NCBI RefSeq assembly: GCF_035594765.1 | Contig: NC_085845.1 | Location: forward strand, 167,478,897 to 167,542,896 | Direction: 5' to 3' | Length of the DNA: 64,000 bases | From: Anolis carolinensis | Lineage: Eukaryota | Part shown: in pieces, positions 1-64,000 of the stretch | Layout of the letters: each line of letters starts with the position of its first letter | Numbering within the stretch: position 1 is the first letter of the stretch | The notes under the pieces: generated by a model | Databases searched by the model: none | What the model was told of the DNA's origin: nothing | Seen by the model: the letters and a program-made list of their open reading frames with translations, nothing else | Made by a program: the position numbers and the translations under genes

Positions 1-26
1 TTAGGGGAGAACCTTTACCTTTACCT
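1..26 (+). mobile_element. 3' tail of a Sauria SINE
   Basis: ggggagaacctttacctttacc tail, as in the copies at 3.4 kb and 53.6 kb. Confidence 0.7.
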
Positions 27-79
27 AATTTCCTTAACATTGAATATACTATTATTTTAGCACCAAACAATGTGGGAAT

Positions 80-305
80 AGGGTTGTTGTATGTTTTCCG
101 GGCTGTATGGCCATCTATGGCAGGCATCCTCAGAGGTTGTGAGGTATGGAGAAACTAAGCAAGGAGAAACTACCTCACAACCTCTGAGAATGCCTGCCAT
201 AGATGCGGGTGAAACGTCAGTAGAGAATACTTCTGGAACATGGCCATACAGCCCGGAAAACATATAACAACCCTGTGATCCCAGCCATGAAAGCCTTCGA
301 CAACA
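80..305. mobile_element. Penelope-like element terminal-repeat fragments in inverted arrangement
   Basis: Same sequence family as 17190-17516, 41206-41651 and 51110-51345; contains a hammerhead-like motif. Confidence 0.75.
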
Positions 306-424
306 TAATGTGGGAATACTTTATCCATGTTGGTAATATTCATATGCTTTTCAGAAGATTGAATACAGTGCTAAAGGTTTCTCTCTGTTCCTCTAATATA
401 TCTCTTGGTTGCTCATTCCCGTAG

Positions 425-1940
425 TCCGCAATGTAGCCTATGATGGAAAGGCATATGAGTCCAGCTCCTTCAATTCACTATCAGTCCCTGAACATGCTAT
501 CGATGGTTCTACAGCTGCAAATTATTTACGTGGGCATTGCACCCACACAAAGCTAGAAGTTAATCCATGGTGGATGGTGGACTTGAGGGCCAGATTTCGA
601 GTACTCAGTGTTGTTGTCACCAACAGAGGAGATTGCTGTGAGGAGCGGTTAGACGGTGCTGTAATCCTAATTGGAGACTCGAAAGATAGAGGAGGCATTA
701 CAAATCCCAGGTACCACTATATTGCTAAATGGGATGTATAGTGTATTCCTTTGAATGACAGTAGAGAATTCTAAGGGCACTTAGTAAACTACATTTTCTG
801 GGTTTCATATGATAGAACCATGACAGTTAAAAATGAAACCAGACTGCTATTGTGTCATGCATGTTGGTTATTATGCCAGATCCCAATGAAAATATTTTGA
901 GGATGGGAGGGGGGACAGCTTCCATTCACAAAATCATAGGTAGCCAGACTAAAATCAGTTTGACCATTTTAGTAGTCACTAGTCACAAGTACACTTTCAC
1001 AAGGCCTTGAAAAAAATCAATCCCCTTCAACATGTCATTGCAACACTAATCAATATGATCTGTTCTGCTTTCAAGATGTGCCACAATTACCTCACTCCGT
1101 ATGGGTGAAACTCACAAATTTGAGTGTAATGAAATGCCCGGACAATATGTGACTATCACCATCCCAGATAGAAGCAATTATCTCTCTGTGTGTGAAGTAC
1201 AAGTCTTTGGGGAGCGCATCATTCCCCCAGGTATGTAGATAGATTTTTCAATTAATTTCCAAGTTGAAACTTTTCCTGTTGAGTGGTTTACACACAGTGT
1301 TTTGCTCCTTGTAGTACCCAATGTGGCTCTTAAAGGGAAGGCCTTCCAGTCCAGCCTCTACCACAAACTAGGTTTGGCAGAACATGCCATCGATGGATCT
1401 ACTGCAGTTGATTATTATCGCCAGTCCTGCACTCACACAGAACTTGAAATGAATCCTTGGTGGATGGTGGATCTGGAGGCAGAATTTAGTGTGGCAAGTG
1501 TTAGTATCAGTAATCGGGAAGACTGCTGTGCAGATCGATTAAATGGAGCTCAAATCCTGATTGGAAACTCAGTGGAGAATGGAGGTTTGAAGAATCCCAG
1601 GTATTTGTTGGCTTGGTACTTCAGAAATTAAAATGAAATGGAAAGGATAAACAAATGCCCACTTATTTACTGACATGAGCAGCAATCATGATTGGTTTTT
1701 TCTTCTTGATTTGCATGTTTTCATTTTTTAGTAGAAAATAAGCTGCTGTCAATCACTTGATTAATACTCTGAACTTATTTATTTCAAGGTGCGCGGTGAT
1801 CACTGCAATTGGTGCTGGAGAAACTGAAAATTTTGATTGCAAAGGAATGAAGGGGCGATATGTTACAGTGACTATCCCCAGTGTTCAGTATCTCACTCTG
1901 TGTGAAGTTCAAGTGTTTGGCGTCAGGGTTGATTCCTCTG
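425..1940 (+). CDS. F-type lectin (fucolectin-like) gene, 5'-partial; two tandem FTLDs from exons 425-710, 1076-1230, 1315-1600, 1789-1940
   Basis: GT-AG exons with compatible phases (1/2/1/2/1) and a repeated 286-nt + ~155-nt exon pair. Both domains have NVA, AIDG (Ca-binding), NPWW.VDL and C-terminal CEVQVFG. The fucose motif H-x26-R-x-D-x4-R is intact in both (H...RGDCCEER; H...REDCCADR). The first exon starts in phase 1, so upstream exons lie outside the window. Confidence 0.95.
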
Positions 1941-2065
1941 GTGAGTAGAGAGATGGTTTAGTTTTTAAGTCTGATGCGCAGCTGCTCTTTATTGGCTGGT
2001 TATATAGGCAGGGTACAACACAGTCAAAACATACCAACATAAAATATATACAACAAGATACATAT

Positions 2066-2545
2066 GGGGCCAGTCTGTAGCGCAGGCTGGTAAGCAGCTG
2101 CTGCAATAAATAACTCTGACCATGAAGTCATGAGTTCGAGGCCTGCCCGTGGTGGGGTGAGCACCCGTCAATTAAAAATAAAACATAGCCCCTGCTCATT
2201 GCTGACCTAGCAACCCGAAAGATAGTTGCATCTATCAAGTAGGAAATAAGGTACCACTTATAAAAAGTGGGGAGGCAAGTTTAACTAATTTACAACATTG
2301 GAATGAGGAAGTGGGGAAGTGCCATCAGAGTGGCTGATGAAGCAGCTGCTTCCCCCTGTGGCCAGAATCGAACATCCCCTCAGGAGAAAGTTTAATTGCC
2401 TCTGCGTCTGTCTGTTGTCTCTGTTCGATGTGTTTATGGGCATTGAATGTTTGCCTTATATGTACATAATGTGATCCGCCCTGAGTCCCCTTTGGGGTGA
2501 GAAGGGCGGAATATAAATACTGTAAATAAATATAAATACTGTAAA
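2066..2545 (+). mobile_element. tRNA-headed SINE with an L2-like 3' tail
   Basis: A/B-box-like head (tagcgcaggctgg ... gagttcgagg) and tail ccgccctgagtcccc...gggcggaatataaat. Confidence 0.6.
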
Positions 2546-2857
2546 TATATCAGAACATACCACTATAAAATACATACACTAAAACACATGGTACAAAGAT
2601 CAAAATACAGTGGCAATACAATGCAAATCCAAAACTCATCTTTCAAAGTTGACTGGGTAGGCCTGCCAGAAGTTTAGCCTTGTTGCAGAATCTTTGCAAC
2701 AAGCCTTGAGGAATCTTTGGATATACAAAATCTATTGTATTGAGGTCTGGATTCCTTCAGCATCTTTGCCTTGTCAGTTGAGGAAGTTCAACGTTGTCAG
2801 GATGTGGCAATCATCATACTGGATGTATATAATATCTCCACCTCTTTAACTTCACAG

Positions 2858-2914
2858 AAACCTAAGATGTCTTAGAGTCTTCTAAGACTCAGAAGAAGGA
2901 AGCATCAAATCCAA
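2858..2914 (+). CDS. Candidate linker/terminal exon of the lectin gene; acceptor 2858 gives E-T-stop, acceptor 2867 gives open DVLESSKTQKKEASNP
   Basis: Pyrimidine tract plus cag at 2855-2857 and a strong donor CAA|gtaagt at 2914/2915. Phase 1-1 symmetric. The only in-frame stop is TAA at 2863-2865. Confidence 0.55.
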
Positions 2915-3149
2915 GTAAGTCATTTTCTCTTTAAATAACTATATGCATGTTATGACTTATTTATACTCACTTTTTGTTAAGACTGACTTTGGATTTTTTT
3001 TGAGACTGAACTAGGGTGGAATTCAGGATGTTGTCAATTGGGAATATGTGTCAACTTTTAGGGAAAATGTTTCTGAAATCTGCATTATCAGTGCTGCCCT
3101 TGCACACCATTATTATCCATATAATGGAGGATTACACATTATACAGCAG

Positions 3150-3429
3150 CAGCCCCCAATGGCACAGCAGATTAAACTGCTGAGATGCCGAACTTGTTGA
3201 CCGAAAGGTCAGCGCTTTGAATCTGGGGAATGGGGTGAGCTCTTACTGTTAGCCCCAGCTTCTGCCAACCTAGAAGTTCAAAACATGCCAATGTGAGTAG
3301 ATCAATAGGTATTGCTTGGAGGAGTCTATGGAAAACGCCAGCTTTTCAGCTTAGAAATGGATATGAGTACCACACCTCAGAGTCGGACATGACTAAACTT
3401 AATGTCAGGGGAAAACCTTTACCTTTACT
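3150..3429 (+). mobile_element. Sauria SINE, internally deleted
   Basis: Matches the 53280-53609 copy; acctttaccttta tail. Confidence 0.8.
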
Positions 3430-3839
3430 TTACGTTACCCAGTCCATCATGAAATATGACCATTTGTATCTATTTTCCCTGTCCTACTCATACAATATTA
3501 ACAAGAAGTTCATAGGTAACTGAAATCCAAATGTGACACAATGTTGATTTTAATTAGTGAATGTGTTTGAGAGAGGAGGAGGATAATGTAACATTTGGGG
3601 TTGAGAGATAAAACTTGGGGGTGCAGTAGAACATGGCCCTTGCTGTAGTTCTGACCAAAAAAAATCTAATTTTTAATGGATATTGGGTATACCTCAATGG
3701 CATTAGGTATACACTCAGAAAGGAAAGACTGTATCTATTAAAAGAGCAGTATGAAAGGGCCAGCCAGAATTCAGTGAGAATGTATATTCAATTGTATAAT
3801 TGGTTCTGTTTTATAATCAGTTCTTTTCTTCCTTTCTAG

Positions 3840-3883
3840 ATCACTTTGGCAAGGTTTTTGTTTTCTCAGCAAAACAAAAATAC
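3840..3883 (+). CDS. Candidate small exon after a strong acceptor (NHFGK[VFVFSAKQKY]); possibly the start of a decayed pentraxin-domain exon
   Basis: Acceptor ttcttttcttcctttctag. In frame with the phase-1 donor at 2914. Weak donors at 3853 (AAG|gttttt) and 3883 (TAC|gtaacc), both phase 0. Confidence 0.35.
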
Positions 3884-4303
3884 GTAACCTATGTTGTATT
3901 CCACTCCTGTATCACACAATGGTCCTCTCCTGTTAAACAGCCATTTTCAAAAATACTCTGTGATTGGGACTCTTCCCTATCACACCTTGAGAATCTTTCC
4001 AACATTCCAACACACATATCCTCCTGAAATATAAATGAAAACAATTTTACCTTTAAAAATACCCCTTTCCTCCCCTGGGCGGCAGACAGGTTCCTGATCA
4101 GAATAGATTATAATTTCCTGAATGTAACTGGCAGAGAAAAGTGATCAATAGCTACTGATCTATTTGATCTCTCCCTTGACTTCATGTAGCAGCAATTACT
4201 TAGCATGTCTGAAGGAGGAAAGAGCAAGTAAGGGGGAGGGGGTTAATGAAATAAATGCTTTCTTGAAACTGTAAAGACTTTGTTGCTTTTTTCCTTTTAC
4301 ATA

Positions 4304-4609
4304 CAGTAGTCTCGCTTATCCAACGTAAACGGGCCGGCAGAACGTTGGATAAGCAAATATGTTGGATAATAAGGAGGGATTAAGGAAAAGCCTGTTAAAC
4401 ATTAAATTAGGTTATGATTTTACAAATTAAGCACCAAAACATCATGTTATACAACAAATTTGACAGAAAAGGTAGTTCAATACGCAGTAATGCTATGTAG
4501 TAAATACTGTATTTACGAATTTAGCACCAAAATATCATGATATATTGAAAACATTGACTACAAAAATGCGTTGGATAACCCAGAACGTTGGATAAGTGAG
4601 ACTCTACTG
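4304..4609. mobile_element. Tc1/mariner-type MITE
   Basis: TA target duplication, TIRs CAGTAG..TCTC.CTTATCCAA; a second copy lies at 37279-37599. Confidence 0.85.
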
Positions 4610-5405
4610 TATCAAGTATGTATGTGAGAGTGAAAATGAGGGTGTTGTCATACTACAACTTCATAGCAGTGTTGCAACAGAGAGACCCCAGAATGGGATT
4701 TGAAAAGGAGGCGGGGTTGAGGGACAGTGAGCAGTTTTGGTTTCTGTGCTAAGCCCCTGTTTGTGGGTGGAGAGTAGTTATTTAGCAAATGATGTTTTCT
4801 CTATAGAGAAAAAAAGAGTTAAAATGTGTCTTGCAGTTACTTTATCAATAGTAAGGCAATCACCTGTAGAAACAAGGGGCAGAATCATAATAATAATAAT
4901 AATAATAACAACAACAACTTTATTTTTATACCACGCCTCTATCTCCCCAAAGGGGACTCAGGGCGGCTTACATGGGGCCAAGCCCGAATAAAAACAATAG
5001 CAATATAAAACACAACAATAGACAAAAGACATGCACAATTATAAAAATTTAAACATTAGCCATTAAAAACAAATGACAAGAACTAATAAAAATATGGATT
5101 AAAACAGAGAGGTTGTAAAAGTAGACTGGGTAAGGTGCACCATATAAATATTGTAAACACGAGGTGACTGATAAAGTGCTGCAAATTCTTGGAAGTGCAA
5201 ATTGGGATGAGAATAGACCCTGTGTCTTTATCAAGCTGACATAGGTAAAAAGTGCAAACCGGTACAGGAATGGTCACAGACAGGGGTATGATGTTCTCTG
5301 GGTCTCCCTGTTTCCCAGCCCTCACAATATTTACAATATTATGCCTCGTATCAAGAGTGTATCCAAATTGATTGAAATATCCCAGATTTTGTACCTAAAT
5401 CAACC

Positions 5406-5425
5406 CAGGAAGCTGGTATAAAAAG
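5406..5425 (+). promoter_or_regulatory. Possible TATA box (TATAAAAAG, 5417-5425) with an adjacent ETS-like CAGGAAG; candidate independent APOLD1-like promoter
   Basis: Motif match only, about 1.5 kb upstream of the APOLD1-like acceptor. Confidence 0.2.
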
Positions 5426-5544
5426 TCTCTGATCGTAGCAGGAGCTGACAGAAAATATTCTGAAGGTGCCTCAGCACAGTAGAATTAATGCAGTTTGATA
5501 TCATTTTAACTGCCATGGATAAATGCTATGGAATTAGGTGAATA

Positions 5545-5973
5545 CCCTGTTTCCCCAAAAATAAGACATCCCCGAAAAATAAGACCTAGTAGAAGTTTTG
5601 CTGAATTGCTAAATATAAGGCCTCCCCTGAAAGTAAGACCTAGAAAAGTTTTTGTTTGGAAGCATGCCTAGCGCCTGCCAAACAATACACCAGAGCATGC
5701 AGGATTGGTAAATATACATACCAGTTGTACATGGAAATAATGGTGGTAACAAGAAATTATTGACAGGATTCACAGTTTGTCTGGTTATGTTGGTTTGTAA
5801 TGACAACTACTGTACAGTATATAATAAATGTTCATTTCTTGTTCAACAATAAATGTGAATTCTTCTTCATAGAAAAATAAGACATCCCCTGAAAATAAGA
5901 CCTAGCACATCTTTAACCATCTTTGGGAGCAAAAATTAATATAAGACACTGTCTTATTTTTGGGGAAACACGG
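5545..5973. mobile_element. Tc1/mariner (pogo/Tigger-like) MITE, nested in an older repeat
   Basis: TA TSD, TIRs CC.TGTTTCCCC.AAAATAAGACA; copies at 37866-38098 and 60411-60825. Confidence 0.85.
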
Positions 5974-6600
5974 TATTAGTTTGATGAGGCACCAGCTCAG
6001 AGCTCTCCATTTTATACTAGGTATGGTAGCCCTAAGCAGCACCACCTTCCAATTTACCCCATGAAGAAGTCAGGTCACCTTTTCTCATAAGTGGGCAGCT
6101 CTGACATCATGCATGATAACTGGGATCCTTAAGTCACAATGGCTTTCCCTTTTTAAGTCAAAGTAAAATGGGGCTTTGTGGGAAGTTACTGGCACAGGAC
6201 ATGATCAACAGTAATCCTGAAGCTGAACCTGGACATTTGAATTCCTGCTTCCATTGGGTGGCCTGAAACTGGATTTCTGGGATGAATCGGAGAAGGGGAA
6301 ATTCTAATGACCTTACTTATCTGATAGATGAGGTAAATATATACACACACTGCACATGGAAATCAGCTACCTTCTAAACATCCCCCAACTACATAAACAG
6401 TGCAAGTGACTATCGACGGGAGCTACAGGAGTTACTAGTACAGTTTTCCATTAGCAGGTAGTCTTTGGGACCAGTTCCAGGAGAGCCATTCTCTTCATTC
6501 GTTATATTATTGTTATATCCTACTTTTCTCTCAACGTGAGACCTAAGGCAGTTCACACCATAAATTAGAACAAAGTACAGCTGAAACATAAACCAGTTTA

Positions 6601-6753
6601 AGGCCCCTTCCACACAGCTGGATAAAAATCCCACATTTTCTGCTTTGAACTGGGATATATGGCAGTGTGAACTCACATAACCCAGTTCAAAGCAAATATT
6701 GTGGGATTTTCTGCTTTGATATTCTGGGTTATATGGCTGTGTGGAAGGGCCCT
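6601..6753. mobile_element. Palindromic MITE (Harbinger-like)
   Basis: TIR aggccccttccacacagc / gctgtgtggaagggccct, TTA/TAA flanks, internal inverted symmetry. Confidence 0.65.
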
Positions 6754-6948
6754 TAAAGCATTTAAATCATAGCTATTAGAATAAAAGTACAGCAAGCACA
6801 CAGGCGCATGAAAAGAGCCTTCGGTGCTGCTTAGAGTGGTGATAATCTTATCTAGCTACATGATTATAAACTGTAGAAGTGCTATTGATATCCCTCTTTG
6901 CCAGACCACACCACTTCTTTTCTAAATGGTCTTCTTTTCTTCTACAAG

Positions 6949-7662
6949 GTTATGGACAGCATTATTTGTCCCCACAGTGTGGATCCTACAGAACACTTCT
7001 ATGTCATGCTGCTGGGCCAGAGAAACCAGCTACAGAACCAAATTACGAACCTTCACAAGATCTCCCAGAGGATCAAGAAACGATACAAAAACTTTGTGAA
7101 CTTCAATATCACTGGGAGCACGATAAATGTGGCAGGAAGCCTCGCAGCCCTTGTGGGACTGTCCTTAAGCCCTTTTACTCTAGGGTCCTCTCTTTTGGCT
7201 GGTGTGGGGTTAGGGCTCACAGCAGCAGCAGGAACTTTCACAATATCTTCCAACATCTACACGGAGTGTTCTAATACCAGAGAAGTGGCAAGAGTGAAGG
7301 AGATTGCAGTGACTTGCCACAGTCTGATGCGGGAGATAATGAACTGCCTTGACTTCTTACTCCGGAGTCATGAACCATCAGACCCTATTCTACTGCAAGC
7401 TGAGAAAAAGGCTTGTAACGCTTTGTATTCTTCTGCCCTCTGTGTCTCTCAAAAAAGTTTTCTGGTCCCAGAGTTCACAAAAAAGTACACCAAAGAAAGC
7501 AAAACTGTACTGGAGGCAATAGTCCAAGAGCTGACAAAAAGCCTCAAAGCCTGTGAAAGACCTATGGATGAGATTTGTGAACTTCTAGAGAGCAGAAAAG
7601 AATGTCCACTGAAGATCAGTCAACTAACTCCTTGGGATTTCTGCATTCATTCTCCTGTGTAG
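6949..7662 (+). CDS. Apolipoprotein L domain-containing protein 1-like (APOLD1-like), main coding exon; ATG at 6952, 236 aa
   Basis: Clear similarity to APOLD1 (GSLAALVGLSLSPFTLGSSLL, REVARVKEIAVTC..MREI.NCL.F, LESR). Phase-0 acceptor cttcttttcttctacaag at 6948. Lies directly upstream of DDX47 on the same strand, as APOLD1 does in human. Divergent, so ortholog versus paralog is unresolved. Confidence 0.9.
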   Translation, partial: VMDSIICPHSVDPTEHFYVMLLGQRNQLQNQITNLHKISQRIKKRYKNFVNFNITGSTINVAGSLAALVGLSLSPFTLGSSLLAGVGLGLTAAAGTFTISSNIYTECSNTREVARVKEIAVTCHSLMREIMNCLDFLLRSHEPSDPILLQAEKKACNALYSSALCVSQKSFLVPEFTKKYTKESKTVLEAIVQELTKSLKACERPMDEICELLESRKECPLKISQLTPWDFCIHSPV

Positions 7663-8929
7663 TAGCATAGTTTCCTTTGCAAAAGACTTGAGGTTTCCTT
7701 GAAAAATAATGCCTGGGTCTAAGAGAGCTGATAATGTTGTGTTGTTGTTTGTTGTTACTAGGTCTCTTTTGGTGTGGTTTAATTAGAAAAAATATTTACA
7801 TTACCCAGCTAGCAGAAAAAAAAATGCTGATACAGAATTGTGTCTGGTGACAATAGCATACTTTTTGTCCATTTATATAAATGTTTTAGTTTTCAGTAAG
7901 CAGTTGGGTTTCTTTCATGAGCTTCTATTGGGCCCCAACCAACCATAGGGTAGGCCATAAGGAATGTTGACCAGACTTCGGAGGAGTGACTTTAGTGGGC
8001 CACAGCTTCCCAAACCTGCAACCAGCATGGTCAGAATCTTTAGGATTCTTCACATTGCAGTCCAAAAAAGTTGCTTTTCCAAGCACAGACATCATGTCAT
8101 GGATTACAGGATACCAGATAGAAGCATGTGGAGTTACATGTAGAGAATGCTGCAGTTTATGCCTTTATAAGATAGCATTAATTAATGATGTCCACTAAAC
8201 CAGCCAACCATTTTAATACATAAGTGTGCATTAAACAGGCCAAATGGATATGCTGGCAAGAAAATCATGACACCGAGTTTGTATCTGCCAAATCTTCTCA
8301 TAATGCTATTTGAGAAGAAAAGGAAAACGCAGGACAAATTCCCTCTATTCTCAGCGGCTTGACAGCAAGTGTTTCTTGCACAAAAGTTAAGGTAAACTGG
8401 AATCAAAAGTCCGTTGAAGGTTGTCACATTGGTGGTTGGGAACAGGGTAATAGGAGAAGTCTGCCGTTCTGCATGTCTTGCGGTCCTAAATAGCAGCAAC
8501 AAAAATGAAATATTTACCTGCTTACATATCTGGTCCCATGACAATATCATATATAACACAATGCAGTAGCTAACAATAATTTAGGATTGATTTGTAGCTT
8601 CACAACAGTAAGGACTCTAGGTTGGTCAATGTGTGCTATCTCAGATACACTTGTTGGCACCTGTGAAAGAAAATACTTTCACACTCTTGAACACTTCACA
8701 AATGTGGCCTGAGTATAGTCTGAGTATAGTCCACATCAGGAGTGTCAAACTATTTTAATTGAGGACCACGTCCACCTTATGGTTGCATTCAAAGGGCCAT
8801 TGAATCCATGGATGGAGAATCTGTGGATACAGGGGGCGAACTGTAATTCTTTTACATCATGGACTGTGCTATTTAGTTTCTCTCCAGTTTGGGTTCCCAG
8901 ATGGTACTGAACGACAAGTCCCATCACTT

Positions 8930-9404
8930 AAAATTTTTTTTTTATTATTATCAGAATATACAATTAAAATTTTTCCAAAAATGAGACAGTAAAGAACCAA
9001 TTTCTATGATGGGAATGTACATGGTATTTTGAAAAAAACATATGCATATGTTTAACATCTTATTACAACTTATACATACCATCATTAAGCATATTCACTT
9101 TTTTATACTCTAATCTAAAATAACAATGAACATAACAATAACCTGCCATTCATCTAGTTTTCAATTTTCCCTTCTTTAAAAATATTATGCTTATCGTTCT
9201 ATTACAATATTCTATCCATTTACATATATTCTATTTTATTGTTATTCCCATACGCCTTTTTTGTGCCACCTTCACCTTCAACACATCTTATTTAATTTTC
9301 CTAAAATTTCCTTGTTTCTGTAGCAGGTTTCTCCCCCTTTCCTTCAATCAATATATTCAATAAACTTACCCCATATGTGGAATCTGTTTGTTTCCACGTG
9401 TTTT
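8930..9404 (-). mobile_element. L1-like LINE 3' end fragment
   Basis: Poly-T end, degenerate IWGKFIEY-like C-terminus, 9-bp TSD ccatcactt. Confidence 0.6.
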
Positions 9405-10315
9405 CCATCACTTTTGATTCTGGGGATAATGGGAATTGCAGCCCAACAGCAATTGTAGCTCTGAGGTTGGGGAAAGGCTGAAGGACATTTCAAAGTCAGG
9501 TATCATATCCACAAGCCTTGTATCAAATCCCACTTTCCCTGGCATGGGCAACCTTCGGCCCTCCAGATGTTTTGGATGTCAATTCCAGGAAGAGAACATA
9601 ATGTCCAGCCAAAGAGAGGCACCTGAGGGTGGTCTTCGCAAGAGAGATGATGGGCAAGGGGAGGAAGCGGGAAGCCAAATCATCATCCACTGACTCTGCC
9701 AACCTGACCCGCAGGATCAACGTGATACAGGAGTTGCTGAAGTCCATCCTGGTCTTCCATCTGATGTCCCCAAACCTCCCCAGAAGGAACGCCTCTCCAG
9801 ACAGGAAACCAGCTGGAGGTGTGATGGAGCCCTTGTTAGGGGAAACTACCCTAAAATATAGCAGAGCATCCAAAAACCAAACAGGATACAAAAAGTTGAG
9901 TATTCAGCTCCTTAGCCAGCAAAGTATGAAGTGCCCTGTGATGTGGCTGTAAAGAATTCAGAGCTTAGGCAGGCCAAAGTGCAGAGTCCAATTTTAAAAA
10001 TCACAAAAGGTTTATTTAAATAATAAAAAATAACTGCATTTCTCAATAATCAAGAACTGGGTCTGAGCTACTCTAACACCCAACTCTTCTAAGGTTTCAA
10101 GAGAGGGAAAAATCATCCATCACTACATCTCTCAGACACACATGCAGAGAGAGATCCCTCAAAGCACAACGCTCATTCTCTCCATACTAAGATGTAAGAA
10201 GCAGAAGTCAAACTAAAGGCTGGCAGTAGAAAAGTATCCCTTCTACACAACCAATCAGAATGAGAGCAGAAATAGAGAGGAAAGAAGAAATAGATACATT
10301 TCCAACTGTCACACC

Positions 10316-10579
10316 GGAGTCCCCGGTGGCACAATGGGTCAAACCCTTGTGCCAGCAGGACTGCTGTCTGACAGGTTCGTGGTTGAATCCGGGAGAGCGG
10401 GTGAGCTCCCGTCTGTCAGCTTTTCAGCTCCCCATGCAGGGACATGAGAGAAGCCTCCCACAGGATGGTAAAACATCAAAACATCCAGGCGTCCCTGGGG
10501 CAACGTCCTTGCAGACGGTCAATTCTCTCACTCTAGAAGTGACTTCCAGTTTCTCAAGTCGCCCCGATACGAAAAAAAA
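10316..10579 (+). mobile_element. Sauria-type SINE, A-tailed subfamily
   Basis: tRNA-like head, A tail; homologous to 31847-32090 and 49444-49725. Confidence 0.8.
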
Positions 10580-13500
10580 CCCCCGTCATACAGGAGACAT
10601 GGGGGAAGGAAACTTTTAGCCTATTCTAAGCTAACTAAACTGTTCCTCATTGAGGACTTGAGACTTGAACTCCAACAGCCTTCACTGTCCGCCATGGTCG
10701 TAATGGGAAAAGGGTTTAAGAAGCCGCTTCGCTGGAGGCCTCTGCCTTTACCTCTCTCCCTGTCTCTGGCTCCAGCTCAGCAAGGTCACCTCGCTATTTT
10801 GTGCCTCAGCCACCATCAATCAAAATGAGGCTATACCAGCTCAAAGGAACACCGTTGGGGATTCTCTCCTCCCGTCGAACAAGGAGGCACTGCAACACCA
10901 GCCCACCTATATGCCTATAGGTGTCAAACAGGTATATCTACCCATGCTGCCTCTCCCAGTTTTCCAAACCCAGTGGAGAGGGGTCATCTCAAGATCCGCA
11001 GCCCACCCTCCCATGTATATATAAATCATGGGGAAGCTCTTAGCTAACTGACTGTGATCTAATTTAAAATGTGATATGGTTGTTTATATTTGATGTATTG
11101 TATTTTGTTGGGTGCACCCCTGCACTGCTCAAGCCTTTGCTGATGTTAAGTTCCTATTCGTCAAAAAGGTAGCTGTTCAGAGACAGGACTAAGCTTAGGA
11201 AATCCCTTTCCCCCCAGCACATTCCTGTGTGTGTTTGAAAAGTTTTTCTTCTCTTTCCAGAAGCTATTGTCTTCTCCCCTTTTTATGACATAGCAATGTG
11301 ATTCAGTGGGGGATCTTGCTGTTGTAAAAGACTGCCTCCAGCTAAGAAGGCCATACTGTCTTGGGAACCATCTTACTTTTTTGTTTCTTTTTCTGAGAGC
11401 ATACTTTTGCCTTTGAGTGAGGAAAAATGTAATTTTTGGATCTTTTTCTTTCTTTTTAGAAGATGAAGCTTAGTAAACTAGTTAACTCCAAACCCTTTCT
11501 ATCCAGAATGTACTTCCTTTTTTACTTCAATAAGCCATCCTGGGACATACTGCATATTTTTGCACACCACACAGTGAGTTTTTGCTGGTTATGGACTTAC
11601 ATTCTGGCACTCTGTTATATTTTGGTGGAATTTCCCTAACTTTGGGTTATTTTTGGGCTTAATTGGCCCAGAATCCACAACAGAATCCCAAATGTATCTT
11701 CAAATGGTGGAAACATTAGCAGTGAAGCCTTCTTCTTCTGTATGTCCAAAGGGAAGATGGAAGGTACATGGAAGGTCCATGGATAATGAGGTCATGAAGT
11801 GGGGTTGTCTATTGTCCACAAAGTAAGCCAATGAGGTCCCCATTTTCCCTTGTCTTTCAGAAATGCCCTGGGTCCACTCTCCCTCCTATGACCATCATGG
11901 AATCTCTCATTTGAAGAACTTGGAATGGTTCTCCTGGCCACTCCCTCTCTACTTCCAGGGTTACTATAGGAACAGAAATAAACAGTTTACATCTTCACCA
12001 CCATTCTTTAACTGCCCACTCCTTACCGAATGTTCAAACAGTGAGGAGGTTAGGAGTGGGGCTCTTCTGCTACTGTTTGGAAACCTTGGGTAGAACTTTT
12101 GGATCAGCATGGCATGTAGGAGAGATGGATATTTAGATGTCCAGGTGGGTTCTTGAGTCATTTATTCTCAGAGTTGGTCCTGATAAAAAGCTAACTGTGG
12201 GTTCAGGTTTGGAGAAAGGATGAAGAGGGGTTAGGTTTTGTCCCCAAAATCATACAATATGTTACATACAAAGGAAAATAAACACAAAAAAATACCTGAC
12301 TATATTGTTTATTTAGAGCTGTTTTATTCACACAAAGGCTATATATTGTTACTGTAAGTCAAATGTTGTCCAAGTAGTAAAGTTCTGCTACCAAACATAC
12401 ATATTAAGATAAAAATGTATGTTTAGGGCTTTTCCTGAAATATTTAAACTGTGGACAATTTCGCCTGATTTTCCAACAATTGTCAGCCATCATATGTATA
12501 TCCCATCTACCCTGATACTGTGCCTCCAAAGCCTCTTTAAGTCTAAAACAGCTGAAAAATCAAACTCAACAGGAATTATGTTAAAAATTGTTCTCCAGTG
12601 TAATAGAGAAGGGAAGAAAAAAGAGAATGGCTAACAGGGCAGAAATATCTAGAAATGTTGTCTAGATACCATCCAAGGATTATTTTGCTTATTGGGGAAT
12701 GGGGAAAGTACTGAAGTTGTTTTGAAAGGTGTCAGGAGGATTCGGGCAGCCATATTTATGGACTGTAGTCACTTAAGAGTGATCCTGGTGTCTCCAAAAT
12801 ACAGATAGAAATGTGTTCGTACTTGGAGATGTCTTCAGCTTGCAGAAGACATCTTCAGAAGACTCAGGAGTCCATGTTCAGCCTTGTTATGGTTTGATCT
12901 GCCTACCTTCACTTTAGAACAACTTTTGTATCACAACATCCTCTGTCCTCCTTGAATTCTGGGGTTGCTCTGGTGCAGCAGCGGCCCTAGTTTTTTTCAC
13001 TATGTAAGCAAACCTAGCCCCCCCCCCCAAATTACACCCCCGAGCCGCAGAACTCCAGGAAGTCCTTGCTATTCTTACGATATTTCGCGAGATCTCGCAG
13101 AAATCTCACGAAATCTTGCGAGAATAGCAAAGACTTCCTTGTTCCGCAGTGAATGACCCAATGGTCGCTGCCGCTGTGAGAGCGCCCAGCAAGGGCTGCG
13201 CCCAAAGCGGCGGCTTCAAGGGTTTCAATTACGAACCGGCCCTGCTCTGTTGGCACCCAAAAACAGTTGAGAAGGCTCCGATTCTGTGGCTTCTTTTGAC
13301 TATCGGCTTCATGGAGGAGATCCCACATCCTTGTTTTCTCTTAGGAGTAGCCCAGATATTTCATGGGTTCTTTAGGATCTCTTAGTGGTTTAGGCCAGGT
13401 GTCTCCATATCAGGAGGGATGATCCCTATTAACACTTTTTCTGTTACAGATCAGATGCCGAATCGGCAGTCATTGGAGGGCACCGAAGAACCAGCACAAC

Positions 13501-14944
13501 CCATCCCACCAAAACCCAAAGAACCCTCTGCCTCCCGCAATCTCCCTTCATGAACCTCCCACTATGCCCTTCCTCTTACAGCAACTTTCTCCTCCCACTA
13601 TCTTCCACAACCCTCCATCTCCTTCCATGTGCTCCACCCACCCACTCAAATCACTTTGCTCACAAACAGGCACTTCAGGCAGTTTCATTATTATGTGCAG
13701 ACCACACCTCACCCCATACAGCCACCCTGTTTCCAGGAGGGAATGGACCTTGTCTGGTGACCCCAGCCCCCCTCGTCCCACATGCCCTGGCCAGAGGGCA
13801 ACCCCTCTTTGCATGAGCTTCTTGTGCCACCTGCCCCAACCAACAGCATAGCTTTCTTGTCAGAAGGTGAGGAACCCAATCTCCCCAGGGACCTCTACTA
13901 TCTCCACCACCTCCTCCTTCTCCTGCCATGAAGGTGGGACACTCTGAAAGTAAATGCCCCTCTTTTTTAGAATACAAAAATCAGGGTGGGAGATACGGGC
14001 TGGTCTGGGGGACTGGCTTTGCAACCAGCATTACAGGTGTGAGTTCAGCCAGCAACTAGGATGACATAGGAGGATGACATTTCCAATCCTCAACAAGAGG
14101 GATTCAACGGTCAGACCTTTGTCATAATCTCTTGTTGCAGCCCTGGTAACTGGTGTAAGGGGGAAGAAAAACTGTCCTCCAGGTCCAAATGGATAGCTGA
14201 AGAGATCTCAATTTCTTGGTGTGTAATTCATTAAAAAGAAGGTGATGTAGAAGGTGGGCCTTTGTAATTGAATGACTTAAAACAATAGTGACCATCTGCA
14301 GCGTACTGAGGCATGAAATTATACCTCCTACAGAATTTTCCAGCCAGGATAAGAAAGGTCAAAGGGTTGAATGGGAGTTATTAAAACTTCCACATAAAGG
14401 TGTTTCTCTACCTGTGTCTTAGAAGCTGCTTTTACCCTCAGATGGGGCTTTGCTCCTAGGAATGGGAAGGATAACTGAGTTGAACTGGTCCTCTTTTCCT
14501 CTGTTTGTTTGTTTATTTATTTACTATATTTCTACTCTGCTCTTCTCACCCTGAAGGGGACTCAGAGTGGCTTACTGTTTGGCCACTTCAGTGCCACATT
14601 GTAAATACACAGTGTATAAATATAATACAATACAAATCAAAACACATTTAACATAAAATACTAGACAAAAATCACACAAAGCATAATAATGTCCAGAAAT
14701 AAGATATAAATAAATATTAAGCATTAAAAATATTTGAAGCCAATTTCAATTATTGTGGAAACTCATCAGTTAAATAATATATTTCACTAAACTCAGTCAT
14801 CAGTGATTAACACAAGCCAGTGAGAAAATTAAGAGAAGTCTCCACAAAATAAATACATAAAAATAAATAAAATAAAATCTAAAAACAAAACAAAAACAAA
14901 AGTCCCCACTAAAGCGTAGGAGGAACAGAGTTGAAAGTTAAGTG

Positions 14945-15206
14945 TTTAGAAATGGAAAAATGGACTATAAATGAGTGTAGAAAAGGAAAGACATTAATAC
15001 AACCACCATGAAGGAGAATGGAAGGACAATTACTTTGCTTTTTCTCTTTCCCTTTTTCCCTTTGTTTTTTTTTTTTTACCTCTTCCTACCTTTCTTTTTT
15101 TGCACTTTTTTATTCTTTCCCAACCCACTTACTCAAACCCCAATACCCAATTTTTCCTATTTTATCATATGCATTAGAAAACTCTTTAATAAAAACAAAA
15201 TAAATA
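14945..15206 (+). mobile_element. L1-like 3'UTR fragment with 12-bp TSD gaaagttaagtg
   Basis: Pyrimidine-rich 3'UTR, AATAAA and A-tail; TSD copies at 14933-14944 and 15207-15218. Confidence 0.6.
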
Positions 15207-17189
15207 GAAAGTTAAGTGCTGGCAGAGAAGCCAGCAGCCCCAATCCAAGCCAAGCCCAGTTTCAGTACTGAGTTGACGGTCAAAGGGGGGGCTGGTTGGT
15301 AAAATTCCCCAGTACTGTCATCCTATAAGGTATCAGTGACTTAAGTAACTTTGGGCTATGGCTAGCTGGCGGTGCGGTCACGACCAGAAATAAGATATAA
15401 ATATATATTTATATTTTTCAGCCTCAGCTTCCTCTTCTGGGGACCTCTTATTGGGTTTCTATGGAAAGAAGCAGAAAAATCAAGGCAAAGGAAGGTGGGA
15501 CAAGAAGCCAGATGGGAGTCTAGCTTGGAAGAGAAAGTGTGTGTCCAGTGGAGAAGAAACAACTAAGGGAGATCCATGCAAAAGAGTTAGGCAAAGACAG
15601 AAGAGAGGGAACAGCACCTCTGCTGGTGCTAACAGGACATCCCTCAAAAACAACCAGGCCTCACACATGTTGGGAGTCCATCCAGGCCTTTCATCCCCTG
15701 GGGAAGAAGCTCCAAGCCCTCCCCGCAAAGGTGACCTTCCCAGGCAGGAGACCACCTGGAGGCATCTCAGACCAACTGCTGGCTACCATGGCCACCATGG
15801 GCAGTTGGAGAAGCCGCTGCCCCCAATTCCCTAGACTTCCATCTCCATCTTGGCAGAAGGACCCCTCCCCTCCGCCCAGCCAACACTGCGGTCCCTGCAA
15901 TGTTAGTCAACCCCTGTACCCATTGTGGGCCTGCAGGAAATTCAAGCCAACCCTTTTCAAACCGGCGCAGGGAGAGGAGTCTTCTCCAAAGTTGTGGTTC
16001 TTCCTCTCATAACTACTGCAGCAGTGGAGAGGACATTGAGACCTACCAGCAGACCAGGGCCACCATCTCCTCCCTGCAGAGCGGACACCCACAACCCCTG
16101 AACATCCCCCGATCTCAACATGGAGGTCTCCTAGCCCATCTCAGGAGAGCAGCCTGAGCAGGAGTGGATGCAGCACCAGGCTCAGAAGGGCAGGAGGAGG
16201 AGCCATAATGGTCGGAGACCCTTTTGTTTGCACAAAGGAGGCAGACCTGAGGGTCTCCGACCATTATGGCTACTCCAATAGAAACTTTAAAGACTGATGT
16301 ATATATCAATTAGTGTTAGCAAACTGAATCTGATTCTATCAAGTTTTAATATCATTTATATGCAAGGTATTATAGTGTATGTATATTAATGAGATTTTAG
16401 CAGACATGATTTGAATGCTTTCTGTTGTATTTCATATAGCTTGATATTGTTTATATGTTTCTGTTGTTTAATATTGTATTTAAAATTTTATATGAATGGC
16501 CTATGTCTAAAGTGTTAATAAAGTGTTATTAAAGATCCAGTAGTTTTCTTTCGAGTAATTATCCTGAATCATCTTCTCGTATTAGCATTTTTAAAGCACA
16601 TTTAAGAACTTAACTGATCAGCTTTGGGATCAAAAAAACTCACTTCTCTGAAGGAAACACCTTTTTGTGTGGTTTATTTGCACAAAATAAGTTGTTTGGG
16701 GTTTTGAGGCAGAAAAAGCAACTCATGCCACTACACAGAGAAATCTTCAGGAACACTTTAGGACCTTCAAATATTGGGAGGTGGGGAATTACTTCCTCAT
16801 AATTGCATAGATGAGTAGTTGTTTGGATGAGTAGAAACTTAAGGGAGAATTGAAGGTCAGAAAAGAAGAGCAAACTCTTATTTCTCTTGTACATTCCTAT
16901 GGAGATTTTCAGTATATATTTCAGATTTCAATATTAATGTCAAAAATACGTAGTATGATTTTACTTAGGATTTGTGCTACATTACAACAGTAAAGACAAA
17001 ATATCACTTAAGTAAAATAAACATTAAATAACAAAAATAAAATGAATGGAAGCTTAAGGAAGAATTGAAGGTCAGGAAAGAAGAGCAAACTTTTATCTCT
17101 CTTGTAACTTCCTATGAGACTGAGAGAGTGTGGCCTGCTGAATGATATCCTGTGTCTTCCTAAGGCATGGGGGATTTGAACCGCAGACA

Positions 17190-17516
17190 AGAAACAATCA
17201 AGGCCAACTAATCACATCACAAGAAAGGATTCCCCCAGGCAAGTAGAAGCCAGGCTTTGAAGCTGCAAGGCCATTCAATGCTAATCAAGGTGATCAATTG
17301 CAACATTCACACCTGCCTGAAGCAGACAAGAGTTTTTTCCTCTCAGCCTGATATATAAACCCCACTTGCCTAGTTTCCAACAAATCTCAAAACCTCTAAG
17401 AATGCCTGCCACAGATGCAGACGAAATGTCAGGAGAGAATGTTTCTGGAACATGGCCATACAGTCTGGAAAATTCACAACAACCCAGTGCTTCCGGCCAT
17501 GAAAGCCTTCGACAAC
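17190..17516 (+). mobile_element. Penelope-like element fragment abutting the DDX47 promoter
   Basis: Same family as the other Penelope copies. Confidence 0.75.
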
Positions 17517-17559
17517 ACATTGCCTGGGGATTCTGGGAGTTGAAGTCCCCCAAACCTGG

Positions 17560-17900
17560 CAGCCGAAAGGATGGCAACAGAGGGCGGCATGCATTTCAGT
17601 CAGGGAGGGAGTCCTTCCCAATCTTTGCAGCAGGAGTGGTTCCTTTGGAGGAAATTGCCTCTACTTTTTGAGACAGAGATAAACGAAACACGCTGGCTCC
17701 TGCCGGAGGTTTCTTCTGCGAATGGAACTATTACTTCCTCAACCGGAGAATAGAGAGGACTTGAACTACTACTCCCAGCGTGCCTTGCGGAAGCGTCTGG
17801 AGGTTAAAGGTAAAGCTGAAGATGGCGGCAGAGATGGAGCAGGAAGAAGCCAACGCGGAGGTAGCGAAATCCTTCAAGGAGCTGGTGAGAGAGTCGCCTC
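17560..17900 (+). promoter_or_regulatory. DDX47 CpG-rich promoter with ZNF143/THAP11-type motif (ACTACTACTCCCAGCGTGCC, 17765-17784), ETS/GABP CGGAAG (17788-17793) and YY1 AAGATGGCGGC (17819-17829) overlapping the ATG
   Basis: Local CpG enrichment and typical housekeeping-promoter motifs immediately before the DDX47 start codon. Confidence 0.7.
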
Positions 17901-20900
17901 TTCTTTGTTTTTCTCCTCCTCCTCTTCGTCTTTGGTCACTTTACCTTTCTCTCTGGAGTGGCAATGAGGGTGTAGCTGCCCCGGATTTGTTCTCTTGAGT
18001 CCACACGTGTTCTCTGCTAAAGCCCTTGGCGGAGGCAACAGCTACAACAGGCATGGGCAAACTTCGGCCCTCTAGGTGTTAGCTAGCTGTTGGGAATTGT
18101 GGGAGCTGAAATCCAAAACACCTGGAGGGCCGAAGTTTGCCCGTACCTGAGCTACACTGCAGAATTAATGCAGTTTGACACCTCCTTAATTATCAGGGTT
18201 CAGTGCTATGGGATCCTGGGAGTTGTAGTATGTTGAGGCCCCAGCACTCTGGCAGAAAAGGCAAAATGCCTTGTAAAACTACAACTCCCATGATTCAGTA
18301 GCACAGAGTTATGACAGTTGAAGTGGTTTCAAACTGCATTAATTGTACACTGTACATCAGGCATGGGCAAACTCCAGCTCTCCGGGTGTTTTGGACTTCA
18401 ACTCCCACAATTCCTAACAGCTGATAGGCTGTTAGGAATTGTGGGAGTTGAAGTCCAAAACACCCGGAGGGCTCAAGTTTGCCCATGCCTGGTGTAGATG
18501 CCTCCTATGATTCTGGAGACCTGAATCTCTTTTTAAATCATAGAATCAGAGAACCGGTTGAGATCCCAAGGGCCATCTAGTCCAACTTGTTGATTAATTG
18601 GAGTGCTATTTTAACTTAATCGTATTATATGTAGTACAAAACCAAACCATTTAAAAGAGGTAATTGTTCTCCGCCCCCCCCCCCCCCCCCCCGGGATAAT
18701 GATGTATTGTTATATAGCAAATAGTTAATTTTATAACTTCTGTTTGTTTGCACATAAGTAAAATCACCCAAATTTGGAAACAGGCAAATGACTTGGGCTT
18801 TCATACATGGTTCCAAGGAGTTTTTGATTTTATTACTCTGTGAGAAGCTGACCATAAATATAGCAACAACAATAATAATCTGACCATAAATATAAGATGT
18901 AGTTGGCCCTATATATCCCTAAAGATGGGCTTAAAGCTAACCTCAAAAACTGTGGCATAGACACTGAGAACTGGGAAGCCCTGACTCTTGAGTGCTCTAA
19001 CTGGAGGTCAGCTGTGCCCAGCAGTGCTGTGGAATTTGAAGAGGCATGAATGGAGGGCGAAAGGGAGAAACGTACCAAGAGGAAGGCGCATCAAGCCAAT
19101 CCTGACCTGCCTTCCTGCCTGGAAACCGATGTCCTCACTGTGGAAGAATATGTGGGTCAAAAATAGGACTCCACAGTCACCTACATACCCACCGCCAAGA
19201 CACTACACTTGGAAGGTCATCATACTCGGACAACAAGGGATTGCCTAATGAATGATCCCTGGATTCAACCATCCATGACTTGAAAATAGTTTTTTAATCC
19301 ACAAAGCAAACCTTAATTTTGACATTTTATATAAAGGGCATTATTTTCTCACATTGTTTCTCACATTCCCAGCTTTGGAACTCCCTCCCAAGGGAAATTA
19401 GGCAAGCCTAATGGATGTTTCAGCTTGCATTTGAGGACACTTAGTCCCTAGTTATAAATTCCCAGTCCCTAGGTTCCATAATAATATTTTGTTCTCTGCA
19501 CTTCATCCAATACCCAGCCCTACAATAGGCTGCTTGCACTACCCCATGCCCAACCCTTTTGTAACCTGGTCACATCCATTGTATTATTGGTGTTGTTGAG
19601 TATTTTAAATTGAGTTTTAATGCTACTGTTTTATACTCTTATGCTTTAGTGAATTGTGCTTTTATCCGGATTGTTATATTAAACTATGTTTATTTTAATT
19701 TGATGGATTGTTTTGTATTTGTGTCTGTGGGCATTTTGTCTCACATGTAAGTTGCACCTAGTCCCTTTGGGGAGATGGCGGGGTATAAGAATAAAGTTGT
19801 TGTTGTTGTATTTAATAGAACTTGAACATTCACAGAATTGGGTCTTGGAACCAACAGTTCAATTGTGCAGAGGATGCTGGCTGTGTTAGCATCCTATGAA
19901 TCCCAGAAGTCTGTTGCTCTGGATAAATATTGCTTAAGTTATATTGACTATAGGCCAATCCCACTTTATATAGTTGGACATTACTTACAATACTCGATAT
20001 GCTGTCTCATCAGTTTTGCTGCATAAGGTGACTGCCAAAAATATTTAAAATCTTCGCCTGATGAACTACAGTCAATATAAGGATTTTTCAAGTCTCTCTT
20101 TCCCCAACAGACCTTTGAAGTAGATTCAAGTAAGGGATCATGGTTAGCCCAAGGCCTCAAATGAGATTTAGCTGTTTGTATATTTACAGAAAGGCACTGT
20201 TTGCTTTCCATTATATATAAAAAAATCAAAATGGGGCACAGTATCAAGGAAACTAATACAATGATAAATGGGTCATCCATCACCGATAACACAGGCAACT
20301 CATATAATAAATAGGTATAGCAATGTGAACTCATGCATATCAGTTTCATGTTCAAGAGTGTATTTACTTAACATAGTATGCTCTGCTCTTCTCTTTTTTA
20401 ACTTGTAGCACATACTGATTCTAGTTAATAGGGATAATGAAGCAGATAACTACCGGTATATTTTAAAATGAGTTATGGTTTCAAGTCGCTAAATTGTCCA
20501 GTAAAGTCTGATATGCAACTAACTATAAGTCTTTGGTATAGTCCATATTGGGTGTTGAATATTTGAACATCTTGCTAAGAGTTTGTTTTCTCTTTGGAAT
20601 TGCAGGGCGTGACAGAGGTGCTGTGTGAAGCCTGTGATCAGTTGGGATGGAAGACGCCAACAAAGATCCAAGTGGAATCTATTCCACTAGCACTCCAAGG
20701 TGAGACTACTTATGGGAGCTCGAATTCATTGAAGGAGAGTCAAGGCTGATACATTTCCATGTGTTACAAAGAAAAAACATTCCACTTTCTTTTTCCTGCA
20801 GTCTTTTGCAGCTCCAAGAACTTATCCTTGACAAGTGAATTATTTCTCTCAACCTGAACTGAGGAATTGAATTCTTGTCAGAAACCGTGCTTTTCCTAAT

Positions 20901-23900
20901 GTATTAGAAATGGCAGGGTTTCTCTTACAAGGGATTTGGGCTCCCTTCAGGCTGTCTGTTATTTAGAGATCATTAATTCTTTTCATAGAAGCATAGAATT
21001 AGAGAGTCAGAAGAGACTCCAAGGGCCATCCATTCCAATCGCCTGCCATGTTGGAAAATACTATCAAAGCACTCCTGACAGATGGCCATTCAGCCTCTGC
21101 TTAAAAACCTTGAGAGAAGGAAACTCCATCACACTCTGAGGCAGCATATTACATTGCCAAACAGCTGTTACCATCAGGAAGTTCAAGTTCTTCCTAATGT
21201 TTAAGTGGCATCCTTTTTCCCGCAATTTGAATCCAGTGTTCCATGTCCTAATCTTTAGAGCCAAAGAAAATATTGGCTCTCATGTCCTCTCTCAGCCTTC
21301 TCTCTAAGCTAAACAAACCCAGCTCCCTAACCCATTCATCATAGGGCTTGACTTCCAGACCGTTGACCATTTTGGTCACTCTTCTCTGGACACTTTCCAG
21401 CTTGTCAATATTCTTTGTGAATTGTGATGCGCAAAACTGAAAAATCCAGATGAGGTCTTCCAAAGCAGAATAGAGTGGTACTATTACTTTTTTCAATCTC
21501 GATCGTCTAGACCAGTGTTTCTCAAACTCTGCTCCTCCAGGTGTTTTGGACTTTAGCTCTCAGAAATCCTAGCCCACTTACCAGCTGTTAGGAATTGTGG
21601 GAGCTGAAGTCCAACACATCTGGAGGAGCAAAATTTGAGGAACACTGGTCTAGTGTCATGGATCCTCTTCTTCATTTTCAAACAAACAGAACTGACATCT
21701 AGACACTATTATTCCTATTATATTTAGATCTAGACACTATACTATTATGTCTACATTTTCTAATCTCCAGTGATGTGGAAAAAGTATAAAGTTGAACACA
21801 TGCTCATTGCCATATTCCTGCTATGAACTCTGGTACCTCTTATACAGCAGAGGACAAAAATCTTGCTGAATTCACATAGATTCTTATTGTAGACTTTTCC
21901 AGCGTGTGAAGTGTGACGGCACATATGGAGAGGCTGGTGCCAGTGGATTTATGCACCCTTTCTCTTCACATTGTTCTGCTTGTGTGGAGCTTTGGATGCT
22001 TGCACATATAACTGATGTGTTTTAGTCCCATTTCTTACCTATCACTAAGAGGAAGTGAATGTTTATCCACCATTGGAGAAAGAGTTTTTCATTTGCATTC
22101 TTAACAAATTAGGGGTAACTGACACAGCTTTAGAGCCACAGGAACCTATTTCTTGCCAAATCCAATTTTTAAAAATATGAATGAAGGGGACTGCTGCTGC
22201 TGTCCTTCCTTTCCACCAAAACTGGGGCTTAAGATGGCTTAAAAATTAGCCCAAACGTACAAAAGGTCAACACTTGCATGCTATTAAACTATGAATAATA
22301 TTGTATTCATTTTAACTGTAACTTCATTGTGCTATTGTGGATTCTGTTCTTTCTTACAGGTCGAGACATCATTGGCTTAGCAGAGACAGGATCTGGGAAA
22401 ACGGGGGCGTTTGCATTGCCCATCCTGCAGGCCCTCCTGGAGACCCCTCAGCGCTTCTTTGCTTTGGTGCTTACACCAACCAGGGAGTTAGCCTTCCAGA
22501 TCTCAGAGCAATTTGAGGCTCTTGGATCATCCATTGGTGTTCAGACTGGTGAGTATAAGGCTTTAGATCAGAAGGAAATATGTTGAATTTTGTCAGTCAT
22601 GTAGAAGATGGAGCAGTACCATGCTTTAAGAAATTCTTTAAAACAGACATGTCAAACTCATTTTCACCAAGGGCCACATCAGCCTTATGGTTCCCTTCAA
22701 GGGACCAATTGTTATTCTAAAGCTGTATAATGTAACTATGTTGCACTGACATTGAAAGTCTTGTGAGCCACATAAAATGACCTTTCATGCCTTACATTTG
22801 ACACATATGCTTTCAAATATAGCTTCATGAAATGTGCTTGTACTCTAGCTGCAGTGTATGGCAATAAGCCCACAAACAGTATTAGTCTGTATAATATTTT
22901 GCTAACCCACTGATGCCAACAACTTTAATGTTAATGTTACCAGTAAAGAAGCATTGTCCTCAGCACCCAGGATTGAAAGAGATGCCATGTATGTTTTCGC
23001 CATTATCTATTTGTAGCATTTGTCTACACTCTGCTATTAAGCTCCAAATTCTTCTAGAACCACCTAGGGTTATCCTAGGAAGATAAGTAGCAGGATAACC
23101 CTTGTTCTCAGGCTTGCCATTTCTTCTCTTGTCACAGAATAAAAAAGCTTTCTGCAGTTGGTATGCAAGCCAGGTGGGCTGGTGCAGAAGGGATAGAATG
23201 ATCTGCTTTGTCCTCCATCAAATCCCTGGTTTTCTGAGACTACTTACAAAATTAGCCTCACCTTATGAAAGCAAACGTTTCATAGTTTCCTTTAAAAACA
23301 GATACAAATTTCAAGAAGATGGGATTCACTTTCACAACTGCTGCTCTCTCCATGTGTTCTCAACATTCCCTCATAGCATTAATTGGATTATGAGTCCAAA
23401 TTAAATGCGTACAGTTCACATAATTTTCTTCCTGTTTGGAAATGTTTTTAAAATATTAGTCTTCATTGTTTGTTTTGAGTGAATTCTTAAAGTCTTGCAC
23501 CTTCCTTTGGAATTCATGCTATTTGGATGCTTTGGGTGCAACTGGTCAGTTCATATGACTCATTCACAAAATTTAACTAAATATGGCTAATGTTGATTTC
23601 TTTTTAGAGCTTAAATAACACTGTGTAACATGATTTTGGTTCCTGGGTTATAAATGTCATTTCCTAATTGGTTCTATCATTAAAACATGGGAAAAGTTTA
23701 TTAAACTGCAAAAAAAATGTGTTTGCTGTACATCCTACAGCACATTTTGCTATAGTTTTACAATGAATATCTTACAGAGACTCATCCAATTTAACATATT
23801 TTGTGGCAGCCACAAAAACAAAGTTTCTGGAGTATAATAACTGCTTTTAAAGTAATTACTGCACAATTAAACAGGAAATAACCATTTCAAACCAGGAACA

Positions 23901-26900
23901 GATTTTTTTAAAAAATTATCTTTAAAACAGCGTAATTTATCTTTTTGGGACTATAACCTAACCACCCTCCGTCACCCTGGGCATTGACCGTGTTACCTGG
24001 AGGATTCTGGGAGTTTTATTCGAATGATAACATTTCTATGCTCTGTTTTTTCAAAATGTTTATTTGAAACCTTTACCCCAGGACTGGAGCACTCCGTGAA
24101 ATGTTTATTGACATCTAGCTATAGTAAGCCTGTTCCAAAACAGTGGTGAATCTTATATTGTGACTCTGTGTATACTTAAAAATGAATGCTTACATTTAGG
24201 GTTGAGGGGTGGAATTGATGAGGCCCAGCAAATGGAAAAGCCTTTACTTTCCTGAAAGAATGGGGGCTGTGCAGAGGTACATGTTTAGGCTAGAGTTGTG
24301 TGATGACTAAGAAGTTGAATTAAAAGGAATCTGATTTATTTTTTATTTTTTCCCCTAAGCTGTGATTGTTGGAGGAATTGACATGATGGCTCAGTCTCTG
24401 GCCTTGGCAAAGAAGCCTCATGTGATAATTGGTAAGAACCAAATGACAGATTGAAATGTCATGATGAGATACTATAAGAATCTAATTGAAGGAGAACTAA
24501 TGCATGGAAAAATTATTAACACTATCAGGTTATTCTGGGCAACACCAAAAATGCTTGCCATGGAAGGCATGTGTAGTCACAAAGGATGTGTGCCCAAATG
24601 AGTGGAATGCAGGGCGGAAGTGGGATGCGAGCTTTCGCATACACACCATTCATTTGAATCCATCAGCAGAGACCATTTTCACTGAAGGCAAATGTGCACA
24701 TTTACAAACAATTCATAGGAGCCAATCAGAGATGCAGAGCCACTTTTAAGAAATGGGGCTACAAAGTGGAGTCCACAGGCCACTTACTACAATGCACTTT
24801 GTGCCCTGCCACATGCACAATGGAGGACCTTCTTACAGCAACACCAGAGGCAATTGGGAGTGGCCAGATTTTGTTTATGTGCAGTTCACACAATCCATCA
24901 CAATTTGTCATACTGGCTTGTTGAATTGCAATCCAGCATCAACTAGAGCAGAGTTTCTCAAACTGTGTTCCTCCAGATGTTTTGGACTTCAACTCCCATA
25001 ATTCCTAACAGCTGATAAGCTGATTGGGATTTCTGGGACCTGAAGTCCAAAACACCCGGAAGAGCACAGTTTGAGAAACACTAGTTGAGAGGATCACATA
25101 AATGCCTGCTTTTATGTGCTTTTCTGGAAAAAATTCTAGGTTATGTCTGTTACTGATTTCTCCTTTTCTCCCATCCTCTTCTTTTGGTAGCTACTCCTGG
25201 CCGCCTTATTGATCACCTTGAGAACACAAAGGGTTTCAACTTGAGAGCTTTGAAGTATCTGGTGATGGATGAAGCTGACCGTATCCTCAATATGGACTTT
25301 GAGACAGAGGTGAGCTCTGTCAATCTTGTCCATTTTAGAATAGGCCTTTGAAATTCCAAGGACATGGTGAAATATGTGGTTCTCCCATATTTGCTGGATG
25401 GTGTGATAACATAGAGCAGTGCTTCTCTGATGTGGGGGACTAGAATTTAATTTGGGCTAGAGTTTTCACTCTTGCCATGCTGGCTAGGGGATTCTGGGAG
25501 CAAAGGACAATCAACAGCTTTTTGACCCTCTGTATATGCTATTGCTTTCCTCAATGTGGGCAGTTCCTCCCTCCAGAGTTGCTCTTAAAGTGTACATAAG
25601 TATTTTTGTTCTTTTGTATTTCATTTGCATTCTCTCATCACAGGTAGACAAGATCCTGAAAGTGATTCCCAGAGACAGGAAGACATTCCTCTTTTCTGCT
25701 ACAATGACTAAAAAGGTATGAGAGTGATCAGAATTTTGTACATTATATTAATTCAGGGCAGAATAAGTGTCTAGAAATTTCAATTTGATCTTTTCTCAGG
25801 TGCAAAAACTCCAACGGGCAGCTCTTAAGGACCCTGTTAAGTGCGCAGTTTCATCCAAGTACCAGACTGTTGAAAAACTTCAGCAGTACTATGTTTTTAT
25901 TCCTTCCAAATTCAAGGTAAATATTTCCTCCAGCGTGTTTCATACTCCAGTTGGATTTCTGATGCTTTGTTTGGGTTCTTTTTGGATTTGTTCCTCTTCA
26001 TTCTCATTGTTCATGAGCAACAATGCATTTTCTAATTCTCTTTAGGACAGTTACCTCGTTTATATTCTCAACGAACTTGCCGGGAACTCCTTCATGATAT
26101 TCTGCAGCACGTGCAACAATACTCAGCGGACGGCTCTTCTTCTTCGCAATCTGGGCTTCACAGCCATCCCTCTCCATGGACAGATGAACCAGGTACATCC
26201 AAGGACATTTCTGGCATGCTATAGCCAAGCTTGGAAAAGTTGCACTTGGTACTATGACTCCCAGAAATTCTCAGCATTGGCCATACTGGTTTAGGGATTT
26301 CTGCAATTACGCCAAAAGGTATTGCTCCTAGTTTCTAAAACAGGCCTGCACAACCTATACTCCTCCAGGTGATTTGGACTTCAGCTCCCAGAATTCCTGG
26401 CCATTGAACAAGCTGACTAGGGCTTCAGGGATTTGAAGACCCAAACACCTGGAGGGCCACAGGTTGTGGAGGCATGTTCTAAAGCAGGGATCCCCAAACT
26501 AAGGCCTGTGGGCCGGATGCGGCCCTCCAAGGTCATTTACCTGGCCCCTGTCCTAAACTTTAGACTTAGGGTTGACCTAAGCCTGAAACGGCTTGAAGGC
26601 ACACAACAACAATCCTAATTTTGGATTATTTCATCATAATCCGGTAGGCCAACAGTCTGAGGGACCGTGAACCAGCCCTCCATTTAAAAAGTTTGAAGAC
26701 ACCTGCTCTAAAGTATTGACTATATTTGAACTGCAACTGCTTCTATTGTGCAGTTTGCTTTTCCTATGAGTAACAAAAGTGTATTATGTCTAGAATAGTA
26801 ACATTTAGCCATTGGTAAATCACAAACATTTAACTAATTTCTGCTTTCCCAGGCTAAAAATCCATAAAGTTATGTTAACTTTCATTTTCTTTTCTTTCCA

Positions 26901-29900
26901 GAATAAGCGATTAGGGTCACTGAACAAGTTCAAAGCCAAAGCACGGTCCGTTCTCTTGGCAACAGATGTTGCTAGCAGAGGCCTGGACATTCCCCATGTG
27001 GATGTCGTGATAAACTTTGACATTCCTACCCATTCCAAGGTGAGTTATTAAATCGTAGTGATGAATTTTGCTGCCTGTGGTTTTCAGTTTTCGAGCTCAC
27101 AAGCAGGAATTGAAGCCAATGAAAAAATAAAGCTGAGATATAAAATAATTTCTTAAGGGTGAAGAATCTACATTTCACCACTGTGAACCCTCACTGAATG
27201 CTTTAAAGCCGAGAAGAATAATGAGTGTGCCACCAAGAAACCTGAGCTGGAAAGATGGGAATTACAAGCATAGTTAATTCAGATAAAGCAGGTGTGAAAA
27301 CAAATCGAACTTTCAGAACATGCAGCTTGGGAATGTTCCAGCATTAGTCTTTTCTGTTTGATTCTGAAGCTGGATCTACACTGCCATATAATGCAGTTTC
27401 AGAATGCAGTTTAACCACATTGAACTGGATTATATCCCAGTGTAGACTCGTATAATCCAGTTCAATGCAATTAAATTGCATTCTGAAATTGCATTATTTG
27501 GCAGTGTGGAACCAGCCTCAGTTTGGGCAGGAACATGTAATCAGTTTTGCAAAGTGTGCTTGAGCTGCACTAGGTGAAATGTTTTGAACAAAGAGTTTCA
27601 CTTATCTCCTCTCTGATTTACAGTGATTTTACCTTAGCATTTTTGTGGCAAGATTTATCTAGAGGCAATTTCACATTTCCTTCTTCACGAACAACCCAGG
27701 GTTTAATCATGACTGAGTGGGAATTTGAACCCCATTTTCCTGGTGTTCTGTTTTGACACTTACAACTATTAATGCCTCATTTCTGTCCTTGCCTGAAAAA
27801 AAGACCCACAGGTGAAGCCAGCTTTGTTTAAGATACTTTTTTTAACCTTAATTGGCTGGATACTTGTGGTTACAATATTTACCTTTCATGATGCTGGTTT
27901 ATACAATTTGTTTAATGATTTTTGTGTGGTGGGTTTTCCTTGTTTACGTATCCCCTGCTGTATATAATCTCTAACATATACAGATATCAAAAATACTGGA
28001 AAAAATTACAGGAGTTCAAAAGTTCATTTGCTTTCTGAATTTGCAGATAGGTATTCTGTGCATTCATGAAGCCTAGAGCCATCCTTTTCTAAAGCTAAAG
28101 CTAATAATAATAATAATAATAATATAATATATTTATATCTTGACACCATCTCCCAGAAGGGACTCAGAAGCACAGATAGTTCAACAATACACAAATGCCA
28201 TAAAATACATATACATGCACATATAAAATAACGTAAATTTACATAAGCAATTTAACATTAAAACATCATTAAAAAACCCCAGTAATGTAAAAGTTCAGAT
28301 TGTGTGTGTATGGACATATGAACACATGCATGTACACATACATGTGTGTGTGAGAGAGAAAGAATGGATGAGAGAAAATGTGAAGTCAATTTTGACAGAC
28401 TCCTCTTAAGATGTAACAGCTAAAAGATGAACTAGACTCTGTCTTTAGAGCCTGTTTAATAGTGACGGAAAGACACTGATAAACTTAGGGAGAATTTCTC
28501 TCCACAGGATGCAGTCTATATCTTTAGAAAACTAAATTTAAGTTGTTACCCCCCGCCACCCCAAGCTTTTGGAGGGGCACTTTTATCCCTTTTCTGGATA
28601 AATTAGGTATTATGGAAACATTCTGAACAAGTAATCCAGAATGAGGAACCTTGAACAAGCTGGTTTCATTGTATTTTGCTGTAGCCCATGTCTTGTGATA
28701 TACTCTGGTTTTTTTTTTCCTTTCCAGGATTACATTCATCGGGTGGGAAGAACAGCTCGGGCTGGACGCTCTGGCAAATCAATCACCTTTGTCACGCAGT
28801 AAGTAGTGCTCTTTGAAAATTCCACTGTTCTGCTCTGGAGCTCTGGAGCATCCTCTGGAGGTTCTGGAGAGGGAGATGTTCATACGGATCCTCAGATGGC
28901 AAGTTGGGGACGATGCTAAGGCATGTATGGGGCAGTAGTGCAGGGAACCTACCTGAACTGGAGGTTATATATTTCTATTGATTTCCTCCAGGTATGATGT
29001 TGAGCTTTTCCAGCGTATTGAGCACCTAATTGGCAAGAAGCTACCTGCCTTCCCCACACAAGAGGATGAAGTCATGATGCTGACAGAACGTGTCGCGGAA
29101 GCACAGAGATTTGCTCGCATGGTAAACTTACTTTCTAAATCTTCCAGGATGTGGGTCAGGACCCTTGTGTGCAGCAAACCTCATGAATGCAATTGCAACA
29201 TTAGCATTTACACTTAGAATTTCAAACAAAATTAAAGACCCATCTCTTTTGGCAGGCCTACCTGGTCAGTTTTAAATTATAACTTTTAAAGTGACATTTT
29301 CTTGGTATGGATGTTTAAATGTGTTCTGTTGCTATGTCTTTTAATATATGAGTTTTAATGGTTTTATGTTTTTATCAATGTATTTTAACTATGTTGTACC
29401 CTACCTTGAGACTTGAGGAGAGACAGGAAAAAATAAAATACATTATTATTATTGACACAACATCAGTGCTGTCAAATATCATTCTAAAGCTGTTGTTATT
29501 AAGAAAGGGGGTTCTCCAGATGTTGTTGGACTACAGCTCCCATCAGCTTTAGCTGGCAGAGACTTCAATATAGGGAATTGCTAACTTACAACATCTATTC
29601 ACCCCTGATTTTCAGAGGTACAAAAATCCTTCTTTTTTGCTTTTGGAATCACAAAATACCATCAATGCTAATGCAGCTTTCTAACTTCCTTGTTAACAAG
29701 CATGTTGGTCAGGTAATTCATGCTAATGAATAATTTAATTGTTGGAGCCAATTTCTGGATATTTAATTAGTTAAATCATAAATTATTTCCATTTATATCC
29801 TGTCTTGGTCCTAGTTCCAAGGAAGCTCACAAGGAAGCTAAAACTGATAACCAAAAATAGACATTGCTTATAAAATGTTCACAGTTCTGCTGTGGTTTGT

Positions 29901-31362
29901 TGACTGGGGGCCCATCTAGACAGGGCCCATAACCCTCATTTTTACCGGAGGTGTCCAAATGACATCTCAGGTAAAACCAAATTAATTCAAGACAAAGCAG
30001 GAAAACCCTGGTTGTCTTGAATTAAGTGGATCCTCAATTAGATCTGGGTATTCCTGAAAAACCCAGGTCTAATGGAGTATGTGCCCTGTGGGGACTGACC
30101 TCTCGGTAGTCCTGAGGTCAGTCTGCATAGCCCAATTCACTTCTTTGGGACTGGAGAAGCAAAAAGGGAATCCACTCCCCCAAATCCCCCCTAAATTTTT
30201 TAAAATAAAAGTAAAACTTACTTGGCAGCCATTATTCCTTTCGGCATGGCTTTTGGAACGTACCAATGTAGCGCTAAGAGATGGAGGAGGGTTCCCCCCA
30301 GTCTCTTAGCGCCACATTGGTACGTTCCTAAAACCATGCTGAAAGGAATAATGGCTTCCAGGTAAGTTATTTTCTATTTTAAGGCCTTTTTGAGGGGAGT
30401 GGTGGGTTTAGTGTCTCGGTGTCCTCCCAGAAGGTACCAGGATGGCATCTAGACAGCCCTAGGGAAAGTACACATTTTAGCGGGAAGTGTTTGGACTTAA
30501 CTGCATGCCTAAGCGTGTTTAAGTGTTGTCTGGAAACTGCCTGAGAAAGAAAGTAAGTTTAAGATAGGTCTGATCCAGAATTGCAATGGGCTTTCAATTG
30601 ACTTTTTGTGACTGAGGACTTTGTACAGGGATTAAAGTCTTTGCCTATTCTGAGTGAAGGCAGGAAGCATTGCCCTCTGAATTGCCTTCTGATTGTGATA
30701 AAGGTGAGCCTGGCCACTCTGCATGTGATGTTATGATAATTATATGTGTGGTGGCACCATAAATGCATCCTGTGTTGTCTCAATTGATAAGCCAAGCAGT
30801 GACAGACCTGGTCAGTGTTTGGATGGGATCGAATGCAGCCTGAAACATTGGAAAGCTGCTGCTAATATTGGGCTGGATGGGCCAGTGCCTGATTCAGTAT
30901 AAGGCAGTGTCCTGTATTCCTTGATTGACTGGAATTATTATCGTCTAGGAAAATACGGAAGAAAATGGCTTCAAAGCAACTGTTGAGTGGGGCATTGAAG
31001 TGGCACAAATGATAACTGTCTTCTGGTTTGGTACACCTCAGTCTGCCAAAATTCACCTTTTATGTTGAAAATATGGGTGTTTTCAGTTGAGAGCCTTTTT
31101 TACAGTCTTCATTTGCAGTTCACTTTCAAATGAATGGCTGAAACCTGTAGTGGTGGTTGCAGGTTTTAGCTTTTGTAGCTTCTTGGTTGTCTTCAGTGGC
31201 TCAGAAGGCTCAATTATTCTCCTAATTTCTTGGCAGGAGTTGCAGCAAAAGGGGGATAAGAAGCGCTCCCGAGAAGAGGCTAATGAACCCGATGATGCAG
31301 AAGGAGCGATGGGTGTCAGGAACAAAGTTGCTGGTGGGAAAAAGAAGAAAAGGAAACCCTGA
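17822..31362 (+). CDS. DDX47: DEAD-box RNA helicase DDX47 (Rrp3 family), 12 exons: 17822-17884, 20606-20699, 22360-22548, 24360-24431, 25191-25309, 25644-25715, 25800-25916, 26046-26192, 26902-27039, 28728-28798, 28992-29121, 31237-31362
   Basis: All introns are GT-AG; exons total 1338 nt = 445 aa + stop. Motifs present: Q-motif (GWKTPTKIQ), [41 protein letters not shown], and a basic C-terminus (KKKKRKP). Confidence 0.97.
18048..18491. mobile_element. Two short palindromic hAT-type MITEs (about 18048-18149 and 18358-18491) around an older repeat
   Basis: TIRs CAGGCATGGGCAAAC / GTTTGCCCATGCCTG. Confidence 0.75.
18895..19250 (+). mobile_element. RTE-clade LINE 3' fragment
   Basis: [18 protein letters not shown]...W followed by C..CG....S.IGL.SH C-terminal motifs. 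Confidence 0.7.
20984..21497 (-). mobile_element. CR1 LINE 3' fragment
   Basis: [14 protein letters not shown]...[11 protein letters not shown] and FKQRL..HL motifs; catagaa tail. Confidence 0.85.
21512..21648. mobile_element. hAT MITE
   Basis: TIR cagtgtttctcaaa; near-8-bp TSD gtctagac/gtctagtg; related copy at about 24949-25083. Confidence 0.7.
23619..23933. mobile_element. Probable Tc1/mariner-type MITE
   Basis: Degenerate TIRs cactgtgtaaca...ttcctgg / ccaggaac...acagcg with TA-like flanks. Confidence 0.45.
24715..24855 (+). mobile_element. Vingi/RTE-X-like LINE 3' fragment
   Basis: RCRA..KKWGY...HLLQC...[15 protein letters not shown] motif. Confidence 0.6.
26341..26705. mobile_element. 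Two tandem hAT MITEs (26341-26476 and 26485-26705; the second resembles OC1/Charlie)
   Basis: CAGG...CCTG-type TIRs with a shared 8-bp target ttctaaaa / ttctaaag / ctctaaag. Confidence 0.75.
27364..27520. mobile_element. Long palindromic MITE
   Basis: Imperfect inverted arms of about 70 bp (gctggatctacactgcc ... ggcagtgtggaaccagc). Confidence 0.7.
29907..30545. mobile_element. Harbinger-like non-autonomous element with an internal hairpin; related fragment at about 61301-61660
   Basis: gggcccatctagacag end shared with 61301; long inverted repeat at 30198-30382. Confidence 0.5.
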
Positions 31363-31767
31363 GAAATGGAATTACACCAGACTTTATCTGCTCATGTTAT
31401 TTAAGTGACTTAGATTCTGGGAGTCAACCGTTCATCACCAGTATCAGATTGAACTTTTTGTGCCCACTCAGAAAGCAAGATGTTTCTTGCTCCAACAGGA
31501 CCTTTACAAATGTGACAGTCCACTTTCCCAAATATAAACCAGAAATTATTTTATTGTTATCCTGACATTCTGGGCCAATATTGCAGAAGCCTTATTTCTA
31601 CAGCCTGGAGTTCCTTTACTTACCAGAGGGTGGAAGCAAACAGCAGGTTTTGGAAGCTTTTCTCCACAGTGGAATTGAATACATGAGAATATTTCCAGCA
31701 TGCTTTCAGCAAGTGATGAAGAAAGATTTCTACAAACCTTGTTTCTTGCAAAAAGAGAACGGTCAAA

Positions 31768-31804
31768 AATAAAACTAGCACATCATGCTAGTGTAAAGAA
31801 TAAA
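31768..31804 (+). terminator. Candidate DDX47 polyadenylation signals (AATAAA at 31768 and 31799)
   Basis: Two AATAAA hexamers about 400-440 nt after the stop codon. Confidence 0.6.
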
Positions 31805-31846
31805 TATATTTGCTTAAAAAATTACTTGATATTCATAGTATAGATT

Positions 31847-32090
31847 TTTTTTTTCGTGTCAGGAGTGCCTTGGGAAACTGAGAGAATTGGCTGTCTGCAA
31901 GGATTTGCCCAGGGGATGCTTGGATATTTGATGTTTTACCATCCTATGGAAGGCTTCTCTCATGTCTCCACATAGGAAGCTGGAGCTGACAAGACGGGAG
32001 CTCACCCCGTTCCTCAGATTTGAACTGCCAACCTTTCAGTCAGCAGTCCTGCCAGCACAAGGATTTAACCCATTGCACCACCGGGGGCTC
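31847..32090 (-). mobile_element. Sauria-type SINE
   Basis: Reverse-complement homolog of 10316-10579. Confidence 0.8.
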
Positions 32091-33529
32091 TTTATTATAG
32101 ATAAAAATATACATCAAAACTACCTGGAAACCTATAATTAAGCAAAACAACAACATTTAAACATAACAGAGCACATCCTTCAAACTGCCCATGCAATATA
32201 AAACATGACTTCCAGCTTTTTTCTTGGTGACAATAAACTCATGTACTTAATTCAACTTCCCCATGAAATCCACAACTTCTAACACTTTCCCTGAAATTCA
32301 TATCCTATTCCACCTATTATCAGATACTTTTCCTCTTTCCTAAAAAGAAATCTATAAAAGGTTTTCACTAAAATACATTTGATAAGGGACTTGATAATTG
32401 AGTTTGTGTTTTTTTTAGAGTTGTGGCAGAGGAACTTGAGGAAGAGGAGAAGAATTTTAAACGTTTACTTATACTAACGCTAGCCATGCCACTTCCTTTT
32501 TGTGGCATTTACTGGTTTGTATACTTTTTTTCTTGATTCCTTTTAATAAACCCACACAGCCTTTTGCGTGAAGCACACACACAAAACAAATCTCCAAAAC
32601 AGCAGAGAAGGGAGGGACTTGCTGTGTTCTTGTTTCTGGGTTTAGTGTAATATTTACGTGACCTTTTCTTCCTCATTGTCTCAGCCCTGAGGATGTTCTA
32701 CCTGGGAACCAACACTAAGAGGCAGTGTTTATTCAAACAGAATATTTGTCTAAATTGATTTCTGCTGATTTGTTTCTCCTCAAACCAACTAGGCTGTTTT
32801 GGTTCATAAGAATAATTCCCAAACCCAACATTGGGCAATATCTATTTTAGGCCTAGTTAAGCACATGACTACTGCATTGGAAGAGCTTTGATGAAAGTGT
32901 GACAACTTAAATTCTTTTTTCATGAGGTTATGTGCCTTTAAATCACTTCTGATTCACAGTGACTTTCTTGAACCTTTTTGACTAGATTTATTTACATGAG
33001 ACTTGCTATTGCCTTCTAAACCTGAGAGTGTGTGCCATGCCCAAATCCGCCTATTTGGTTTCTATGGCTGGGTGGATATTTGAACCCTGGTCTCCTGAAG
33101 TCCTAGTTGAACGCTCAAAGCAAGAGGTTGTGATACCTCTTGATATTACTTATTTTTGGTTCATTTACAGTATGTGAATATTAAGTTGACTTCATTTAAA
33201 CTGACACTCATTGGAATGATCACTTGGGGATTTAAGGTATTTCTATTTTGAACAAGACCGGTTTAGAGATTAGCTGGGAAAGGTAAACGAAGGTTATCAA
33301 GCATTAGTGTAGGTGTTTTAATTCTGGCTGGTTTTGTCAGAGTTTTTCACTCCTAAATTGAGGGGCCTGCTTTTATCTTTGCTGCTTCACATCAAGAACC
33401 AGTACAGGTGTATGTGACACCCAATTGAATGACACTTTATAGGAATTAATAAATTTATTAGAGCGATAATGAAATCACTTCGAGTAAACTTTTCTAACGT
33501 CGGGTATACCTGTCCGAATGTATCTTCCT

Positions 33530-33975
33530 CTGTGATCCACTTTGGAGATTAAGATCTTCTGGGGAGCCCCTGCTCTCAGTCCCATCTTCTTTGCAGGTAC
33601 AGCTGGTGAGGACGAGAAACGAGGCCTTTTCAGTGGTGGTCCCTCGACTATGGAACTCCTTCCCCAGTGAAATTAGAGCAGCCCCCTGCCACCTGACCTT
33701 CAGGAAGAAAGTAAAAATGTGTTCATGGAACCAAGCTTTGGGATTGCAAGTTTTTAGTACAATAAAGAAATAAGGAATAGTGAAATGACAAATGGAACAG
33801 CCTTGGATTATGATTTTGAATGGTGCGATTTTAATAATTGGTTTTAAATTGTTTTTTAATGTTTTTGGTTTTAATGTAACTGTTTGAGTTTATTGTATAT
33901 TTAAATTGCTGCCTAATTTGTAAGGTTGCGCTGAGTCCCCTTCAGGGTGAGAAGGATGGGATATAAATGAAGAAA
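33530..33975 (+). mobile_element. L2 LINE 3' fragment
   Basis: AFSVVVPRLWNSFP..IR....L.F+KK motif and L2-type tail. Confidence 0.75.
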
Positions 33976-36900
33976 ATAACTAATAAGAAAGTGGTTTTGA
34001 GGTGATCCTGGTGGATAGTATTTACAAAGCACTTAATTTTTCTGTTCTAAACCCTATTGTTGACATTTCAGGGTCTAATTAATGGAAAACTCTTATTTTC
34101 AGCTGAACATTCTAGGCTAGAGCAATATTGCAAAATCAATCAACAGGTTCAAGCCTGAGTGCTGCTTATATGGTTTTCTGAAGAATCCATGGGTGCTGCA
34201 GAGCTTGGAAAGATGAAGACTGACCAATGCTATTTTGCTGCTTGGGGCAAATAAAATGATTACCTCAGAAGATAATTGTACAGAAGTGTCTAGATGGTAA
34301 TTGAGTTTTACTTCTGCTAGCATTCCACACTGCACCTGGGAGCAGAAAACCAATGTGAGTGGTCCTGGAAGTCACATATGCAACAATGCTCTGCTGTCAT
34401 TCTCTGTCATTCTCTTGTACCACCTAAGTTGACTGTCCTATTCTCTTCTCCAAAAGGCTAAGCAATCAGAGATATGTTCATAGGCAATATTTCAGGGCAC
34501 TATTCTGCCTGTCAGTTGTCATACAATTAATGATCAATTTCTGGGGTATTTCTTTCTCTAATAAAAAAACACTTTGCAAATTCCAGTTCTGCTCTGAAAC
34601 TTTGTCAAGCCTGAAAAAGAAATAATTGTATTGCTGGCTGTAGGTCCTTGAATGGATTAAAAGACTCCCCTCTCCATTTCTCAGTACCGTACTTAAAACA
34701 CCTTGGAGGGGTTATTCTAACAGGAAGCCATTGCTATTCATGACTTAACTACAAACAGAACAAGAGTGAATAGGAAAAATGCTGAACCTACAAGCTCCCA
34801 CAAAAGTTTAGATCTTGTCCAAAGTACTAACATATTTGTGGTTAAAAATTATATCCTTTTAAATGAGTTTTTAAAAGTGATTAATGGGTTTTTTAATATT
34901 CATATGTAGAAGGAGCAAAGCACATGAAAGAAAGTCCTCTATCTATGCAACACCTAATGTAATTTAAACCAGCGGGTGTGGTTGAGAAGGCTTCTGCCCT
35001 GTTCTGTTTTATTTTTCAGTGAAATGTCATCCTCCCAGGCTGATCTGGCAACTTTCTTCTTTTTTAAAAGGCACTGCAAAGCCAAGTTGTTACACCCACA
35101 TTCTTTATATTGGCCCCACCTGGCAAAGGAAGGCACATTTTCTGCTAAAAATACCATCTTCCGGCTCCCAGTTTCAGTGGTAAGAAATAGTTTCTACATT
35201 TTATCATGACACCAAGAATGATGCACATATAAACAGAGCAGAGGTGCATGAGATGGCATACAAGACTTTCCGGTAGAGCCACTCAAGCTCCTTGTGCCTT
35301 CAAATGCCTGTATTATAGGCAAATGCAGAAATAGCTTCACCTCGTTTGACAGAAGACACTTAAGCTGAATTAAATGTATCACGTTCTGGCAGAGATCTCC
35401 AACAGGTAACAGGTATCAGGAAGCGTTTCTGAAGAAGACATAAATAGATGCTGGTGACCTCAGTTGTGTTACTAAGTTAACAGAAGAAAACGCACAAGAA
35501 CCAAACTGGTTTCAGAACATTAAAAGTTCAAGAGCCATTAGTTTTATGGAGGATCTATACAAAAGCAAGAATGTAGCTTGTAGACTTTCAGGAACAAATT
35601 GTCTGAGAAGCAGGATAGGCATAAGAAATAGTTGCGCACAAGCCGGCTTCTGTGAAAGAGCTCATTCTCTCCTCTTCAACTCCACTTCCCCACAGCCCTC
35701 AAGTCTGGAGGAGAAAATAACACAGTTTCCATTAGTTTCAGTGGTGTGCTTGTTTCCTCCAACACTCCAACAACTTCAAAGGAAATGGTCATACTCCAAG
35801 GTTAAGGGAGCATTAACTTTTTACATTACCTGGTTTCCCCAACATCTCTCATATGGACACTTGGGCTGGAAAAGAAAACCTTCCCTAGAGTTTTTTTTCC
35901 TATCCAAGCTGGATAAGAAGTTTTGTGAGTTTATAGGAGGTTGTTCTTCAAGGAAAAAAGAGAAGGAGGCAATGTAAGGAAGGAACATGAGTGAAATTGT
36001 ATAGGTGTGCATGTGTGTGGTTTTGCCCTTACTCATCCTTGAAATCTACTCATAAAAGAATATAATGGTCAGGGTGAAAAGAACTGGCTACTCATGATTT
36101 GGCCAATGCACAACTCTATCTCAAGATATTCTCTTTGAACTATGAAAAATTGAGGAAAAAAATGTACATAGCTAGTGCAAATATAGCTTGCACATTTGTT
36201 TTGCATCTTTCAGGTAGAGATTTATGATATTCAAGAAAATACAGAAATCCAGAGTGTAAGAAATTCAGTTTATTTTTTATTAATAGATTGTGGTTTGGAG
36301 CAGATTACTAGTTTCTACATCTACCGAAGCAGTCATTTAATGTTTCTAGACCACTGCTTCTTAGACTAGTTGGCATGGAGAAGCCAGTAGCTATTTTTCT
36401 CCACAATGAACAAGGAATAGATACCATATTTGTGCTCACTGACTACAGCTCGTTTGTTCGCTTGTTCTCTCTCTCTCTCAATCCCTTTCTTGCTTCCTTC
36501 TTGAAAGCTTTCCAGCTGATGCCTCCTGAACCCAATACCCGTTTATGAGACACTACTTTGAGTAGTGCTTCTCTCAAACACAATATGTCTGAGAGCAGGA
36601 CGACACCAAATTTCTTAAACTGCTGGCAGCGGTATGAATTAGAAATAACAAAGCTTTGTAGCAGCTTTAAAGGCAACAAATGTATGAACAGTATACATTT
36701 TATTACACCACTACGAGATACTTTTGAGACCGCAAGGGAGCAGGAAGTTCATTTATTTTTCTTGCTACTGTTTGGCTACTTGTTTAAAAATGGTTACACT
36801 GAACTATGGCACCAAAATACACTTGTACATCTGAACTACAAAATCATTAAGCACTCAAAGAAGTACCTGTGAGTCATGTAGCAGAAAAAAGGAAGAAGGA

Positions 36901-37278
36901 AATGGTAGGAAAAAAGCAATGTGGCAGCACTTTTAAGACTAAATAGTTTTTATTTTGGTACGGGTTTTTATTGATATAACCCACCTCTTCAGATGCAGTA
37001 TAAAGTGACATCCAGGTTTCAAAATATAAAGTGCATTTATAAAGTTGTGAGAGTGGGCTGGAATGGAATAGGATTATGGACCTCATCCCGTGCCCCTCCC
37101 GTGCTTGTCTTCCTTCCTTCTCCCATCATATGGAGGGAATGGGACACGGCGCATTGGTGACTTGACCTGGCCCCCATCAGATGGGAACAAGGGGGAAAAA
37201 ATGTGGGTAGCATCAACTTGGCATTGTTGGTGAGAAGGGTCTTGTGATGCTTCTTCACCATTTCAGGGATCAATAATA

Positions 37279-37598
37279 CAGTAGAGTCTCACTTATCCAA
37301 GCTAAATGGGCTGGCAGAAGCTTGGATAAGCGAATATCTTGAATAATAAGGAGGGATTAAGGAAAAGCCTATTAAACATCAATTAGGTTATGATTTTACA
37401 AATTAAGCACCAAAACATCATGTTATACAACAAATTTCACAGAAAAGCAGTTCAGTACGCAGTAATGTTATGTTGTAATTACTGTATTTACAAATTTAGC
37501 ACCAAAATATCACGATATATTGAAAACATTGGCTACAAAAATGGCTTGGATAATCCAGAAACTTGGATAAATGAGGCTTGGATAAGTGAGACTCTACT

Positions 37599-37599
<1 letters not shown>
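37279..37599. mobile_element. Tc1/mariner MITE (family of 4304-4609)
   Basis: TA TSD and perfect TIRs. Confidence 0.85.

Positions 37600-37600
<1 letters not shown>

Positions 37601-37648
<48 letters not shown>
37601..37648. repeat. (AAT)n microsatellite
   Basis: Direct observation. Confidence 0.95.
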
Positions 37649-37865
37649 TTTATTTCTCACCCCCCTCCTCTCACAGCTCTAGGCAAATTACAGCATTGCC
37701 AAATGCATAATCAAAACACATATTTAAAAACACTCTGTAGAATATACATATTAAAACATATTTCCATAAAATACACATTAAAATACACAAAATAAAAGTT
37801 AAACATACAGTGGCAGTTTAAAATTCATCATTAAAACTGTCTGCATAGACCTGCAGGAAGAGATA

Positions 37866-38098
37866 CCCTGTTTCCCCAAAAATAAGACAGTGACTTACAT
37901 TAATTTTAGCTCCCAAAGATGCGCTAGGTCTTGGTACGTACATTTACCGATCCTGCATGCTCTGGTGTTCTGTTCAGCGGGCATGCTTCCAAACATTTGC
38001 TAGGTCTTACTTTCGATGGAGGCCTTATATTTAGCAATTCAGCAAAACCTCTACTAGGTCTTATTTTCAGGGGATGTCTTATTTTCGGGGAAACAGGG
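37866..38098. mobile_element. pogo/Tigger-like MITE, internally deleted, nested in an L2-like remnant
   Basis: Same TIRs as 5545-5973; TA TSD. Confidence 0.85.
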
Positions 38099-38839
38099 TA
38101 GATCTTCACTTGTACCTTAAATGCAGGCAGCTGATCGAGCTGTAGGAGCTCTACGAGCAAGTCATTCCACAGTCATGGGGCAGCCGATGAAAAGGTCCAC
38201 TGGGTAGTGGTTGCCATTTGGGTTCTGGGAGGCTGGAGCAGACACCCCCCAGAGGACCTCCATGTTCAGGGTGGATTATACAGGAGAAGGCGATCCTGTA
38301 GGTAACCTGGACCCAAACCATGCCTTATACTTTGCCTGAAAACTAATGGGGCGGGGCCATGCCGGGATCATTGGATGGCATTTGTCAGGCCCCGTCCCTG
38401 AAGAGGAGCAAGGGGCCAAAGTCCCATTGTGTGATAAGGTTGTCAAAGAGATACAAATCTTAACCCTTGCCCTAAATCTCCCAAGAGGTTCATATGGCAG
38501 CGCAGGTCTTTCAAATCTTTACAGCAGAAAGTTAGTATTGATGGGTAAAAACAATAAATCTGCTTACTAGAACTCAGTTTTTCCGGTTTTAAAACTCTGA
38601 CATGATTCTTTTTGTTGTATGTGCATTAACAAGATGATCCTTGGGTGCCTTCAAGGATCGCCTTCTCCTGTATAATCCACTCCGACACCTATCACAGGGT
38701 TTTCTGGGGCCGAGACTGTGAAACTTGCCCTGGATCACCCAGTAGGTTTTCATGGCAAAGCAGGGAATTTACCTGGTGTCGAGATCCGTATTCCAATACT
38801 CAAACCACTATGCCATGCTGATTCTTAGCAGTAGCATTT

Positions 38840-39171
38840 ATTTATTTATTTTGTGTCAAAAGCATTGCATAAATAAGTATAAAATGGATTAAATAGAGGA
38901 AGCACAAGCGGCTAAATGATTTTAGACCAAAAATGGGCAACAGCGACCACATTGTAGCTTTAAACAATGTTTCCTCTGTGCATGAGGCAGGGCATTGTGG
39001 GCAAGCATACAGATGCAGACTTGTTTGTTTTTCTCCATAGTCGCACAAGGTGGAGGAGTCTTCTAGGTAGTGCCATTTTGCCAGGTTGCCTTTTGATCTG
39101 CCTACTCCACTTCTGAGTCTATTCAGGGACCTCCAAGTTGCCCATTCTTAGTTTGCCCCTGGAGGCAGACC

Positions 39172-39206
<35 letters not shown>

Positions 39207-39330
39207 ATCCATTTGGGATTTTCTGATTTAGATGCCCAGAGGGATACTCTTGTTGTTGCAGGGGAAACATTTAGAGGAGTGGTGGTTCTCGTTAAGCTTT
39301 TCCTTGATTTAAGTCTACTGGGAGGATAAC
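38840..39330 (-). mobile_element. Vingi/RTE-X-like LINE 3' fragment interrupted by (GT)n at 39175-39204
   Basis: WRSLNRLRSG.GR.K.NL.KW...C..GE.QT..HL..C motif and a short-repeat tail. Confidence 0.7.
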
Positions 39331-41205
39331 CATGCAGTGGATAGCTTTCACAGAGTTCAACCTTATTTCTCTCACAGTTGGCAGCAACTTGACGTCGTAG
39401 ATGGCAGGGGGCAATGCCAGCTGACTTACAGTGTCTATCAATAGGTGTAGGTTTGAGGCATCCTGTGATTATTCTGCATGTTTCATAGCAGTAGCCTTAA
39501 TCTATGTATTAGCATATGTAGTGTGTCATGAAACCACCAGAAGCCTATATTTTCTTGCCAATAATACAGTTCCATTGTAATTACTCAATGTTATTGGTGG
39601 AGTGGCTGTTTTTTTCCAGTCAAAATTTGATTTTTCAGCATCAATCAGTTTTTGTATTTTCGCACTCAATAGAAAGCTAGTGCAGTATAAATTTAGATTA
39701 TTTCATATAGTTTTTTTACTAAAAAGATCAAAGTTGTGAGGCAGAGGGGATATTTTTCTAACCAGGCTGCTAGATAGAGAATATAAAGAGATGGATGGGA
39801 TGGAGCTCATGGCAAGAGCTCTATAAAACAAATTTGGTGATGTTGGGTCAAGATTCAAGGAAAGAAGTTCTGGCAATTTAAGATTTAATGTAGAAATAAA
39901 AATATGGCCATCCCAAATGACTGACATGATATGTTAAAAATTATGGGTTCTCAAAAAGAATGTGATTAATTGAAGCTTTTCTTATGAAAAAGTATTCAGC
40001 TTTGATATTAGAGTGCTTATAGTTAAAGAACATTTAGATAACTGAAGGCATTCTGAAATGTGTTTTAAAAAGACAAAAGATAAGATCTTTAAGGAGAGGA
40101 TTTCTCCATAGAATAATCTTACATTTCCTTATCTTGTAAGGAAGTTTTGGACTTAGTCCTCATAAATAGGAATATTTATATTAGGCTTCATGTGTTGCAA
40201 CTTTGACAGACAAAATAAAAACAATTCATGGAGAGTTGGACATGCAGGATCTTACTGAGTTTAATGTGGAGCTAAATTAGGCCACTGAAACCTGCAATTC
40301 TATGAGCAATCACCAGAAAATAAGCCTGGCTGAATTGTGTTTTGAGTAAATACAGTCATATTAATGGGCAATAAAGTCTTTTTAACTTCAAAAGGATTTC
40401 AGTGTGCCCAATTGTCACTGAGGTCATTGCAGGTATTGGGGTTTTGCCTTCCTGTACCATTTCAGAGGAAGGAAAGAACCAATGAAATCACCTCTGGATT
40501 TTCTTTCCCTAAGAAAACCCTATGAAATCCATGGGGTTGTCATAAGTTGACAGGCAATTTGAAGAAACACAAACCATGAATCAAAGACTGTGTGACATTC
40601 TTGTCTGCTGGAAGCCAAGAGTATAATGATCTCAATAGTGCATTTATTGGTTTTTTATTTTATTTTACACATTTAAATGTTACCTTGGTCCCCTGCCAAT
40701 GAAAGCTGGTCACTATGGCTAATAACTTTATTTGATTTATGAGACATAAAACATTCTTAATGTGGAACAGTTCTTTTTAAAAAAAGTAATATCATGACAA
40801 CATGCTGAGTATGGAATTTTGGGAGTCATAATCCAAAAAACTAATGCACCCAATGTGTTCAAGATGACTACTCCTTTTGGCTCATACATTTAGCAGGGTC
40901 TCGATAGAAACAACCTGGGGCATTTATTTGGAATGCATCTTCTTACCACATGAAAACTTGCTTGTAGTTGTACAACATGACTATATAATCATTCAGACAA
41001 TCTACAGTGTTCCCTTGCTACTTTGCACTTCATTTTTCACTCCCTCACTGTTTTGTGGGTTTTCAATAAATCGTAATGTAACCATTTATTGTGGTATTTT
41101 CCCTGTTTCATGGGTTTTTGCAGTGTGCAAAGGGTTTTGGAAGGGGGGGGGAAGGGTGAAATAATGGGAGAGCGGGGCGGGTAGGGAAGGGTTGGAAATA
41201 AAAAA

Positions 41206-41651
41206 GGGTTGTTGTATGTTTTCCGGGCTGTGTGGCCATGTTCCAGAAGTATTCTCTCCTGACGTTTCGCCCACATCTATGGCAGGCATCCTAAGAGGTT
41301 GTGAGGTATGGAGAAACTAAGAAAGGAAGGTTAATATATATCTGTGGAAAGTCCAGGGTGAAAGAAGAACTCTTTGTCAGTTGTAAGCCAGTGTGAATGT
41401 TGCAGTTAATCACCTTAATTAGCATTGGAAAGGTCCATCTCCTGGCTTTTCCTGCCTGGGGGCATCCTTTGTTCAGAGTCATTAACTGCCCCTGGAACTC
41501 TTCTGTTTTCAGAGTCTTGCTTCTTATTTACTATTCTGATTTTTGAGTTTTTTAATGCTGGTAGCCAGATTTTATTCATTTTCATGGTTTCCTCCTTTCT
41601 TTTGAAGTTGTCCACATGCACAGAGAAGCCATTGAAATTCACAAGCATGTG
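41206..41651 (-). mobile_element. Penelope-like element 3' fragment with the C-terminus of the GIY-YIG region and an inverted 5' piece
   Basis: HVDNFKRKEETMKMNKIWLPALKN on - strand; REAIEIHKHV on + strand at 41620-41651; terminal repeat with hammerhead motif. Confidence 0.8.
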
Positions 41652-42384
41652 TGTATGTGGAGGGGAGTTGTGCAGTAACGAAACACCAACTATAGGAAAT
41701 CAATCTTAGCCTTTAATTTTAGCATTCTTCAAAATGGGAAAAATCCTCGAAAAGTTTGCTAAAGTTCAGTTTTTTCTAAAGCATATAAACTGAAACAAGA
41801 ATGTATAACCTTCTGTATTTACATAAAACTTCGGTGACTGGCAAAGAAAAAAAAAAAAACAGTGTGAAGACAGCATCTTATAATATAGAACAACCCCACT
41901 ATACATATTCATCAGAAAAATAATCCAGATAGTAAGAAATTAACATAAAATTAGGGGCGAATATTTCCATGTAAATGAAGCTCTTTTACCAGCTGTTTAC
42001 CAGCTTTCTAACCTTCTGGCAATGTGTCTATATAGCTGGTTTGGAAAGCAAATGAATGTCTTTATCTTTTTAAAAGTTTCCTTTTTCTCCAGTTCCCCAT
42101 CCCAAGTAGCTGCTGGCATATCTCAAATAACATAATGCACAATATGCCTCTGTGTGTATATATACTATTACTTTCTATCCACTGAAGCATTCTCTAGAGG
42201 AATCCCAAGCAATCATCTAGTCCAGCTCCCATTTCTACCAAGCACAGCACTATCAACATGATTATTACATGTGATTCAAACATTTCCTATCTATGCATGG
42301 TTGTCTGAATCTAGTTTATGATTATTTTGGAATTAAGAAAGCTGAAGCTGAATTGCAAACAGTCACTTCAATCTAGCATGCAGT

Positions 42385-42467
42385 TTAGCCCTCAGTCTTC
42401 TGTATTATACACAGTCCTTCAAACCTGCTTGATAAGTGCAGCCACAATTCATGGATGAGCATCTTGT
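42385..42467 (-). CDS. Weak candidate terminal exon (DKMLIHELWLHLSSRFEGLCIIQKTEG*)
   Basis: In frame with the 48206 donor, but the polypyrimidine tract is poor. Confidence 0.2.
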
Positions 42468-43596
42468 CTGAAGTACAATCTGTTTCTTTCTGTGTTCCCA
42501 GTTCCAGTCTACCCATCACATAACAGGATTGGGCAGCCCAGTTTATGTACAGGACAGTTTTGCCCCCATGGATTTTCCTGAGGCCCAAAAAGGTTTTTTT
42601 TTAAAGATAAGCTAGACAAGTTTATTTATCAGGTTTGTGGCTTAGTGAGATGATTCTTGCAAGGTTTATGCCAGTCTGATATTGGAGTTGAGAATGTTTT
42701 GTATTCTGACTTGGCATTTCTTGGAAAAGTTTATGATCCTGAAAGATAGAGATAAAAGCAATACCACTTTGAGATTTGCGAGATGCTGTCTTTCTGAGAA
42801 ATCAGGCTTGGCTCTGGGAAAGAGAGAACTTGCCAGAAAAATGTGTATGTGGAGAGAGAGGCAGACAGAGATACAATGCTTGCCTTGTTTTTCTCAAAAT
42901 ATCACCAGGAGGCGGAATGAAAGGTTGAAGCTGAAAATCAATTTTCTACAAAGATAATCCACTCATAAAATTGTCGTGTTACTTCAGACTCTCTGATAGT
43001 GAGCCATGGGGAGTGGCTGCTTGTAACATTTTGCCAGAAGTCATAGACAGTCTCCCCACAACGACATAGCTCTGTGAGCAACTCTGATAAAAATTACTCA
43101 CATTTTATAAACATATCGTTCATACTTTCCACTTCATGCTATTTTCCACTTTTGGATGAGTACACCTGCAGCTGATCAAGAAGTTGGTTTCTACAGATAT
43201 TCCTCCACATTCACTGGGGTTAGCAGCTCAGGACTTCTATGAAGATGGAAAAATATATTTAAAGAAATTTGTATGTGAGAAAACACCTCTTCAGGAATCT
43301 CTAGGCCCTCTACTGTGACTCTACAGTAAAATTTCACCAACACTGACCACAGAAACATGCTGGAGGACCTACAAACACAAAGAGAAGGGATATTTGGGTC
43401 CTCCTGTGAAATTCTACTTTTGGCAGGCTGACCATAGAGTCACCCTGGAGGACCTAAAGATTCTTAGAGAGAAAATATTAATTACATCTGTGAATGATCA
43501 AGCAACACCTGATTGCGTAAAGGTTGGGTTTGATCATTAAAGTGATGAAGTTACAGGTGGTGCTTGCTGATCAAACATCCGTGTGAACAACATTTG

Positions 43597-45461
43597 TTGT
43601 TGTTTATTCATTCAGTCGCTTCCAACTCTTTGTGACCTCAGGGACCAGCCCACGCCAGAGCTCCCTGTCAGCCGCCGCCAACTCCAGCTCCTTCAAGGAC
43701 AAACCAGTCATTTCAAGGATAACATCCATCCATCTTGCCCTTGGTTGGGCTCTCTTCCTTTTTCCTTCAATTTTCCCCAGCATCAGTCTCTTCTCCAAGC
43801 TTTCCTATCTTCTCATTGTGTGGCCAAAGTATTTCATCTTTGCCTCTAATATCCTTCCCTCCAGTGAGCAGTCAGGCATTATTTCCTGGAGGATGGACTG
43901 GTTGGATCTCCTTGTGGTCCAAGGCACTCTCAGAATTTTCCTCCAACACCACAGTTCAAAAGCGTCTATCTTCCTTCACTCAGCCTTCCTTATGGTCCAG
44001 TTCTCACATCTATAGGTTACTACAGGGAATACCACTGCTTTAACTATGCGCACCTTCGTTGCCAGTGTGATGTCTCTACTCTTCACTATTTTATTGAGGT
44101 TGGTCATTGTTCTCCTCCCAAGAAGTAAATGTCTTCTGATTTCTTGGCTGCAGTCTGTCACTGCCTCCACGTTTTCTCCCTCTATTTACCAGTTATCAAT
44201 CAGTCTAGTTCCTATAATGTTGGTTTTCTTGATGTTTAACTGCAACCCAGCTTTTGCACTTTCTTCTTTCACCTTGGTGATAAGGCTCCTCAGCTCCTCC
44301 TCACTTTCGGCCATCAGAGTGGTATCATCTGCATATCAAAGGTTGTGATGACTCATGGGCCTTGTAGTCCTGTTCCTAGTACTATTGTGGCAGACAAAGA
44401 GGAAAACATGGGATTTTCGCCGGTTCAGCCAGAGCCGGAGCCTCTCCACCTGCAGGATGTTGACGTTTGCCCTCAAGAATTCAGCCAAACAGGCCTTGGG
44501 CAGAACTCCCCCCCGTTTTCCCGGAGGGACAATTATACAAAAGATAGAGGAGTTAGGGAGGCTAATCGCAGAAGCCTGAGAATCGCTGCCAAACAAATGG
44601 CTGATTAGGTCTGCTTCCCTTGGGAAACTCTAAGGAGTCGTGCATCTGGACAGAGTTGGGTTTCGCTTCTCGTTCTCTAGGAAAAGAGTTCTGTTGGCGG
44701 GAAACCGAGACCTAATATAGGTGTTTGTCGCAAGGGAAACTTTGCGGAGTCAATTGATCAGCTTGAGGAGAGAGATCGTGTGTGGACTTCGTAATCCCTG
44801 TTCCCTGCTTCCCGGATCAAGTTTCAAGTCTAGCCTTGTCTCACGGTTTTTGCCACGGACTTTGTTCATGCTTCATGTATGCCTCGTTTTAAGTCTTGGA
44901 TCAATTCAATAATCAAGTTTATTTCCAGCCTTGTTGTCTAGCTTCATTGGACTATAAAGACTTTGTTATTTCCCCACACTATTGCTTGGCAAGGTGTGTG
45001 TTTCGGTCAAGTGGATTACAACTTTGAACTCTAATATCTTATATTGGACAATACATTTCTGGACTATATTTGGCCTTATCTGAAAGGTCTGCTTCTGAAC
45101 TATATTCTTCACTTGTTTTTATTGATTTTATATATTTCTTTAATAAAGATATTAGATAGAGACTGGCCTCTGTGTAAGGTTATTGGTGCTCTGCAGCCTG
45201 GGTTCTGACAAAGGTTGTTAATGTTTCTTCCAGAAATTTTAACTCCAGCCTTGGATTCATTAAGCCCCACATGTCACATGATGTGTTCTTCATACAAACA
45301 AGTTGAATAGGTAGGGTGAGAGGATACAGCTCTGCCGTACTCCTTTCTCAATCCTGAACCAGTCTGTTGTTCCGTGGTCTGTTATTACTGTTGCTACTTG
45401 GTCAGATTCCTCAGGAGACAGACAAGGTGACTTGGTATCCCCATACCACCTAGAACTTGCC
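43597..45461 (-). mobile_element. BovB (RTE) LINE, 5'-truncated, interrupted by a solo LTR
   Basis: EK.LMLGKIEGKRKR...RWMD and EIRR.LLLGR..M.NL.KI.KSRDITL.TK motifs; (caa)n tail; 10-bp TSD acaacatttg at 43587-43596 and 45462-45471. Confidence 0.9.
44344..45210 (+). mobile_element. Solo LTR (Gypsy-like, 867 bp)
   Basis: TG...CA termini, 5-bp TSD AAGGT, AATAAA at 45142; the BovB sequence is contiguous across the insertion. Confidence 0.85.
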
Positions 45462-47319
45462 ACAACATTTGGAAATAATTATTAAGAATCTGTATCATTT
45501 ATTTTGAATTGTGGACTGGGTACCTTTATGGGAGTGTCTGCACAATCATTGGTCACACAAGCATAACAGAATGGACATGTGAGTTTCATCCTCCTAGTTC
45601 TGACTATTGGCAAAGATATTAATCTAAGTAACCTTAGATTTCTGGATCTTTGCCAGTTGTTTTTGTGCTTTCTTTTTATTCATGTTTCCTTCTCGATTTA
45701 TATCTAATCTTGTTCAAAGGTGCCTGCAGTTGCATACAATGCCAATAGGAGGTGCTGTGGTTTAACTGTGATGGAAAAAGTCAGACCAGAGGATGCATCC
45801 GCTTGCTTTCTAATGTGAATTGCACAACAGACAGGCTCTGAAGAGGGATCATTCCCAACCTTACATATAGAGCCAGATCTACTGTTAGGCCCCCAGCAGC
45901 GCATTTTGGCATACCAATAAATGCCAGCAAACTGTCAATTCTTTTGTTTTATTTCTATTGCTATGATAGCAAGATAAGGACTGAAGGATTTAGGCTTTCT
46001 GCGTCAGTCGCTAAAATAAATACTGTGTGTGTTTCCCTCGCATAGAGAGCATGCCAGCATTGTGTTCGTTCTCTCCTCCAATGCAGAATCTCTGAGACGC
46101 AAATAAAGAGATCAGAGCGCTTTTGGTTTATTGTTTTTCCTTTTCCCTCTTGAATGCTGAGAACAAATATGGCTGTCAGAGTGGAGCAATACAAAGGAGC
46201 CGATAAGCATGCACTGCATTTTACAAGAACAAGGGACACAGCGCTTTCTTTGAGCTCCAAGAAAGATGGCGAAACAATTCCAGGAGGAGGGAAGGAGGGA
46301 GGGAGAGAAAACAGCACTGTCAACAAGGTGAAATTAATGAGGAGAGTGGAAATGGAATGGAATTCGTAGCTGCTGAGGCTCAGTGCCTGACATACACTTT
46401 GTTGTTTTCCTAACGGTTACACCTCACTCGTATTCAGCTCTTTCAAGTTTCATGAAATCTTTTAAAACAAAGAGAGGAGGCAGAAAGCACAAACAAACAG
46501 ACATTTGCCACAAAAAAAATATTCCACATAGCAATGCTCCTGCTTCCTTGGGTTGAGATTCGGCAGCACAAAATCCCATCTCTCACATCTATGGCAGGGC
46601 TTGCATATTTATTTATCCTTCTAAAACGCTCTTTTGAACAACAAAATGCAGGCTCTTTGCTGCTAGGCCAAGATGTTTGTAGCCTTGTTGGGTTCAAATA
46701 ATGAGCAAAACAGTATGCTCTTTGTGTTCTCGAAGGCTTTCATGGCCGTAATCACTGGGTTATTGTGAGTTTTCCAGGTTGTATGGCCATGTTCATCAGG
46801 AGATAATGCTTCTGGAACATGGCCATACAGCCCAGAAAACGCACAGCAACCCAGTATGCTCTTTCTTTACCAAGCATTTAAAACTTGGAGGCTGTATAAA
46901 GATTGAGAAAATGATGTAGGCTTTCTCTCAAGCTTACAACCTAGAACATCAGAGTCATGCGTTCCAATTTTAAATTCTGAGGCAAAGAGATGATACAACA
47001 GACTTTATATTGCAAAACAAGATCCGCGAGTAGCATGAAATAATGAGAAGTGCTACACCAAGATATAGATTGGTTGGACTTTTATAGGATTTCCAAGGAT
47101 ATTTCACGACTTCAAAATTCTTTCGTTCCCATGCCTTCTTTCTTTTTATCCTACACATGGAACCATTTGGTCAGACACTTATCAAAACAGCAAACAGCAA
47201 ATGTCCATCTATCAAAATCAAACTGAAACAAAATGCCATCTCTGACTCCTACATCTAAGGCCACTTTCTCCAAATAATATATTGTCTGCTAGTGTGACTT
47301 TCCTGTGCCAGTGACTTTT

Positions 47320-47376
47320 AATAATAATAATAATAATAATTATTATTATAATAATAATAATAATAATAATAATAAT
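47320..47376. repeat. Compound (AAT)n/(ATT)n/(AAT)n microsatellite
   Basis: Direct observation. Confidence 0.9.
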
Positions 47377-48205
47377 TTATTTGTAGACCGCCCTGTCTCC
47401 CCAGAGGGACTCATGGCAGAGGGACTCATACATATAAATGGCAAACATTCAATGCCACAATTTCTTCATTAAAATCAAAAGTATAAAATGACAATAACAT
47501 ACACATTATAATAAAATTCCACATTAGAAAAAACAATAAATTTAAACATGACATCTTTTGCATCTCTAAGGAATGTAATGGGCTGTTTATTGCTGGTATT
47601 TGGTGGTGTTTATGGCAAACTCTTCTTATTGATCTTGTCTAACACTTAAGAAGACTATTTATTTAATAAAACTATTATTAATACCATTGCTATTTATGAA
47701 TCAAATTAAATCAAATTAAATCAGACCCCTTCTGCCCCTTCACCTGTATTCCTTTTCATTAGACTTCATGACTGGAGCTGATGGGAGTTGTGATACAGTA
47801 ACATCTGGAAAGCTGTAGTTTCTTCTGTTTAGTCAGGATAGTGGGGTTTGAATTTAGATACAAGGTTTGTGGGTATGATGTCTGACTTCCAAAATGTTCT
47901 TTAACTTTCCCCTACCTCAGAGCAATTCTCTTTATCCCCAGTCCACATGGTAGATAATCAAAAGTGATGGGGGTTGTCATTCGATAACATCTGGGGACTC
48001 AAACTTGGTAAAAACTAAAAAGACCACCATGTAAAAAGTTATAGTTGGCTCTCTGTATCCACATAGTCTTCTTCCATGGATTCAACAGCCTTTGAAGGCA
48101 ATCATAAGGCTAATGTGGCCCTTCATGAAAATGAGTCGGTCACCCCAGACCTAGAAGATAGGATAAAAATGCAGAAAGCAACTCTGCTCTCTTTTTGATT
48201 CACAC

Positions 48206-48334
48206 CAGCAATGGTGCCCCATATCATTGAGTAGACTAAGATCAGTGGCAAGTAGGTGATGGTGATGGACAGGTTGGCATTTTGCATGACAACAGTCATG
48301 ACGCTGCTGCCTGGGGGATACTGGGAGTCGTGGT
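48206..48334 (-). CDS. Internal coding exon of an unidentified, probably membrane, protein: DHDSQYPPGSSVMTVVMQNANLSITITYLPLILVYSMIWGTIA (may extend to 48151)
   Basis: Acceptor ttttaccttttcag; donor CTG|gtgtga, or TAG|gtctgg at 48151. Strong third-position G/C bias in this frame and a hydrophobic TM-like stretch. All + strand frames are closed. Confidence 0.55.
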
Positions 48335-49443
48335 CTGAAAAGGTAAAACATACAAGCACTGGTGCGAAGACAGAATTGTGTGTTTTCCATATCCTGCCCT
48401 GATTTCCCAGAACTAGTGTGCTGCCCAACCCTGTGGGAAGTAGTTTTACCTGTCAGAGGTTCTAAAATAGTTTTAAATTGCTATTCTGGATGGCTTCTGT
48501 CACATTGGGAGTGGCGGGGGCATCATCATGCTGTTTCATTGGGCTGTTATGGACTGGCACTAAACTACAGGACAACCTGACAGTCAGTTGAGGCCGAAGT
48601 GTCCCTCCTTGGGTGACAGATTGCCTCCGCCAGCATGATAATTGGGGCAGGGTTCAAATTGTCATTGTGCTTTGAGCTGAGCAGTTAGAGACTGGTACTT
48701 TTTGATGCATCAAGAAAAATACCAGTTCTGCTGTATTTTCTAGGAGGCAATTTGGCTGATGAGTGATTGGAACCAGGTTTAGCAGCTTCAAGAAGGAGAC
48801 TCCTTCACCTTCGCAGGTGCTTGATGCGCCTTTCATTTCGACCCTTTCCCTGTCTTCTGGTGTTTCCATTCAGCGCTGAGCCGCTTGTCAAAAGAAACAT
48901 GGCAATTAGAGATGAAAGATCCATGACAGAGATCATACATCAGTTGCTCCCAGTCATCTCTCATTGCTTTTAACCACTGTTTAACAAGTCTCTGGGCGAT
49001 ATTAATCATTACAAACAGGGGTTGACCTAATTGTCGGGAAACTGAAAAATCTCATTGTCAGAACACAGCGGAAATGATATTCACTCCCTAACCTTTGGGT
49101 ACTGAATTAACTGCTACCAAGAGGCTGGAATCGCAAATAGACTCCGTTCAATTACTGGCACCTGGGAAGAGGGCAAATAGACTGTTAGGGGTTCTAAACT
49201 ATGAAGGGGACATATTGGATCTGCAATAAAATGTTATGGCATAGAATATTCCTTTTCAGGAGTCAGCCATGCCTTTTCCCAAGATATTCCATTCCATTTT
49301 CCAACCATTTTAACTGCTATGGTTCAATGCTGTGGAATCTTTGGAGATAACGATCTGCAAAAATCTTTGTTCTACCCTGCTAAAGAAAAGAACAAAAAAA
49401 GAACGTGCAAATTCGAGGATTCCATAGCATTGAGTCATGAAAG

Positions 49444-49725
49444 TTTTTTTGTGTGTTAGGAGCGACTTGAGAAACAGCAAGTTGCTTCTGGTGTGAGAGA
49501 ATTGACTGTCTGCAAGGACGTTGCCCAGGGGACGCCCGGATGTTTGATGTTTTTATCATCCTTGTGGGAAGCTTCTCTAATGTCCCCGCATGGAGCTGGA
49601 GCTGATAGAGGGAGCTTATCCGCACTCTCTCCGAGTTGGATTTGAACCGGCAACCTTCAGGTCAGCAATCGAACCTTCAAGTCAGCAGTCCTGCTGGCAC
49701 AAGGGTTTAACCCAGTGAACCACTG
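49444..49725 (-). mobile_element. Sauria-type SINE
   Basis: Homolog of 10316-10579. Confidence 0.8.
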
Positions 49726-50433
49726 AGTTTTCCATGTCATGGCAGTTAAAGTGGTGTCAAGCTGCATTAATTCTACAGTATAGATGCACCCTGAGTTCAC
49801 TCCCAGAATGCTGTAGTTGTGAGTTGCTATCAAGCCGGGTTCATCTTAAGATGGGCTCCTGAAATGAGAGACCTCCAAAATGACCTGTCATCAGCACACT
49901 TTCAGTATATAGTATACAAAGCAATGCAGAAACTAGTGTAGTACCTTTTCCACAATTGAAACCATATGCACTAGTCAATAGCAGTGCATTACACATGGCT
50001 CTGATTATTTTGTGTCAGAAAAAAGTACACTAAACAGAAGATCTACATCCCATTTCGACAAAAACAAGGCTTAGAAACCTGATACTTTTGGATTTTGTTT
50101 TTGTTTTTTTTTTAAATGAAAGACAAGACACTGAGAAAGCTGAATGTTGTATGAGTTTCTGCTCTTGCAGTTGTGGAATGACAAAATGTGTGATGTTTGT
50201 TTACAGAAGAGGGCTGTGCCTTTCTCTACTTGCCTCCCTTTTTTTTCTTTTTCACTGAAGCTGCACCTGCCAAGAATCCATGTCCAACCATGTATGCTAT
50301 TTGTATTGAATTAGACCGAGATGGTGGGTTTGCATTTCATGTCTCACCAGCAGCCAATTGCTGGTTAAACATTCATCAAATTCTCCCTTGGGCCATGGCT
50401 TCTGACCCACACATTTTGCTTCTGTTTGTTTAC

Positions 50434-50511
50434 CAGATAAATGGAAGAATGTGCCCAGAGGCTGACAACCTCCCAGAGAGTGGGCAAAAATCTGTGAATG
50501 TGGTCTAAATC
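50434..50511 (-). CDS. Candidate exon of the same unidentified gene (GFRPHSQIFAHSLGGCQPLGTFFHLS)
   Basis: Acceptor ttcttttttaaatgcctatcag; donor CTG|gtaaac; 78 nt, phase 1-1, compatible with neighbouring candidates. Confidence 0.3.
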
Positions 50512-51109
50512 CTGATAGGCATTTAAAAAAGAACACTTCTAATAGATAGTATTTTAATACTTATAATGAACAGTGCTTCTTTAATAAACCAATTGGCAAA
50601 ATATTTAAAAAGTACTTGAAAAGATCTGGTCATTGTCCTTGTTATATCACCTCCCGCCTATATATTTACGATCATGTATGCCTTCCAGGGACTGGTAAAT
50701 GGTAGCAAACAACTCTCAGCATCTCCAGCCAGTCATGTTGGCTTGGATGATGGGAGATAGAATAGTTGGAAGGGAATGAAAAAGTCATCTCATCCCACTC
50801 CCTGCCGGATAGAGACTACATCAAAAGCCCTTTCAAAATCCAAGTACCCAATATTTCTGGATCACTGCCAAACCTGTCTAATATTGTATCAAGTATTACT
50901 GTTAGTATGTATTGTAGAAAGCTTTCACGGACAGAATCACTGAGGTGTTGTGTGGTTTCCGGGCTGTTCTAGTAGCAGTAGTTACTTGTGATTTCTATGA
51001 TTATTTTTATAAGAAATGAAACCTTTCTGTGGAAAATGTATCCACTGGGAAATTTCCACCCCACATTATCGTTCGGCCTTATGCAGTCTGGATTCTGACA
51101 GAAACAAAT

Positions 51110-51345
51110 ACAATTGCAACATTCACACTTGTCTCAATCAGACAAAAGTTCTTTCTCCCACCCTGGACATTATTACACAGATATATAAACCCCACTTGCC
51201 TAGTTTCCAACAGACCTCACAACCTCTGAGGATGCCTGCCACAGATATGGGTGAAATGTCAGGAGAGAATGCTTCTGGAACATGTCCATACAGCTTGGAA
51301 AACTCACAGCAACCCAGTGATTCTGGCCATAAAAGCCTTTGACAA
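51110..51345 (+). mobile_element. Penelope-like terminal repeat
   Basis: Same family as 17190-17516. Confidence 0.75.
51223..51263 (+). ncRNA. Minimal type I hammerhead ribozyme motif within a Penelope repeat (possibly degenerate)
   Basis: cct-CTGAGGA-[tgcctgcc acagat atgggt]-GAAA-tGTC-agg. Confidence 0.5.
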
Positions 51346-51911
51346 TGCAAGTAAGAGCATCTTCCAAGTGAGTGCATCTAAAGACTCCCTCACCCTTTCA
51401 CTGCAAAGGTTGCTATGGGTATAACAACAACAACACTACCTTGCCAACTCTCCTAAAACACACTCTAAAATATTTCTTTCAATACTATCTCAATGACCAA
51501 GCAGAAGGAATGCATGAAAAGTTATATTTTGTTTATTCTGGAGCTATTTTTGTACAGCTTCTATAATGACCATCAGCCAAAACACTTGGTTTCTAATCAG
51601 CTTGGAGACTTCAGAGCTGTAGAACATTTGAAGAGACATGCCTACAGCACTATAAAGGTGAGGGCAATCTTGAAAAATCTTCCCTGATACATGGAGAATC
51701 CTTAGTGAACAGAGAAAGGTGGAATTGGTGTGTAGTGCTTGGAATGTAACCTGTTTTGAGGCAGAAGGGCAGCAACTGACACTAATTCAGGAATGTTCTT
51801 CATTTAAACCAAGTTCTGCTTTACGTGGAAACTGGCACATTGCAAATTAGATAGAAAGCCTATTTTCTGAAAAATTTTCAGGAGGAGTGAATTCAGAGCC
51901 TAGAAAGTTAC

Positions 51912-52860
51912 TTTTTATTGATTTTATTTAAGGGGGGGGGTGTATTACAAACAAAGCATTATAAAAACAAGGTTTACAAGTGAGGGTTACAGTGGGGAGG
52001 GTAGAAGGTTTAGGTGATACAGGAAAAGAAACATAAGGGAAAGTTGGGGGGGGGGAAAGTAAGGGGAGGGGTACTCGAAAAAAAACTTCCATTCTTTCCC
52101 CTTTCGGTAAATTGTTTTTCATTTACATTTCTTACAATATCCCAGTTCATTTTTCACATTAACACGTTTTATTAATATACATTTCCACTTTTTCCCAGTT
52201 AGTCTTCTTTATTGGCTTTCCTCTGATTTCTTTCATGTACCAAGTTAATTTGTTCATATTCTTTATTTCTTCTATTTTCTCCAACCATTGATCAATCTGT
52301 GGGATCTGTTCTGTTTTCTATTGTTTTGCTAGAGTTATTCTGGCTGCTGTTGAAATATATGTAAAAAGTTTATCATCATTTTTATTCAATTGTAAGGATG
52401 TATCCGTAATTCCTAATAAATATAGTTCATGTTTCATAGGAAAGTTTCTGTCCACTATTTTTTTCGTGTCTCTACATGAACCATTCTCCAGTATTTTTGT
52501 ACTCTTTCACAAGTCCACCATAGGTGATAGAAAGATCCTTCATACATTTTACATTTCCAACAATTTTTGATGATTTTTATACATTAATGATCATTTCTTT
52601 GGGGTCATATACCATTTGTGGAAAATCTTTAACCAGTTCTCCTTAAGGTCCCAAGCATATGTATATTTTAATTTTTTATACCAAATTTGTTCCCATTCTT
52701 CGAATTTTATCGGACGACCAATATTCCTTGCCCAATTTACCATACATTGCTTTACAGGTTCGGATTCTGTAGACCATCCCAATAGAATATTATAGATCTT
52801 CGATATTTCCTTCTTTTTGGTTTGTAATAGTTTATCCCATGTTTCCCCCGACACCATCCA
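51912..52860 (-). mobile_element. L1-like LINE 3' fragment (ORF2 C-terminus and 3'UTR)
   Basis: [15 protein letters not shown] followed by a CWKC...H.WW.C zinc-knuckle region. Confidence 0.85.
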
Positions 52861-53279
52861 ATATCCTTCCACTGCTCCATCACAAAGCATGCCATAGTGT
52901 TTCCTCTTCTTAAAAGAAACTTCTTAAAAGAAAAAAATGTTCTAGGTGGAATATAACCCTGACACCTCCTTGAAGATCTTTATCATTTGTTTCTTAGCAC
53001 TATGTTCCTTGTTTTCCTCAAACAACATGTTTTATGAGCATTGCCAGTTTTAGCTTGACTTGGATACTGTGAAGGTTTTTATGCATCTGCTGCAGATAAG
53101 ATGAAGCAGTGCTTTCAAGTTTACTTCTGCACTGCAGGCAGGCATCTTTTTCCTCTTTTTTTCAATTCTCAGTTTTTCATCATCAGTGAGTAGAAGCCAC
53201 ACTGGGATCAATAGTGCTTGGCCAGAATTGAAAACTGACTGGGGACAGGACCAAGAAAAAATAATTTGGGGATATCTCA

Positions 53280-53609
53280 GGGCCCCTGGTGGCACAGTGT
53301 GTTAAAGCACTGAACTGCTGAACTTGCGGACCAAAAGGTCCCAGTTTCAAATCCCAGGAGCAGAATGAGTGCCTGCTGTTAGCCCCAGCTCCTGCCAACC
53401 TAGCAGCTCAAAAACATGCAAGTGTGAATAGATCAATAGGTACAGCTCCAGCGGGAAGGAAATGGCCCTCCGTGAAGTCATGCCGGCCACATGACCTTGG
53501 AGGTGTCTATGGACAACACCGGCTCTTTGGCTTAGAAATGGAGATGAGCACCAACCCCCAGAGTCAGTCACGAATGGACTTAACGTCAGGGCAAACCTTT
53601 ACCTTTACC
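53280..53609 (+). mobile_element. Near full-length Sauria SINE
   Basis: tRNA-derived head, BovB-related body, acctttaccttta tail. Confidence 0.85.
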
Positions 53610-54009
53610 AGGGTGAAAGTTCCTCATCAATTCTTGTCCATTCTGGAAATCATAGCTGCAAACAGTGATATTTGTAAGCTCTGCTAAGTGATGAAGCTTA
53701 TGAATGATAACACTCAATATTAAAAATAGTTTGCCATGTTGCATTATGTGTGTGAAAAAGTGAGCCAGACAAGCAAGCTGTTAATAGATCAAGGAGAAAT
53801 GGGATGCTTCTCAAGTCAAAATGCCCTTAAAACAAACATTTTGTAAATAACGAGAAATGGTCACTCTTTGCATTATTGCGTGGTTGCCGCAACTTCTATC
53901 CTGTGGTAATGCTGTTTTTGAATCCTTCAAAAATTCACATCTTCTTCATCAGATATGATAAAATAGTATCCAGAGGAAATAAAAAGGATAGTGTTATAAT
54001 ATTAAGGGG

Positions 54010-54982
54010 AAATAAGTTGATCACAAAAATATACAAAAAATTACTGGAATGGGACACTGAAACTGAACATGTAAAGACATGTATGACCCAGTGGGCAAGG
54101 GATATAGGAAGACCAATCCTATACGAAGAATGGGAAAAGCTATGGGGAAAAAATATGAAATTTAATAACGCCTCGGATCTTAGAGAAAACCAGTTCAAAA
54201 TGATATATAGGTGGTACATAACTCCAAAAAAATTAGGTCACTACAAGAAAGATAAACGAACGAAATGCTGGAAATGCCAGGAGAAAGAGGGAAATTTTTT
54301 CCACATGTGGTGGGCATGTGCTAAAACGAAGAAATATTGGACAGAAATACACAAAGAATCCCGGAAAATATTGAAAAAAGACTTACCATTTAGACCAGAA
54401 CTATATCTGTTAGGGGTGACTAACACGAACTTAGGAAAAAATGAAGAAAAGATCTTAAATTATTTAGCCACGGGGGCCAGAATTGTTTTTGCAAGAATCT
54501 GGAGATCAAACCAAGTACCTACAACAGACCAGTGGCTGGTAAAGATAAGTGATATAAAGAATATGGACAAGCTGACATTCCTAATGAAGAAACAACAAGG
54601 AAACCCAATAAAAGAAACGGATTGGTCAAATTTCGAGGAATACATAAGACAAAGAATGCTAGATTCAGAGGAAAAGAAATAGAGATTAGAGCTCTTGGAA
54701 GAGGAAAAAGGAAACACCCAAAAGTGATCGGGACACTCGTCATAAGAGGAATGGTCATCTGATGATGAAATCTGCAGAGTTAAACAAATGAAGAATACAC
54801 ACTCTTAAATCATTCCACCTCACACCCCCTCCCTCTCTACCCTCTCCTCTCCCCCCTCTTGCATGAAGTACCCCCTCCCTAACCACCCTCCCCTTACCAG
54901 TACACCACCCCTTCCCCAAAATGTGATTTTCCCCCAGTTTTTTTAAGCATTGTATTAAAAGATCTCAATAAAAATACATAAA
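54010..54982 (+). mobile_element. 5'-truncated L1-like LINE with a 181-bp target-site duplication
   Basis: Uninterrupted ORF2 C-terminus (KMIYRWYITP...CWKC...HMWWAC), C-rich 3'UTR, AATAAA and A-tail; flanking repeats at 53829-54009 and 54983-55163. Confidence 0.9.
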
Positions 54983-56422
54983 AAAACAAACATTTTGTAA
55001 ATAACGAGAAATGGTCACTCTTTGCATTATTGCGTGGTTGCCGCAACCTCTATCCTGTGGTAATGCTGTTTTTGAATCCTTCAAAAATTCACATCTTCTT
55101 CATCAGATATGATAAAATAGTATCCAGAGGAAATAAAAAGGATAGTGTTATAATATTAAGGGGTTGGTGTGTGCTTTGTAACTTCAAACAAAGAAGACAA
55201 ACTAAATTGCTATTAGGTAGACTGAAGCAATTGCACGAGGCAACACATTTCAGACATCATTAAATGTCTTGGTTATTATAGTACTTTTATTGTTAGGGGT
55301 AGAGATGAGTACTTGTGGGATTTCTGTACCAAAGGAGCTGGGCTACACCTGGTTGCATCTAAGTGGTGGGATGTGTAATTTGTGTTATTTTTTAACCATG
55401 CCTGTTTGCTAAGCTGCTCTTCATGAATCTATGAAAGATATTGGTCTTCCTGAATTTACACTGGGATCACATCATGTGGCAGCTGCTATGTACACAGCAA
55501 ACAATCTTTATTTCCAATAGGCTCCTAAAGTGTTACTGTAAATTGAGTGTTGACCTTGGTGAGGATTGGCCGACACAATTTACAGGTCTGTATTGTACAT
55601 ATGTATTGTCTGCTTACATTATGGTGCAACCAGAGAAATTGAGTGCCAGTTATTCATTTGTAAGAGGAAATATCAGTAAGATGGCCCTGTGCTATTTCCG
55701 TGCCATTGTATTTCGGGGCCAAACTACATGGAGTCAAACCATCATTCTCAATTGGTCTTGTTGCCATAAAAAGCAGGGATTATTTGTATTAACAGAAGTC
55801 ATTCCTAACAGGTTTTTCTTATTGCTTTGTTCCTGGAAGGCTTCTTTGTTTTGCATGTATGACACACACATATTAACAATAAGTGTCAAACTCCGACACG
55901 GTTAGTTTTTTGCTATCAATCTGTAGGAAATCAGATGCCTCTAGTAGCTTAGATCATGCCGAATATTGACAACTTTGCTCTGTGTGAAGACTTTGTCCCA
56001 GTTTCTTCAGCCAAGGATGGGAAGAGATAAGATGATAAAATTGCACAAATGGACATCCCAGTATCATATTCTCAAGGTGGAGTGAAACAGGTACATGAAA
56101 AATTATTCTCTGAGGAAGAACAAAGAAGAACCAAGAACCCTGCTGGCGGTAGTTGGAGTGATGGGCTCCATGCTTGTGGTTAATCAATCTGCTCCGGCTT
56201 TTTAGCCTGAATTCTAAAGGAGTTGCTGAAAGTGTTTGTATATGTGCCTTAAAATCACCTGTTGACTTCATGGTGACCCCACAAATTTCATAGTGTTTCT
56301 TTAAGGAAGGAGCATTCAGAGGTGGTTTGCCTTCCTCTGAAATAAATCCCATATTACCTGATATTTGTTGGTGGTCCCCATTCAAGTACTAACCAGGCCT
56401 GACCTTGCTGAGATTCCAAGAG

Positions 56423-56575
56423 CAGTGGTTCTCAACCTTCCTGATGCCACGACCCTTTAATACAGTTCCTCATGTTGTGGTGACCCACAACCATAAAATT
56501 ATTTTCGTTGCTATTTCATAACTGCAATTTTGCTACTGTTATGAATCATAATGTAAATATCTGATATACAGGATG
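56423..56575 (+). mobile_element. SPIN (Space Invader / URR1-like) hAT terminal segment
   Basis: CAGTGGTTCTCAACCTTCCT.ATGCC.CGACCCTTTAATACAGTTCCTCATGTTGTGGTGACCC..AACCATAAAATTATTTTCGTTGCTA matches the SPIN/URR1 terminus as I recall it. Confidence 0.75.
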
Positions 56576-56887
56576 CATTTTCATTCACTGGACCAAATTG
56601 GGCACAAATACCCGATATACCTAAATGCTGGTGGGCTTGTGGGGAAATGATTTTGTCATTTGGGAGTTGTAGTTGCTAGGATGTATAGTTCACCTACAAT
56701 CAAAGAGCATTCAGAACTCCACCAACAATAGAACTGAACCAAACTTGGCACACAGAACTCCCATGACCAACATAAAATACTGGAAGGGTTTGGTGGGCAT
56801 TGAGTTGTAGTTCACCTACATCCAGAGAGCACTGTGAACGCAAACAGCAATGGATTCTCCTCCTCTTGATGCTGCTGGGCCACTCTC

Positions 56888-57623
56888 TCTCTCTCTTTTT
56901 TTAATTTTTATTTATTTATACTTGAAACTTATACATTCTTAAACAAATTTGCAATACAGAGTTATATATATCAAGCTCATACAGTATTTTCACTCTCTAT
57001 ATTACATACTCATATTATTTACCTTTTATTACCCCTCACCTAGTGCTATCCCTTCACCCCAGACCAGCCAGTTACAATATTTATTTCCAAAATTCCATTG
57101 TTTCTTTTACAGTTTTTTTCCCCTTACCTTCTACATATACAAACTCTATAAATTTTCCCCATATCTTCCCAAAATCATCCTTTTTTAATATCCCTCTTTT
57201 AATTTTAATCTTACATGTCAATTTATCATTTATCGCAATATCCCAAACCTCCTTATACCATTCTTCCAATTGGCACTCCTCACTACCTTTCCATTTTTTG
57301 GCTATTAACAATCTTGCTGCTGTTAGCAAGTTGGCGATTAGTTCCTTTAACTCTTTTGATACTTGAATATTATCCATAAATGACAACAGTGCTATTTCAG
57401 GCGTTCCTATTATTTCTATTTTGGTGATTCCCTTTATTTCTTTAAAAACGTTCTCCCAAAATTTTTGAACATATTTACAGGACCACCACATATGTATATA
57501 TGTACCATTTTCCTGGCAGCCCCTCCAGCACTGCTTAGAGTATTTCTTATCAATTTGATTTAATCTAATTGGTGTGAGGTACCATCTCCAAACCACTTTA
57601 TAATAATTCTCTTTTATTCTTAT
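56888..57623 (-). mobile_element. 5'-truncated L1-like LINE with a 184-bp target-site duplication
   Basis: Uninterrupted ORF2 C-terminus (KVVWRWYLTP...CWRGC...HMWWSC), poly-T end; flanking repeats at 56704-56887 and 57624-57807. Confidence 0.9.
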
Positions 57624-58566
57624 AGAGCATTTAGAACTCCACCAACAATAGAACTGAACCAAACTTGGCACACAGAACTCCCATGACCAACATAAAATAC
57701 TGGAAGGGTTTGGTGGGCATTGAGTTGTAGTTCACCTACATCCAGAGAGCACTGTGAACGCAAACAGCAATGGATTCTCCTCCTCTTGATGCTGCTGGGC
57801 CACTCTCAGTCCCACGTTGTGCGGGCACTTTCCCCCCTGCCTTGAGGGGACTCGCCGGCACGAACCTCCCTCCAGCCTTGCACACTCTCCCTCACCCGTG
57901 CACCATGCTGCCATAGTGACTTTACCATAGGCAAGATCTTTTCAGGGGGGGCTTCCCTTTTCCTACTTCTGAATTTCCCTAAGGTCACCCAGTGAGTTTC
58001 CATGGCCAGGGAGATTTAAACCCTGGTCTCCAGAGTTGTACTCCATTGCCGAAACCACTACACCACACTTGCTCTGTTCTTTCCAGTTACTCTGAGAAAA
58101 CATTGGTGCATTTTTTTCTGATCATAATTTTCATAAACTTCTCAAAGGGGTCCTACCCCAAATAGTTGAAGATATTTGTATCTTTATTAAGTGTAAATGA
58201 GAGTAACAGAAGAACAGAGTAGGGGTGGGGAAAGCATCCCAGAATTACCTGTGATGAATTTTTCACTGTCTCTCAACTCTATTTTTTTGTCTTTTCATGC
58301 TAACAAGCATTTTAGAGATAGTATAGACCAAGAATGAACAAACTTTCTAACTTGGTGGCCGCATGGCAGGCCAGGAGGGAGGGGGTTCTCCCCAAGTCCC
58401 TTCCCTGCCCTTTCCTTCTTTTCCTCTTATCTTTTTGGAGGCAGAAAGTGAAGGAAAGATAGGAAACATTTGGATTCCAAAAGGTTTGGTCTTGGTCAGG
58501 ATGAAATGGTTGATGGGAGAGAAAAAGTGTATCTATGTGACCCCATATTGCCTACTCCCGATATAT

Positions 58567-58922
58567 AATCTTAGAATCTTGGAGCTGGAAGAGACCCCCA
58601 AGGGCCAACCAGTCCAACCCCCTGCCATGCAGGGAGGCACAGTCAAAGTACTCCCAATAGACAGCATCTGCTGAAAAGCCTCCAGAGAAGGAGACGCCAT
58701 CACACTCGGAGGTAGTCTAGGCCACTCTCCAGGAAGTTGTTCCTCATCTTTTCAGTCGAATCTCTTTCCCTGCCATTTGAACCCATTGCTCCCTTGTGCC
58801 CTGGTCTCTAGAGCAGCAGAAAATCAGTTTTCCCTCTCCCTCCTCCTCAATGGGATATCCTTTTAAATCTTGAAACATGGTTCTTGTGTTCCCTTTCAAC
58901 CTTCTCTTCTCCCAGCTAAAGT
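58567..58922 (-). mobile_element. CR1 LINE 3' fragment
   Basis: FSWEKRRLKG...FQ.LKG motif and tagaatc tail; further CR1 ends at about 61765-61919 (-) and 63440-63532 (+). Confidence 0.75.
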
Positions 58923-58929
58923 TCCCCCA

Positions 58930-59190
58930 GGAGGAAAGGAGGAAGGAAAGAAAGAGAGAAGGAAGGAAGGGAGGGAAGAAGAGAAGGATGGAAAGAAGGG
59001 TGGAAGGGAATGGAGGGAGGGAAGAGAGTGGAGGGAAAGACAAAAGGGAAGGAAGGAAGCAGAAAGGAAGAGAGGGAAGGAGAGAAGATAGAGGGAAGGA
59101 AGAAAGGATGAAAGGGTAGAAGGGAAGGAAGGAGGGAGGGAGAAAGAGGGAGGTGAGGGAAGGAGGAAGAAATGAGAGAAGGAAGGTTAA
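58930..59190. repeat. Polypurine (GGAA-rich) low-complexity tract
   Basis: Direct observation. Confidence 0.9.
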
Positions 59191-60410
59191 GATGGTGTGA
59201 GAGAGGAGGGCCTGAGAAAAGAGCCCAAGAGGTCGCATTCGGCTCCTGGGCCGGGGTTTGCCATACCTGGTATAGACTGTTATTACATGCAAGAGAAGGA
59301 AACGTTGAGCATCTCCCAGTCCTTTTGCTTACTTGGTTTAATGATTCATTTAGTTCTCACCTGCTTTGTGAGACATTTTAAGGAGTGGTTTTCCGGTGTC
59401 CACCCTGTAGCTGAAAAGAAGCTAGGAGAAAGGCCAAGGAAAATACAGCCAGAGGTTTCACTTTGGACCATTAAGGATCAAAGGAAGGTGTTGCAAATAT
59501 GAAGTGATAAACTACTGAAAGAACATAAATGTAAGAATAAAGTCAGTGTAACTTTGTCAAACTGTTAGGTGTTTTCTTTTCTTTCCTTCTTTTTTGAAGA
59601 AAGAATCCCGAGCAAATCTGAATGCAATGGCATGCTTTGCATGTAGCTAGGCAGCTGGAATGAATACTTGGTAGGCAGCCAACAGGCCCAAAAACATGTT
59701 ATGCAGAGGCGTTCCATAACCATGAGTAGTCCAGCCCCTCCCCATGTATATTTAAAGTGATCACACAATTTATGACCCACCACCAAGCTTAATCCAGTCC
59801 TGCAGCCATTGCAGCCTCTCACTGTTCCCTAATCTTTGACAGTCTGCAGTGGGCAGAGAGCAAAAAGTAGGCTTTTTGCCTCCCAGTTGGGCTGTCAAAT
59901 GTGGCCAGAGATTGGATATTTTACTTTTTGGACTAAAACTCCCAGAATCCACTAGCTAGCCTGCTAGCACCAGAAAGTAGTCAGCCATTATATTAAAATA
60001 TAAATTTCCCAAGCTCTGGATGTTATATGTCTGACAATTTATGTTTCGCTTTGTTGAGAGAAAAACCAGGACATTTTAAAACCAGTTGTGAGAGTGGGAC
60101 AGCAGAGGACCATTGTAGGGTATGCCGCTCTTGTGTGTACTTCTCTTTTCTTCACACTTTGCAACTCCATAACACCAAGCTCTGTGTTCAAATAGACTAT
60201 GCCTTAATTTTTTCAAGATCTCTTAGCTTTATGAAATGTTTAGTCATTTTGTGTGTTTCAAAAATTTTGGTCAGAATTTGTCACAAACCACACATGATGC
60301 TAAATATGACACTTGAAGCTGAGTTAATGCAGTTTTATTTTTAAAATGAGAATGCCAGGAGTTGTGGTCCTGCTCCAGTTTCCCTTCTGAATTGTGATTC
60401 AAAACACTTA

Positions 60411-60825
60411 CGGTGTTTCCCCAAAAATAAGACAGTGTCTTATATTAATTTTTGCTCCCAAAGATGCTCTAGGTCTTATTTTCAGGGGATGTCTTATTTT
60501 TCATAAAGAATTCACATTTATTGATGAACAAAAAAATGAACATTTATTATATACTGTATAGTAGTTGTCATCACAAACCAGCATAACCAGACAAACTGTG
60601 AATCCTATCAAGAATTTCTTGTTACTACCAATATTTCCATGTACAACACTCTATGGTACGTACATTTACCAATCTTGCATGCTCTGGTGTTCTGTTTGGC
60701 AGGCACACTTCCAAACACAAATGGTGCTAGGTCTTACTTTCGGGGGAGGCCTTATATTTAGCAATTCAGCAAAACTTCTACTAGGTTTTATTTTTTGGGG
60801 ATGTCTTATTTTCAGGGAAACAGGG
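60411..60825. mobile_element. pogo/Tigger-like MITE (family of 5545-5973)
   Basis: TA TSD and matching TIRs. Confidence 0.85.
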
Positions 60826-63200
60826 TAGTTCAGTGTGGCCCGAGCTCAAATTTGGGAAAAGCAATATTTTAGATTAAAATTCCCATATTCTAGACCCTAA
60901 ATTTTCTCAGTTTTGCCACAACAGTTATTTGGACTTGAAAGTGCGGTCTCATTGCCAGAAATTTGGAGGCACAGAATTTTGTCAATGGCTTAGTTTTCTT
61001 ATTAACTTATCTTATATTCTGAAAAATCTCACTCTGCATCCACTCCGTTGTTATTACTTGATGAAATCTGGCTGTACATTTTTGGTGTGGCAGAGGTCTT
61101 ATAATTACATGTAATTTTAGTTCCTATTTCTAAAAGTCATGATGATCACATAAACTCAGAAGCAGTGTCCAATGAACTTTGAGAACTTCACCTTTTAGGC
61201 CTGGATAAAATATCAGAGTCTGATTAAAACAACAAGGCACTTCTGTCAAACCTTAGCACAGGTGACAAATAATCTGACTGGATCGATTTCATCAGGACTC
61301 AGGGCCCATCCAGACAGGCCCAAAAAGTGGGACCTGTCTCAGTTTTACCAAAGGAGGCCAAAAATGCCTCCGGTAAATCCAAGTTAATTAAACACCTGGT
61401 AATATCCAGATTTTATGGTAAGAGTCAGGTCTTACCAGGTGTGGGCCCTGTGTGGATTGGACCCGGGGACCATGTCACGCAATTCCAAAGCCACACAGGC
61501 ATCTCAGTTTTTTGAAGCCTGAAAAACCGAGAGGGCACCCACCCCTTCCCCCCAGACCCCAAATGTCTTTGCACCTCCTGGTGCAAGGAAATGATGTGCC
61601 AGGAGACTGGGGGGTGGGGGTGGAGCCCCCCCCCCTGGGAAAGTCTGGGTTTTTTGGTGGGAGAGCCCTCAGTAGCGCAGTGAGTTAAACTGCTGAGCTT
61701 CTGAACTTGCTTACCAAAAGGTCAGCAGTTCAAATCTGGGGAATGGGGTGAGCTCCCGCTGTTAGAATCATAGAATCATAGAATAGTAGAGTTGGAAGAG
61801 ACCTCATGGGCCATCCAGTCCAACCCCCTGCCAAGAAGCAGGAAATCGCATTCAAAGTACCCCCGACAGTTGGCCATCCAGCCTCTGTTTAAAAGCTTCC
61901 AAAGAAGGAGCCTCCACCCAGGGCCGGCCGGAGATAAATCTTGCTTGTGCATTTATGCAGTTAAAATTTCATTTGTTGACTTAAAAAGAATCTATGGTAT
62001 TTCTGGAAACTGCTTCCGTAAAAAGGTAAGGTCTTTTGTTGTGTGCAGGCACTACCCAGTCAGTACTGTACACCAGTATTGTACAGCAAACTGTTTCTCT
62101 CTAAACGTGACCTGGGCTTAACCTGTGTGCACTGAGTTAGTTTGCTTCCAAAATGACCTTAGCATGTAAGCCATGGTTCATTGGAAAGTTGCTGCCTTCA
62201 TTGGTGTTTTTGCACCTTCAAAAAGCACATAGAACCAATCTATTTCATGTATTTCATGATAAACATGCACACTCTTTTGTGCTATTTCAAAAGAAAATAC
62301 ATAAATCTGCGGGTGTGCTCATGGAACTCCTGCTCTTATGTCTATTTGTAACCAAGATCTCTCCCATACAAAACAGTTATAGTACTGTAACTCCAAGCTA
62401 CTGGGATTGGGAGCTTGATAAAATACTTGATCTCTGGCAGAAGATTCTAAAAACCTCCTGAAACTATAGATCCTATGATTCCATAGGAAGATAAACATGT
62501 ATCAAAGTACTATAAATGTGCAGTGTGAAAAAGACTAAAGACACAAATCTCATTAACAAGCTGCTTTTTATCATAATGTTTGAAGGGAAGTTTTCTGATT
62601 GCAGAAAACCTGGATGCAAGGACACCTTTTCTGACAGCTGGATTTTTGACCACTAAATTTTCATAGTGCTGTCATTCCACTTTTACTGCCATGACAACAT
62701 ATGGAAATCTTGACATTTGCAGGGTTTTTTTTGTGGGAGGCGATTTGCATTTCAAATTTTCAACTCTTGGACCTCACTAAACTATAAACCACAGAATTGT
62801 ACAGAGTGCTTCAGTGGCAGTTAAATTTCACTAATGGTGCTTATAGAAATGTAAGACTTTAATGCACAAAGATGGCAAAATGGCATTGAAGCCAACTGTT
62901 ATAATTATTTTTGGTGACAGTTCCTATTGTGCCACACCATTATTGGTCTGCCACCTCCCTGTAATAAACACACACCTGCTATGGATGGGGAAACCCATCC
63001 ATAGCCACAAAGTGCACCACATTCCCATCTTTTATCTGGTGCAATGATCCCATTGTGCTTGTGTGGCAGCATGCTTGCACTGAAATGACATCAGGAGGTG
63101 GAACTATCCTGCTTTCCCATTCCCTGCACTCTTGCTATTTCCAGCAGGTTAATACATTATTTGGGATTGAAGAATTGCTTTAAAAATATTAATAAAATAC

Positions 63201-63319
63201 CAAAGCAGTGGAATTGCGAGAGGGTGAAATGTGGATGGAGGACAAAAATCAGGACAGTTGAGCTAATGAAGAGAAGTGCAATGATAGCAATCATATTGAT
63301 GCTATCGATGATCACACAC
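63201..63319 (-). CDS. Candidate exon of the same unidentified gene (CVIIDSINMIAIIALLFISSTVLIFVLHPHFTLSQFHCF)
   Basis: Acceptor ctcttatcccatgacag; donor TTG|gtattt; only one open frame, with a TM-like segment; ends in phase 1. Confidence 0.35.
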
Positions 63320-64000
63320 CTGTCATGGGATAAGAGTTTCGTATGATTAAGTCTGTAGTGTGGTAAGATGTCAAGGAAAGCCTGAGACCAGGGGTGGAAA
63401 AAGGTTGCCAGACCAGGACTGTCCTGAGCGGGGTGCTTTGAATGCTATTTCCTGCTTCTTAGCAGGGGGTTGGACTAGATGGCCCATGTGGTCTCTTCCA
63501 ACTCTACTATTCTATGATTCTATGATTCTATGAGCACTGAAATGTCAGTATTAAAATGTGAGACCTAGGGATGTCCTCTAAGAATGGCATTAAGCATTAC
63601 CCATAGCTGTACAGGGTAGGCTAGTGCATGGATTCATTTTGAATGTTTGCCTTTTTAGTTTGTTCGGCTTGTTCAGATGCCCATAACATCATTTTTCCCC
63701 CCGACTAAAACTGACCATGTGGCTGCTGGTCGCGGCTACCTTCAGTTTCTATTCAGGATTTAGTGGCGCGCAGAGAGGCTGATGCATGCTTGCTATATTA
63801 AATACTGCTTTTTCCTGTGAGCCCTGCCTTTTGGGCTAATCAGAATAGAAGAAAGTCATGATGTGTCTTACACAAACTGTGTCTATTTAATGGGGTGAGC
63901 ACCTCCATTGCTTAGTTATGTCTTGGCTCTAGAGAGGTGCTTCAGTCGCTGCAGTCAGATTGCCTTGCCACTCACTTGCTCGCAGCTTTAGCTGTTGGCT

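Follow-up and report, generated by a model that had tools for sequence, protein, structure and literature searches.

Why should two neighbouring L1-type insertions in the genome of Anolis carolinensis each be flanked by a direct repeat of nearly the same, unusually large size? The question arises in a 64-kb window, the whole stretch of DNA analysed here (64,000 nucleotides), where a first-pass annotation had described two giant direct repeats of 181 and 184 bp, each with one mismatch, around two L1-like insertions.

Two truncated L1 elements and their flanking repeats

Both repeats proved to be exactly as described. Within the window sequence, the two copies of the first repeat are identical at 180/181 bases (mismatch 53894 T / 55048 C) and those of the second at 183/184 bases (mismatch 56712 C / 57632 T). 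The repeats, labelled TSD1 and TSD2 as putative target-site duplications (TSDs), and the elements that they enclose are as follows.

53829..54009, + strand: TSD1, upstream copy, 181 bp, starting at a TT/AAAA endonuclease site
54010..54982, + strand: element 1, 5'-truncated L1-type LINE, 973 bp, with ORF2 C-terminus, 3' UTR, AATAAA and short A tail
54983..55163, + strand: TSD1, downstream copy, with a single T/C change relative to the upstream copy
56704..56887, - strand: TSD2, copy 3' of element 2, 184 bp
56888..57623, - strand: element 2, 5'-truncated L1-type LINE from a second family, 736 bp, with ORF2 C-terminus, 3' UTR and AATAAA
57624..57807, - strand: TSD2, copy 5' of element 2, with a single C/T change 9 bp from the 5' junction

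The repeat lengths are far above chance expectation: between 53400 and 58300 the longest exact direct repeat measures 175 bases, whereas the longest seen across 200 first-order Markov simulations was 17. Each repeat starts at the base right after the A-rich tail and ends exactly at the 5' truncation point. Long TSDs (>20 bp) are a recognised class, termed L-TSD (PMC4245944, PMC2666801), and both elements have a direct repeat of more than 20 bp adjoining both insert junctions; at 181 and 184 bp, both fall outside the canonical L1 TSD size of about 7-20 bp. The 64-kb window contains zero N, and both repeats are confirmed for the sequence as assembled.

Across TSD1 and TSD2 combined, 2/365 bases differ (0.55%, 95% CI 0.07-2.0%). 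This low divergence fits young elements, given their open frames and the few amino-acid changes that separate them from sister proteins (4/223 for one sister; 0/77, 3/77 and 6/107 for three others). The single mismatch in each repeat fits an allelic difference and age equally well. We also asked whether the element could have supplied the mismatched base of TSD2, which lies 9 bp from the junction, and dropped this idea as the sister proteins read M-S-I-R at this point and give no clean match.

Element 1 retains an uninterrupted ORF2 C-terminal frame of 223 amino acids (54011-54682), followed by a 300-bp 3' UTR that includes a C-rich tract, then AATAAA at 54967 (+) and the short A tail. Element 2 retains an uninterrupted frame of 180 amino acids (57623-57081), a 193-bp 3' UTR, AATAAA at 56916 (-) and a tail in which A7 is followed by four GA units, the latter duplicating the first bases of the target. 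Both have the 3' end of an L1-type element, the 3' UTR closing with a polyadenylation signal and an A-rich stretch. The element 1 protein is identical to P0001 (UniRef, Anolis carolinensis) at 219/223 residues, and that of element 2 is identical to P0008 at 77/77 residues and shares 56% identity with P0005. Through truncation both elements lack the reverse transcriptase (RT) domain, which is present in P0005 (RVT_1, E 2e-40); for element 1 the searches recovered no relative with an RT domain. A Pfam search of both element fragments returned zero matches. A C-x-x-C ... H-x-W-W-x-C motif is kept throughout an alignment of ORF2 C-terminal regions (alignment A1), and Anolis proteins annotated as RT zinc-binding-domain are 98% and up to 100% identical to the element fragments. 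Sister copies with their flanks were absent from metagenome, viral and prokaryote genome contigs.

The two elements lie on opposite strands, 2.7 kb apart, and at the amino-acid level are only 31% identical across 161 residues. On this comparison of their sequences they belong to unrelated L1-type families, and the first-pass annotation was right to call the minus-strand element distinct. Elements 1 and 2 resemble the Anolis L1 families of lizard clades 1 and 2 (PMC5381506, PMC3787681, PMC5389967) in having near-identical proteins in Anolis carolinensis, in the simultaneous activity of several divergent families, in the C/T-rich 3' UTR and in the predominance of truncated copies. Six short motifs sought as a family consensus in the supplement of PMC5381506, in the part available, gave 0 matches.

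Nick sites, junctions and a probable distant second-strand break

The first nick of element 1 falls at 5'-TTTT/AA on the bottom strand, a canonical site, in keeping with the earlier description of a plus-strand, 5'-truncated L1-like insertion starting at TT/AAAA. That of element 2 falls at 5'-CTCTC/AG, a pyrimidine/purine step that is off consensus. The second boundaries, GGGG/TT and CTCT/TT, are not TTTT/AA sites, in agreement with the second cut of L1 reported to be without strong consensus in PMC12809410, where the mode of second-strand cutting in L1 integration is described as still open. At the 5' junction of element 1 the window reads R-G-N-K where the sister protein reads S-E-N-K; the family sequence does not overlap this junction at all, and a chimera that an assembler built through such an overlap is accordingly less likely. 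At that of element 2, judging from sister proteins alone, a Ser codon is compatible with 2-3 bases of microhomology.

From this anatomy, the repeats are likely to be true target-site duplications for which the second cut lay about ten times farther off than usual, probably some 180 bases downstream where around 15 is the norm. The earlier interpretation of two independent insertions with very long TSDs thus agrees with the anatomy; its further step, a systematic second nick one nucleosome away, is plausible but unsupported at n = 2 and with 0/52 published long human TSDs at 165-200 bp. We put it at an even call that these were two real insertions finished at a distant second-strand break, their lengths matching by chance in a wide tail of long TSDs.

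In such a course of events, the L1 endonuclease would first nick one strand, at the TTTT/AA site seen in element 1 and, for element 2, presumably at the degenerate pyrimidine/purine step. The freed 3' end would then prime cDNA synthesis on the A tail of the RNA; in element 2 the primer may well have slipped on the target GAGAG, adding the four GA units seen in the tail. Reverse transcription would have stopped early, leaving the 5' truncation seen in both. With a nearby second nick missing, a distant break in the other strand, either pre-existing or host-made, might have been used, as in the NER model of PMC5223499. The ~180-base stagger would be opened, joined to the cDNA end and filled in, so that the target is copied twice; in element 1 the joining would be direct, and in element 2 it may have used the candidate microhomology of 2-3 bases.

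Long TSDs are already known as a minority outcome of L1 insertion. In HeLa cells up to 10% of L1 TSDs are above 100 bp, with broadly scattered lengths (PMC5223499), and 5'-truncated L1 insertions, the class to which elements 1 and 2 both belong, vary the most in how their target is altered (PMC11702581). The lizard pair shares with de novo L-TSD insertions of L1 and other LINEs in cultured cells (PMC4245944, PMC2666801, PMC5223499) the 5' truncation, an endonuclease-type first nick (canonical in element 1 alone), an A tail, a duplication far longer than 20 bp and a second boundary without consensus; it differs in being genomic and apparently inherited, and in bringing together unrelated families whose TSD lengths agree to within 3 bp. 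This last feature weighs against coincidence, since the chance that a neighbouring pair would both be long and agree within 3 bp is about 7e-7 to 1e-4 per pair, assuming independence and long-TSD rates of 1-10%. Coincidence is credible through the size of the scan alone: the matched pair is n = 2, picked post hoc out of a very large scan.

A long TSD in a non-LTR retrotransposon has another parallel in R9 of the rotifer Adineta vaga, which Gladyshev and Arkhipova reportedly described in 2009 with a TSD of 126 bp. R9 is R2-related and specific for a site in rDNA, and throughout its family the TSD is long, whereas elements 1 and 2 are L1-type and lie at unrelated sites, and in their families a long TSD would be no more than a putative trait.

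What could set the length

A tentative alternative, which we regard as possible but doubtful, is that nucleosome geometry sets the length, the first nick being made in a linker and the second break on the other linker, which crosses it in space ~180 bases away. The second break might be made by ORF2p, by a host nuclease or by strand invasion of the cDNA end, and anole L1 TSDs would be predicted to show a secondary peak at one nucleosome and perhaps another at one gyre (~80 bp). If so, and we would lean against it, the L1 families of anoles would have a hidden second insertion class in which chromatin geometry places the second break at ~180 bp, perhaps also at ~80 bp. This idea draws on the observation that unrelated families on opposite strands nevertheless gave 181 and 184 bp. 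Under log-uniform models, two lengths would agree to within 3 bp with a probability of 0.7-1.2%, and among published long TSDs such agreement is seen in 7/1326 pairs (0.5%). Spatially correlated cleavage of chromatin has been reported to give a first peak at ~80 nt, one gyre, and a second one within 120-219 nt that corresponds to the crossing of entry and exit linkers (PMC11312488), and the window holds a third, older candidate duplication of ~79 bp.

Several observations speak against nucleosome geometry. The two cases were selected after the fact; the ~79-bp duplication is 88% identical, at a non-canonical site and only putatively of L1 origin; and neighbouring L1-like pieces have short TSD candidates only. 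In the human, cow, opossum and zebrafish genomes, the peak of L1 TSD length is at 13-15 bp (PMC4245944). Among published long human L1 TSDs, which range in full from 40 to 6765 bp, 0/52 fall at 165-200 bp, and the 32 values between 100 and 1300 bp show no 160-210 bp periodicity (Rayleigh p = 0.47). The 52-value set excludes deletions and any entry of 20 bp or less, and takes each length as it stands in the published tables, where a few conflict with their own coordinates; it comes mostly from NER-deficient cultured cells with engineered L1, not from lizard germline. The two nick pairs were 1721 bp apart before insertion, equal to 9.43 repeats of 182.5 bp or 9.06 of 190 bp, so that their phasing depends on the repeat length assumed.

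In squamates, L1-endonuclease TSDs are reported to be longer, which would favour nucleosome geometry, with only homologies under 30 bp counted as TSDs (PMC13320814). Since two TSD surveys that include squamates were limited to 49 bp and to under 30 bp, a 180-bp peak would be invisible to both, and a TSD of this length would be put in the 'homology-associated' class of PMC13320814, in whose supplement a search found A. sagrei as the sole Anolis species. In the portions of the Anolis L1 literature available, TSD lengths were not found (PMC5389967 lacks the word 'TSD' and PMC3787681 the word 'duplication'), and a literature search, mostly of freely accessible papers, turned up nothing on lizard L1 TSDs of ~180 bp or of nucleosome size. 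A peak near 180 bp among young anole L1s would implicate chromatin geometry or the replication fork as the ruler. In that event L1 would supply squamate genomes with nucleosome-sized duplications, and a class placed by chromatin geometry would record in the genome how the second nick of L1 integration, still unexplained, is positioned. If there is no peak, the locus provides two clean genomic cases of a known rare outcome, of modest interest, and still shows that long TSDs get mislabelled by TSD finders and by structural-variant classifiers.

An assembly artefact is unlikely. The assembler would have had to follow an empty haplotype for ~170 bases and then switch to the filled one, making a short TSD look long and leaving allelic SNPs as mismatches. 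An allelic difference could indeed yield one mismatch per repeat, 44/52 database anole L1 loci are polymorphic in at least one population (PMC3787681), and matching lengths could stem from a fixed library insert size. Set against this are the zero N across 64 kb and an overlap for joining at the 5' junctions that is nil for element 1 and at most 2-3 bases for element 2. Lengths 3 bp apart and repeats that are not identical would also be unlike a k-mer-sized collapse. Among public sequencing runs, 14/24 hold half or more of the region's words (best 0.76), shares that cannot tell carriers from non-carriers.

Okazaki fragments are about one nucleosome repeat long, and the TSD could be bounded by their length if L1 nicked the lagging-strand template near the fork and an unligated Okazaki 3' end served as the second nick. 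It has been proposed that at the replisome the L1 endonuclease cleaves close to Okazaki fragments (PMC12809410), and the second boundaries here are without endonuclease consensus. However, under such a replication-fork mechanism TSD lengths should range anywhere from 0 to ~200 bp unless the fragment start is where the first nick falls, most published long TSDs exceed 200 bp, and opposite orientations 2.7 kb apart would require forks in both directions; we consider it distinctly improbable.

Neighbouring sequence and other L1-like pieces

The remark in the first-pass annotation that other L1-like pieces of the window have TSDs of 9-12 bp was borne out in part. One of these carries a perfect 12-bp repeat (14933/15207); another, at 9.1-9.4 kb, has a repeat of ~8 bp, and an older L1 at 51.9-52.9 kb has an imperfect TSD candidate only. 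More distant related pieces in the window likewise had short candidates and none long. A scan of the whole window for poly(A) followed by a repeat gave 10 matches, eight short and the two long, compared with 2-12 in 10 block shuffles. As the short matches are at chance level, we rejected the scan as a way to count short TSDs.

Around TSD2 the host DNA has a history of its own. Upstream lies one further feature, identified from the terminal inverted repeat (TIR) table of PMC3014272.

56423..56438, + strand: SPIN-type hAT terminal inverted repeat

A search for the partner end found none at up to 3 mismatches, and TSD2 probably lies inside an older SPIN-type DNA-transposon remnant. The surrounding DNA also contains an old internal repeat (36/47 identity), a sign that local duplication occurs there and the one point in favour of tandem duplications of 181 and 184 bp that existed beforehand and whose junctions the L1s later entered without TSDs of their own; this is very improbable, as it requires a base-exact junction insertion without a TSD, twice, and a chance coincidence of the canonical endonuclease site of element 1 with the start of the duplicated unit.

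Two long direct repeats and the elements they enclose

The two giant repeats of 181 and 184 bp described in the first-pass annotation were recovered at the following positions, each with a single mismatch between its copies and each enclosing a LINE fragment.

53829-54009 and 54983-55163, + strand: TSD1, the target-site duplication (TSD) of element 1, 180/181 bases identical
54010-54982, + strand: element 1, with an open ORF2 C-terminus of 223 codons, a 300-bp 3' UTR that includes a C-rich tract, then AATAAA and a short A tail
56704-56887 and 57624-57807, around the - strand element 2: TSD2, 183/184 bases identical
57623-56888, - strand: element 2, with an open ORF2 C-terminus of 180 codons, a 193-bp 3' UTR and, as its tail, A7 followed by four GA units

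Self-comparison of the window revealed no other long, near-perfect, close-spaced repeats in the 64 kb. Exact repeats in the region reached 175 bases, compared with at most 17 in Markov simulations (n = 200). Combined mismatches between the repeat copies amounted to 2/365 bases (0.55%; 95% CI 0.07-2.0%), a divergence that fits decay after recent insertion and, equally, an allelic difference.

As elements 1 and 2 share only 31% protein identity, they belong to separate families and represent separate insertion events; this bears out the earlier view of them as distinct and independent. An Anolis carolinensis UniRef protein is identical to element 1 at 219/223 residues, and three A. carolinensis proteins match element 2 at 77/77, 74/77 and 101/107 residues. 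These near-identical matches make the green anole, or a very close relative, the likely source of the window, and both copies are young. A 973-aa relative carrying an RT domain shares 56% identity with element 2. Judged by ORF2 C-terminal homology and their 3' ends, both inserts are probably L1-type.

Junctions and completion of the insertions

Both repeats start directly after the tail and finish at the 5' truncation point, a placement that matches TSD geometry. The first nick of element 1 was 5'-TTTT/AA, in agreement with the canonical TT/AAAA start assigned to it previously, and that of element 2 was the degenerate 5'-CTCTC/AG. Neither far boundary, GGGG/TT for element 1 or CTCT/TT for element 2, is an endonuclease consensus site; PMC12809410 describes the second cut as having no strong consensus and an unresolved mechanism. 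The extra GA units in the element 2 tail copy the first bases of its target, a pattern suggestive of slippage by the primer. Across the 5' junction of element 1, sister proteins read S-E-N-K and the window R-G-N-K, so this junction is without microhomology. At that of element 2, where the sisters have M-S-I-R, the final three target bases form an in-frame Ser codon, which is compatible with, but does not prove, 2-3 bases of microhomology. The repeats, element anatomy, junction sequences and family relatedness are directly observed. The TPRT steps and the nature of the second break are inferred: both insertions would have been finished at a distant second-strand break.

TSDs >20 bp form a named class (PMC4245944, PMC2666801). 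In PMC5223499, TSDs >100 bp never exceeded 10% of events recovered from HeLa cells and dominated in cells deficient in nucleotide excision repair, for which completion of the insertion by a distal, unrelated nick was proposed. With about even confidence, we read the pair as two real, young L1-type insertions that were completed at a distant second-strand break and belong to this known class, their equal length being coincidental.

Alternative explanations for the matching lengths

Under log-uniform models, a second long TSD would fall within 3 bp of the first with a chance of 0.7-1.2%. At long-TSD rates of 1-10%, both events together have a chance of ~7e-7 to 1e-4 for each pair of neighbours, a small value qualified by the post hoc choice of the 181/184-bp pair out of some 250,000 windows. 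The first-pass annotation had proposed a second nick one nucleosome repeat away. The physical idea is sound, as correlated-cleavage data show linker crossing: PMC11312488 gives a first peak at ~80 nt (one gyre) and a second, defined as 120-219 nt, for the crossing of entry/exit linkers. Among 52 human TSDs >20 bp from four tables of PMC5223499 (short TSDs and deletions left out), a set of engineered elements in mostly repair-deficient cells, none lay at 165-200 bp, 4/52 lay at 100-300 bp and 7/1326 pairs were within 3 bp of each other. Restricted to the 32 lengths between 100 and 1300 bp, a Rayleigh scan for periods of 160-210 bp gave p = 0.47. With no values at 165-200 bp and no periodicity, these human data therefore lend nucleosome spacing no support. 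The pre-insertion distance between the two nick pairs, 1721 bp, is out of phase at 182.5 bp and in phase at 190 bp. That nucleosome geometry fixed a second-break distance of ~180 bp is doubtful.

An assembler that fused empty and filled haplotypes would have made the long TSDs artefactual, and the one mismatch per repeat is equally explained by such an allelic difference; the window contains 0 N bases, and both this lack of gaps and the lack of overlap at the 5' junctions count against such a join, which we consider quite unlikely. Public sequencing runs contain at most 0.76 of the region's sampled words, a measure uninformative about the junctions. Okazaki-fragment length, about one nucleosome repeat, would bound long TSDs if the end of such a fragment served as the second break; this appears very unlikely here. 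Tandem duplications older than the insertions are scarcely credible.

If the pair is a tail event, the two long TSDs are ordinary. TSDs of ~180 bp may have been overlooked, since two length-limited surveys are blind to them: one searched for TSDs of 10-49 bases (PMC13295347) and the other reported longer squamate L1 TSDs, counting only homologies <30 bp (PMC13320814). The accessible anole L1 literature gives no TSD lengths, and the literature searched describes no lizard L1 with a TSD of ~180 bp, a point on which older papers and Repbase may still bear.

Other candidate duplications and neighbouring features

Further L1-like pieces and candidate TSDs were as follows.

9100-9405, - strand: decayed short piece that matches the element 2 ORF2 end at 74% identity across 90 nt
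14933-15218, + strand: AT-rich insert of 262 bp with AATAAA, an exact 12-bp flanking repeat (14933/15207) and a TTTC/AA site
16827-16905 and 17042-17119, + strand: ~79-bp direct repeat, 66/75 identical without gaps
51910-52925, - strand: L1-type 3' end of greater age, broken by many stop codons; its identity to element 1 is 44% (aa) and 64% (nt)

The earlier statement that other pieces carry TSDs of 9-12 bp holds for the exact 12-bp repeat, but the remaining candidates are ~8 bp or imperfect, and a short-hit scan of the window returned hits at chance level. A wider 20-bp repeat (14693/15384) encloses the 14933-15218 insert. The 9100-9405 piece has the ~8-bp flanking repeat and a TTTT/GA-type site; the 51910-52925 end, ~0.9 kb from TSD1, has only an imperfect TSD candidate of ~11-12 bp. 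With elements 1 and 2, it makes three L1-type 3' ends within 6 kb.

The ~79-bp repeat is not a tandem unit; it flanks a 136-bp insert (79% AT), closed by an A-rich tail with AATAAA, at a non-canonical site. The repeat is a candidate older long TSD, around an insert that may or may not be L1, and could belong either to the broad tail of long duplications or to a one-gyre class, the ~80 bp expected if the cut spans one DNA gyre of the nucleosome.

Near TSD2, the host sequence matches itself at 36/47 positions between 56686-56732 and 56808-56854, an internal repeat of some age. Other features in the window were:

56423 onward, + strand: SPIN-type hAT terminal repeat, ~280 bp ahead of TSD2; a search for its partner end found none
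397-741 and 1239-1631, + strand: two similar exon-like ORFs, 68% nt identity over ~300 bp, presumably resembling fucolectin/F-type lectin domains
6889-7662, + strand: open frame of 257 codons, which we take to resemble an apolipoprotein-L-domain protein
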